The notes below the pieces were generated by a model. The model made no database searches. It saw only the letters and a list, made by a program, of their open reading frames with translations, and had not been told where the DNA came from. From Octopus bimaculoides (lineage: Eukaryota), in contig NC_068982.1 of assembly GCF_001194135.2 (NCBI RefSeq), positions 51,746,378 through 51,810,069 of the forward strand: 63,692 nucleotides of DNA, written 5' to 3'. Each line of letters begins with the position of its first letter. The stretch's first letter is position 1. A program made the position numbers and the translations under genes. This document shows, in pieces, positions 1 through 63,692 of this stretch.

Positions 1-200
1 ATATATATATATATATATGCATATATATGCATATATATATACATACATATATATACACATACATATATATACATACATATATATACACATACATATATAT
101 ACATACATATATATACACATACATATATATACATACATATATGTACACATACATATACATATATATACATACATATATATACACATACATATACATGGTC

Positions 201-236
<36 letters not shown>

Positions 237-240
237 GTGT
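1..240. repeat. Compound (TA)/(TACA)/(TG) microsatellite with a 30-bp higher-order unit
   Basis: ACATACATATATATACACATACATATATAT occurs about 4 times at 41-160. The ORFs predicted here are low-complexity artefacts. Confidence 0.95.
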
Positions 241-1513
241 GAGTATGTGTACACACTCATGTATGTGAAGATGCTGAGTGTGTCTGTATACATCGTCTGA
301 GACCTAATTTCCTAATTTTAAGTAACTCAGAATAGAAGATGGTGGGAGTAAACTTGAATAGCGGTGGCGGTGGAGACTGTTCTGGGGATTATGACTCTGA
401 CAAAGGAGGTAAGAAAGGTCCATAATAAGTAGTGGGACCTTGTACTGATAAGACCCATCTATCATATACGAGCATGGGAAAAAAACGGATGTGAAAATGA
501 TGATGATTATTCTCCGCCAATATTTAAACATGACCTTTCCTTCTTGAGATTGCTGTAGTGTGTATCTACCCAAGCAATCAGTGTCTTTCATAGCTTACCT
601 ACCTCACTCCTTCACCAGACTATCACAATATCCAACAATTAATGCTTTTTCTCTCCCATGAGGTCTTAAATTTCTGCTGAACTCTTTCCAACTTTCAGTC
701 TCTTATTACAGCACCAATGGACCATTTTCCTGTCTTTTCCCCTAGGTCATAATCTTTCATGCTTTTAAATAAATAAAGGGACATAGCCTGCCATTTTCTG
801 CAAATGCCTCACTGACTTCAGTCAAAGCATTAGCAATGAAAGGAGCCTGAACTACTTCCTTACAAGATTGACCTAAGGGTCAAATCACTGTCTTGAACTT
901 TATACTGACTATGAAGATCTCAATATTAAAAATAAATAAGGAAAGAACTTTTTTTTTTTTGATGTGAGAAATAATTGCTCTTGTTTTCATTGACAACTTC
1001 CATGACACTTGTGTACAAAAAAATGAATAAGAATACAAGGAAAAGTTGTCTACTGTATTCTAGTAACCATCCATCCATGAGGTCTGACATGTTTAAAATG
1101 GAAGAACCATATCTTAACCAAATTTCCCTCATGAACTTACCCATTTATCAACAAAAAGTTTGTGTGTGTGTGTGTGGAAAATGAGATGATTAAGGAATAA
1201 ACGGATATCTTATGAACTTACAGCTGTTTCTACTATAAAATGCAGTGGACTCATACTTGAGTGCCTGACTAACACCTTATAGCATCATCAGGACCTCAAA
1301 TACACACACACACATATACACACACATACACACTTAGTTCACTTACAGTAATTAAATCGATGAAATTCTCTCACAAACAACCACACAGTTCCAGGTTCAA
1401 TCCCACTGTGTGGCACCTTGGATATGTGTCTTCTACTATAGCCTTGAACCATCCAAAGCCTTATGAGGGGATATTGTTGACAGAATCTGAAGGAAGCCCA
1501 TTGTGTGTATGTG

Positions 1514-1560
<47 letters not shown>

Positions 1561-2630
1561 CTTTCTGTCTGTGTCCCACCACCACCACCGTTTGACAACC
1601 AGTGTTGGTGTGTTTACATCCCTGTAACTTAGAGGTTCAGCAAAAAGACTGATAGAATAAATACTAAGCTTTAAAAAAATAAGTACTGAGGTTGATTCAT
1701 TCGACTAAAAGTTCTTCAAGGTGGTGCCCCTGCATGGCTGTAGTCTAATGACTTACACAAGTAAAGGATAAGATATGATACTATCATAATTGCTAACTTT
1801 GGAAAAATTGCTTTTCTAAAAAAAAAAAATTTTCTTTCAGTTTCCTTCTACCAAATCCACTCACAAGGCTTTAGTCAGCCCGAGGCTATAGTAGAAGACA
1901 CTTGACCAAGGTGCCACGCAATGGGAATGAACCCGGAACCATGTGGTTGGTAAGCAAGCTACTTACCACACAGCCACTCCTACGCCTATGGATGCAATCT
2001 TTTAGTTTATTAGTGAAGAACTTCTGCTTCTGGTATTTTCTCCTTGAACAAGATACACAGCTGTATTAAAGATCTAGTGGGTCACAACATAGACAGAGTA
2101 TCAATAACAGCAGGAAAAGAGAGATTAATAAGTATGAAGATGGTAATGAAAATATTTTGATATACATTGAAGTCATCAACATTATCTTGAAGAAGAATAA
2201 CTAAGAAATGTTCTCATCTTGTGTGCTGTGAATTTGTATCTTGTCCCCCAAAAAAAATTCTTTATCTTGCAATAAGAAATCACACCTAATTAAGATAGTA
2301 ATGTCAACAAATGATATCTTTTTTTCCAGTTCAGTTTAATAAGTGAAGAAAAAATGCTAGGAATTATCTTATTACCTTTTAATATTTTTCTTCTGTTACA
2401 GACTTTAAAAAATGTTGACTAAAATCTACACATAAAAAAATGGGATTTAGAAATTGTATTTTTTCTATTCTTTTATTCAACAATCTAACATCAGTGTATT
2501 TGGAACATAGCGAAAAATGTCTCCACCCTACTTACTTGTGCTTTATTGACCCTTATAGGATACAAAGTAAAAGTGCACCTTCCCTGCTCCAAATCTATAT
2601 TTATCAACCTTAATCTATTTTTATCATTTA

Positions 2631-3951
2631 CTAGCAGAAATACCCGGCTTTGCCCGGGTTAAAGAGAATAATGAAATCTAAAAACGCCGTCTAGACTACG
2701 CAACCCTCAACTGTTAGTAGCTACGATACCATATTTCTAGATTAATAACTCTCCAACCCATGCCAGCATGGAACATAGACATTAAGTGGAATGCCAGTCT
2801 CTCATCTAGGAGGGCCTTGAAATCAATGTTACCAACTGGGGACTATGTGTGTCGTAGTGATAATAAAAAGACCCAAATGGAGGTCTGCAATGAAATAATT
2901 TTACTCAATACTTTGCAAGTGAATCAGTGGAGGCAAAGATGCGTCTCATTTACTTGACAATTTATGCACCACATTGCAGAAATCACAATGTAAGTNNNNN
3001 NNNNNNNNNNNNNNNNNNNNNNNNNNNNNNNNNNNNNNNNNNNNNNNNNNNNNNNNNNNNNNNNNNNNNNNNNNNNNNNNNNNNNNNNNNNNNNNNNNNN
3101 NNNNNNNNNNNNNNNNNNNNNNNNNNNNNNNNNNNNNNNNNNNNNNNNNNNNNNNNNNNNNNNNNNNNNNNNNNNNNNNNNNNNNNNNNNNNNNNNNNNN
3201 NNNNNNNNNNNNNNNNNNNNNNNNNNNNNNNNNNNNNNNNNNNNNNNNNNNNNNNNNNNNNNNNNNNNNNNNNNNNNNNNNNNNNNNNNNNNNNNNNNNN
3301 NNNNNNNNNNNNNNNNNNNNNNNNNNNNNNNNNNNNNNNNNNNNNNNNNNNNNNNNNNNNNNNNNNNNNNNNNNNNNNNNNNNNNNNNNNNNNNNNNNNN
3401 NNNNNNNNNNNNNNNNNNNNNNNNNNNNNNNNNNNNNNNNNNNNNNNNNNNNNNNNNNNNNNNNNNNNNNNNNNNNNNNNNNNNNNNNNNNNNNNNNNNN
3501 NNNNNNNNNNNNNNNNNNNNNNNNNNNNNNNNNNNNNNNNNNNNNNNNNNNNNNNNNNNNNNNNNNNNNNNNNNNNNNNNNNNNNNNNNNNNNNNNNNNN
3601 NNNNNNNNNNNNNNNNNNNNNNNNNNNNNNNNNNNNNNNNNNNNNNNNNNNNNNNNNNNNNNNNNNNNNNNNNNNNNNNNNNNNNNNNNNNNNNNNNNNN
3701 NNNNNNNNNNNNNNNNNNNNAGTTAGTAGAATAGTTTCATTTTTAAAGTGAAAGTATTTGACATGAGTGTTCTGTTTCACTTTTGACACGTAATACTTAA
3801 ATAGTGGAGGAGATATTATGTTGCCGTGGGCTCGAACTCTGCAAGAAGTTAAAAAAAATTTTTTGACTAAAACACAACTGGAACCCTAAGTAAGGCATCT
3901 GTAAAATTTGAATGAAATTGGTTGCGTAGTTCTCGAGTTTTAGGGATTCAC

Positions 3952-3994
<43 letters not shown>

Positions 3995-4020
3995 CACATT
4001 CTCATTTTTATATATATAGA
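2631..4020 (-). mobile_element. Non-autonomous Helitron-like element (spans a 725-N gap)
   Basis: 5' A|TCTATATATATAAAAATGAG followed by (TGTC)n; 3' GC hairpin at 2642-2659 then CTAG|T; AT target site. That both ends belong to one copy is inferred across the gap. Confidence 0.7.
2996..3720. other. Assembly gap (N run); further gaps at 15788-16077, 31622-31779, 34092-34145, 43549-43653, 47438-47571, 53128-53183 and short ones
   Basis: Runs of N. ORFs that read through them are artefacts. Confidence 1.
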
Positions 4021-6513
4021 TTGCTACTGAGAAGCAATGGTTCATTCATATTTCTGTACTCTCTTAACCAGTCACTAAACTCAGTACCTTTTCCTAACTC
4101 CAAGATTAGAATTTCAGCATTCATTTCTTTTTTCTTCTTTTACTGCTGTATAATTTAAACATTGGTTTATTTATTATCATTTATTTTCTCTTAAAGCTTA
4201 ACAGATTTAACCCTTTCATAACCTTTTTTTATGGTAAAATACAATGCTTTTGTGTTTTGATTAATTTGAAAATAATCAATAATTTGGAGGCACTTAGTAA
4301 AATTTTTTTTTTTTTTCATTACTAAGCATGTGTTTGGAATATATTTCAACAAAAGGCTCTTACATACAATTATTGTGGAAGGTTTTAATTTAAATACACT
4401 TTAAAATACATAGTTTTTGTATCCTAGAACTAAGAATAATTTTAGGTGGATTGTTATCAAGTGTTCAAGAGATTTCAAAAACATTCAGTGGACCTTTACT
4501 AATGACTAACAATTTTTGCTGAAATCTTTCTTTAAGAGCAACTTTGTCTTTTACTTTGAAGAACCTATTTCTTACAGCTGCTATAGTGAAATTGTACTTG
4601 TTTTAACCTCAATTTGTTCTCTCTGTCTCTCTATCTGTCTATCAATAAATCTATCTATTTATCTATCTATCTATCTTTCTTTTTTTCTTCTTTTTTTTTC
4701 AAGTAAACTATTGTTCTAATTGGAGTAGGCATAGTTTTAAGGGCCAGTAAATATTCTTTGGTCTGAATTCTGCGCACCAGACTTATTCTGTCAGTTTAGT
4801 TTTTAATCAGCGATGTTTTCTAAACCACATTTTCCTAAAAAGTTTGACATTTGATTGTGGTGTTGAGTTTTTGGCAACTATCTTGAACAGAGCTGTCTCT
4901 CTCATCTAGTTATTCAACAATGGAAGATTAACTGTACATTGAAAAGTCTGTATGTTGAACAAACCTGTGAGATTAACTATGGAATTTATTAACCTTTTCA
5001 TGATCATATTTCTAATAATGTTAAATGCCTATGTGTTTCAGTTAATTTTAAAAATAATAATGGACAAATTTAATTATTTTACTGATTCATTCCAAATTCT
5101 TAATTAAGCTGGTGTTTGGAACAGTAAAGGCTCAAGGCCTTGTGATGAGGCTATCAAACTTACAATCATAAATTTGTGGGTTCATTTCTCAGATCAGGCA
5201 GCATATTGTACTCCTTGAGCAAGGCACTTCATTTCACATTACTCAACTTCACTCAACTGAAAGTGACCACCAGTAACAGATGGGTGAGGGGTTGCTCTTG
5301 TGCCAGTTGTAAGATTGTGGGTTCAGTTTCTGGACTGGGCAGTACATTGTGTCCTTGAGCAAGGCATTTCATCTTACATTGCTCCAGTCTATTTGGCTGA
5401 AAATGAGCTACAGCTACTGCTCATTTTTAGCCAAATAAATCCCACCCCCAGCTTGGGGGTGGGATTTAACTTTGCAGTGGACTGGTGTCCCATCCAGGTA
5501 CAGCCTTTATGTAGTAGTGATTACCTGATGGTTTCCTGAGGGCTCGAGTTGCCCCATTGGCCTTGAATTTAATGATGGGGATTAAAACAGATTTTTACAT
5601 AAAATTATGATGGAAGATTTTAATTTCAATACAATGCCCAATATCAAGTAGGCCAGTGCTGAAGGGATTAAATATATGCTGACTGCATTATATTATCCAA
5701 TAAGGAAGCCTTTATGTGATCACTTGACCTGTTAGAAATAACCACTATTTTCCCCTCTAATTACACAGCCTGACATTTTTAAACAGTGGTGAATACATAG
5801 GATAATGTGTCTGGGGAAACACTATTTCAGAGTGGAGAAAACAAAAGGTGTGAGGACAGGAAGGTTAGAGCTTAAAGGTTTTTGAACTTATTGGTTCTAG
5901 TCATGAGCACCCAGACTTTTCAACCTTAGTTTATCTTGGGATTTGGCTGCTATTTCTACAAGGTAAAATAAGGAACTATGTAAAAGTTCCCTCATCATTT
6001 CATTTCATAAATACATGATGTTTTGAAAATATGATTCATAAATGAAATGCAGAATGAAAAAAATTAATTTAAGGATTTAAGGATGGAAATATTTATTAAA
6101 AGATTACATTGACATAGAACTGATTGTAGGAGAAAATAAATGTTACTAATTCTATATTCTAATTAGATTCATTAACTTTGTTAAATTTCCTCAAAAAATT
6201 CTTAAACTTATTATTCATTTGAAAATGTGAGCTTCTGAAAATGCTTAAAATAATGAAATTTAAATCATTTCCAGTATACACTTTCTTTTCTCTTTCCTTG
6301 ACAATCCTATTTAATTAATAAGATCAAGAATTGGTACCAACTTTGCTGGAGTTTTGAAGAAAATCTTTGGACACCTCTGAAAATATAAACCAAATTAACA
6401 TTTTTTTATAATTGTTTTGATTTCTTTTGATTTAAAGAAACTTGTTAATATGCATTTGATTTCACTTATTTTAACATTATTTTAATTTCTTTTCATATTT
6501 TTCTATTCCACAG

Positions 6514-8067
6514 ATGCAGCATCTTTTCTTTCACAACTACAAAGAGGAGAAAGGATCATTCACATACAGCCTGAACAAAGCAGATCTAAATCAAGCCATC
6601 ACTTTACATCCTATCAAGGAACCAACACATCAATTCCGCGTTCATAATTACATTTTAGGACAACGCATATCGAGCTTACGCCAAAAGACCCTGAATCTAC
6701 ACCGGGAGATAAATTCAGTAAATCAGTTGATAGGGGAACAAGACTCTGAGAAACCAAACAATCTCGGTTTAAGGACTTCTATAACAAAATATCATCCAAA
6801 AGATGAGGATGATGTTTTTGAGTGGGATTTTTTTACTCGTCCCTTGTATTCAGCTGCTGACGTTAATCCTAAGCGAGGAATGCCTGCTCATATGCGTGTA
6901 GCACTTGATGACATTATACAGCAGACCATACACATGATCAATGGCAATGCCAGACAGCGTGGCCGTCATATTGATTTTAAAGAAATTCTTTATGGTTACC
7001 GGAGATTAAATCCATATTTAAGCTGTGACTATATTCTTGACCTGCTTTTAATATACAGGAAACACAAAGGACGTCGAATGACTGTCCCTGTTCGAAGACA
7101 TGCATACTTACAGCAGAATTTTGGCCCTATGGAAATTTTGGAAGACTATTTTCCATCAAATAAGGAAGAATACATTTCATACGATTCTGTTCATCCTTTT
7201 GCACATCTCTTTACAGACTATAAATCTCCAGAACGGACTAACGTTGATAAAGCCAAAGAAACTATACATATCGTTCTATCGTTATCTGGTCGGTATGAAA
7301 CCTTTAAAAGATTTATGAAAAACTATGAACAAATTGTTCTAATTCCAAAAGAAAAAGTTCACTTAAATATTGTTCTTTTTGACAGCACAGATGATACAGC
7401 CTTACAGAAATCCATAAATTTGATTGTCCAGTATCAACAACTCTATGGTGCTAATTCAGTTGAACTTATTGAAGCTAATGGAGCATTTTCTCGGGCTAAG
7501 GCTTTGAAATTAGGCTCATCTGATACAAAACCTAATTCTCTACTATTTTTTATGGATGTCGATATTCTCCTTAGTAGGGATGTTTTTCAACGTGTTCGTA
7601 TGAACACCAGACAGGGACTTCAAGTATATTTTCCAATTGTGTTCAGTCAGTTTGATACAAGAAGTTTTTGCCCTGATCCAGTTAATTGCAAATTTGATAT
7701 TAGAGATTTCCGTAATGACTATGGGAATTGGCGACAGTTTGGTTTTGGAATTGCAAGTATATATAAAAGTGATCTTGAAGCTGTTGGTGGTTTTGATACG
7801 AGTATTCAAGGATGGGGCAAAGAGGATGTTGATCTTTACCAAAAATTTATCAATAGTAACTTAACTATTTTTCGCACTGTTGACCCTGGGTTGTATCATG
7901 CATTCCATCATGTTTCTTGTGATCCTGCCTTGGAACCAGCGCAGTATCAAATGTGTCTTGGTTCTCGTGCTTCTGGTTACCAGTCTGTTCATGAATTAGC
8001 AAAACAATTTTATAGCCAGCCCCATCTTTTAAATAGCAGACCAATGGATAGTAATCATAACTCCTGA
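6514..8067 (+). CDS. CHSY1: Chondroitin sulfate synthase 1-like, terminal coding exon (partial gene; upstream exons not seen)
   Basis: 517-codon ORF directly after a polypyrimidine tract and CAG acceptor (6511-6513). Motifs AITLHP, IDFKEILYGYRR, MTVPVRRHAYLQQ, FMDVDI (DxD), VYFPIVFSQF, GWGKEDVD and QYQMCLGS match the C-terminal part of vertebrate CHSY1 as I recall it. The opening Met is probably internal; the human last exon also starts MQQLF (from memory). Ends TGA, followed by TAA. Confidence 0.95.
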   Translation: MQHLFFHNYKEEKGSFTYSLNKADLNQAITLHPIKEPTHQFRVHNYILGQRISSLRQKTLNLHREINSVNQLIGEQDSEKPNNLGLRTSITKYHPKDEDDVFEWDFFTRPLYSAADVNPKRGMPAHMRVALDDIIQQTIHMINGNARQRGRHIDFKEILYGYRRLNPYLSCDYILDLLLIYRKHKGRRMTVPVRRHAYLQQNFGPMEILEDYFPSNKEEYISYDSVHPFAHLFTDYKSPERTNVDKAKETIHIVLSLSGRYETFKRFMKNYEQIVLIPKEKVHLNIVLFDSTDDTALQKSINLIVQYQQLYGANSVELIEANGAFSRAKALKLGSSDTKPNSLLFFMDVDILLSRDVFQRVRMNTRQGLQVYFPIVFSQFDTRSFCPDPVNCKFDIRDFRNDYGNWRQFGFGIASIYKSDLEAVGGFDTSIQGWGKEDVDLYQKFINSNLTIFRTVDPGLYHAFHHVSCDPALEPAQYQMCLGSRASGYQSVHELAKQFYSQPHLLNSRPMDSNHNS

Positions 8068-8422
8068 TAAAGGCTTTTATCTCTTTAGGTTCCTTTTTTT
8101 TAAATTTTTTTATTTCCATGTACCTGCAGATACACTTTCGTCAAATCATGTGTGAATATATGCTTGTGTGTCTGATAACATCTTTGGTAGTCTCATTATT
8201 GTGTAAATACATTACATATTGTTTTTTTTTAACATCAAGATATATATATTATTACCATTTCAAAAAAAAAAGTTACATTTGCTTTTATTTTTTTTCCCCC
8301 CAAAATTAATAACTTTGATTTTGGTGGAAGATATGTTGTAATATTTCTTGCATTTGAGTTTTTTTTGTTTTTTTTTTTTCACATAAGAAATATTTATTTC
8401 TCTCTATGTCTTAAAAAAAAAG

Positions 8423-8428
8423 AATAAA
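8423..8428 (+). terminator. Candidate polyadenylation signal of CHSY1
   Basis: AATAAA about 355 nt after the stop, in a T/A-rich UTR-like tract. Confidence 0.4.
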
Positions 8429-8664
8429 TTCTAAAAAAAAAAAGAAAACATCAGATCATTGACTAGAAATCAGAAGTACACCTCAATAACAAGATCAGAA
8501 ATGATTTGAAGAACAATGATGATGATGATGAGGATGGTGATGATGGTGTTATGTGCAGCAGTAGAAATAACAACAATAATAGAAAAAAACAACCAGCCAA
8601 CCAGCTGGATTTAGATACTGAAGTTTTAATTATTTGTAAATTTTATATGTGCATGCGTGCGTGC

Positions 8665-8695
<31 letters not shown>

Positions 8696-9353
8696 TATAT
8701 GTATATCTCTCTTTTTTGTTTGGTTCTCTGCTAATTTATGTGTGTGTGATGGTGTAATGTGTGTGTGTTATCTATGCACACATACACACACACACACATA
8801 TACAGTGTGTGTGTATGTATATACATACACATACACATGTATTCAAATATGAATGGGAAGCAGTCCAAGGGATATAAACAGTATTGAGCTCACATACACA
8901 AGGTATGTGTTTTGTCAGTTTGTGAGCAAGCTGTAATTGTAGAGGCATAAGAGAATATATTCTCATAAATACACTTGGTGTTAGAAACACCTGAAAGTCA
9001 TAGACAAGCAAGATAACTTGCATCAGGTCCCATTACAAGAACGATAGACATTAATGTTTTGTCATCTTTGTGACTTGTCAATACCACATACGAGACTATG
9101 TGCGAAATGGTGTAAGAACCATCTGCTGGTATGCCCCAACATTTCATACCATGGAAAAGATTCAAATATGAACGAGAAGCAGCCTGAAGGATAATAAACA
9201 ATTCAAATACACATACACAACGTATATGTTTTGTCAGTTCATAGGCAGGTGTTTTAACACCAGGTGACTTCATGAGAATGTATTTACTTATGTTTACAAT
9301 CACAGCCTGCCCACAAACCAATAAAATACATACCTTGTGTGTATATGTGTGTG

Positions 9354-9405
<52 letters not shown>

Positions 9406-9508
9406 TGTGTGTGTGTGTATACATACAGTGAAAACTCTCTACAACATGATTAACCTCACAATGAAAATATATGCATGCAGTAAATCTTCAATTTAAGCAA
9501 ACCTGATT

Positions 9509-9549
9509 AATAATAATAATAGTAATAATAATAATTATTATTATTATCA

Positions 9550-9590
<41 letters not shown>
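9509..9590. repeat. (AAT)n/(ATT)n microsatellite
   Basis: AAT run followed by an ATT run, self-complementary. Confidence 0.9.
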
Positions 9591-11741
9591 CACTGCTATA
9601 AATGTAGTCACAGCAAAACACTCTTCAAATTATACCATCGGAAAAAGGATGTAAAACTTAAATATTTTTATTTTAATATAATAATTTTATATTGTGCTCT
9701 AGTTCATATTGCATTAAAGCAAATGGTCTAAAGGTTAATCATCAGATTTTCCGTATTAAGGAACATATTGTCCCTACTTATTAATCCATTAATCAAGGTT
9801 TATCATGCAGATTCTCATTTTATTTCTGATGACACAAATGATGACAAGACTTCACTGTAGACTTGTCAGATGTGTTGGTGCTGTTGAGGCAATGTTGGTA
9901 CTTATTAGTACTGTTAGTCACAAACTGTCATTATTAAGAATAGATTTACATAATCTTCCCAACAATCAAGCATATGTCTTCATCTCCCACCCCTCTTCTA
10001 CACCTTTTTTTTTTTTTTGTCATTATTTAGTTTTTGGCATTTCACTGTTCTTCAAATTAATAAGCTAATGGGTGCTATTTTTGTATAAAAACACATCTAT
10101 AAAAAAAAACTGTAGAGATATGTAACTGTAAATTGCTAACTAAATTCTGTATAATAAAATGTGTATTTCAATAGTGTCCTAGGTTGTGACTCAAATGTTA
10201 TCAATACTACTATTGTTATTACTACTACTACTACTACTAAATGCCAAATAACTATTACATGTGTGATGCAAAAGTATTAACTATATGTTGCTGAACTGCC
10301 ATATTTAATTGTACAACTTCTCAATCAAATATTCCCTATGAAATTTCTATTTTTAAAATACAACTGATTTTTTAGAATTGAATTTCTTTAGTATTTATGA
10401 ATTAATGTTAATTTCATTTAAAAAAAAAGAAAAAAATTAAGAAGCAAAACAAAATTATTAAGAAACAAAAGAAAAATATCAAATGAACATAGTAGTCGAT
10501 CTTCTTGATTTGATTCTTAACTTAAAACCCTTAATTTTTTTGGAACTTGCTATAGAGAAAACCTGTTTCTATTAAGTTTCTAGTTAAAATCATAACCTGC
10601 AATACAGAAAATCAATTACTTTTAAGTTTATAAAATTTCACTTCTTTTGTTTAATGTCTTTCTTTTATATTTACTTGTCTAAGTGAGATAAAACTATTGT
10701 ATCCTAACAAAATTTACCAATATGTTATAAAAAAAGTAACTGACTCTTTAGCATTTAGATTTCTCTGACAAATGCAATGCTTATTTATTCACCATTGTTT
10801 TGAATTAATCATGCATTATCTCATAGCTGCAAGATTTCAATGATGTGAATTTTTATTTTTAGAATAATATTGTAGGGTGGATGTGAGAGGCAGGATCTGA
10901 CCTGTTTGAGTATAAAACAAGTAGAATATTTTGACTGGATATGATCACTTCAAGTGCTAAAGGTTTCAAAGCAAGATTTTTTTTTTTAATTGTTCATATA
11001 AATTGCAGTTTCTTGTAATATTATAAACCTCTAAATATCTGCTATGTTGCTTTTCCTTTACATTACATTTGTGAGCGGAACATTTTGTAATTTTAGCCAA
11101 TGATGGAACCTCTAGAAATAGCAGCTAAAGTCCCCTCAAGTCATACATTAACATCTTGAAGAAAAGGCATATTGAATGATGGTGTCTTGAATATATTGTC
11201 TGAAAATATGTTGAGATGGTCATGGTTGGGCCACTTTGACTTTAGATATACTTGACTACTAAACAACAGCAAAAAATAGATTTTGTTGTTTTGTGCTATA
11301 GTTTATTTTGTCATCATGCACACATATGAGAGAGTGATAGACAGAGAGCTGTGTTATAAAGTTGCCAACTTGGTAAGGCTTAAACTCAGAATTTGGGAGA
11401 ATTAATCAATATTTGATTTTGCCTTTCTACATTGTGAATTCAATCCACAGGTAATAAAATACATACCAGGAACATGCTGAAGTTGATTTCATTCAAAACT
11501 ATCACTTACCTACAAAAATATTTCACTGGAGGTAGTAATTTTAGCATGATGATGATGCTTAGTTATCATGGAGTTTTTATCATGATCATTATTAGTGGAT
11601 ATTTTCTGTTGAACAGAGGGTCTATTGTCTTGTTATATTTTTAAAATTATGTGTGTATGTGTGTGTGTCTGTGTATGTTTGTATGTATGTATGCATGCAT
11701 GTGTGTTTGTGTGTGTGTATATATATGTATATCTGTATGTG

Positions 11742-11784
<43 letters not shown>

Positions 11785-12538
11785 CTCATAAATTGAGGTA
11801 TTTCAGTGTCTTGATAAGTAGTGGTGTTGCCTTATTTTTCATTAATACGCTACCAACATACACACATTAGCTCTACATTGGTTGTTATAAACTGATATAA
11901 ACTGATATATTCAGAGTTCTCATTTTTGTCTTAGTATTTTGGTTGTTGTACTCTCTAGCATACTTGTCATATTTGGTAATATCTCAGAATTTCCACTTGA
12001 ACTCTTTATGAAATTTCACAGGAGTGGAGTGGATTGTTGTAATTTTGTTATCCATACCAAGAATATTCTCCTATTAGCTATCTACTTGCATCTTTTTACT
12101 TGAACCAGAAAATATATCACTTGATTGACCCAGAGATTGAACTCTCATCCACTAGTTGAACTACTACACTTAACACTTGATACTTATTTGTTTCAGTCAT
12201 ATGACTGTGGCCATGCTGGGGCACCACCTTGAAGGGTTTTAGTAGAACAAATTGAGCCCAAGACATTTTTTTTTAAACCTAGTACTTACTCTATTGGTTT
12301 CTTTTGCCAAACTGCTAAGTTATGGGGATATAAACACACCAACACTGGTTGTCAAGCAATGGTTGGGGACAAACACAGACATAAAGACACACAAACATAT
12401 ATATACAACAGGATTCTTTTAGTTTCCATCTACCAAATCCACTCACAAGGCTTTGGTCAGTCTGAAGCTATAGTAGAAGACACTTGTCATGCATTGGGAC
12501 TGAACCCAGAACCATGTGGTTGGGAAGCAAGCTTCTTA

Positions 12539-12766
12539 TTTCTTTATTGCCTACAAGGGGCTAAACACAGAGGGGACAAAGAAGGACAGACAAAGGGATT
12601 AAGTTGTTTACATCGACTCCAGTGCGTAACTGGTACTTAATTTTTCGACCCCAAAAGGATGAAAGGCAAAGTCGACCTCGGCAGAATTTGAACTCAGAAC
12701 ATAACGGCAGATGAAATACCGCTAAGCATTTCGCCCGGCATGCTAACGTTTCTGCCAGCTCACCGC
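12539..12766 (-). mobile_element. Young tRNA-derived SINE, family B (Nin-domain-like), nested in a family A SINE
   Basis: Head GGCGGTGAGCTGGCAGAA, B-box-like GAGTTCAAATTC, central GCCTTTCATCCTTTTGGGGTCGA..AAGTACCAG. CTTA is duplicated on both flanks and splits the host sequence GCTTCTTA|CCACACAG. Confidence 0.85.
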
Positions 12767-13511
12767 CTTACCACACAGCCATGCCTGCACATAGTAATGT
12801 TAATCTCCACTGTCCCACTCTTGATATAATCAAGGCTATGTTTGCAAAGTGGTTTATTTCTATAACATTCACCTCTTTCTCAGTATTCTAGCACAACTCT
12901 TCAAATTGGACACAGTTGTATTTCAGACATAGGCAATATTTTTCTAGAAGTGAGCCACATGAGACATGGTTTATCATCAGGTGGGCCACACTACTAAAAA
13001 GATTCACCGCAATTTCTGGTTAGGCATGCTCATTAGGCATGCCATTCAGAAAGTCTTGCAGGCCACACATTGTTCACGACTGTTTACATGACAAACTTCT
13101 TTAGTACCCTGCTAGGGGTTAACCCTTTTAATACTTACTGAACTGAAGCTACATGTATGTCTTTGTGTCTGTGTTTGTCCTCACTATCACTATTTGACAA
13201 CCGGTGTTGGTGTGTTTATGTCCCTGTAACTTAGCAGCTTGGTTAAAGAGACCAATAGAATAAGTACTGGGCTTAAAAAAAGTAAGTCCTGGGGTTGATT
13301 TGTTCGACTAAAACCCTTCAAGGCAGTGCTCCAGCATGGCCACAGTCAAATAACTGAAACAAGTAAAAGAATATATATATAATATATGACAGGCTTCTTT
13401 CAGTTTTCATCTACCAAATCTACTCATAAGGCTTTGGTTATCCTGAAGCCATAGTAGAAGACACTTGGCCAAGGTGGCATGTGGTTGGGAAGCAAGCTTC
13501 TTACCATACAG

Positions 13512-13560
<49 letters not shown>

Positions 13561-14479
13561 ATATAATATAATATAATATAATATGGTTAGATATTTTTAT
13601 AAAACCCTTTCTAAACTTATGATCATAATGAAAATTAATTTCAATGCAGAAAGCTTTTGTAAATGATTGTCTAATGTGTAAATTGTCTAAGTCAAAGAAA
13701 TGTTAAATGCATTTGCTGACTGATTTCAGTCTTAGGCTATGTTCCAAATGCCAAAAATATTGGCTTTATCTTGGTAACATACAGTGAAGATAAGTAAAAT
13801 TTAAATACCCTGTTGTCTGAAGCTGATAGCATTTGTTTTTATAGACTGGGATTAATTTATTAGCTAATTAGAAATAATACAAAACATTTTTCTTACATGG
13901 TATATTTCCAGAAGTATCCAGTAAGGCTTGTGCCACAACGCCATATATATACATATATATATAGCTGCCTGAACAGAATTTGAAGAATTTTCCCTAGGAA
14001 TAATTGTTTGACTATGTTAGTCAATGGCCCCAAGATGAGTTTCACAACATTAATGTTGACTTAAGTCACAGGACAACTCTGCTTGTTTTACATGCCTTAA
14101 CATTTTCATCTTTCCTCTCTCCACTTCTCTCTCTCTTTCTCTCTATCTTTCTCTCTCTCTCTCTCTATCTTTCTCTCTCTCTCAGGTTAAAACTCATGCA
14201 TGGTGTTAAAAAAACAAATTATTGTGGTAGTTAGTTGTGTAACCAAAGACCACTTCCATTAGACCACCATATTTCAGATGTACTCTATTTTCTTTTTCCA
14301 TACAAAGCCCTCCCAATATTTTTCTTCATACTTATATACATTAGGTGCTAGTAGCTTTCTAGTATGATGTTTTCACTAAATAATCCTTCCAAATTATTTC
14401 TGGTTATATTATAGGATAAGATCTTGATTCAGGAGAACAGCTGCTACTTCATTATATGTAATTAGGATATGAGTGTGTA

Positions 14480-14538
14480 TGTGAATATGTGTGTATATGT
14501 ATGTATGTATGCATGTATATATATACACATATATATAA

Positions 14539-14600
<62 letters not shown>

Positions 14601-14995
14601 ATATATATATTTACACACACACATAATGTGTGTGTGTAATCTGCAGAAAATCTACATATTCAACTGTCATTGGGTTGGAACTACAAGAGTTATTATCTTA
14701 AGCTATTCCTTCCCTTACCATTATTCTTTACCCCTTGTGTTTGGGTTGGTCACAGAAAATGATCAGATAATAAACCACTTCTCACTTCCATGTTAGAAAT
14801 GCCCTTGGAACAAATCTAAAACCAAGAAAATACTTAACAGGTTTATTTTTTAAATACATTTTATTTGTATTAACACTTATTCTTCAGAGCGGCATAGCAA
14901 CACCTTTTTTTGTTTGTCTTTTGTATTGGTATTTTGTCATTTCATTGTATCTTTTCCATAGAGGATTTTCTGCTGTGAGGTTATACCTGCTCTCA

Positions 14996-15036
<41 letters not shown>

Positions 15037-15140
15037 CTACACACATTTGTACATACATATGTGTGTGTATGTGCATCAGTATGAATAAATATATATATGT
15101 ACATACACAAAAATGTGTGTGTGTTTGTGATATACACACA

Positions 15141-15186
<46 letters not shown>

Positions 15187-15312
15187 TACATGTGTGTGTG
15201 TGTGTAGGGTATAGCTTAAGTGTAAGACCACATATATATAGTTAAGATTTTGTTTAAAGATATGTCATTTTATAAGTATAGCCTAAGCTAGAATAGAGAA
15301 CAACTTTCAACT

Positions 15313-15343
<31 letters not shown>

Positions 15344-15345
15344 GA
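14480..15345. repeat. Cluster of (TA)n, (TG)n and (CA)n microsatellites
   Basis: Seen directly; accounts for the YI/CV/TH-rich spurious ORFs. Confidence 0.9.
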
Positions 15346-15529
15346 AAGGTAGATGTAATGAAAAATTTTGTAGAACATATATACTACTTTGAGTTCAGCT
15401 ATGTAATGTAGCTGGAATGTTTAAAAAATTATTCTGAATCATTTGAAAGAAAAGTGTTCAACTTCTATTTAACTCCAAGATAATCTTATATTTCATTATG
15501 AATACTGACTATTTAGCCTGCATATAATA

Positions 15530-15569
<40 letters not shown>

Positions 15570-16262
15570 TATTCTTTTATTTTTTCTTTTACTTGTTTCA
15601 GTTATTTGACTGCGGCCATGCTGGAGCACTGCCTTTAGTCAAACAAATCAACCCCAGGACTTATTCTTTGTAAGCCTAGTATTTATTTTATCGGTTTCTT
15701 TTGCTAAGTTACAGGAATATAAACACACCAACATTGGTGTCAAGCAGGGGGGGGGGACAAACACAGACACTCAAATATATATATATANNNNNNNNNNNNN
15801 NNNNNNNNNNNNNNNNNNNNNNNNNNNNNNNNNNNNNNNNNNNNNNNNNNNNNNNNNNNNNNNNNNNNNNNNNNNNNNNNNNNNNNNNNNNNNNNNNNNN
15901 NNNNNNNNNNNNNNNNNNNNNNNNNNNNNNNNNNNNNNNNNNNNNNNNNNNNNNNNNNNNNNNNNNNNNNNNNNNNNNNNNNNNNNNNNNNNNNNNNNNN
16001 NNNNNNNNNNNNNNNNNNNNNNNNNNNNNNNNNNNNNNNNNNNNNNNNNNNNNNNNNNNNNNNNNNNNNNNNNNNNNGAAGAAACTTGCCCAAGGTACCA
16101 CTCCTGCATGGCTGTGTGGTAAGAAGCTTGCTTCCCAACCACATGGTTCCAGGTTCAGTCTTACTATGTGGCACCTTGGGCAAGTGCCTTCTACTATAGC
16201 CTCAAGCCAACCAAAGCCTTGTGAGTGGATTAGGTAGACAGAAACTGAAAGAAGCTCATCGG

Positions 16263-16293
<31 letters not shown>

Positions 16294-18302
16294 TATATAT
16301 AATGTTTGTATGTCTGTTTTTATGCCCACCACCATGACTTGACAACCGATGTTGGTGTGTTTACATCCCTGTAACTTAGCAGTTCAGCAAAAGAATTGGA
16401 TAGAATAATTACTAGGCTTACAAAGAATAAGTTCTGGGAGTTGATTCATTCAAGTGAAGGCGGTGCTCCAGCATGGTCACAGTCAAATGACTGAAACATG
16501 TAAAAGAATATATAGTTATCATCATCATCATCATCATTTAACATATGATGATGATATCTAACTATATATGTATCATATATATATATATATAGTTAGATAT
16601 ATATATTTAGATATTTTTCTTGTGCCATTACTGGCCAACAGTGGGAAAACATTTTAGTAAATCCAATTTACAACGTATGCAAACCAACACTGGAACTTCT
16701 GGTTGCTAAAGTGTCTAGAATTAGCAGCTAAATCTTCTGAAGATCCTTCCCTACCATCTTGGAGCAGGGAGAAGCACATTGGTTCAAACAGTATTTGAAA
16801 GAAAGTAAAACAAGATGGGATGGTCACACCTAAAATTCTTTTCGATCATATATCTACTGAAGAACCATATACTCCTCTATCATTCTAAGAACTATTTCTT
16901 CTGCTGTTTTCTATTGAGGATATCTATTAACATTTAAATTAACGAATCCTTCTCATTCATACAAAGTCATTCATTTTGTCTAAGTTTAAAATGACATTAA
17001 AGCAATGCATGCTAATGAAAGGTATATAAAAAGGAATATCAAGATTATTAGACTTTTAAGATATTTAATTATATTATATTTCATCTGTAATTGATGGTCT
17101 CACTAGAGTTGTATATTTCCTAATGACTATAGGATTATTGTTAGTTAAATGTTCGGGGGTTTTTTCCACTTGCTCTTTCATATGTTTCTGTTTATTTCTA
17201 TCTCAATAACTTTTGTAAGTATTACTTGCAGAAGTACAGATTCAGAAATGTATTCTGCTTGCTATTCTCCTTTGTAGAGAAACCTGTGCTGGACTATCAA
17301 ATATCACTTACTTCCTACCTAGATAGATTCAAGAATATCAAATGGTTGAAGTTAAAGGATTGTAAAGGTTATTCTGGCTTGCTTTAATGTAAACCATATT
17401 TTTAGTTTGTTTTTTTTCTTTCCCCACTGGCTTTCCTCAATAATTCTTATTTCATTTTATTCTCTTGATATAAGCTTCAGTTTCCATTTGTAGTTAAACA
17501 TTAGACTTAGTAGTCAAAGATAAATTGTTAGTTTTGATCTTTTTTCAGAAAGCTGCTTTAGCTTAGTTCTCTTCAATTGATGTTTGTGTACATGTGTCTG
17601 TGTGTGTTATGCACAACAAAAAGCAGTATTAGATTAAAATAACCATCTGTATATCATACTTAAGGCAAATATATCACAAAAAGCCAAGATATATTTCTTC
17701 TGGATATACTGTGTTAAATAACACAAAAATATATCAGCAGCAGATGAAAATCATCCACCATCAGTGGTGAGTGTTCAATGCACATTTCTACCATCTGATG
17801 ATACACAGATAACTATTTTAATCTAATACTGCTTCTGTTGCACATAAATTTATATTCAGATAGGCAACTAATTGCAACATCAGTGGGTTTCTTTTTTTTT
17901 TTTTTCCCAATCAGTTTTTTTTCTATCAGTGAATACAGATTTTATTTTAACATAGGGTTGCTAGTGAGTACATACTACTAACAAACCCCCAAAGTAACAT
18001 AAATAAGCATCTAACATTCTCCTCTCTGCTTCTGAACTATTTTCTTCTGGCATACAAGTTGATGCAAGCATGTAGTGAAAACATTCAAACATCTTCACTA
18101 CCTTCCAAAATCTTGTTGCATTTCACATGGAATTCTTGGTCCTCCACAGTGGTCTGAAGGTATTATTCAACCTACCATTTTGGGGTTGTAAATTTTGGTC
18201 TGAAAAACTTGACTTGTATACTATAAATATATATTTTTGTGTTATTTAATAACAGTATATCCATTAGATGTATTCCCCTGAATCTATTTGCATACTATAC
18301 AG

Positions 18303-18344
<42 letters not shown>

Positions 18345-18509
18345 ATGCATTTGAGTATATACACATATGCACCTGTACATAAATTTTTTTTTAAATACTG
18401 TATCTTAAAACTTACATTTTTGCAAGAAAAAATTCTACTAGATTTTTTTGAGTCATTACTGATTGACAGTCACCACACTGATAATAGCTTTCTGACATAA
18501 AGAAAAGGC

Positions 18510-19128
18510 CAGAAATTTGTGAGGTGAGAAGTTAGTTGATTATGTTGACCCTCAATGGTTGACTGCTATTTTATTCTATTCTCCCCAGAAGATTGAAATG
18601 TAAAGCTGAATTTTGCAGGATTTGAACCCAGAATGTTAAGAACTGGAATAAATGCCACAAGGCATTCTCTCCAGTACTACAGATTCTGCCAATACACCAC
18701 CCTAATAATAAAAATAATAATCCTTTCTACTATAGACACAAGGCATGAAATCTTGGGGGAGGGAGACTAATCAATTACATTAACCTCCAGTGTTCAACTG
18801 GTACTTATTTCTTGAACCCCAAAAGGATGAAAGGCAAAGTCAACCCCAGCAGCATTTGAACTTCAGAATGGAAAGATGCTAACAATTTTGCTAGCTCACT
18901 GCCATAATAATTAGAATGGTTTCAAATTTTGGCACAAAGTCTGAAATTTGAAGGGAGGAATAAGTTGATTACATCGACACCAGTTCTCCACTGGTACTTA
19001 TTTTATCAAACCTGAAAAGATGAAAAGCAAGGCCAACCTTGACGGAACTTGAATGCAGAACATAAAGACAGGCGAAATATTGCTAAGCATTTTGTCCAAC
19101 ATTCTAACAATTCTGCCACCTCACCACC

Positions 19129-19160
<32 letters not shown>

Positions 19161-19375
19161 CCTCTCTGCTACAGGCACCTGAAATTTGGTGCGAGGGGAC
19201 TAGTCAATTTCATCGACCCCAGTGTTTCACTGGTACTTAATTTATTGACCCCAAAAGGATGATAGGCAAAGTCAACCTCAGCAGAATTTGAACTCAGAAT
19301 GTAGCAATGAGCGAAATGCCCCTAAGCATTTCGACTGGCATGCTTTCAATTCTGCCAGCTCACCACCTTAATAAT
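18510..19375 (-). mobile_element. Tandem array of about 4 family B SINE copies separated by (AAT)n
   Basis: Repeated GGTACTTATTTT..GGATGAAAGGCAAAGT..ATTTGAACTCAG..CTGCCA units, all in one orientation. Confidence 0.8.
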
Positions 19376-19756
19376 AGTAATAATGATCAAGATTTGTTAT
19401 TTTGATCAAGATTTGTTATTTTTCCAAAGCCAACTTATTGTTTCTTAAATTTGAAAAATATTATTCCTATAAAAATCATTGATCTTACTTTTTTTTATAC
19501 AACTGCAAACATTGTATTGTTCTCTAAAGGCTAAGAGCCATACTCTCCGTTTGCTTCCATTTACCTAACTGTGAAATAAGTTCTGCTCTTGTCTTATGGT
19601 TGAATAATTAGCATTAAGAAGGTATTCAGTTATCCTAATGATTTAAGCAACCATTTCAAAAAATTCTAGTGTTTTAAGAAGAATAATAGTAATGTTAACA
19701 ACTACTATATAAAAAAAAATAGTATAGTAATATTAACTCTCACCTTAGAACAAAGG

Positions 19757-19759
<3 letters not shown>

Positions 19760-19814
<55 letters not shown>

Positions 19815-19841
19815 GTTGTTGTTGTTGTTGTTGTTGTTGTT
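19760..19841. repeat. (TTA)n(TTG)n compound microsatellite
   Basis: Seen directly in the sequence. Confidence 0.95.
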
Positions 19842-21394
19842 AACACGATATTATATTAATAATGTTTGTGGGGTTGGTGGAAATTAGAATATCAGTATAC
19901 TTAAAATGGTTGTTGCTTGCTCTTAGGTCAGTCCTAATCATTCCTCAGATACTACCCAACCACCATGTCTTTTTTTCGAATCGTATTCCAGAATATGATT
20001 TATAGAAGATTTGGCAGTCATTTCTAGCAGATCGAATGACCACATAGAGGTTCCCTCATTGATTCATGATATAGTTGCATATATTATTATTAATGGGTTA
20101 AGCTTAAAGTTGGTTGAATTGATTTTGCAATATTTCCAGAATTTATTTTAATTTCTTAACCACCAGAGAAACCACTGATAAGACTTGAATTCAGGACATA
20201 AAAGAAACTAAATATTACAAAGCACTCTACCAGTTTTGTCATCTCCCACCAGCTGTAACTAGTCATCCATCTCCTCTGTGAATTATTCCTGGAAAAAGTC
20301 ATGGCACCTCCTCTGTAGGATCCTGTTTGAAGCCACTATCATTAGACTCTCTGGCTGGATTATCAAGCATGACCAACTGAGACTATGGCTGTTATCCAAT
20401 CATCTTGTTCTAGGTCTCCATCAGTTATGACGATGAGGGTTCCAGTTAATCCGATCAATGGAACAGCCTGCTTGGGAAATTAATGTGCAAGTGGCTGAGC
20501 ACTCCACAGACATGCATACCCTTAATGTAGTTCTGAGAGAGATTCAGCATGGCACAGAATGTGACAGGGCTGGCACTTTGAAATACAGGTACTACTTATT
20601 TTTGCCAGGTGAGTGGACTGAAGCAACATGAAATAAAGCATCTTGCTCAAGGACATGTGTTGCCAGGAACTGAACCAAATTCATAAGCCAAGTACCCTAA
20701 CCATTAAGTCACACACCTTCACTGTTCTTGATCTGTTCTTAGGTAAAATCTGCTGGTTGGATCAGCTTGAAGAATCCTTCAATTCTTTCCTGTGATTTCT
20801 CAATGTAGAGAAATAGCAGCATGACCTGGAGAAACAGCCTAATCTCTGAACTACACACCCTGTTGAGTAATGTTTCTCCAGAGATCCTTCAGCACCAATT
20901 GAAATGATAAGGAAAGTTTATTTTTGGCATATGATCACAAAGGGTTAAAGTGAATTGTATGTATGTTACAACATCACTGCTGCTGTTTGATCAAACACTG
21001 TTGAATTTGAACTCGGGGTTAATTAAAATGCAAACACTGTACCATTTCTGTTACTCACTACCCTAATAACAATAATTGTTTTATTCTTTTACTTGTTTCA
21101 GTAATTTGACTGCAGCCATGCTGGAGCACTGCCTTAAAGAGTTTTTAGTTGAAGAAATTGCCCCCCAGGACTTATTCATTGTAAGCCTAGTACTTATTCT
21201 ATCAGTTGTCAAGCGATGTGGGGTGGGAGTGGGGCAAACACACACACACACACATACACAAACATATATATATATATAACGTGCTTCTTTCAGTTTCTAT
21301 CTACAGAATTCCCTCACAAAGCATTAGTCGGCCCAAAGCTATAGTAAAAGACACTTGCCCAAAGTCTCATGCAGTGGAATTGAGCCTGGAACCA

Positions 21395-22375
21395 TGAGAG
21401 GGGGTTAATTATATCAACCTCAAAATAAGACTAGAACTGTATCTTATCAACCCCAGAGGAACAAAAAGGTTATGTTGACTGTGGCAAGATTCAAACTCAG
21501 ACTATAAAGAGCTATGATCAATAACCACAAGATGTATTGGCTTATGCTCAAGTGATTCTGCTTATTCACTGCACTAATATATACTAATAATAATTTCTAG
21601 CATAGGTGCAAGACTACGAATTTTACTGGTGCAAATTTCTTAGACTACACTAGGATTTGAAATCAGAATGCAAAGGGACATAACTAAATACTAGAAGAAA
21701 TTTTTTTCAAACGTTCTACTGATTCTGCTAACAATAATAATATACATAAGAAATTTGGCATAAAGGCAAGTAATTTTAGTGGGAGGGGTGTTAGTTGATT
21801 ACAGTGACTCCCAGTATTTAATTGTTTTTTTTTTTTATCGACCTCAAAAGGATGAAAGACAAAGTTGACCTTGATGGGATTTGAGCTCAAAATGTAAAGA
21901 GGCAGAACAAATATCACAAAGCATATTTTCTAATGCTCTAAGTTTACCAGCTAGCTGCCATAATAATAATAATGACCCTTTCTACTATAGGCACAAGGCC
22001 AGCAATTTTGAGAGCAGGGAGTAAGTCAACACCATCATTCCCAGTTCTAGACTGAAACTAGTTTATTGAGCCTGAAAGGATGAAAGGCAAAGTTGACGTT
22101 AGTGGGATTTGAACTCAGTATGTAAAGATCCAAAATAAAAACTGTAAGGTATTTTTTTCAGTACTCTAATGGTTCTAACAATCTACTGTCCAAATAATTA
22201 TAATAATGGTTTCTAATTTAAGTAAATGGTCAGCCATTTTGAGGGGTTGGGGTGAATCATTTCCATCAAATCCAAAACTTGGCTGGTGGTATGTACTTTA
22301 TTCACTCTGGAAAGACAAAAGGCAGAGTTGACCTCAGCTGGATTTGAACTCATAATGTAAAGAGTAGGAACAAGT
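21395..22375 (-). mobile_element. Second tandem array of about 4-5 family B SINE copies
   Basis: Same unit as at 18510-19375, with (AAT)n-like spacers. Single copies also near 28380, 30395, 39180, 40755, 43655, 47975, 50585 and 54220. Confidence 0.75.
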
Positions 22376-23972
22376 ACCACACTACCTAATTATAATGATG
22401 ATTTCTTAAACTGGGCACAAGTACGTAAATTAGTAATTTGATTGAATTGATCCCTTCCCTGGTATGATTTCAATCTGGAACATGAAAATGAAATACTACA
22501 AGGAATTTCCACTGCTCCAATACCTGTATAATTTCTATATATGCTTCAAAAATTAGCATGAGCCTGTGGAAAATGTGGAGTTTGTTGACAGCTGTTATTT
22601 TTTAACAAAGTCACATTTATTATTGCAAATTTTTCATGGATATTTTAAAAAACTAGACTACTCATTGAGTCACTGACAGTCCAGGTTATAAATCATTGAA
22701 GCTGATTTCAACATTGCATTGACAGGAAAGTTAATTTTATGATGATTCAGTTAAATATTCCCACTGATGTCACCATAGGTCTGATTTACAAGTTCATATT
22801 TAAGATTTTATTGATTATTTACAGCATCTAATAGAATTAGAACTTCCAAGATAAACTTGAACTCCAGTAATAGCATTTATTTATGGCATATGTGCATACT
22901 TCTACAAAAATGCAAAAGGAATTGTTATATAACGTAAGCATAAAATTAATGGAAACAATTTTCACAGTATCATATATTCCCATTTCAGGGTTATGTTACT
23001 TTCGGAGTATATTCCCATTATGTACCATTTTAGCTATTTATGAAGGTACCTCCAAAAACTGCGTAACTCTGGAATCCATGGTCTGATTTACGTGAAACTT
23101 GTTTTATTCCATTTGTATTCACATTTCAGAGGTACCTTACTTTCAGAGAATTTTCCCCATTATGCAGTGGTTTCGCTGTATTAAAGTACAGACAAGCACT
23201 CAAACAAGAAAGCAATCACAAAGTTTTAGTAGTATACAGATTTGAAAATAAATACCATATTTTCCATCATACTAGTTAATGTAGTATATATATAGTGTAA
23301 ACATTTAAACATTATCACCATCATTCCAAATTTTGCTGCATTTCACATTGAATCTTTGCTTCTTCCACAGGGGATCTATCTTATTTTGGTTGCAAATTTT
23401 GGTCTGCAACATTCAACTTGTATGCTGGAAAACATGGGTTTTGTAATGTTTGTTACTTGAATCAGTTGTTACTCTACATTCTGTAGTTGTTTCAAGGGTT
23501 ACAGATGGTTTGGGAAGAGCAGCAATAACTTCTATTGATTATTGTAACCTTCATTCCAGTAACATTAGACATACAACGGCCAATTTTAGAGATATAACAG
23601 AAAATTAATTCAGAGATATAAGAATTGTGAAGATGGGTCTGTGCATGATGACACAAACAAGATGAGAAAAATAAACAAATGAGATATATATTGGTGTACT
23701 ATAAATAGTAGTACCATAGGAAAGGAGTCACCTGATGAAAGAAATGAATCCAACTTTATTAATTTTGTAGATAGCTAAGTTACAAAAATATATACTTTAT
23801 ATATCAAAAATAAAAGCCTAAACAAGTTTACTGTGATATAAACTACACATGAGATTAGAAAATATTTTCAAATTTGTCTTGTTTTTTTATTTTCTACATC
23901 TGTTTTTAAGTCTCTCATTGTAGTTATCAATTAATCATATTTAGCTTAGCTGTGTATATATATATATATATT

Positions 23973-24004
<32 letters not shown>

Positions 24005-27000
24005 ATTATAATTGCCACTCTGCAATTTCTCATTTGTTTGAAGTTATCTTGGACCTTTAAATAAGCAGAAACTTGGTTTTATTTTTATTGTTATTTTATC
24101 ATTCTTTTTTTTTTTGTTTCATTGTTCTTTACCTATTTTAATGAGAAGTATTTTCAAAATTATTGTTATCAATTTTTTAGAAGTTTTATTAATAATGCTG
24201 TCAGACTTATTTTATTTATAAGCAAACAAAATCTTATTTAAACTCTACAAAATTCTTTATACATCTTCTCTGACACCTGCCTCTTTCCATCTCTCTCTCT
24301 CTCTCACACTGTCATTGTTTTCTTCATCATTGTTTTAGCATTCACTTTTCCATTCTTGCACAAATGAGAGTTTATTGACATTGATTTTTACAACTGGATG
24401 CCTTTTGTGTTGCCAACTTTCACTTGTTTCCAAGCAAGGTAATATTTTCCCATAACCGTAGTTTTGCAGAATGAAAATAAATGACTGATACTCATTTAGA
24501 ACTAGAATGCGATGTCAAGACAAGGAGACACAAACAAGCACACACACTTTGGCACATGCACATGTATACAATGAGCTACTTTCAGTTTCTCTCTACCAAA
24601 TCTACTCAAGGATTTTGTTGTTCTGAAGGCTGTTGTAGAAGGCATTTACCCAAAATGCCACACAGTGAACCCAAAAACCATGTGATTGTGAAGCAAACTT
24701 CATACCACACAACCAGATTTGTACCTAGTCTTTACAAAAAAAAATCATTCAAAATAAACAGAAATTAGAGATTACAAGTAATATATTTTCACAACACCTG
24801 AACACAAGCCACAAGAAATTCTATATTGTTAGGCTATTTCTAGATTTTCTTCTCTTTCCTATTATCAATTCATATTAAAATATATGAATTACCACATTAA
24901 TTCTTGCAAATAGATTTTCTTCATCACTCGAAAGACTTACAAAAATATATATTTTTAGGGAAATATTCAATACTAAACCATCATGTTTAGGTGGTTGGTG
25001 GTGGTATTTGTTACTAAGCATTTATTTTCAGGGATGGTTTATTTTAAATCCCTTTTGGATACTATCACTGTATATATAATTTTCTTTCTCTCCCTTCCTC
25101 TTCCATTGAACTATGGTTAATGACAAGAGGAACACCCCCACAGGAAGTACACTTTATGTTTTGTAAACTGTCAGTCAGGAAAATGTTTGAGCATTATTGT
25201 ACTGGAATAGAAAGGAAGAAGACAAGTGATGAGGAAGTGGGAGTAAGTAGAGACTAGTCAGCATTTTAAGATAGACTACACACACACACACACATATATG
25301 TATAGTCTATCAGCCTCCACCAATTCCAGTCTTTTTTTTTTTTCCTTCACTTCCAGATTTTGGTATTTTTGTTGCCTTTTCACATATCTGATTAAATGCA
25401 TTTAATAACAAACTATACATATATTTAGTCTGTTGTTTCTGAATTTTGCTTAGGTTAATTTAAACCCTCTCTCTTTTTTTGTTCTTACAGGCAGCTATTT
25501 TTGGCTGAGTGTTAATTAAATACAACTAAAATTTAAGAAATATATTTTACACTTTTATTCCAACTATTTTTAGATGAAACTATGAAACTCTTACCCACAA
25601 TGAAAATAGACCAATTATTGAAGGAATACATATCAAAATATCTTATAAAAATCAAGAAGGTGTTGGAAAAACTGACTTGATGCCAATATGTATTCTGTGC
25701 TAAGTTAGTTTGATATCATATTGCTGATCCACTTTCTTATAAGGAATAATCTTTCTTCCTAGTAATATTTACTTACCAAAATGAAAGTAATTGATCTACT
25801 TGCTTCAGTACACAACAGTGAGTAACAAACTTTGTATTTGAATCTGCTGATACATATTAAGAATAAATATGCAAATTATAATTTCAGATCATGCAGTAGA
25901 CAGTGCAAATAATGATTAAAAATTTTTTATGTGTATTGCATTCCATCAAAAACCATGCGGGGTGTGATATCCATCCTTCATATCTTTGAATATGACCAAA
26001 TTAACAGCTTTACTCATTGTGGGTCTTGAAGTAGCTGCTTTTTATTGGAAATGTGTTTATCTTAGGTTCTCCTTAACATCATGAAATTATGAAATTTTTG
26101 ATTCATAAGAAATAATATATATATATTCTCTCTTTTACTCTTTTACTTGTTTCAGTCATTTGACTGCGGCCATACTGGAGCACCGCCTTTAGTTGAACAA
26201 ATCGACCCCAGGACTTATTCTTTGTAAACCTAGTACTTATTCTATCGGTCTCTTTTGCTGAACCGCTAAGTTACGGGGACGTAAACGCACCAGCATCGGT
26301 TTTCAAGCGATGGTGGGGGGCAAACACAGACACACAAACACACATACATATATATATATATACATATATACATATATACGACATATATATATATTTAACT
26401 TTTTTACATTATTCTGGTACGTAACAATATGGTGAATCATAAATTATTCTCTTAAGACGTCAAATCAGCAAGTACTTGATTATTATACCATTTTTTTCTT
26501 TTAGCTGCTTTTGCAGATTCCCATGTCTTTCTATCGCCATCCAATTCCATTGTTAGGAATTTGAATTGGGAGCTTGAGTCATAGTGAATCTTTCATTAGT
26601 TGATTACACAACCATGGACACCACTTCTATGGATGCATTGTAGTTACTCCTTTGAGAGAGCTTGGTGATCCTAACTGTTAATCTAGGATTTGTCTGCTCA
26701 GCATCAATGTAAGAAGCACTGTTGGCTCAGTTGAGATCTTCCGCTATCTCTTCACAATCTGCCATGCTGCGGTCACATGACTTTGTTGTATCTCTAGCAG
26801 GGTGGCTGAATAGGTTCTATACCTTGCCAAAGGGCAGCCCATAACTATGCAGGGCATAGTTGTCACTCCATGAGGTATTTTCAAAATACCTACATACCAT
26901 ACTGAAAAATAAGTATTAACATCATTATAAATTCATTGAAGGGTGGTGGGTTGGCAGATTCATTATTATGCTGGACAAAATGCTAAGCAGTGTTTTGTCC

Positions 27001-30000
27001 ATTTTTATGTTCTGAATTCAAATTCCAATGAGGTTTGTTTTGCTTTTCATTCCTTTGGAGTCAATAAAACAAATACTTGTTGAGCACTGAGGTCAATATA
27101 ATCAATTGCACCCCTGCCTGAAATTTCAGCCCTTCTGCCTGAGTAGAAAGAATTATAGATCAGTTGTTGTTATAATGAGCATTTAGCTGTAAATTTTCTA
27201 TTTTAAAACCTTGAATTTTTGTTAAATTAAGATATTCATTATTTATATAACTTCAAAGGGGGAAAAAAAAAAAAAAGCTTCACAGAGTGGTTACAAAATT
27301 AGCATATGAGGTCCAGATTTATTGTGTTTGTGATGTAACGAAAATAAAATTTGAATTAAATTAAGTTTAAGTAAATACAAATTGTAGAAAAAAATTAATA
27401 TCTAAATATTTTCCAAAAATTGTGTTTACTTATGTATTTATTTAAGTTCAGACAAAACATTCTTTCCCAGATGTAGCTTATTATAACTATCATATGGTTT
27501 TAGGGTATATTGAAAAAGATTTCATATTGTTGTTTTTTTTAATGTAGTAAGCACAATGTCTTTAGTCCTTCAATCTTACTTCTGTTTGAAGACAATCTTT
27601 TAATTCCTTTTTTATTCTTAAACTAAAAACTTTGTGTTTTTGTTTGCTTTCCATAGATATTTTTAGAATCATTTTATACACCTGTGACAGCTTTCACAGT
27701 GGGACTGAACCTGGAACGATGTGGTTGGGAAGCAAGCTTCGTACCACGCAGCCATGCCTGCACCTATATACTGGATTAAAGTTTTCATAAAACTCTGCTT
27801 GTGAAGACCTGTTGAGGCAAGTGAAATCGAAATCGATGACTGGCATCCGTGCTAGTGGAGCGCTAAGAGCACCATCCGAGCGTTGACTGGCCTCCATGCC
27901 GGTGGCACATAAAAAGCACTATTCAAGTGTGATCGTTACCAGCATTGCCTTACTGGCACATGAAAAAATATTTGAGCGGGGTTGTTGCCAGTGCCGTTGG
28001 ACTGGCTCCTGTGCAGGTGGCACGTAAAAAACACCATTTGAGTGTGGCCGTTGCCAGTACAGCCTGACTGGCCCTTGTGCCAGTGGCACGTAAAAGCACC
28101 TACTACACTCTCGGAATGGTTGACATTAGGAAGGGCATTGAGCTGTAGAAACTCTGCCAGATCAGATTGGATCCTGGTGCAGCCGCCAGTCCTCAGCCAA
28201 ATCGTCCAACCCATGCTAGCATGGAAAGCAGATGTTAAACGTCGATATGATGATGGTTTGTATTAAAAACAATAAGAAAGGGCCCTAGACTACCTTTGAA
28301 TTAACAGACTCTAAGTATTAATAGCTACACCTATTAGTCCATTAAAACATAAATTTATGCTTATGAATATTATCAGGTAGTAGGGCGGTGAGCAGAGAGA
28401 ATCGTTAGCATTTAGTCTGTCTTTACATTCTAAGTTTTACCAGTTGAGCACTGGAATCGATGTAATTAATTTACCCCCCNNNNNNNNNNCCCCCCCTACA
28501 AAAAAAAAACAAAAAAAAATTGCTGGCCATGTACCAAAATTTGAAACCAATATTAGTAGTAGGTAGTCAAAAGACCCATTTTCCAAAGTGATATTGCATC
28601 AATATTCAGTATCATTACAGTTCATTGAATTGCTTCTTGGATCGACTCTAATATCTGTTTATCTTAGATAACTGGAAGATATGTGGTAGACCTGCTGAAA
28701 AGAGTAACTCAGAAATGTGTCTCCACTGTAGAATTTGAGATAAAAAATACTTGTTCCACGATCAAAGTGTTAAATTTATATTTTTGTTCTTTAATAATAT
28801 ATAACGAATATATTTCTTATCACTAACTCAAGTAACTCATTCGTTTAATTTGTTCTTGTTGATTCTGTGAAATCTGTCTGTAAAGCAACATTCATTTATC
28901 ATGAAAACTTATTCAAATAAATTGTAAGTGTTGGCTAATTATCTCCCTTTACTAAGCTATCTCAATAAATTTTAATTGTTATCTCCCTTCAAAAATACAC
29001 CAGACGTAATTCTGTGACGAACAGGTCGTTGAGTGTGGAAGTTCTGAGAACTAGCTCCAAAGGTGTGTGAAAATTAGACAGCTACATTCTGACAACTAAA
29101 TGCTATCTCTGCAGCAGAAACAGAGAAAAATGAACGGTAATATTCTATGCAACAATATCATAAATTGCCAACAGATTTAAAGTTGAAGTGTCTGAGATAC
29201 TTCAAATTTACATCCTAATAACTGCACATTTACTAAATGTGACAATTTATTCATTGTTCTTTAATTATTAAACAGTTCACATGAATGTTAGTTCTTGTTC
29301 AATTGTTCATAATACAATTTCATTTTATGTATTGGCAATTTTGTACAGGAGAGAGAAAAGATACCCCATACTTTTTCCGTCTTACAAAGTAAAGTAATCT
29401 CAGTTAATTTGTTGTTCAATTTTTGTGGCGGAAGGTAAAGAATACGCACACCACCCGTTTTCGGCGTAACAAAAATCCTAACCCTAAACACTAGGTGTGC
29501 ATATTCTGTACTTTCGCCCAATTTAGTTGTTTCTGGGAGGTGGATGCAGTACTTCTGTACTTATTTATCGTTAGTAGAGTGCATTCCAGCAGAGTTTAGT
29601 GGGCTTTAAAAAGGTTAGTAATGCTGCTAATAGTTAAATCTATATGCAAATTTTCTTAAAACTTGTTTTGTCCTTCTCAAAACTAAGACATAGGCACACT
29701 AAACACACACACCCAGGGTCCAACTCTATGTAAGATGATGCTTGTTGTCAAGAAATAAATGTAGAGGCTCCAGTGCAATGCTTTGCTAAGGAGTCTATTA
29801 TGCTGCTAAAACAGTTCAGATGGCAAGCCTACCAAATAAAAAGGGAAATTGTTTGCCTCTCCATTTTTTATTAATAAGAAGTCAAATTAGAGTTTGCATC
29901 CACATAATTCTTTCTTATATCATGAACAATTTTAAAACCATTTTAAATTTTATTAAATGTGGCAATATATCCACCCACTTTTTAATTCTTTACTGGCCCC

Positions 30001-33000
30001 ATAAAATATTTCCCTCACACATCCATATCATCTTTCATTATTAGTATTTTGATTTCATTGTACTGTTGGGTTGTGCAACATGTGATGTATGTGATTTATA
30101 GTTTATTATGGAAGAGAAGTCTTTGAGATTGATAGCAAGACTGATATCCAGCATAGATCTTGTATATTATTTGTTTGCATCATTAACATTTAAAAATTCC
30201 AAGAGGTATGAAATAAATCATTTTTAACAGTAGAATAATTCAAAGTAGATAAAGCTATAGATAATAGCATGTTGTAAGAATATCAGGTTAAAAAACCCGT
30301 TCAATTAGAAAAAAGTCAATGGAAAGACTTCACCTGTTTTCTGTCCAAGGGTTTTTAAAACCTACATGATATTATTTATGGCTATATAAACGCTACAAGC
30401 TGGCAGAATTGTTAGCTTTGTGGCATTTCGTCCACCTTTACATTCTGAGTTCAAATTCTGCTTAGGTTAACTTTGCCTTTCATCTTTTCAGGTTTGATAA
30501 ATTAAGTATCAGTGAAACACTGGGGTCAATATAATCAACTAGCCCCCTCCACCCTCCAGATTTCAGGCCTTGTGCCTATAGCAGAAATGCTTTGTCTACT
30601 TTGAGTTCTATAGTTAAAAGACAATTTATTTGTTTAGTTTTGAACACTCAGACTAGTATTTAAAGAGTAGATATGGCAAAGGATGTTCTGTAGAGTAGTA
30701 GTTTCGTATTCATATGAAATAATATTTAGCACATTGATGGTAAAGGGGCCATTACTGTTTTCCTCACTAGTACAGCTTTATGAAATATATTTTTTACTTA
30801 ATAATTTATTATTGAACTACTGACTAATATGTTGTCTGCATAGTTGTCATGTTGTGTTCAAATTAATTTATATAGGTTAGAAAAGCTGTTGCAATGCCAT
30901 CTGTTTTACTTTGAATATGAATAATGACAAAATGTACTAAAAAAAGCATTTTGTTATTGTTGAGTACTCTTGGAAATTTTGTTCCTTGTTTCTTCTACTA
31001 ATTCTCCACAAAAATCATTTCCATTCCATTCACATTTTAATTCCTAAGTGTCCTTAGTGTCAATTCAGTTGACACAGCTAATATATCATTCTCTCATCTA
31101 TAACTGCTTACTGCATTTATTTCAGAGCCATTCAAGAGTTGATTAATAATGATAAGATACTCTCTTTGTCAAATCTTCAACAAAGTGGTCCAACAGCTTA
31201 TCTAGTCAGTCATCTATCATCTCTTTGGATTAATTGCCATTATTTAGTTAAGAGGAAATATGCTTAATTTAGGTTTTGAAACTTTTTTGATTTTCTTTTT
31301 TTTACTTTAAAAAGTTTGACTTAATCTTATCAAAACATTTCAGGTTTGAAATCTAGTACTTGTCAACTCCTTTTTACATAAATAATTAGAATTATTTATT
31401 TTCCAAACTATTGTAGGTCTAAATTATACAGATTTATATTGAACAAGTCCCCCACCCCCAGAAATTCTTATTAATTCTATAAATATTCTCTAACATTTTC
31501 AACAAAATTTCTTTTAGCAGTTCTCATGTAAGTTTTTAATAGATTTACAATCAGTTACCCCCAATTAATTTCCTGTTGACCTAATCATATATTAATGTAT
31601 CTGCAGGCTGTATTAAGAGTTNNNNNNNNNNNNNNNNNNNNNNNNNNNNNNNNNNNNNNNNNNNNNNNNNNNNNNNNNNNNNNNNNNNNNNNNNNNNNNN
31701 NNNNNNNNNNNNNNNNNNNNNNNNNNNNNNNNNNNNNNNNNNNNNNNNNNNNNNNNNNNNNNNNNNNNNNNNNNNNNNNAATCTTTTTTTTTTTAAATAT
31801 TATTTGTATTCCGTTTTCATTTTAACTGACATTTTCCCATATAATCTGAGTTACATAATTCCGTCCAGCTTGCACATGAAATGATACAATCTTATATATT
31901 TTGGCACCAATTCAGTCTGCAGTAAATGATTCAGTGTTTTTGTTTTTTTTTCCTTTCCTTCCTTTCCCCTGTCAACACAATGCCAAAGAACAACTGCCTG
32001 AAGGTATCCATTAAATAATAAGCTGGTTTGTTCATTCATTATCATTGTAATTTCTCTGTAAATGAAAAAAAAAAATATCATCCATGTAAAAAAACAAAAA
32101 AAAAGATTTTAAAAAAAAAGGATAGAATGTTGTATCCATCAGCCCAGAATTTTATGGAACCAGTTACATTTTCACTTATAAGAATTTCTTTTTTGTAAAA
32201 TAACTATGTAAACAAAATGAACAAAGATGTTTTTAAAAATTTATGAATGCAAACTGTAATTTTAAACATTTCATCAGTCATTTATATGTCCTTAAAATAG
32301 TTTAATGTTTCTAAAAAAAAACAAAAACAAAAAAAATGTTAAGATTTTAGTAATTCCCACCTCCCTACCATTGTCACTTTTTTTCTATTAGAGAAATGAA
32401 TTCTTGCAGGCAAAATTCCCAAAACAAAAACAATTATTCTCACTTTTCCATTATTCTCACTTTTGTTCATATTTTTGTAAAATGTTTTAAATGTCTATTT
32501 ACAATTTTTTAAGCCTAAATATTAAAAAAAATACTCTTTGTATCATACTTCCTCTATCGGTTTAAATATCCAATCTCTAAATTTTTCTCATTAAGAAATA
32601 TGGTTTCTAAGATACTAATTGTTTCTTTTCTGACAAATAGTTTTTCCCCCTCAAAATGAATAAATGTTGAACAAATTCTAACAGTAGTTCAAAAAGTTTT
32701 CCTTTCAACAATGTATAATTTATCTATATCTTAATGCTTTCATCTTTCACTGTCAAGTTATTAATGCAGATTGATTCCATTTTAAGACCCTTGTTCGTAT
32801 TAAACCAAAAATGAGTTTTTTCCTAATTGTCAGTAGCTCATGAACATTTTGCAACTAAAAGCATCAGAATCTTTATAATTACCAGACATTTTGTAAGTAC
32901 AGTAATCTCTTATCATATCATGGTTCATTATTTAAGCTTAATTCGATTCCTCTGTGGTGTTGTTTTGCATTTATAGATTAAATACACACAAATTATAAAA

Positions 33001-33439
33001 TAGCCAGTTTAAATGCTGAAGGGTTAAGTTTCTCTTTCTGCTAATGTTATTTTACTATCAAAATCATACAATTAATATTTATAAGAAAGAAATTACGTTA
33101 TGCTATATTCATGCATTCTTTCAGATATTAAAGTTTTGGTAAAGTAGCAATTAAGAATAAAAAATGAAATTACTAACTCAGCTCTGTGCATGCTTACTTT
33201 TCTCTACCTGACTTTAGTTGCTTCATACAAATTATAATGTAATAATTTTAACTATTTATAAATTGCTATACTCAAATGTTTTACTCTTTTTATGTAGAAC
33301 AGCAGGTCTTGAAACCTGTAGTATATTCATTTAGTAATTGAAATAATAAAAATAGCCTTGTAGTCAGAAGTCCTTTCCCTACCCACTGTCTTTGGTGCTT
33401 GACATTTTAATAGAGAACTCATTTCTCGTCACTATTTGA

Positions 33440-33662
33440 TCCAAAGCTTCTCTGCTAGTTACTATGGGATTTTGCTCCACAAGGGTTTGCAGGACATCCT
33501 CATCGAGCTCTACAGATCTTCTAGGCTGTAGTTTCGGGCTCAGACTTTCTGGAACCACTGTTCACACTGGCTTATACTTATTGTCTGATTCCCCGTACTT
33601 TCTGTTGCGTTGTTGCCTTTATTGAACTCATAAAGCAAAATATGCCCCTTTGTCACCTCCAT
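33440..33662 (-). mobile_element. Degenerate mariner transposase N-terminal (HTH) fragment
   Basis: Translates MEVTKGHILLYEFNKGNNATES...QCEQWFQKV*ARNYSLED, then after a frameshift VELDEDVLQTLVEQNPIVT. Confidence 0.8.
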
Positions 33663-33951
33663 TATAGCTTAATGCCTAATATCAATAAAAAATTATGCAT
33701 GCAATAAAATAAAAACATAACTTGGTTATTATTTTAACATGATCCTTAGCAAGCATGGTGACACTTCCAGACTCCCTTTGCAAGGCATTGCCAGACGTAT
33801 TGTTAGAGTACTACTAGTATAGATGTGACTGATGGAAATTACCCAAGGGCGTCAATCTGCATGAAAGTATAATTCAGGACTTGTATAATGTGCAGAAAAG
33901 AAAAAAATTAAATGATCATTACCGTTAAAAGTAAACACTAGTTGAATAAAT

Positions 33952-34290
33952 ACAGTAATACCTCACTTTACAAGACCCCAGGTTTACGAGTTATATTTTT
34001 CAAGCACAATATCCAAATTTTGACCGAAGTGCAAAAGTTTCTACTAACATAACAAATGCTTCAGCATATCACCGAGAAATTTATAAAGAGCNNNNNNNNN
34101 NNNNNNNNNNNNNNNNNNNNNNNNNNNNNNNNNNNNNNNNNNNNNGGAGAAGCTTCTAAGCTAACAACTATAAGTTTTATAGGCAAAATATTTTTCTGGG
34201 AACGACCATTGCTACTAGGGGAAATTGCTCTGCTTTACGACCAACCTCCGGGGAATGAATTAACTCGTATACCCGAGGCACAACTGTTAT
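33952..34290. mobile_element. Tigger/pogo-like MITE remnant
   Basis: TACAGTAATACCTCACTTTACAAG at the left and imperfect inverted CTCGTATACCCGAGGCACAACTGTTA at the right; contains an N gap. Confidence 0.4.
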
Positions 34291-34699
34291 TAAATCCGTC
34301 ACGGGAAAGGGGCGGTTACTCAAATCTTAAAGATTACACATGCAGTGAAGTGACGGTTACTTCCCTTGTAATTAGAACCTAAAAAGTCTAATATAAAGAC
34401 AAATTGTAATGTTTGGTGCCCAATGGAAGCCATTCATATTATGACAAAACTGTCAAAAAAAAAAAAAAAAATTGTTAGGACAAATTATTTGCTTCAATAT
34501 TAATTAGTTCACTGATCTATTGAAAACAAACTAACACACACGATATATTTTACTCTTTATGTAAACCCCATTAGGCTATCAAATCTGAGCAATACCAGTT
34601 TCAAATTCTAAGCTGTATCATTAATTACTCTAACAATGAATGTAAGAATTTTCTCAAAGACAGACAGCAAAATAAAAATCAAATAAATTATGAATACAT

Positions 34700-34705
34700 T
34701 TTATT
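34700..34705 (-). terminator. Candidate polyadenylation signal of EFL1
   Basis: AATAAA on the - strand about 84 nt after the stop codon. Confidence 0.45.
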
Positions 34706-34788
34706 TTCGGACAATATATCTTAGTTTGTAAAATTACATTCATTAGAATAATTGGTCTCCAACATAAATTTTAAAGAATTAGTAAGGT

Positions 34789-34977
34789 TTATTTATTTTT
34801 CTTTAACGTCCTTTGTTTTTCTGCATGTTCTACAATTTTTTCATTAACCTTTAAACCTTTTCGTTTACGCACTGCATTCATATATGACCGAGCCAAATTC
34901 TCTGAATCAGCCTTTTCTCCAAAATGTAGATATTCCTCCTCGGTTTGAGGTACCCAGAAGGGATCCATGTCAACAAC
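34789..34977 (-). CDS. EFL1: EFL1 coding exon 21, terminal ([62 protein letters not shown])
   Basis: 189 nt including TAA; TTTTTAG acceptor. Confidence 0.96.
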
Positions 34978-37900
34978 CTAAAAATACAAAAGAACATTAG
35001 CTATCATCAATTACTTTTACAAGACATTGTCTACAAGAAATGACTTGAATCCCACAGGCAGACTTCAATATTTTCTACCCAAAAGGGATTTTCCACCCAC
35101 TATTAACATTTATATACATAGGAGTGACTGTGTGGTAAGTAGCTTGCTTACCAATTACGTGGTCCGGGTTCAGTCCTACTGCGTGGCACCTTGGACAAGT
35201 GTCTTCCACTATAGCCTCGGGCCGACCCAAGCCTTGAGTGGATTTGGTAGACAAACTGGAAGAAGTCCATCGTGTATGTATGTTTGTTTGTTTGTTTGTT
35301 TGTCCCTCAGCATCGCTTGACAACCAATGCTGATGTGTTTGCGTCCCCGTAACTTAGCAGTTCAGCAAAAGAGACCAATAGAATAAGTACTAGGCTTACA
35401 AATGACAAACAAGAGAGTAAAAGTATATATATATATATTTAGATCCCCATATACTGCATTAATATTCCCCACACTTTCCNNNNNNNNNNCCACACTTTCC
35501 ATTGCATTGTTACCTTTATTGAACTTATAAAGTAAAATATGCCCCTTTCTCACATCCATTATAGCTTTGAAAACGTAAATGTTTAATTCATGCAATTGAA
35601 AAAAAAAAAAAAAAACACATTTATGGGATAACCCACTACACACACACACATGTATGTGTGTAACTTCATGTGCTTCAAGATCTACAGGTCCCAAAAGAAT
35701 TATTACAAAGTCATTTAAGAGTATTTGTCAGCTGGAGTTGACCTTCTATCAAGGCTGGGGCAAGTTTTATTTTTTTGAGTGTGGAAGACTGACAGTTGTC
35801 CATGCATGAAAGGCTCTTCTTCATGCCACAGATGTTGTCCAAGGCCATTGCTTTAGCACTAGTGTTGTTGCCATAAGAACACAAAGGGCCAATCTACCAT
35901 TTGGGGTGGTTTTATTTATCCAGAAAGGATCAACGACAAAGTTAATCTCAGTGAAATCTGAACTTAGAGCAGGTACCAATTAAGGCCCTCTATTGCATAT
36001 GATAGTTCTGCTGGCCATAAAAGAAGTTTAAGAGACTAACCACCCAAAAGGAACTTCTGTATGTTGATAATTATCAAAAAAAAAAGTCTTAGCATGAAAT
36101 TAAGTCCTTAAAGTAAACCTAGTAGAAAAAAAATAAATAAAACAGGACTTTGCTACCATTGGGAAGTTTCTCTGCTCAGTATGCAAAAAAAAAAAAGTGT
36201 ACAAGAGGGGTAATGGGTTCATAGGCAGGTTATCAGAAAAGGAATCCTTCATCTGTAATAGAAAGAGCATCCAGGAAATAAATATTTTCAACTGCAGAGA
36301 AGTTTCTCTAGAAATAGTTGATAGTTTCTGTTACGTATGTAATATAATTAACAGTGGTGATAGAGTTTTGAAAGTATAGTAGCTAGAGTAAGAACTGGAG
36401 CTATAAGAATGAAGGGCAGATTGCATGATATGTATGAAGTACAGTAACAAAACACTGGGCATTAAATGCAGAAGAATTGCAAAGGCTGAACATTAAAATG
36501 AGACAAATATGCTCTGCTGAGTATGCAATGTTAATGTGCACGAATTATGAAGCATGAATGATCTGGGTGAAATCAGATGTAAAGAGCAAAAGAGATGAAC
36601 TGCACAGGTATAATCATGTGACGCATATACAGGATTACAGTTGAGTAAAGACATACCAAGCAATTCAAGTTAAAACACCTTATAGAAGCTAAAGATCATG
36701 GAAGATATAGGAGAAATTATAAAAGCTGGTCTGTAAAGTGGTTGTCATTAGGAAGGACATCCTGCTGTAGAAACCAAGCCAAAACATCTGGCCTTACCAG
36801 TTCTTGTCAATCCACCCAACCCATGCCAGGATGGAAAATGTTGTTGATGATGATCAGAGAAGGTGGAACCTCACAAAAGAATTGACAAAGAAACACATCA
36901 AGTGGTGTGATGCCCATGCTGGAGATAACCTATTCAAGGCATGCGAGCAGGAATGAGTGGATATCATGATCATAATAAAGTAATGAAGTGACAGTACCAG
37001 CAGAGTACTAGACAAAATACCTTAGTGTTTAGTAACCAAATCCAAAACTCACTGGCTTTGATCAAAAAGGATTAAGTCAACATAGTTTGGCTATGTTAGA
37101 AATCACTACATATAATCAGTTCTTTTAATTTATCCTTAATTAATCAAAATTTTTCCTTACCTCCCAATGACTAAAACGGAGTTGTGGACTGGCCAAACCA
37201 CTTGTTTTTTTCCTGATATCTTCAGCAAAACCAAAGCTTTCAATAATTGGTAGAGCTGCTTCAATATTAAATACCCGAGTACCTTCTCTCATATCTTCAT
37301 GAAGTACCTTACCATTGCGCTTTCCAAGTACAGCATAGAGTTTACCTGAAATAAGTGAATATGAACAAGGATTAACAACTACAATCTTTTTCAAATTAGT
37401 GTAGGTAGGATAGCAGTTACAAGTAATCTGACATTTTAAAAAGTACATTCTAAGATTTGCAATTGTAAGTATTTTTTTTTATCTTTGTTTCTTTTTTCTT
37501 GTGTCAGAATGAAGAAGTGTTTGAAACTAATATTTTCTTACTGCCAGAGCCATTGTTTAGACAGCAAAGTATTCTAACTGTTTGGCCGGTTGAAAGTTAA
37601 ATGTGTTAATGAAACAAGCAAAATTATGTTTATCATGTACCTTTCGCATGAAGACAATACACTAGTTGTTGAAAATGCTGAATCAATGTGCAATCCAGTA
37701 ATTTTACTGTCAGCAAAGTGTATGAGATTGCATGAAACACTTTTCACTTAACATTAGTGAACCAATAATTGAAATTTATACATGGTTTAAAACTGAGTTA
37801 GCAAGAGCATATTTTCTGACTTAAAAATTCCCAACTAGGAAAAGCTCATATCTATATTACAGAGTAATATTTTTTTATAAATCTATCTTGAATTAAAGAG

Positions 37901-40900
37901 TAACTATTTCATAAACATATGAATGCAAAAATTTGGAGATTTACTTTCAAAAGAAATTCGACTTACCAAGTACATCAGCAGTAGCTTGAATATCACATTT
38001 GTACATAGCAACCATTAAACGCATTGACTGAGTTAAGAATACCTTTCTACAACCATCTTTTATAGTCGACATTAACTGCCCTGAAAATGGGCCATATGCA
38101 ACCTCATTAGTGTATGTTAGGTCTTGTTTTCTCTCCTCTGATGCACCATTTGTATCACCTATACAACATGATGATGTACCATTAAGACTGTCCAAGTAAT
38201 CCCACTGTTCAATAATAAAACAGACACCATGCATTGGTTCTTCACAAAGAGGGCCCGACAAAGTAGCCATTTGAAAACCACTGATAATGCTATCATCATA
38301 ACTACGCAGAATGCCAGTGGTATCATCTGTAATGTTCCATAACGAAGGTCTTTGGTAATTAGGGATTTTATTCACGAGTACATTTGGTCCAACATGCCGA
38401 GGCCCAAAGGACCATATATGATCAGTGAACCCCTGCCATTCTTTACCTGCTTGTGAAAAAGCATCATTTAACTGTTTCTTTAGATTTCGGACACCTTCAT
38501 CCATAACATGATTTATTTCAGTACAATTTAATTGGCCTCCTTTAGAAGTTCGGATTTTTATTTGAACCTGGAAATATTTTAAGACCTCTGTACTTTTTTC
38601 CAAAATGTTTGTGACTTCTTCTGGGAGAGGTTTTGCACTGAGGTGAATTGTGCATTTTCGATTTGGTGTTTGTATTTCAATAAGACCGGGTCTAATCTCC
38701 TCTATATCATTCTCTATATTCTTCATACGTAAACATTTTGTATCAGTCATTTGAACAATAGCTTCATTGACCATATCAGTTTTTGGAGGAGTAATTATTG
38801 TTTCACGGAATGGCACAATCGGTGAGGAAGCAATGATCTGTACGTTAGCATACCTGCAATGAAAAAAAAAAAAAAAAAAAAAAGTTTGAAACTGTTTTTG
38901 ATCAATTTTCCATAATTTCTGTAATAAAGGCAAGAAGCCATATATACAAAGTCTAGTAATTACCTATCTGTTAAATCTTCAAGGCAACGCTGTAAATGAA
39001 CTTCTCCTGCTGCAACAATAACATGCTCACCAGTTTCTTGGACAAGGACTTCTACACAGGGATCAGCTTGATTTAACAAACGAAGTCCTTTCACCAAATT
39101 AGGCATATCACCTAACAACAAAAAAGTTACATTTCATATAAAGATTTTTGTAACATAAGACTCAAGCACATTCAAAACAATACTGATTTCAAATTTTGGC
39201 ACAAGTCCTGCAATACCAAGGGAAGGAGTAAGTTGATCACATTGATCCCAGTACTCAACTGGTACTTAATTTATCGTTCCTGAAAGGATGAAAGACAAAG
39301 TAGACCATGACAGAATTTGAACTCAGAGCGTAAAAATGCTAAGCATTTTGCCTGGCATGCTAATGATTCAGCAAGCTCACTGCCTTTAACTTTAAAATAA
39401 TACTGAAAAAAAATAAAATAGACTTACAGATATTTTGTGGCTCAATAGCAACACGTACAATGGGAGCAGCCTCGAAGTGCATGTCAGTGAAAGCAGGACA
39501 TGCTATGGTTTCACATAACGTTGCTGTCTTCAGAACATATTCTTCTAAACTTCCAATTCCTGCAAATTTAACCAATACCACAAAAGTAAAAAAACATGTT
39601 GTTTAATAACCTTACATATTAAATCTCAGATTGAGGAAATTAAGTAACAACATAGGAGAAATTCCTTAGATAACTCTTATTCATACAGTAACTTCAACTA
39701 CATACCTAACTTGAAAATAATACATCACTACCACCGAAATAAATTCATTATCGTAGTATTTATTCTATTGGTCTCTTTTGCTGAACCAGTAGATTATGGT
39801 AAACTATCTAAACTCACCAAGAACATTTCCTGCAGGTACTTCATCCATAATTTCCAGCTCTCTTCCCATGAATAAATATAAATCTTGTACTGTGAATGAC
39901 ATGATGTGTTGACTACTTGAAAGTTCATTAACAGTAAGGTCAGAATTTTCAAGTAAAGTTGATTGTTCATTCTGTATGGAAATAGAAAATTCATAATGAA
40001 AATGAGGAGAAAGCAAAAGCAATAAACTACAATAACAAATTAAACAAACAATTCAGATAACAGTATTATAAATTATTTACTTTAAACAAAAGAACAGCAA
40101 TTCTACATGGTAGTGACACATGGGCCCTGAATGCAGAGGACATGCAAGGCTAGTATGTTCCCCTGGATTTGCAATATAAGCGTGCATGTATGACAGAGCA
40201 CTGATGTGCTGAGAGAAAAGTTAGGCATGAGAGGAATTAGATGCAGTGTGCAAGAGAAAAGACTGCAGTGGTTTGGTCAAGTGATGCACCATAAAGAAGT
40301 GCCGATTATTCAAAATGGAAGAGGGAGTCTCAAGAAGGCCTGGGACAAAGTACGACCTCAGGACACAAACATATGAAGGACCAAGATATCTGGCACCTTA
40401 TTGTACTCAAGAAGACCCATCCTCCACAGCAGAAGTGTTAGGGCTGCTCCCACTGCTGAAGAGGATTGGCCTGCAAGAGCTCTGTGCCAGAGCCATGTTA
40501 AATGCATCCAGTACACTCTGTAAAGTGGTTGGCATTAGGAAAGACAACTAGCCACAGAAACCAAGCCAAATCACGCTGGAACCTGGTGCAGCTTACCTGC
40601 TTGCCAGCTCTGGTCAAACCATCCAATCCATGCCAGCACAGAAAATGAACGTTAAAGGATGATGATGATGGTGAATAATTTTAACATCCACTTTTCAATG
40701 CTTGCATGGGTCAGATGGAACTGATGCTGGAAGAAAAGGCTTAATAGATTACACTGACCCTATCACTTGACTGGTACTTAATTGAACTTGGTGGGATTTC
40801 AGTTCAGAATGTAAAACACTAGAACATATACTGAAAGGCATTTTCTCAGACAAACAAATGATTCTGCCAACCCAACACCTTTGTTCACTGTATTTATAAC

Positions 40901-43900
40901 AACATTCATTACAACTAAACCAAAACTGTATAAACACTAAGTAGTAATTAGTGTCACAATGGAAATCTAATTAAATCTAAGTAGAATGCTAGATTAAACT
41001 TGATAATTAATGTGTAAAGTGACTGACTGCTTACAAGATCAGTTTACATTTTTGCCTCCTGTGGTTGGAAAATTAACAATCAGTACCATTTGCATGAAAC
41101 AAATTGAAGACCTGAAGTTGTAGCGCCTTGATCTCAGTGCCATGGGTTTGGAAAGTGTGGAATAACATCACCACCAGAGTCCATCATCTGACTAACCCAG
41201 TCTGGTTGCCAGACTTTCTATATGGATAGCATACAAAAATCCAACATGTACGTTACAACTGGCTTATATACAATTGATTTACAACTACAGAATCCTCAGT
41301 TTCTTAACATTCTATGTAATTTGTTTAGAACACAAAATATACTTATAGCTAATTCATTTATGTAATTACCAAAGAGCTGACTTTTAATATAGACAGTAAT
41401 CTATTGATGATTACAGAACTCAGAACCACACCCCAAGTCGAGATCTCACTTGAATCAAGGAAATAAGATTGAATAACATAATGAAGTCAGATGTGGTTGT
41501 ATGGTAAGTTTGCTTTCCAACCACATGGTTCCAGGAAAGTGTCTTCTATTAGAGCCTTACACCAACCAAATCCTTCTGAGTGCATTCAGTAAATGGAAAT
41601 TGAAAGAAGCTCATCATATATATATGTGTATGTGTGCCACTGTCTCCTTGCCTTGATACTGGAAACTAAAAGAAGCCTCTGTGTGTGTGCGTGCACGCAT
41701 GCATACATGCACATGCTTGTATGTGTTTGTTTACATCTGCACGTCTCTGGAAATCAGCAAGCTAGAAACAGTGATTTACCAACAACTTATCTTGGCTGAC
41801 TACATGAGATCATTTGGAAAACAGATAAGGGCAACAATACATTCATCTAACCCTTGCTAACATGCTTAAAACTGGGCATAAAAAATAAGCAGAACAAAAA
41901 TTCAAATTACCCCAAGGACTTCCAGAGAGCCCAAACAGACTACCCTCAATAATAATCATTTAAAAAAAAAAAAGTTAAGTAAAAAGATTATGCAATTTTG
42001 ATTTGATAAAAAGAAAAAGAAAAACTTACTTGAAGAGCTTTTTCTGGGTCATGCTTTGGTCCAAGAACAAACACTTTACATCCTTTTCTCACTGTACCAC
42101 TAAATATACGTGCAAAGGCAATAAATACATGCTCGGATTGAGGTTCTACGGCCCCATTTAAATCAGTGTCATTATTAACAGGATCACCAGCTAAAACAAA
42201 TAAATAAATAAATAAATAAAATACAGAAATGACATAAAAATATGGACATTATAATATTCTGATGCAAGCATGCTGAGAACTTTGCTTTCCAACTACGTGA
42301 TCCTGGGTCCAGGCTGACCAAAGTCTGTGAGTGGATCTGGTAAACAGAAACTGAAAGAAGCCTGTTGTATATGTGCAGGAATGTTGTTCACTGTGACTTT
42401 GAAGTCACTGTCAACAACATTCTTGTATAAGAAAAATAAATCCATACTCTACAAAAGTATAGAGCACTCTTGTATATGAAAAATAAATTCACTCTACAAA
42501 AGTATACAATAACCTATCAGACAAACGTAAAATTGTCTTTATTATAACTGAACATAAAAACAAACTATATATATATGCATATGTCTATGTGTCTTTCTGT
42601 TTGTCTCCCACAAGTTTGACAACTAGTGTTGGTTATGTCCCCATAACATCCAAGTTCAGCAAAAGAGACAGATAGAATAAGCACTAGGTCTTAAGAACTA
42701 AAACCTTTCAAGGCAGTGCCTCAGTATGGCTACAAATGATTCAAATAAGTAATAGATGACAGAACCACAAGGTTTCAGGTTCAGTCCCACTACTTGACAC
42801 TTTGGGCAAGTGCCTTCTACTAAAGACCATACACAAACAAAGCTTTGTGAATAGATATGGTAGATGTAAACTGGAAGATATCCATCTTGTGTGAGTGTGT
42901 GTGTACACATGTTATTGACTGTGTCTTTGCCTTAATATCACATGATAATTGTAAATATGAGGGTGAGTCAAAAAGTAATGCCATTTTGTTTAGGACAGGT
43001 ATAATTACCAACACAGGAACATGTATCATACATCAAAATGAAGCTGGTCTTCTGTGGATTACATCCCTACTTCTCAAAATAGTCACCTTCAAATGAGAAC
43101 ATGTATCTCAGCCCTGTAAAATTCTGTTGACTGTTCTTTGATTCACTTCTTCACTACAGTTTTCACTTCCTCGTCACTGAACTATCATCTCTTCGGCCCC
43201 ATGAAAGAGGGTTTGAGAGGCAAACATTATTCCAGTGATGAGGAAGTGAAAACTATTGTGAAGAAATGGCTCAAAGAACAGTCAACAGAATTTTACGGGG
43301 CAGGGATACATGCTCTCATTTGAAGGTGGAACATTGCTTTTGAGAGAAACGGTGACTGTGTTGAGAAGTAGGGATGTGATCCACAGAGGACCAGCTTCAT
43401 TTTGATGTATGATACAAGTTCCTGTGTTGGTAATTATACCTGTCCTAAGCAAAATGGCATTACTTTTTGACTCAACCTCGTAAGTACTCTGCCATGCAAG
43501 CCATGTCCTTCATTTCCAAACATCCATGAAAACACATCTAATCACAGGNNNNNNNNNNNNNNNNNNNNNNNNNNNNNNNNNNNNNNNNNNNNNNNNNNNN
43601 NNNNNNNNNNNNNNNNNNNNNNNNNNNNNNNNNNNNNNNNNNNNNNNNNNNNNTTTTATTGCCCCCAAAAGGATAAAAGGCAAAGTCGACTGTAGCAGAA
43701 TTTGAACCCAGAATGTGAAGACAGACGAAATGCCACTAAGCATTTTGCCCAGTGTGCTAACGATTCTGCCAGCTCGCCACCATAATCACAGGGTAATATT
43801 ATCTTACGAGGAAAAATGATGATGACAGGAAGAAAATCCGGCTCACCAAATTCCATCCAACCCATGCAAGCATGTAAAAGATGTTAAAATGATGACGACG

Positions 43901-46900
43901 ATGTTTTTCTCTTACTTCCAATGCTCACTTTTCTAAAATTGAACATAAATTTTAACTGCAATGTGAAATTGACCCAATAAAGTATGTAATGGATTAAACT
44001 GAAGTTTCTTTAAAATAAAATAAATGCTATCAGACTGACTTACATAAATTTTCTTTGGATTTTTGCTTGTCTTCTGCATTCTCAGTATTTTCTGTAGCTT
44101 TTGCAGCTAACCTTTCTGCCCTCTTTTGTAAAGCAATTCTTCTTTTCTCTTGCAAATCAGCTTCAGTCAAAGGCCTGAAAAATATACAGAAAATGTCAGA
44201 GTCAACATATTCAAACTGTACCAGTAAATATATTGTAGGAGTAAAAAAATTAGAAAAAAAACAAACGGTGGGGCGGCTCATTTTTTTTTCCTCACAATTA
44301 AAAATAGGCAGATATTGCCACTATCACTGACATTTAGTGTATTTTCACATATTTGTATGTGGGACTTAATGGGGAGAAAAGGTAGAAGTGTTACTTTATT
44401 CCAAAGAATTAAGGAGGAATTGCAGAACTAGTAAGTAACCAAATTGATATTCTTATGATCCCTTACATTTCATACCCTCTTGAGTTGATAAAATAAGCTA
44501 TCAGTAATGTACCAGAGAAGATACAAATGACTACAATCCTTTGTAACAAATAAGTGAGCTTGTGCCAAAGTAACTTTATTCTAAATGCTTTTCTATAAGT
44601 CTTAGATTATCTCATGTAGGTTTATTCTAAATGGTTTTCTATTCATGTATTGTAATTCTCCTCAGCTCATGTTACGGATATGCTCCAAATATTACAAGCA
44701 TTTTCATTTACAGAACATTTAATATAGTGAAATTGACACAAATATTTTCAGATTCCAAAAACATAAGTACCTTGCTTTATGCTGAGGAAGTGATTTTCTT
44801 TCAATTGCTACCATCTTTGAAACAAATATAATTACAGGAGCATCTTCTGATGAACTGCAAGCCAGAAAATCTAATAAATATGGAACAGAGTAAAATACTT
44901 AAGAAAATATTACAAACACAAAGAGACAAGAGTTAACTCATACAGAAAAAGAAGAAAAAAAAATGACAACAGTGCACTCTCACAATGGATCCAATAAGAA
45001 ACAATATTATTTTGTTAAGGAATAATTATTCTTCTATTCTAATGTGTTGTTTCAGAACTTGTTCTGTGCTTGCCAATTAACAAGGAAATGCCAGTGAAAC
45101 CATCATCATCATTTAACATCTGCTTTCCATGCTGTCAAAGGTTGAACAGTTTGACAGGAACTGGCAAGCTGAAGAGCTGCCCGTGTCTGTTTTGGCATGG
45201 TTTCCATGGCTGGATGCCCTTCCTAACACCAACCACTTTAGAGTGTACTGGGTGCTTTTACACAGCCCTGGCATGGCTGCATTTTATGTGGCACCAGCAC
45301 CCATGAGCCCTCAAAAGCAATCAACCATCAAAAGTATGGTTTTACTTGAAATAAATTCAAGAAGCCCACATTGCAAGAGCCAAAGCAATATCTGAACCAC
45401 ACAGTCGTTTTTCGAGAAAAATTTCAATACCTTTTATTCGTTTCCCATTTTATATCAGATTTTGACCAATGTTACTGAAGTGTGTATTTTCTATCACTCT
45501 AAGTTCCATTACTTTTATAATAAAGTTGTTATAGCTCAGAGGAAGAACAGAAGAATTTCAATATCTTCAAAGAAGATGAATTTTGAAAGACCTCTAGACT
45601 ATTCATAATGTTTGTAAGGCACTACATAATACCAAAACCAAAAGCTTTGGCACCATCTAGTGCCTTGAACAACTAAAGATAATTGTGATGATTTATTCAA
45701 TGGCAGAGCTAAAAGTCTCTCTGCTTATGCCATGAATGGATGACAAACTCGACTGTACAGAATATATGGGTAATTAATAAAAGAAAGACACCAAGTAGAC
45801 AATTTCCTGACAAGGCAGGTGAGAATAACAGAAGAGTTAAGTAACATTCCATGATTCCTTATTTAGAAAAAGAACAATTAAATGAAACAAGAAAGAATGA
45901 TGATAAAATCTCATACCATTTCTTAAATCTTGGCTCTTCTGTGGAAGTGATTCAAAACTACGCGAGTTGCTGGACATGAGTTTCTCAATGCGAGCTTTTG
46001 ACATATTTGTTGGAGCAGGGATTTTCTTGGCTACAATTGCTACAAAAAGAAAATATAAACATCAACACATTAAAAAAAGGTTCCATGTTAAAAATATATT
46101 TCATTTTTGGTTTGTTTGTTTTTGTACATGCTATTTCTCAAAGCAATATTTATAGACTTTATATGAGATAGAGAAAGTCTGTTCTGTTGCATGGTAAGAC
46201 TACTAAAGTAAAAGTATAACAAATAATGTTTGAAGTCATACAAAAAGAAATTTTTAATGTAGTAATAATAGCTATGATGATAATCTTATTAACTAGTGTC
46301 TACTAAATTATGGAGCTGCAGAGAGAATTGTATAGCAATTAACAGTATACAAAACTAGTTCAGGCACTTGAATTTACATAAATTAGTAAAATTTAGGAGA
46401 AATTATCAATTGACAATGTGCTGCTGCCTCGTTAAAAGTACTGGTACAAGTATCACATCAAAAAATAACCAGTACATTCTGTGGAGTGGTTGGAGCTAGG
46501 AAGGGCATCCAGCTGTAGAACCCATGCCAAAACAAACAACAGAGTCTAGTGTAGCCCCTGGCCTTGCCAGCTCTGGTCAAACCATCCAACCAGCATGGAA
46601 AACAGATATTAAACAATGATGATGATGATGATAAAAAGTAATCTATCACAAGAAATAAGAAGCTAGCATCAAATATATCTTTCCTTTTCATTACAGTAGC
46701 AATATTCTGTTGCAATATAAGATGTTATTTCATTTTGGAACCAAGTATCAAGAAAATAGAATGGCATCTTGCAACATAGTAATTGTCTGTCTGGTTAATG
46801 TATCATTTGTTATATATCTAAATGATGATGCATGTTGAACCGATTGGACCTTTACATTTCCATCCCTGTTAATACTATTGTTACTACAAAACTTGCACTA

Positions 46901-49900
46901 AGAGTAAGGTCAAAGTAAAATTACTACCAGCTTTTATAGCAAGTTGATGCAGGTAGTTTATCCTGTCACTCTCCAACTTTTAGTTCATGCAATTGAAAAA
47001 ATGGCATTATTTATGGGACGACTCAATATTTATAAAATGATAATCTTGTTATTCTGTTTATATAAAGCAACTTTAGAAGTACAGTAATTTATAGAAATTT
47101 CATTTTGAAATCTATTTATTTTTTGTTATTTTGCTGTCTGAATCCAAGAAGGCAAAACCCATAACACTGAAATAGTTACAGGAGCAACATATAACAGATT
47201 CAAAAAGAGGTAAAGAATAAAGTGATTAAGAGCTTACAAAGAACTGCATTTGAAAGAGGGAGCCATTGACTGCAAATAGCTTGTAAATGAACTTTAGGAT
47301 CAGACCGAGAGTCTCTTGCAGAAATTTTCAGATTTAATGAATTTACAATCTTTGCAATCATTTCTTTGTCTCTGAAGAGAAAAAATAGATAGAATATACT
47401 TCATTATTTAATTGAATGCCTGAAGATAAAAAAAAAANNNNNNNNNNNNNNNNNNNNNNNNNNNNNNNNNNNNNNNNNNNNNNNNNNNNNNNNNNNNNNN
47501 NNNNNNNNNNNNNNNNNNNNNNNNNNNNNNNNNNNNNNNNNNNNNNNNNNNNNNNNNNNNNNNNNNNNNNNATTCTTGTATCATATAGCTCAATGATAAT
47601 AATGGTAGACGAAACTTAGAAAATGTGTTAAACTTCAAGAAAGAAGACACTTGAATATGAAAATCTTTTCTCTTTTAGGAATATGGAATTTTATTTAAGA
47701 AACACTTAAACATTTGTACATTATTTTGTTCATGCTAACAGCTGCATAAAAAGCACCAAGTACACACTGTAAGGTGGTTGGCATAAGGAAGGCCATCCAG
47801 CCATAGAAACCATGCTAAAGCAGATATTAGAGCCTGTTCCAGTTTTTTGGTTTGCCAGCTCCTGTCAAACCATCCAACCCTTGCCAGCATGGAAAATAGA
47901 TGTTAAATGATGATGAGTTACGCATCTCTGAAAATTTGCACAAAGTGTGAATTAGTGCAGGATATTTTATCTAATATTGATTTCAAATTCTGGCACAAGG
48001 CCAACAATTTTGGGAAAGAAGTAAATCAATTACATTGACTCCAGTGTTGAACTGGTACTTATTTTTACGACCCCCTAAAGGATGAAATGCAAAGTTGACA
48101 TCAGTGGAATTTGAACTCAGAAAGTAAAGATAAACGAAAGCATTTTGCCTGGTATGCTAACAATTCTGCCAGCTTGCCTATGTTACTTTATCTAATATTA
48201 ATTACAATGAAGTGAATACGATATATACATACTTCAATATAATGACATATAAGTAGAATATAAAAATTAAAAGCAGGAGTGGCTGTGTGGTAAGTAGCTT
48301 GCTTACCAACCACATGGTTCCGGGTTCAGTCCCACTGCGTGGCACTTTGGGCAAGTGTCTTCTACTATAGCCTCGGGCCAACCAAAGCCTTCTGAGTGGA
48401 TTTGGTAGACGGAAACTGAAAGAAGACCGTCGTATATATATATGTATGTGTGTGTGTTTATGTGTCTGCGTTTGTTCCCCCAACATCGCTTGACAACCGA
48501 TACTGGTGAGTTTACATCCCCGTAACTTAGCGGTTCGGCAAAAGAGACCGATAGAATAAGTACTACTAGGCTTACAAAGAATAAGTCCTGGAGTCGATTT
48601 GCTCAACTAAAGGCGGTGCTCCAGCATGGCCACAGTCACATGACTGAAACAAGTAAAAGAGAGAGCAATAGCAAACTGTTAACTAAACCACATTCATTAG
48701 CACGAGTTGATAATATTACCCTCCACCCAAGCTGCTCTAAACATATCACTTGTGAAAGTTCACTGAAACACTTTCATTGTCAGAGTAATTGTAAATGCTT
48801 CACTAAGCATGAAAAATATTATGCGATTTATTAACAGGTAAAACTTACTTTTTAATCATTACAGCTTGATACACAGCCCAGATGTTGTCGAGGACAAACT
48901 GAACAAATAAGGGTTTTTTATTTTTAGCCTGAAGAAAAAAAAAACGCATTTTTATAAATTTTTACCAAACCAACAACTCTTTCATATAGAATCATATATA
49001 AAAAGAAAAAAAAAAGCCAAAATAGGAATCTATGATATTAAAACTTTGCTTAAGATATCAAAGCAACTAACGTTCACCTTTGTCCTTCACACTAACCTCT
49101 TGTTTTCGATCGAGATTTTATCCCAATTACCACATACATACACTCATAACATCAATTCCCATTCTCCTCCAACTACATGAGCGGATGCTGAAAAGTTCCT
49201 GGCATCGGATAAAAGAAAATACAGGAGAATCAGTTAATTATGATTTTTTATACGACATAGTCCTGTCTCAGATTCACACACTTTATCGCAGCAGTCCTTC
49301 AGGTTTTCTAAGTCTTGTAAAAGAACTCAGAAGATTGGGCCTTCAAGCAGGTCTTTCACAATACCCTTAAAGCCAGGAATTTTTCAGCACCCCTTCATAA
49401 ATATTAATAGTTAACAAATATGCACTATATCTTCTAGTGTTAAAAACATATTGTTTTGAATTAATAATACATTATCTCATAGCTTCAAGATTTAGATGTG
49501 ATTGTATGTTTTTAGAATGACATAGCAGGATAGGTGAGAGAGACTGGATCTGGCCAGTTGGAACATAAAACAAGGTAGATTATTTGGACCAGATACAGCC
49601 AGTTTAAATGCTGAACAACAATCACTTTCCATTGTTCTCATTCAATAAGCATCCCAAGTAGACATTGAAATCCCACCATTCCAATTTTGGATAAAAATAC
49701 TTATAAGAATAAAAAAGGATAGAAGGAATGAATAAAAAGAAAACACTCACTTGTGCGCCTTTCATTATTCTTTTGGCTTTTGAATTAAGATAATAGTTTC
49801 CCCACAGTGTCTTGTTTAGAGCTGCAGCACTGATACCTAGCTTCTCTGAATACATATTAACAAAGTGACTGATGCTAGAGAAAAGAGACAAAAAAATAAT

Positions 49901-52900
49901 CATAATAAATTTAACAGCCATACATATTTATATGCAGATACTTCGTATTGGGTTGTTGAATTAGCTATCAAGAAATAAAAATTAACTAATATTCTTTGGG
50001 AATGTTACTAACACGGAGTAAAATATGAAATTTAATAATAAAAAATATTTTGATGTCTTTTTTCAATGAGAGAGATAGTAAGAAACTCTAAGGAGAGCTG
50101 AACAGCAGAATTCTTCAGAGAAGAAGTCCCCCACCCTCATGCAAGTGTTTCAGCCTTTAACACTTTAAAGGGACTGGGCTGCATCCAGATCATGGCTCCT
50201 GGAAACCACTCAGCTGCAACCTTCTGTGCCACAGTCTGCATTGCAACCGTACTAGGTGGTTAAAGTACCCCACAAACAAGGTACCTTGGGTGTTGTAACG
50301 AGTTCAGTCAAAGACACAAGTTGAGTGTAGGGTAAATCATACTTTTTGAAATTCTATGAGTGAATGTTGAGAAAACTTACCTGAAACCCCAGCCATCCAA
50401 GGCACTAGCAAATATCACATTGCCTTGGTCTGGGGAAAAGTAGATGTTGGAGTCATCACCTTCCTCCTCTAATACCATGTTCAAGTCAGCTGACCAACTC
50501 TATAATGTATATAATGTATTCAAAAATAAAAAGAGAAATATGCGACAACCAAGTAGTTTTTGCAGTCAAATGAAAATTGCCATTGCTGCAGCTAACATTG
50601 TTTTAAATCAGCTTAAGGATAAAATGCTCAATTTAATTTCTTCCATCTCTTTATGTTCTGAGTTCAAATCCCACCGAGGTTAACATTGCCTTTCATCCTT
50701 ATGGGGTTGATAAAATTAAATACCAGAGAAGTACTAAGGTCAGTGATATTGACTACCGCCGCCCCTACAATTCTACCTCTGTGCCAAAAATTGAAACCAT
50801 TATTTTACATCTACTTTTTATGCTGGTTTAGGTTGGATAGGTCATCACAATCCAAGTAAATTCATATTTGGAGTCACTAACCTCTTAAATGGGTCAGAGG
50901 ACCTCATGTCATTTGTACAATATCATTTTTGGTTTAGTTTCAACCCCATTCTTAGAGGCACTACTTTACTGAAGCATTGGGTACATTTTATCATTGTACC
51001 AGCACTAAAGAGGTTGCCATGTTCTCAGCAACACTAAAAGGGTCCACTTGGCTAAGTTATCTCAGCTTGTTCACTAACCACTTTACAGAGTAGTTAGATC
51101 AATGGTTAGAAACCATTAAAATTAGTATTACCTTGATACAATTTTAGGCCTTTCATCTGTAAAACTTAGATTTCTAAAAATAATACAAGCTGTTACACTG
51201 TAGTAGAATGTTGACTAAATGTTTTGTGGTGTCTAATACCTCCTCTTACACCAAGTTCAAATCCTGCTAAGACTGATTTATTTTCCCTCCACCTGAATCT
51301 CTATTTAATTAAGTATTAATAATAAATTGAGTTGACTATAGCACTCACATAGATTTCATACCATTATTGGTTCCAGTCACTGGACTGTGACCATGCTGGC
51401 AATGCTTGATTGCATCAGACTCAGTACTAATCTTATCAGCCATGGAAGGATAAAAGGTAAATAGGTCTAGGTGGAATTTCAACTCAGAAAGTAAAAACAT
51501 AATCATGCACTTCAAGGTATTTTATCCAACACTTACTTTTTCTGCCAACTAACCATCATATATCCTTTACTTTTAGTTTATGTATTTCTTTGGCTTCATT
51601 TAAATATTTGAAATACTTTCCCCCTTATTTGCAGATATACTTCAACCCTACACCTAAAAATGGAAAATTTTGAAAGTATTATATTTACCTCCAAGTCTTC
51701 ACTTGCATTAGGTGGCATCTACAAAATTTTAAAATATGGTAGAAGTTATTTTCTCTTTCTTGTTTTCAGAAAATTTCCCTAACTTTTATTTAAAGCCAAT
51801 CCATTAAAAAAAAAGTTAATATTTATGACATTATTGGGAAGCTGTGAGACGTCTAGATCAAGCCAGTTTGTAAAACAGTTTGGGCTAGATATGGCTGGTT
51901 TAAATGCTAAAGGGTTAAATAAAAGGAGTCCTTAGTAGTGAAAAGATTGGAAACCAACGAATTACAGTTATTCTGTTCAAGAAAAACAGATCAATACTCT
52001 GTAATTAATTTAGTTATTGAAGCTTCATTAATAATTTCAGCTCTGTGTAAGCCAAACATATAGAATTTGAACAGCATTACAAGTTAAAGAAATTCACATT
52101 TACTAATACTAAAAGCACATGCTGTTGATGATTAACCCTAATTAGCTACAATTAGGTAGATTAATCTGGGATTCACACTCAACATGCAGCATATACTCTA
52201 ATCTGCAATTGGAGTGTGTCATGGATACTTATAGATATTTTACCTGCAGTAATAACAGAAGGCTATGTTATATTGCAGGGGGATGGTAACATTTGCATAA
52301 TGATTTCATTAAAGCATCAATGGCTGATATCTAGTAACCAATTTAGAAAATTTCAGAGGTATACTTGCCAAGCAAGTTATTTGATCTGAGATCGTGAGTC
52401 AAAACTATTTTGAAAACATTTTCTAAAATATTCAAACAAATGATATTTCATATAAGTATATATCAAAAAATAAACTGAACTAATATAAATATATTGAAGA
52501 CAATCTTAAATGCTAATTTCAAAATTAAAACACATTCTTAAAGTTTATAAAAATTACTTGCATTGGAACTTTTCTCCATCCATTCAGAAGTAAACAATTC
52601 ACTGGTTAAAACATTGATCTAGATAAAAAAAATAATAAGTTTCTTTAGAAGCAAAACCAAGAACAGAAATTTTCTAAATTGTTAATTGTATTCCCATAAA
52701 TAATTTTTGGATATTTTCAATTCCAAACAGTAATTACGCCTGTAGAGTGAATAACCGTCATGTCCCGTACGTGTCTTGTAGAATTTCCCTGGGGAACCGT
52801 TTGATGCAAAGAAAAACGATTGGGTTATTTCCCTTGGCTACGAAAATGAACGGGTTATTCCCCTTGGTTGTTAAAGGAATATATATATATATATATATAT

Positions 52901-55900
52901 GTTGTTGTACTTGGGGATGGTCATATTGCCAGTTTAGCCAATAAAAACACACACACTGTATATTTGGTGTTAAATTGCTTCAGCTTTATATTACATTAAT
53001 CTTAATCTTATTTCGGCCAGAGTTCTTTCATCACACTTCTGTGACCTCATCAGTGGTCCTTTGTTTCCTTCTTTCTTATGTGTGTCTCACCTTGCTAACT
53101 ATCAGCCATTTTGTATATATATATATANNNNNNNNNNNNNNNNNNNNNNNNNNNNNNNNNNNNNNNNNNNNNNNNNNNNNNNNAGACTTTTATTAAACTT
53201 CAATGAGTCTAGTAACAAACTGGATATTACTTCAACATGTTTGCAAAGTTTCACGAAAATTCGTTAACGGGCGTAGGCGGCAACTTGACACAAACAGACA
53301 ACTTGCATTTATATATGTATAGATATGATGGGCTTCTTTCAGTTTCTGTCTACCAAATCCACTCACAAGGCTTTGGACAGACCAGAGCAGAAGACACTTG
53401 CCTAAGGTAACCCACAGTAGGACTGAACCCAGAACTACGTGGTTGAGATACAAGCATCTTACCACACCACCACACCTGCACCTATTTGAAACATTTCAGA
53501 TATGAATTCTATCAGGAGTTAGAGCAGTTATTAAAAGCGGAGAAACTTACCTGTTCCAGAATTTGCCGAAGATGTAAATATGCCTCTTGAGGTTCCATGT
53601 GGAGTTCAAGTATCAGTCGATCAATTTTATTGAGCAACAACACTGGTTTAATACCTTCCAGCCAGGCTTGCCGTAACACAGCATGAGTCTAAAGAAGTAA
53701 ATTAGAGCAACAACACAATGAGTAACAATTTCATAATGAAAAGTAGCAAAGACAATATTCTAACTTGTTCAGAGCTTCATTTATATAACTTCTGAAACTA
53801 ATTTAAATAAAACTAACTAAATGTAGTTTTTTTCAGCTTTAACCCTTTAGCATTCAGATAATTGTCAAATGTAATGCATATTTATTCACATTGTTTTAAA
53901 TTAATCATGCATTATCTCATTGATTTGAGATTTTGATGACAGTTTTTTTTTATTTTTAGAACATTGTAGGGTTAGTGTGAGAGGTCAGATCTGACAAGTT
54001 TGAACAAAAATAGAATATTTGGATTGGATATGGCAAGTTTAAATGCTATGGAGTTTATAGTTACTGTTAAAGCAAGAATGAGAGATATATACATAGACTG
54101 AACATCATCCAAAGTACAGTTATTGCTTGTAAAAAATCATAACCTTAGATAGCAAAGATTAAATTTATATTTAGAATATCATTCCTTCTATTTATCCACT
54201 CTACAACCATACCATGTTATATTGGTTTCAAATTTTGGTGCCAGACCAGCAAATTTAGAAGAGGGGACAAGTTGATTACATCAACCCCAGTGTCCTATAG
54301 TTACATATATTACTGATCCCAAAAGGATGGAAGGCAAATTTGACCTCAGCATGTACAGTCTGAAGAAATGCTGTTAGGCATTTTGTCCAACATGCAAACA
54401 ATTCTGCCAGCTCACCACCTTTAACTTCTATGTAATAAAGTTTCCTTACAAAATCTATCAACTGTTTAAACCATTTGAATATTACTCATGATTTTATTTA
54501 CTTTATATAGCAATTAGTGTAAAGAGCTTGTTGGTTACAGATCTTCAAGAAATCAACCACAAATTCTCTGGATTTCTAATAGTGAGAGTGATAAGGAACT
54601 ATTTGTTAACTTGATGCAGAACAAATATCTCAAAGGGCTTCATTTGTAAAGCACCAGCTTTTCAGTTTCTCACTGATTTGTATATTCTTCACTGGTATAC
54701 ATGACCAAAAGATATATATGAGCTTCAGCACAGAATTCCACTCAGAAATTATTAATCAACACAAATACATGGTAGAAATGGAGATGTGCCCAAAGTAACA
54801 TGCAGCAGGTTTGAGCGTGAAATTACTTGGTTGCAAAGAAAACATCTTAACCAAACAGCCAAGCCTGCACCTGTAAATTTTATAAAGCAGAAAACCACAG
54901 AAATGTTTCAATATTTTTGAAATAGAAAGAAAAATGAAAAGATACTGACCTGTGGGCTGACTCCTTCAATGACATCAACAATAATAATAGCACCATCACA
55001 AAGACGTACAGCTGTCGACACTTCACTAGAAAAGTCAACATGTCCAGGAGAGTCAATTAGATTTATCAAATAATCCTCTTGTTCTGAAATAAAAGAGAAC
55101 CCATTTAGTGACTTAATTAAAATGAAAACTTTGTCAAGATAAAGAAAAATGATTATCAAATACTTGTGGACAAATCGTCTCCACAATGCCTGGCTCTCCA
55201 TCGGTTATGATAACAAGTGTTCTAGTTGATATAATCAACCGAACAGCCAGCTCATGAAATTAATGTGCAAGTGGCTGAGCATTCCAGACACACACACACA
55301 CACACACCTTTTCAGAGAATTCAGCATGATAAGGCTGGCCCTTTGAATTACAGATACAACTCATTTTTGCCAGTTGAGTAACTGGAGCAACAAGAATTCA
55401 CAACTTTACTATTGTGAGCCAAGCCTCCACAAGGAGAAAAAATGTGACGAACATAGAATGGTGGTCAATGTGCTTAGACTGAATGCAAGGAAGGTTAAAT
55501 GAAAAATCATAACTTGGATAAAGAAGATGTGGAAGCCAAAAGGTATTTTGTTCAATAAATATTCCTTGAGGATGATGATGAAAGGAAAACTATGGCAGAG
55601 GAAAACTAGTTTGATCTCTTTTCAGTTTGTTACACTACGACCACAGCCTGTATGCACACCAGTATTTTCCATTGGATATGTTACTGTAAGAGGTTGTTAA
55701 AAGCAGAATATAAACTAGATTGGAAGAACCTTGCCCTAACAGAACCAAATAGTGGGGTAACAGTAGAAGTGTTGGGGCAAGTCGATTACATCCACCCTAG
55801 TGTTTCTCTGGCACTCATTTTATTAAACCCTGAAAGGATGAAAGGCAAAGTCAATCTCAATGGAATTTGAAGTTAGTAAAAATATTAATGAGGAAACTAA

Positions 55901-57700
55901 GGATATGAAGGCAAAGAAATAACAAATACGTTACAGATTATTGATGCTAAAAATCTAATGCTGTTACATGTAGTGATTTGATAAGAATTTACTAGTGTAT
56001 TAAATGCAGGAGGATCTATCATACTGACAGGGAACTAGGAGTGTAGATGTGATAGATGATGAATATTTGAGAGCATTCAGGAAATACCAACCATGGATAG
56101 CTCAGCAAATAGTTTCTAGAAACTAGGAGATAATTAGTTTTCTAAGTGAAGACATGTGGCTTAGTGGCTAGGCTTGTGATCACAAGGTTGTGGGTTCAAT
56201 TTCCAGCAGAGCATTGTGTCCTCGAGAAAAACACTTTATTTCACATTGCTACAGTCCGCTTAGTTGGCAAAAATGAGTTATACCTGTAATTCAAAGGGCC
56301 AATCTTGTCACATTTTGTATCGTGCTGAATCTCCCTGAAAACTACTACACGTCTGTGGAGTGTTCAGCCACTCGCACAATTTCACGAGCAGGCTGCTCCG
56401 TTGATCAAATCAACTGGAACCCTTGTCATCATAACCAAAGGAGTGCCAGTTAAAGTTCTGGAATTATTGTAATAAACTTTATTTTTACAACATTTTGTTT
56501 TTGTAGTGTATGAAAAGAAAATTAAGTTAACATACCATGTACATAATGTAAAGAAATTGCACTGGACTTCATAGTAATCCCTCGTAACTGTTCATCTTCT
56601 CTGCTGTCCATGTAACGGATCTACAAATTTCAAAACAAAGTCTTATTACTACAATACAGTGATATTTCTAAAACAAAAATTGTTTTACTGTCACCAAACG
56701 CATTAAATAGTTTGATACAAAAACTAATTAAATGCAGGATAAAGAAATGCATTTTGGATATTGTGAACTTATTTGTAAGCTAGTTCTTTATTACATTCAG
56801 AATATATAAATAAATGTAAGACCTGAAGAGAATAGATAATTTCAAAAATAAAAAGACTTGTGATTATATTTTTTTTTTAAATTCAAACACAATCTATAGA
56901 TGCAGACATGGCCATGTGGTTGCTTCTCAACTATGTGTTTTCAGGTTCAGTCCTACTGTACACTACCTTAGGTACTTCTACTATAGCCCTGGCCAATGCC
57001 TTGTGAGTAGGTTTGGTAGAAATATACCCATGTGTATATACTGAAATGCAACATGAATGTAGCTGCCCTGTGTGGCTTATGGCAGGAGTGGTACAGTTTG
57101 TTAGTTCAGTTGATGGATTACGAGCAACAACATAAAACAGAAGATAAAATTCATTAAAAAAAAAAAAAAACAGAAATGATTACCTTTCCAGACATCCTCT
57201 GGGAAATGATGCCATTACTAGCCACAAGAGAATCAGCCAAGGTAGTCTTTCCTATAAAAAAAATTATACATAATATAGATGGGAAAATGAAGCTACATAA
57301 CGCAAATATATTTTGCTAATATAAAATAACTGTAAAATTATTATATATATATATATATATATAATATTATTAGGGACAAAATCCAAAATTACAGGTAAAA
57401 AACTCAATTAAAATCAATTTATAAAAAATTAAAATTAAATTGAGCCTTATAGATAAAGTATATATAAAATATATATAGTTTTAGGGAAAATAACCAATTT
57501 TCAATTTAATCGATTTAAATTTCTTTTCTATTTGAAAATTGGTTATGAAACACGTGTAATCTTTTTATTATATTTATCTTATGATATTTACTTTACTTTA
57601 TATTATACTCATTTATTGTGCTTTTAATTATTAATTTTTCTATATGTGATAGTGGATTTTCATCGATGAGTTCTTGAAAATTGGTTATTTTCCCTAAAAC

Positions 57701-57742
<42 letters not shown>

Positions 57743-60700
57743 CACACACACAAAAATATTATATTGCATGGCTATTGGGTTTTTCCTTCATATTCAAATC
57801 TAACAAAGCTTAAAAGAAATGTTTTTAATACATATTTGTGTATGTATGTGTGTGCACACGCACAGAAGTCAAACTTACAATAAAAAAGAAATAATACTAA
57901 GAGCCCATTTTAGAGCTCTAACACATAGGTATATATATAACTATTTAATTATCCAGATACAATCATCTCTCTTCTTACAACACAATATAGATTTTGACTA
58001 AACTATATTATAATGTATATCTGAAACAGACATAACAACTACGGTCAAACATCCAGTTAGAGAGCAGTCTCTCAATATGAATAATAATCAACACTTATAT
58101 TCAATGTCCATTGTGCTGTAGGACAATTAGGTTATGGACATTAAGACCTTTTAGCCTAACTTTTTTTTTTGTATGGTTGAAATCAGTGTTCTTTAAAGGC
58201 ACGTGTTTGGTGTTCATCTCTGTAAGTATACTGAAGAACTTATGAAAGCATATGGATGGGTTCTTGGTCTTATTTTTCAGTGTTGTTTCATAGCACATAT
58301 GGACGAGGACAGCTGCATTAAGAAGAGCCGATCGCTAACTGTGGAGGGCACCTGTGGAAGAGGTAGACCCAGGAAGATGAGGGACAAGATGATGAGGTAT
58401 GATCTTTGGATGTTGAGTCTCACAGAGGTGATGACAAGTGATTTGCTGTACTTAAGACATGTCAAGCTAAGTGAAATCATAGTCGTGGCCAGTGCTGGTG
58501 ACATGTAAAAGGCACCCAGTACATTCTGTAGAGTGAGTGTTTGGCATTAGGAAGGGCATCCAGCCATAAGAACCAAGCCAAAACAGACTAGAGCAGCTCT
58601 GCAGCTTACCATCCTCAGTCAAATAGTCTTACCCATGCTAGCATGGAAAATGGATGCTAAATGATGATGTCTTGGCTCATAGAAGGCTAGATCACTTCCT
58701 TTTCCTCCCAACAAATTATCATCATCATCATCAACCCTTGGACATTACTATTTCAAGTCCCAGGATTAATAGGATGGGTAGGCCTGATTTCCATGGTATA
58801 TAAGTGACTGAGATCACAACATTCCCCCTGAATGGTAAGCTAGTTTGTCGCAGAGTTACTCATTTACAGCTTAGTGGACTGGAGCAATGTGAAGTTAAGT
58901 GTCTTGCTCAAAAACATGATGCATCACCCAGTCAGTGAATCGAAAACACAATCGTGTGATCATGAGTGCGACTGCCTAACCACATAGCCATGTGCCTTCA
59001 CAAATAATCAGCCATGCCTAATTTTTTCCCCATCACAGATTAATTTCATGCTGCTCCTCCAGTTTTACTTTCAGAAGGCAGCTGGTCTTGCCCTTATATT
59101 CACTGCCATGACTGCATAAGATGGAATACACACAGTTGTTGATCATGTTTTCTTCTGATGGTAAAAATGTTTAGGAAAATTGTCCCTGAGGATAAACTGC
59201 TTTTGAATATTGTTTCAAGGAACATCATCATCGTTATTTAAAGTCTGCTTTCCATGCTGGCATAGGTTGGATGGCTTGACAAACTGGTATGGCCAAGGGC
59301 TGCACCAGGTTCCATATTTTGTTTTGACTTGGTTTCTAGGGCTGGATGCCTTTCCTAATGCCAACCACTCCACAGAGGGTACTGGATGCTTTTTATGTGG
59401 TACCATCACCAGTGCTTTTTAAGTGGCATGAGCACCCACACCAATGCTTTGGGGGGGGGGGGGGGAGAAAAACAATAAGGCATAGCTGATCATTTATGGA
59501 GGGAAAAGGAAAGTTGCCAACTCATGTGAAACAAAGTCAAAATAATAGATAAGTAACAACATTCAGAGATAAAATGGCTCAAAGAGATAGATTGTGAACT
59601 AGGCTTTGATAAGTTCTTCAGGAGGGCTAGCATAGAAATGAACACCATATTGGTATCTTTAATGAAAAGAGGAAGAACATTAAACGTTTGACTATAAAAA
59701 GTAAAAAGGAGTTAGGTTTAAAGTTCCTAATTTACATCTCATAATTGTTCTGCAGTACATGACATAGTGAATACAATCAATGCTTATATTTACTATCGGT
59801 ATTGACTAAGTGTTAAGTACTTTAGTTTACTCAGTGGATGGATATTCAATTGCTGATGTTCTGTCTTTCTCCCCATACATATACACACACACACACAAAG
59901 ATGCACACATACACATTCATATATATATCATCATCATCATCATCGTTTAACGTCCGCTTTCCATGCTAGCATGGGTTGGACGATTTGACTGAGGACTGGT
60001 GCAACCGGATGGCAACACCAGGCTCCAATCTAATTTGGCAGAGTTTCTACAGCTGGATGCCCTTCCTAACACCAACCACTCAGAGAGTGTAGTGGGTGCT
60101 TTTACGTGTCACCTCCACGAAAACGGCCACGCTCAAAATGGTGTCTTTTATGTGCCACCCGCACAAGAGCCAGTCCAGGGGCACTGGCAGCAATCTCGCT
60201 CGAAAACCCTACAAGGCCAGTCAGGCGGTACTGGCAATGGTCACGCTCAGGATGGTACATCTTATGTGCCACCTGCACAAGAACCAGTCCAGGGGCCCTG
60301 GCAACGATCTCACTTGGCTTGCCGGGTCTTCTCACGCACAGCACATTTTCAAAGGTCTCGGTCAATGCACATCTATGCATACATGCTTTGGTTCAAGTGA
60401 ATTAAGCAAACAATATCTCAAACAGGAAAATATCTAATATAAGAGCATCTGTGGCATGGACAACAATCTAAACCCCATGGATTAAATAAACAGTAAGAAC
60501 ATTATTGAATACAACAGGCATCTAAGTACACCAGACGGCACAACAGCCAGAATATTGTGACTATAACAACTAAGACAATAACACTGTCCAGATATATCAG
60601 TGCATAATACTAAATATTACACACTCAATGACTTTAAACACAGTTCAGTGGCTTTAAGTAATTTATCAGCAATACTTACCATGATCAACATGAGCTAAAA

Positions 60701-60773
60701 TACAAATGTTACGGATGTTTTGAGGTGTCTTTTGAAGTTTAGCCAATTTTTCAGCAGTGGTGGTCCTCATCAT
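34789..60773 (-). CDS. EFL1: Elongation factor-like GTPase 1 (ribosome biogenesis, eIF6 release), whole gene span, 21 coding exons, 3273 nt / 1090 aa
   Basis: Exons join in frame with consistent phases. GTPase motifs AHVDHGKTT (G1), RGIT (G2), DSPGH (G3), NKID (G4). EFL1-specific segments [25 protein letters not shown] and the C-terminus [23 protein letters not shown]...[16 protein letters not shown]. Confidence 0.97.
35441..35638 (-). mobile_element. 5' end of the same mariner family
   Basis: TA plus TIR GTGGGTTATCCCATAAAT, then [32 protein letters not shown] further 5' end lies near 46980-47030. Confidence 0.75.
36190..36855 (+). mobile_element. Degenerate RTE LINE reverse-transcriptase fragment plus 3' tail
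   Basis: [15 protein letters not shown] motif and ARVRTG-like residues, followed by the shared RTE-type tail ending GATGATGAT. Confidence 0.65.
37161..37345 (-). CDS. EFL1: EFL1 coding exon 20 ([14 protein letters not shown]...[14 protein letters not shown])
   Basis: 185 nt, CAG acceptor, GTAAGG donor; domain V. Confidence 0.96.
37967..38853 (-). CDS. EFL1: EFL1 coding exon 19 ([18 protein letters not shown]...[13 protein letters not shown])
   Basis: 887 nt inside ORF 37947-38933; poly-T/CAG acceptor, GTAAGT donor; domain IV motifs [21 protein letters not shown]. Confidence 0.97.
38964..39111 (-). CDS. EFL1: EFL1 coding exon 18 ([48 protein letters not shown])
   Basis: 148 nt, TAG acceptor, GTAATT donor; domain III. 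Confidence 0.96.
39428..39559 (-). CDS. EFL1: EFL1 coding exon 17 ([43 protein letters not shown])
   Basis: 132 nt, CAG acceptor, GTAAGT donor. Confidence 0.95.
39818..39971 (-). CDS. EFL1: EFL1 coding exon 16 (NEQSTLL...[23 protein letters not shown])
   Basis: 154 nt, CAG acceptor, GTGAGT donor. Confidence 0.94.
40085..40670 (+). mobile_element. Degenerate RTE LINE 3' fragment plus tail
   Basis: [44 protein letters not shown], followed by the shared tail ending GATGATGATG. Confidence 0.75.
42030..42190 (-). CDS. EFL1: EFL1 coding exon 15 (GDPVNN...[34 protein letters not shown])
   Basis: 161 nt, TAG acceptor, GTAAGT donor; domain [12 protein letters not shown]. Confidence 0.95.
42956..43482. 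mobile_element. Mariner-derived foldback MITE
   Basis: TA duplications at 42956-57 and 43481-82; TIR (C/T)GAGGGTGAGTCAAAAAGTAATG; inverted arms of about 220-250 bp; mariner transposase C-terminus [38 protein letters not shown] on +. Confidence 0.9.
44044..44174 (-). CDS. EFL1: EFL1 coding exon 14 ([43 protein letters not shown])
   Basis: 131 nt, CAG acceptor, GTAAGT donor; resembles RPLTQEEIAQRR of EFL1. Confidence 0.92.
44771..44870 (-). CDS. EFL1: EFL1 coding exon 13 ([32 protein letters not shown])
   Basis: 100 nt, TAG acceptor, GTACTT donor; conserved [10 protein letters not shown]. Confidence 0.93.
45917..46039 (-). CDS. EFL1: EFL1 coding exon 12 ([40 protein letters not shown])
   Basis: 123 nt, TAG acceptor, GTATGA donor. 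Confidence 0.92.
47238..47371 (-). CDS. EFL1: EFL1 coding exon 11 ([44 protein letters not shown])
   Basis: 134 nt, CAG acceptor, GTAAGC donor. Confidence 0.94.
48273..48665 (+). mobile_element. Full-length tRNA-derived SINE, family A (head, internal microsatellite, tail)
   Basis: A-box-like TGGCTGTGTGG at 48280 and B-box-like GGTTCAGTCC at 48323; tail ends ACAAGTAAAAGAG. Copies or halves near 1362-1768, 1830-1988, 12176-12790, 13150-13515, 15580-16510, 21080-21395, 24570-24720, 26130-26345, 35120-35420, 42580-42890, 53325-53485 and 61560-62240. Confidence 0.9.
48849..48928 (-). CDS. EFL1: EFL1 coding exon 10 ([26 protein letters not shown])
   Basis: 80 nt, CAG acceptor, GTAAGT donor. Confidence 0.94.
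49176..49399 (-). mobile_element. Short mariner-derived MITE
   Basis: Imperfect TIRs TGAGCGGATGCTGAAAAGTTCCTGGC / GCCAGGAATTTTTCAGCACCCCTTCA, TA at the right end, and a [10 protein letters not shown] remnant typical of mariner C-termini. Confidence 0.7.
49751..49874 (-). CDS. EFL1: EFL1 coding exon 9 ([41 protein letters not shown])
   Basis: 124 nt, TAG acceptor, GTGAGT donor. Confidence 0.95.
50381..50499 (-). CDS. EFL1: EFL1 coding exon 8 ([39 protein letters not shown])
   Basis: 119 nt, TAG acceptor, GTAAGT donor; conserved [18 protein letters not shown]. Confidence 0.93.
51689..51718 (-). CDS. EFL1: EFL1 coding exon 7, 30-nt micro-exon ([10 protein letters not shown])
   Basis: TTTTGTAG acceptor and GAG|GTAAAT donor. 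Phase 0-0, stop-free, and falls in the variable insert of the G domain. Confidence 0.65.
52562..52618 (-). CDS. EFL1: EFL1 coding exon 6 ([19 protein letters not shown]), GC donor inferred
   Basis: 57 nt after a TAG acceptor; similar to human INALTGTLFTSKVLE. Frame is kept only with the GCAAGT donor at 52561. The GT 4 nt further on frameshifts the product. Confidence 0.8.
53015..53059 (-). ncRNA. Minimal type I hammerhead ribozyme-like motif
   Basis: Minus strand reads GGACCA-CUGAUGA-G-GUCACA-gaag-UGUGAU-GAAA-G-aa-C-U-C-UGGCC: intact core, 6-bp stem II, 2-bp stem III, CUC cleavage triplet, 3-4-bp stem I. Confidence 0.7.
53551..53688 (-). CDS. EFL1: EFL1 coding exon 5 ([46 protein letters not shown])
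   Basis: 138 nt, TAG acceptor, GTAAGT donor; carries G4 NKID. Confidence 0.95.
53839..54057. mobile_element. piggyBac-like MITE
   Basis: Starts TTAA-CCCTTTAGCATT, with a degenerate inverted end AATGCTATGGAGTTTA. Related copies at about 10740-10970, 49450-49615 and 51840-51918. Confidence 0.6.
54950..55083 (-). CDS. EFL1: EFL1 coding exon 4 ([45 protein letters not shown])
   Basis: 134 nt, CAG acceptor, GTCAGT donor; carries G3 DSPGH. Confidence 0.96.
56150..56450 (+). mobile_element. tRNA-derived SINE, family C
   Basis: Head GTGGCTTAGTGGCTAGG..GGGTTCAATTCC; body GTGCTGAATCTCCC..GGAGTGTTCAGCCACTCGCAC..GATCAAATCAACTGGAACCC. Reverse copies at about 20410-20715, 55195-55410 and 58850-59000. 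Confidence 0.8.
56536..56620 (-). CDS. EFL1: EFL1 coding exon 3 ([28 protein letters not shown])
   Basis: 85 nt, TAG acceptor, GTATGT donor; carries G2 RGIT. Confidence 0.95.
57184..57251 (-). CDS. EFL1: EFL1 coding exon 2 ([23 protein letters not shown])
   Basis: 68 nt, TAG acceptor, GTAATC donor; completes the G1 motif. Confidence 0.95.
58295..58668 (+). mobile_element. RTE-clade LINE 3' end (ORF C-terminus, 3' UTR, (GAT)n tail)
   Basis: [38 protein letters not shown] is typical of RTE ORF ends; followed by GGCATTAGGAAGGGCATCCAGC..GCATGGAAAA..ATGATGATG. Confidence 0.8.
59928..60330 (-). mobile_element. Young RTE-type 3' tail element with internal module repeats
   Basis: (CAT)n then CGTTTAACGTCCGCTTTCCATGCTAGCATGGG..GGATGCCCTTCCTAAC. 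Homologues at 27790-28255(+), 45100-45300(-), 46445-46632(+), 47740-47915(+), 59222-59420(-) and 60852-61001(+). Confidence 0.8.
60680..60773 (-). CDS. EFL1: EFL1 coding exon 1 ([32 protein letters not shown])
   Basis: Tandem ATGs at 60773 and 60770. GTAAGT donor after 60680. An upstream TTTTTCAG acceptor (exon starts 60787) implies a separate 5' UTR exon. Confidence 0.95.
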
Positions 60774-61845
60774 TCAAGAATTGCAATCTGAAAAAGAAGT
60801 TTTATATTAATAATGTTTATTTCCACAAAAATCAAATAACAGTAGTATTAATGGTATTAGGAAGGGCATCCAGCCATAGAAACCAAGCCAAAACAGACTG
60901 TGAAACCTGATGTGGACCACGGCCTTGCCAGTTTCTGTCAAGCTTTTCAATTCATGCCAGGATGGAAAACAGTTATTAAATGCTGATTTTGGTGATGATG
61001 ATTAAATTGACATGAACAACAAACAAACATTTTTTTTTAGTTGTCTTTAGCTGTATTAGTAAATTTGGATAGGAGACTGTGTTGAGCTTGGTCAATGGGC
61101 CACATTGCTTCTTGGGGAGTAAACTTAATCCATCACCTCTTGGTATTGGTGCCTTTACTAGAATCCATTCTATTGCAAGTCTCCACTTTCTTTCAGTCCC
61201 AGGGGCTCTTCAAAAGGTTCATGGGTGCTGCCCAGAACCAAGAATTTGGTACACAAAATTAAACTCCTATTCCAACTCCTCGATTTGTTTTAACACCAAC
61301 TCCTACTTTTACTCATCAATATATGGCTCAGCTGACTCATTAATCCACACACAGGACATCTTAAGGTTATAACTTTGAGAATAGTGAGGTAGACCAGAAA
61401 AAAGTCATTCTAAGATTGTTTTTTTAACGTAAGCATGCCCAAACAAGGCGAATGCTTACACAGAGCAGGTTTTACAGCCAGCCACATCATCCAAACCAAC
61501 CAGGTGAAACCGGGCTTAGCTGCTAGTATACACACACACACACACACATGTGTGTGTGTGTGTGTGGTAAGTAGCTTGCTTACCAACCACATGGTTCCGG
61601 GTTCAGTCCCACAGCGTCACACCTTGGGCAAGTGTCTTCTACTATAGCTTTGGGCCGACCAAAGCCTTGTGAGTGGATTTGGTAGACGGAAACTGAAAGA
61701 AGCCTGTCGTATATATGTATATATGTTGTGTATCTGTGTCTGTCCCCCCCAACATCGCTTGACAACCGATGCTGGTGTGTTTAGGTTCCCGTAACTTAGC
61801 AGTTCGGCAAAAGAGAACGATAGAATAAGTACTAGNNNNNNNNNN

Positions 61846-61896
<51 letters not shown>

Positions 61897-62384
61897 TCCC
61901 ATATATAGTGAACTGAATTCAGGATTCGGCATTCTTGCCCAGGATTCCATAGAAACTCACATTGTTTCAATCATTAGACTGTGGCCATGTTGGAGCACCC
62001 TCTTGAAGGTTTTAGTCGAAGAAATCAACCCCAGCACTTAGTTTTTAAACCTGATACCTTTTCTGCTGGACCACTAAATTATGGGGAGGCAAACACATCC
62101 ACGATGGGCTTCTTTCAGTTTCTGTCTACCAAGTCCACTCAGTAGAAGACACTTGACCAAGGTGCCGCACAATGGGACTGAACCCAAGGCCACATGGTTG
62201 GGAAGCAAGCTTCTTAATCAAACAACCACGCTTGCACCTATAGATCTTGAAAATGACTTCATACCATATGGTTAACTCAAACAAATGTAACACAACAAAC
62301 TATTGTCTATTGTTCTATTTAAAATGATTCAACTAAATTAGATCATAACTAAAAGAAAACAAGTGATAAAATGTACATTTAAAA

Positions 62385-62445
62385 TCGACATCTTCCTCAC
62401 CACCCCTACAATACGTAGATAACATTAATAGGCGGAGTTATGATG
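62385..62445 (-). promoter_or_regulatory. Candidate EFL1 promoter / non-coding first exon
   Basis: GC-box-like AGGCGGAGTT near 62430, locally more CpGs, and a possible GTGAGG donor near 62400. A 5' UTR exon is required upstream of 60787. Confidence 0.25.
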
Positions 62446-62482
62446 TAAGCACATGTTGAAATCCCTCATAACATTTTTTTTT

Positions 62483-62773
62483 AAACAATTGCAGCGTGGA
62501 AGGTGTTTATAAGCCATTTAAGAAACACAAAAACCGTTAGATTCACTTCAACATTTAAGTTTAATTTGTCAAAATATTTTCCTCGCTTTGAGACCGCGAC
62601 CTGTCCACTGACAAAATTCCGAGATGCAGCACAGAATTTTGTCAGTGGACAGGTCGCGGTCTCAAAGCGACGAAAATATTTTGACAAATTAAACTTAAAT
62701 GTTGAAGTGAATCTAACGGGTTTTTTTGTGTTTCTTAAATGGCTTATAAACACCTTCCACGCTGCAATTGTTT
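62483..62773. mobile_element. 291-bp near-perfect palindrome carrying hammerhead-like motifs (possible inverted Penelope-like terminal repeat or foldback element)
   Basis: Arms of about 137 bp (62483-62619 and 62634-62773), 14-nt spacer, few mismatches. The right arm holds a hammerhead-like fold at 62638-62688. Confidence 0.75.
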
Positions 62774-62860
62774 TCCTTCCGGCACACGATCTCAGATCAG
62801 GTCACTTGCTATGCAAGTACATCTCCATTTTCTTTTATTTTTATGAATTTTCACAAAATG

Positions 62861-63310
62861 TTTTCAGTCAGGAACAAGTTGCAGGTAACCCTTTTTCACC
62901 ATTCTTCCAACTTCATTTTCAATCTTAAAAAGGCTTTCGTCTACTTGAACTATATGATTCAGGCCACCTAATTTCTTATCTTTCAATAATTTTTGAGTAC
63001 ATACTTCCCTGCAATGTTCGTACCACTAGACAGTTGTCTGTCTGCTAATATTGTTCATGGACGTGCAGCTTGTCCTTGGTGTTTCACATATGAAGTCCAG
63101 GGTTAAGTGAAAAAGTGTGAAGACCAACAATTGACCTTTTTTTCCGTAGATGAAAGCCTTTTTAAGAGGAAAAATGAAGTTGGTGAAGTTTGGGATACTT
63201 GGAATATACGATAACACGGTAAAGAAGGGTTACCTGCAACTTGTTCCTAACCGAAAAACAAAGACACTACTAGCGATCATTATTGAAAATGTTGAAGCAG
63301 GAGCGATCTT
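62861..63310. mobile_element. Merlin (IS1016/ISXO2-like) transposase fragments in inverted arrangement
   Basis: Minus strand 62990-62861 gives KKLGGLNHIVQVDESLFK..VKKGYLQLVPD*. Plus strand from 63146 gives VDESLFKRK, then after a frameshift GIYDNTVKKGYLQLVPNRKTKTLLAIIIENVEAGA. Confidence 0.8.
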
Positions 63311-63692
63311 TCGTAGGTTTCACTATTTTTACAGATATGTGGCCCAGCTATAAAAATCTACTTAAGAAGAGTGGACCGGAAGCAAGTCAGTGGCACCCAC
63401 GATAAAAAAAAAAAAAATCTTTTAAACTTCACATGTATAAGCTGTAAATCGGGGGATGGGGTACTCCCATCATACTCTTGAATCTGCGTTTGTTCCTGGT
63501 TTTATATACTTTCTGATAAAGAGAAGCAGAATTTCGGAGGGACGATCGTTCACAAACACAGAAAGTCCTATTTTGTCTTTTCTGTCTATCTATCTATCTA
63601 TCTATTTGCTTTCATTCATTCAGTCGGTTGTTTGTTTTATTAGATAGACAGACAGACAGACAAAATTCACCCCCGATTTAAAGTTTACACAT

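What the first reader, a model, noticed from the sequence alone, without database searches (positions are those of the whole stretch)
53015..53059. Intronic minimal hammerhead ribozyme, sense to the EFL1 pre-mRNA
Seen: the minus strand reads stem I (GGACCA), CUGAUGA, one extra G, stem II GUCACA/UGUGAU with a GAAG loop, GAAA, a 2-bp stem III (A-U, G-C) with a 2-nt loop, a CUC site, then UGGCC. It sits in a (TA)n-flanked insert between coding exons 5 and 6, upstream of the GC-donor exon. Established: minimal type I hammerheads with very short stem III occur in Penelope-like element termini and newt satellite 2 and usually cleave as dimers; single-base insertions after A9 are known. Inference: this is a Penelope-like-derived ribozyme that could cut EFL1 pre-mRNA co-transcriptionally. 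The G10.1-U11.1 wobble and one stem I mismatch may have weakened it.
Basis: partly seen in the sequence, partly recalled or inferred. Interest (0 to 1): 0.75.

Follow-up and report, generated by a model that had tools for sequence, protein, structure and literature searches.

The report
Degenerate retrotransposon-type hammerhead motif in intron
A 45-base hammerhead-ribozyme-like motif does sit in an intron of the EFL1 gene, but it is most likely a decayed, inactive leftover of a Penelope-like retrotransposon (or a chance look-alike), which is common in invertebrate genomes.

Summary
The motif is in the sequence exactly as described: minus strand 53059-53015, in intron 5 of an EFL1/Ria1 gene, sense to the transcript. 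It is rarer than chance within this window. A descriptor loose enough to accept it finds only this site. The same descriptor gives about 0.003 hits per window in shuffles and 0.009 with scrambled-core decoys.

Its apparent oddities are published hallmarks of the minimal hammerheads of Penelope-like elements (PLEs): an extra base after A9, a 6-bp helix II and a short helix I. The segment is flanked by (TA)n, a reported PLE insertion target.

Two conserved family features fail. The 10.1-11.1 pair is G·U, not G-C, and loop 3 (AA) is not palindromic. No Rfam hammerhead model matches, the window holds no second copy or dimer partner, and the window has no RT ORF of 110 aa or more. No suitable eukaryotic genome was available, so related copies and covariation could not be tested.

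Best reading (about 0.6): a solo, slightly decayed PLE-type hammerhead relic that does nothing to EFL1. A chance motif is about 0.3. Active cleavage of EFL1 pre-mRNA is about 0.04. This is an ordinary finding of low interest.

The parts
53054..53059 (-). Helix I, 5' strand (GGACCA)
   Evidence: Pairs with 53019-53015 at 4 of 5 positions (4 of 6 if extended); A.C mismatch at 53057.
53047..53053 (-). Core box CUGAUGA (C3-A9)
   Evidence: exact match to the consensus CUGANGA.
53046..53046 (-). Unpaired G between A9 and 10.1
   Evidence: This bulge is described as conserved in PLE min-HHRs (PMC4209133).
53030..53045 (-). Helix II (GUCACA/UGUGAU, 6 bp) with GAAG loop; the 10.1-11.1 pair is G.U (U11.1 = 53030)
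   Evidence: U11.1-G12 is a TpG, where the canonical C11.1-G12 would be a CpG. Window CpG o/e is 0.27.
53026..53029 (-). Core box GAAA (G12 A13 A14 A15.1)
53021..53026 (-). Vestigial helix III: A15.1-U16.1 and G15.2-C16.2 around a non-palindromic AA loop
   Evidence: A 2-nt hairpin loop is infeasible in the energy model, and no intermolecular helix III is predicted in a homodimer.
53020..53020 (-). C17; predicted cleavage would fall between 53020 and 53019
   Evidence: Position derived; cleavage itself was not tested.
53015..53019 (-). Helix I, 3' strand (UGGCC)
52901..53113 (-). 213-bp segment carrying the motif; single copy in the window; candidate truncated PLE or PLE-derived fragment
   Evidence: No non-(TA)n similarity elsewhere in the window. 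CpG o/e is 0.14.
52879..52900 (.). (TA)11 microsatellite bounding the segment on its RNA-3' side
53114..53127 (.). (TA)7 microsatellite bounding the segment on its RNA-5' side; it abuts the N gap at 53128-53183
   Evidence: These two are the only (TA)>=6 runs between 35.4 kb and 57.3 kb.
52619..53550 (-). EFL1 intron 5 (GTAAGT donor at 53550, AG acceptor at 52620-52619), which hosts the motif

Best explanation
The motif is most likely a relic of a Penelope-like-element (PLE) type minimal type I hammerhead. In this reading, a short 5'-truncated PLE terminus, or a PLE-derived non-autonomous 'retrozyme' monomer, inserted into a (TA)n microsatellite in EFL1 intron 5, in the sense orientation.

In the parent element such hammerheads are thought to process tandem transcripts. 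Two copies pair through their palindromic helix III regions to form an active dimer.

This copy is alone and has decayed:
- C11.1 has probably become U through CpG deamination.
- Loop 3 is no longer palindromic.
- Helix I carries a mismatch.

It is therefore predicted to be catalytically inert and to be removed with the intron without affecting EFL1.

Shown: the motif, its location, its rarity within the window and the absence of a partner. Inferred: the PLE origin, the CpG-decay history and the inactivity.
For: - All core bases are intact, and the descriptor hits only this site. Expected chance hits per window are 0.003 (shuffles) to 0.009 (decoy cores), or 0.002 when a 6-bp helix II plus the bulge is required.
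- Several features match the published PLE min-HHR description: an unpaired base after A9, a 6-bp helix II, a 4-5 bp helix I with no defined loop 1, and a complementary 15.2-16.2 pair (PMC4209133).
- Most PLE min-HHRs occur as solo motifs, thousands per genome. In Xenopus about 43% of retrozyme copies lie in introns (bioRxiv 10.64898/2026.07.22.740005).
- PLEs insert preferentially into microsatellites, including (TA)n, and carry the HHR near their 3' end (PMC8557442). The 213-bp segment lies between the only two (TA)n runs in 22 kb.
- CpG o/e is 0.27 in the window and 0.14 in the segment, with TpG/CpA in excess. U11.1-G12 sits exactly where canonical C11.1-G12 would be a CpG.
Against: - No related copy was found in any searchable resource. 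None of those resources holds this animal's genome.
- The window has no RT/GIY-YIG ORF of 110 aa or more, and the segment is too short to carry one.
- Two conserved family features fail: G10.1-C11.1 and a palindromic loop 3.
- No Rfam hammerhead hit.
- (TA)n runs are common in this genome (24 in the window) and are often associated with SINE ends, so the flanks are weak evidence.
- The descriptor was fitted after the fact.
Confidence: 0.6

Rival explanations
1. Chance look-alike: ordinary AT-rich intronic sequence happens to carry CUGAUGA and GAAA 17 nt apart around a small hairpin. It has no transposon ancestry and no activity.
For: - Decoy-core descriptors hit the real window at 0.009 per descriptor. 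Extrapolated to a genome of a few Gb (an assumed size), this implies hundreds of such matches.
- The fold energy is not unusual (z = -1.29).
- Helix I is only 3 contiguous bp plus 1, there is a G.U at 10.1-11.1, and loop 3 is not palindromic.
- No Rfam hit and no related copies anywhere.
Against: - The per-window expectation is only 0.002-0.009. PLE-bearing genomes are reported to carry thousands of real min-HHRs, so real copies should outnumber chance ones.
- The (TA)n flanks fit a PLE insertion.
Confidence: 0.3
2. Active intronic ribozyme: the motif self-cleaves EFL1 pre-mRNA, alone or with a partner, and so modulates EFL1 expression, as proposed for the conserved intronic hammerheads of amniotes.
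For: - It is in the sense orientation within an intron, and all invariant core bases are intact.
- Domesticated intronic type I hammerheads exist in RECK, CTCL and DTNB (PMC6155905).
- The N gap at 53128-53183 could hide more sequence.
Against: - Single PLE min-HHRs gave no detectable cleavage in vitro, and dimers cleaved only weakly.
- No second motif exists in the window on either strand, even with one core mismatch allowed.
- Helix III cannot form in the monomer and is not predicted in a homodimer.
- G.U replaces the conserved G10.1-C11.1.
- There are no loop 1/loop 2 tertiary-contact elements.
- The motif does not match the Rfam Hammerhead_1, HH9 or HH10 models.
- Conservation could not be shown.
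Confidence: 0.04
3. Intronic box C/D snoRNA: GUGAUGA (53031-53025) would be the C box and CUGA, about 47 nt downstream, the D box, with the RNA processed from the EFL1 intron.
For: Weak Rfam matches to C/D-box families cover minus 52978-53036: sR18 at 15.6 bits (E=0.64) and TtnuCD9 at 19.5 bits (E=5.9). The sense intronic location is typical of snoRNAs.
Against: - The scores are far below gathering thresholds (45 and 70 bits), and the families are archaeal and ciliate models without structure.
- No terminal stem flanks the boxes.
- No convincing C'/D' boxes are present.
- At about 60 nt it is short for a metazoan snoRNA (read).
Confidence: 0.02

Closest known systems
Minimal hammerheads (min-HHRs) of metazoan Penelope-like elements (Cervera & de la Pena 2014, PMC4209133; Lunse, Weinberg & Breaker, RNA Biol, known here only through citations)
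   Same: Type I topology, intact CUGANGA and GAAA boxes, an unpaired base between A9 and 10.1, a 6-bp helix II, a 4-5 bp helix I without a defined loop 1, a vestigial helix III with a G-C pair at 15.2-16.2, occurrence as a solo copy, and (TA)n flanks.
   Different: G.U instead of the highly conserved G10.1-C11.1. The 2-nt loop 3 (AA) is not palindromic, so the dimer helix III would have two A.A mismatches. No pLTR, RT or EN context is visible, and no family of copies could be shown.
Drosophila virilis Penelope hammerhead variant
   Same: 6-bp helix II with a bulged base at its 5' end, a helix III with a 2-nt insertion, and a short helix I.
   Different: In D. virilis the 2-nt insertion is palindromic, and the motif is highly conserved in about 130 copies inside pLTRs. 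Neither is shown here.
Newt satellite 2 / metazoan non-LTR retrozyme type I hammerheads (Rfam Hammerhead_1)
   Same: Type I topology, a 1-2 bp helix III with a 2-4 nt loop, and activity expected only as a dimer.
   Different: The canonical forms have a 6-bp helix I and a 4-bp helix II with conserved interacting loops, and they occur in tandem repeats. Here helix II is 6 bp, no loop 1 is defined, there is no tandem array, and no Rfam hit appears at E<=10.
Conserved intronic hammerheads of amniotes (HH9 in RECK, HH10 in CTCL; also DTNB)
   Same: A sense-strand type I hammerhead inside an intron of a protein-coding gene, thought to descend from retroelement hammerheads.
   Different: Those are canonical, active and ultraconserved. 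This one is non-canonical, has no Rfam HH9 or HH10 match, and its conservation is untested.

Membership tests
Hammerhead ribozyme (any type) | Invariant core: C3 U4 G5 A6 N7 G8 A9, G12 A13 A14, A15.1-U16.1, H17 | tested here: met
   CUGAUGA ... GAAA ... U C, with every core position canonical.
Hammerhead ribozyme (any type) | Three helices around the core | tested here: inconclusive
   Helix II is solid at 6 bp. Helix I pairs at 4 of 5 positions with an internal A.C. Helix III is 2 bp around a 2-nt loop, which is infeasible in the monomer.
Hammerhead ribozyme (any type) | Self-cleavage after H17 | not testable with these tools
   Needs in vitro transcription and cleavage assays, or RNA-end mapping.
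Rfam hammerhead families (Hammerhead_1, _3, _II, HH9, HH10) | Covariance-model score at or above gathering | tested here: not met
   No hit at gathering in the whole window. No hammerhead hit at E<=10 on 701 nt or on 86 nt. These models describe canonical forms, so failure does not exclude a min-HHR.
PLE min-HHR | Unpaired nucleotide between A9 and 10.1 | tested here: met
   G at 53046; the feature is listed in PMC4209133.
PLE min-HHR | Long helix II (6-8 bp) and short helix I (4-5 bp) | tested here: met
   Helix II is 6 bp; helix I is 4 of 5.
PLE min-HHR | Highly conserved G10.1-C11.1 pair | tested here: not met
   The pair is G10.1.U11.1 (53045/53030). Decay of a C11.1-G12 CpG would explain it (CpG o/e 0.27), but that is inference.
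PLE min-HHR | Palindromic 15.2-16.2, and palindromic loop 3 when present, allowing a dimeric helix III | tested here: not met
   15.2-16.2 is G-C, which is acceptable. Loop 3 is AA, so AGAACU is not self-complementary, and no intermolecular helix III appears in the cofold.
PLE min-HHR | Belongs to a genomic consensus family with covariation in the helices | not testable with these tools
   No eukaryotic genome collection was available. Window self-search, pattern scans and translated searches all found nothing.
PLE min-HHR | Lies in a PLE pLTR / 3' end next to an RT plus GIY-YIG ORF (at least for some family members) | tested here: inconclusive
   The window has no RT ORF of 110 aa or more, and the 213-bp segment is too short to carry one. 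Most published motifs are solo. The (TA)n flanks fit the PLE target preference.
Non-LTR retrozyme | Tandem repeats of about 150-400 bp, each with a type I HHR | tested here: not met
   A single motif with no tandem array. It could only be a monomer derivative.
Box C/D snoRNA | C and D boxes brought together by a terminal stem, plus a family-model match | tested here: not met
   Box-like strings are present, but there is no terminal stem, and the Rfam scores of 15.6-19.5 bits fall far short of the 45-70 bit gathering thresholds.

The most novel reading that the evidence does not exclude
A retrotransposon-derived minimal hammerhead has been co-opted in an invertebrate housekeeping gene. It would cleave EFL1 pre-mRNA in intron 5, perhaps with a partner hidden in the assembly gap or with protein help, and so tune the level of a ribosome-maturation GTPase. 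That would make it an invertebrate counterpart of the amniote RECK and CTCL intronic hammerheads.
Probability: 0.03. Interest if true: 0.75.

Novelty: new member of a known kind. Interest (0 to 1): 0.15.

Why it matters
If the relic reading is right, the practical value is annotation. Intron 5 of EFL1 would carry a PLE-derived fragment, and the motif should not be annotated as an active ribozyme. It would also be one small example of how CpG decay disables the G10.1-C11.1 pair of hammerheads in methylated gene bodies.

Only the unlikely active reading would matter biologically. It would extend domesticated intronic hammerheads from amniotes to invertebrates and link RNA self-cleavage to ribosome-biogenesis control.

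Tried and rejected
- **Rfam cmscan.** I ran it at gathering on the whole window, and at E<=10 on 701 nt and on 86 nt. No hammerhead family matched. Only sub-threshold C/D-box and junk matches appeared, and the snoRNA idea was rejected for lack of a terminal stem.
- **Second copy or dimer partner.** A strict descriptor, a relaxed one allowing one core mismatch, blastn self-search and repeat finders found none.
- **Related copies elsewhere.** Two degenerate DNA patterns were scanned against metagenome, viral and prokaryotic genome collections, with 0 hits. The plus-strand ORF across the motif was used as a translated probe and gave 0 candidates. A full phmmer scan gave one low-complexity tandem-repeat protein, judged a chance match. 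A literature full-text search for the helix II/core strings gave 0 hits.
- **Finding the source genome or an orthologous intron.** Exact-protein look-ups of two window ORFs were not on record. The best EFL1 homologues are only 56-59% identical. Their contigs (L001, L002) do not reach the upstream exons, share no SINE with the window, and contain no hammerhead motif.
- **Schistosoma Sm-alpha-like SINE with a hammerhead.** The neighbouring SINE (53288-53485) has at least 16 copies in the window, and none continues into the motif-bearing segment, so this idea was rejected.
- **Inverted repeat 52319-52337 / 53092-53110.** At 16 of 19 matches it is at chance level for a 2-kb region, so I did not pursue it as MITE termini.
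- **Six-frame Pfam scan of the intron.** The tool rejected translations containing stop codons. I did not repeat it, because the 213-bp segment is too short to hold a domain.
- **Supplements and one key paper.** The supplementary alignments of the two key PLE papers, and the Lunse et al. paper, are not held. I therefore could not build a PLE-specific covariance model.
Full report
**Observation**

The minus strand from 53059 to 53015 reads GGACCA-CUGAUGA-G-GUCACA-GAAG-UGUGAU-GAAA-G-AA-C-U-C-UGGCC.

In hammerhead numbering, every invariant core position is canonical:
- C3-A9 lies at 53053-53047.
- G12-A15.1 lies at 53029-53026.
- U16.1 is 53021.
- C17 is 53020, so the predicted scissile bond is 53020/53019.

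The helices are less regular:
- Helix II is a clean 6-bp stem with a GAAG loop, but its core-proximal pair is G.U.
- Helix I pairs as A-U, C-G, C-G, A.C, G-C and then stops.
- Helix III is two pairs around a two-base loop. The nearest-neighbour model disallows this hairpin in a monomer.
- The minimum-free-energy fold recovers helices I and II but is not unusually stable (z = -1.29).

**Context**

The minus strand encodes an EFL1/Ria1 GTPase:
- A 328-aa exon carries the Pfam EFL1 domain (E = 2.1e-21).
- Homologues are named ribosome assembly protein 1, RIA1 and elongation factor-like GTPase 1.

I located the coding exons as follows:

| Exon | Position | Landmark |
|---|---|---|
| 1 | ~60.7 kb | AHVDHGK |
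| 2 | ~57.2 kb | [15 protein letters not shown] |
| 3 | ~56.6 kb | [16 protein letters not shown] |
| 4 | ~55.08-54.91 kb | |
| 5 | 53688-53551 | |
| 6 | 52618-52562 | |

Intron 5 runs from the GTAAGT donor at 53550 to the AG acceptor at 52620-52619. The motif is therefore intronic and sense to the transcript, as claimed.

Exon 6 can be joined in frame to exon 7 (which starts at 50499) only through AAT|GCAAGT.

Read 5' to 3' on the RNA, the intron contains:
- a SINE-like repeat (53485-53288) with at least 16 diverged copies in the window;
- about 100 nt of unique sequence;
- a 56-N assembly gap;
- (TA)7;
- the 213-bp unique segment that carries the motif;
- (TA)11;
- further unique sequence.

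**Is it more than chance?**

I wrote a descriptor just loose enough to admit the candidate. It requires:
- CUGANGA, followed by 0-1 inserted base;
- helix II of at least 4 bp, with G.U allowed;
- GAAA;
- 0-3 further helix III pairs;
- U16.1 and H17;
- helix I paired at 4 of 5 positions.

The descriptor finds only this site on either strand. The chance estimates are:

| Null model | Result | Expected hits per window |
|---|---|---|
| Dinucleotide shuffles | 1 of 300 gave a hit | about 0.003 |
| Scrambled-core decoy descriptors on the real window | 46 of 5040 gave a hit | 0.009 |
| Decoys, also requiring helix II >= 6 bp and the bulge | 10 of 5040 | 0.002 |

The decoy test keeps the real sequence's hairpin content, so it is the more conservative control.

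The motif is unusual for a single window, with p roughly 0.002-0.01. Two caveats apply. The descriptor was fitted after seeing the candidate. Extrapolated to a genome of a few Gb (an assumed size, since the source genome is unknown), the same rate predicts several hundred chance matches.

**What the literature says about such motifs**

Cervera and de la Pena (PMC4209133) describe the minimal hammerheads of metazoan Penelope-like elements:
- Helix II is longer than usual (6-8 bp).
[quoted passage not shown] They list four conserved traits that their descriptor did not impose:
- consensus families with covariation;
- the extra base between positions 9 and 10.1;
- a highly conserved G10.1-C11.1 pair;
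- palindromic 15.2-16.2, and palindromic loop 3 when present.

Most copies are solo and number in the thousands per genome. A single motif gave no detectable cleavage in vitro, and dimers cleaved only weakly.

The features that looked like defects to a reader used to canonical hammerheads are therefore family hallmarks. These are the extra G, the long helix II and the short helix I.

Craig et al. (PMC8557442) report that PLEs insert preferentially into microsatellites, including (TA)n, and carry the hammerhead near the 3' end. They also report that PLEs are frequently 5'-truncated and that cephalopods carry PLE families.

In this window, the only two (TA)>=6 runs between 35.4 and 57.3 kb are the ones bracketing the 213-bp segment. 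A split microsatellite target would look like this. The evidence is weak, however, because (TA)n runs are common in the window (24 in all) and often sit at SINE ends.

**Where the candidate fails the family**

The 10.1-11.1 pair is G.U, and loop 3 is AA. The helix III region AGAACU is therefore not self-complementary. RNAcofold predicts no intermolecular helix III for a homodimer.

The G.U has a simple historical explanation. Canonical C11.1 followed by G12 is a CpG. This window shows strong methylation-type CpG decay, with CpG o/e 0.27 and TpG/CpA o/e 1.29. Within the 213-bp segment the values are 0.14 and 1.51. A C-to-T change at that site is thus the single most likely substitution in the motif. 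This is inference, not observation.

Loop 3 is one transversion away from either palindrome, AGAUCU or AGUACU. Three defects in about 30 non-core positions, with the core intact, fits a copy that has diverged by roughly 10% from an active parent.

**Tests that gave nothing**

- No Rfam hammerhead family matches, at gathering or at E<=10 even on 86 nt. Those models describe canonical forms, so this argues against a canonical type I, HH9 or HH10 ribozyme rather than against a min-HHR.
- No second motif exists in the window, even with one core mismatch allowed. The window has no RT ORF of 110 aa or more.
- The 213-bp segment has no other copy in the window.
- None of the searchable collections holds this animal's genome. 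Pattern scans of metagenomic, viral and prokaryotic contigs gave 0 hits.
- A translated probe across the motif gave nothing meaningful.
- The nearest EFL1 homologues are only 56-59% identical, and their contigs neither reach the orthologous intron nor share repeats with the window.
- The two decisive criteria, family membership with covariation and a pLTR context, therefore remain untested.

**Mechanism and verdict**

The most likely history has four steps:
- A PLE or PLE-derived non-autonomous element inserted into a (TA)n tract of EFL1 intron 5.
- Only a short 3' piece carrying the hammerhead remains.
- In the parent element, the hammerhead worked as a dimer between tandem copies to process the element's RNA.
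- This orphan copy has no partner, cannot build helix III, and has lost the G10.1-C11.1 pair.

It is therefore spliced out with the intron and does nothing. I put this at about 0.6.

A pure chance motif is the main rival, at about 0.3. It cannot be excluded without the genome.

Active cleavage of EFL1 pre-mRNA is about 0.04. The evidence against it is the in vitro behaviour of such motifs, the missing partner and the structural defects. Intronic copies of hammerhead-bearing retroelements are also commonplace, at about 43% of retrozyme copies in Xenopus.

A box C/D snoRNA reading rests on sub-threshold Rfam hits. It lacks a terminal stem and rates about 0.02.

**Novelty**

Nothing here is new in kind. 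At best it is one more degenerate example of a motif class known since 2014. Because two conserved features of that class were tested and not met, I describe it as a probable relic of the class, not an intact member. Interest is low.

Noticed in passing
window 62483-62773: A near-perfect palindrome of about 290 bp. Inner arms 62529-62626 and 62627-62724 are 95% complementary with no spacer, and outer arms 62483-62533 and 62723-62773 are 100% complementary. ORFs on both strands give almost the same peptide. It is a foldback element or an assembly artefact.
   Followed up: partly
window 6514-8067 (+): A single uninterrupted 517-aa ORF with a full-length CHGN (chondroitin N-acetylgalactosaminyltransferase) domain, Pfam E = 8.7e-154. 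It is a large coding exon of a chondroitin synthase-type gene lying beyond the 3' part of EFL1.
   Followed up: partly
window 53288-53485, plus at least 16 other sites (e.g. 16114-16282, 61552-61724, 48273-48447, 1832-1989): An abundant SINE-like repeat of about 170-200 bp at 72-80% identity, in both orientations and often next to (TA)n/(TG)n tracts. ARAGORN finds no intact tRNA in the copy nearest the motif.
   Followed up: partly
whole window: Strong CpG depletion (o/e 0.27) with TpG/CpA excess (1.29), at 34% GC and with ten N gaps. This looks like a draft assembly of a methylated invertebrate genome. The species could not be identified because the best protein matches are only 56-79% identical.
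   Followed up: partly
window 52556-52561 (-): EFL1 exon 6 (52618-52562) appears to use a GC-AG intron, with donor AAT|GCAAGT. A GT four bases downstream would break the frame with exon 7 at 50499.
   Followed up: yes
window 45070-45400, 46458-46715, 58467-58622, 59210-59422, 60807-60950: A second repeat family is visible as recurring ORF peptides (…[12 protein letters not shown]…TT…) on both strands. It is probably another SINE or MITE family.
   Followed up: no
window 59999-60437 (+): An internal tandem duplication of roughly 120 nt is visible as repeated peptide blocks ([24 protein letters not shown] / [24 protein letters not shown]), lying between EFL1 exons 1 and 2.
   Followed up: no
window 52812-52866 (-): A short imperfect tandem duplication, CCAAGGGGAATAACCCGTTCATTTTCGTAG / CCAAGGGAAATAACCCAATCGTTTTTC, lies just 3' (in RNA sense) of the (TA)11 that bounds the motif-bearing segment. 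Tandem Repeats Finder did not score it.
   Followed up: no
L001 6574-7813 and L002 6031-8106: The contigs carrying the closest EFL1 exon homologue (ENA ERZ21867824, 33% GC) have reverse-transcriptase (RVT_1) ORFs about 2-4 kb upstream of that exon. I did not classify the RT type.
   Followed up: no
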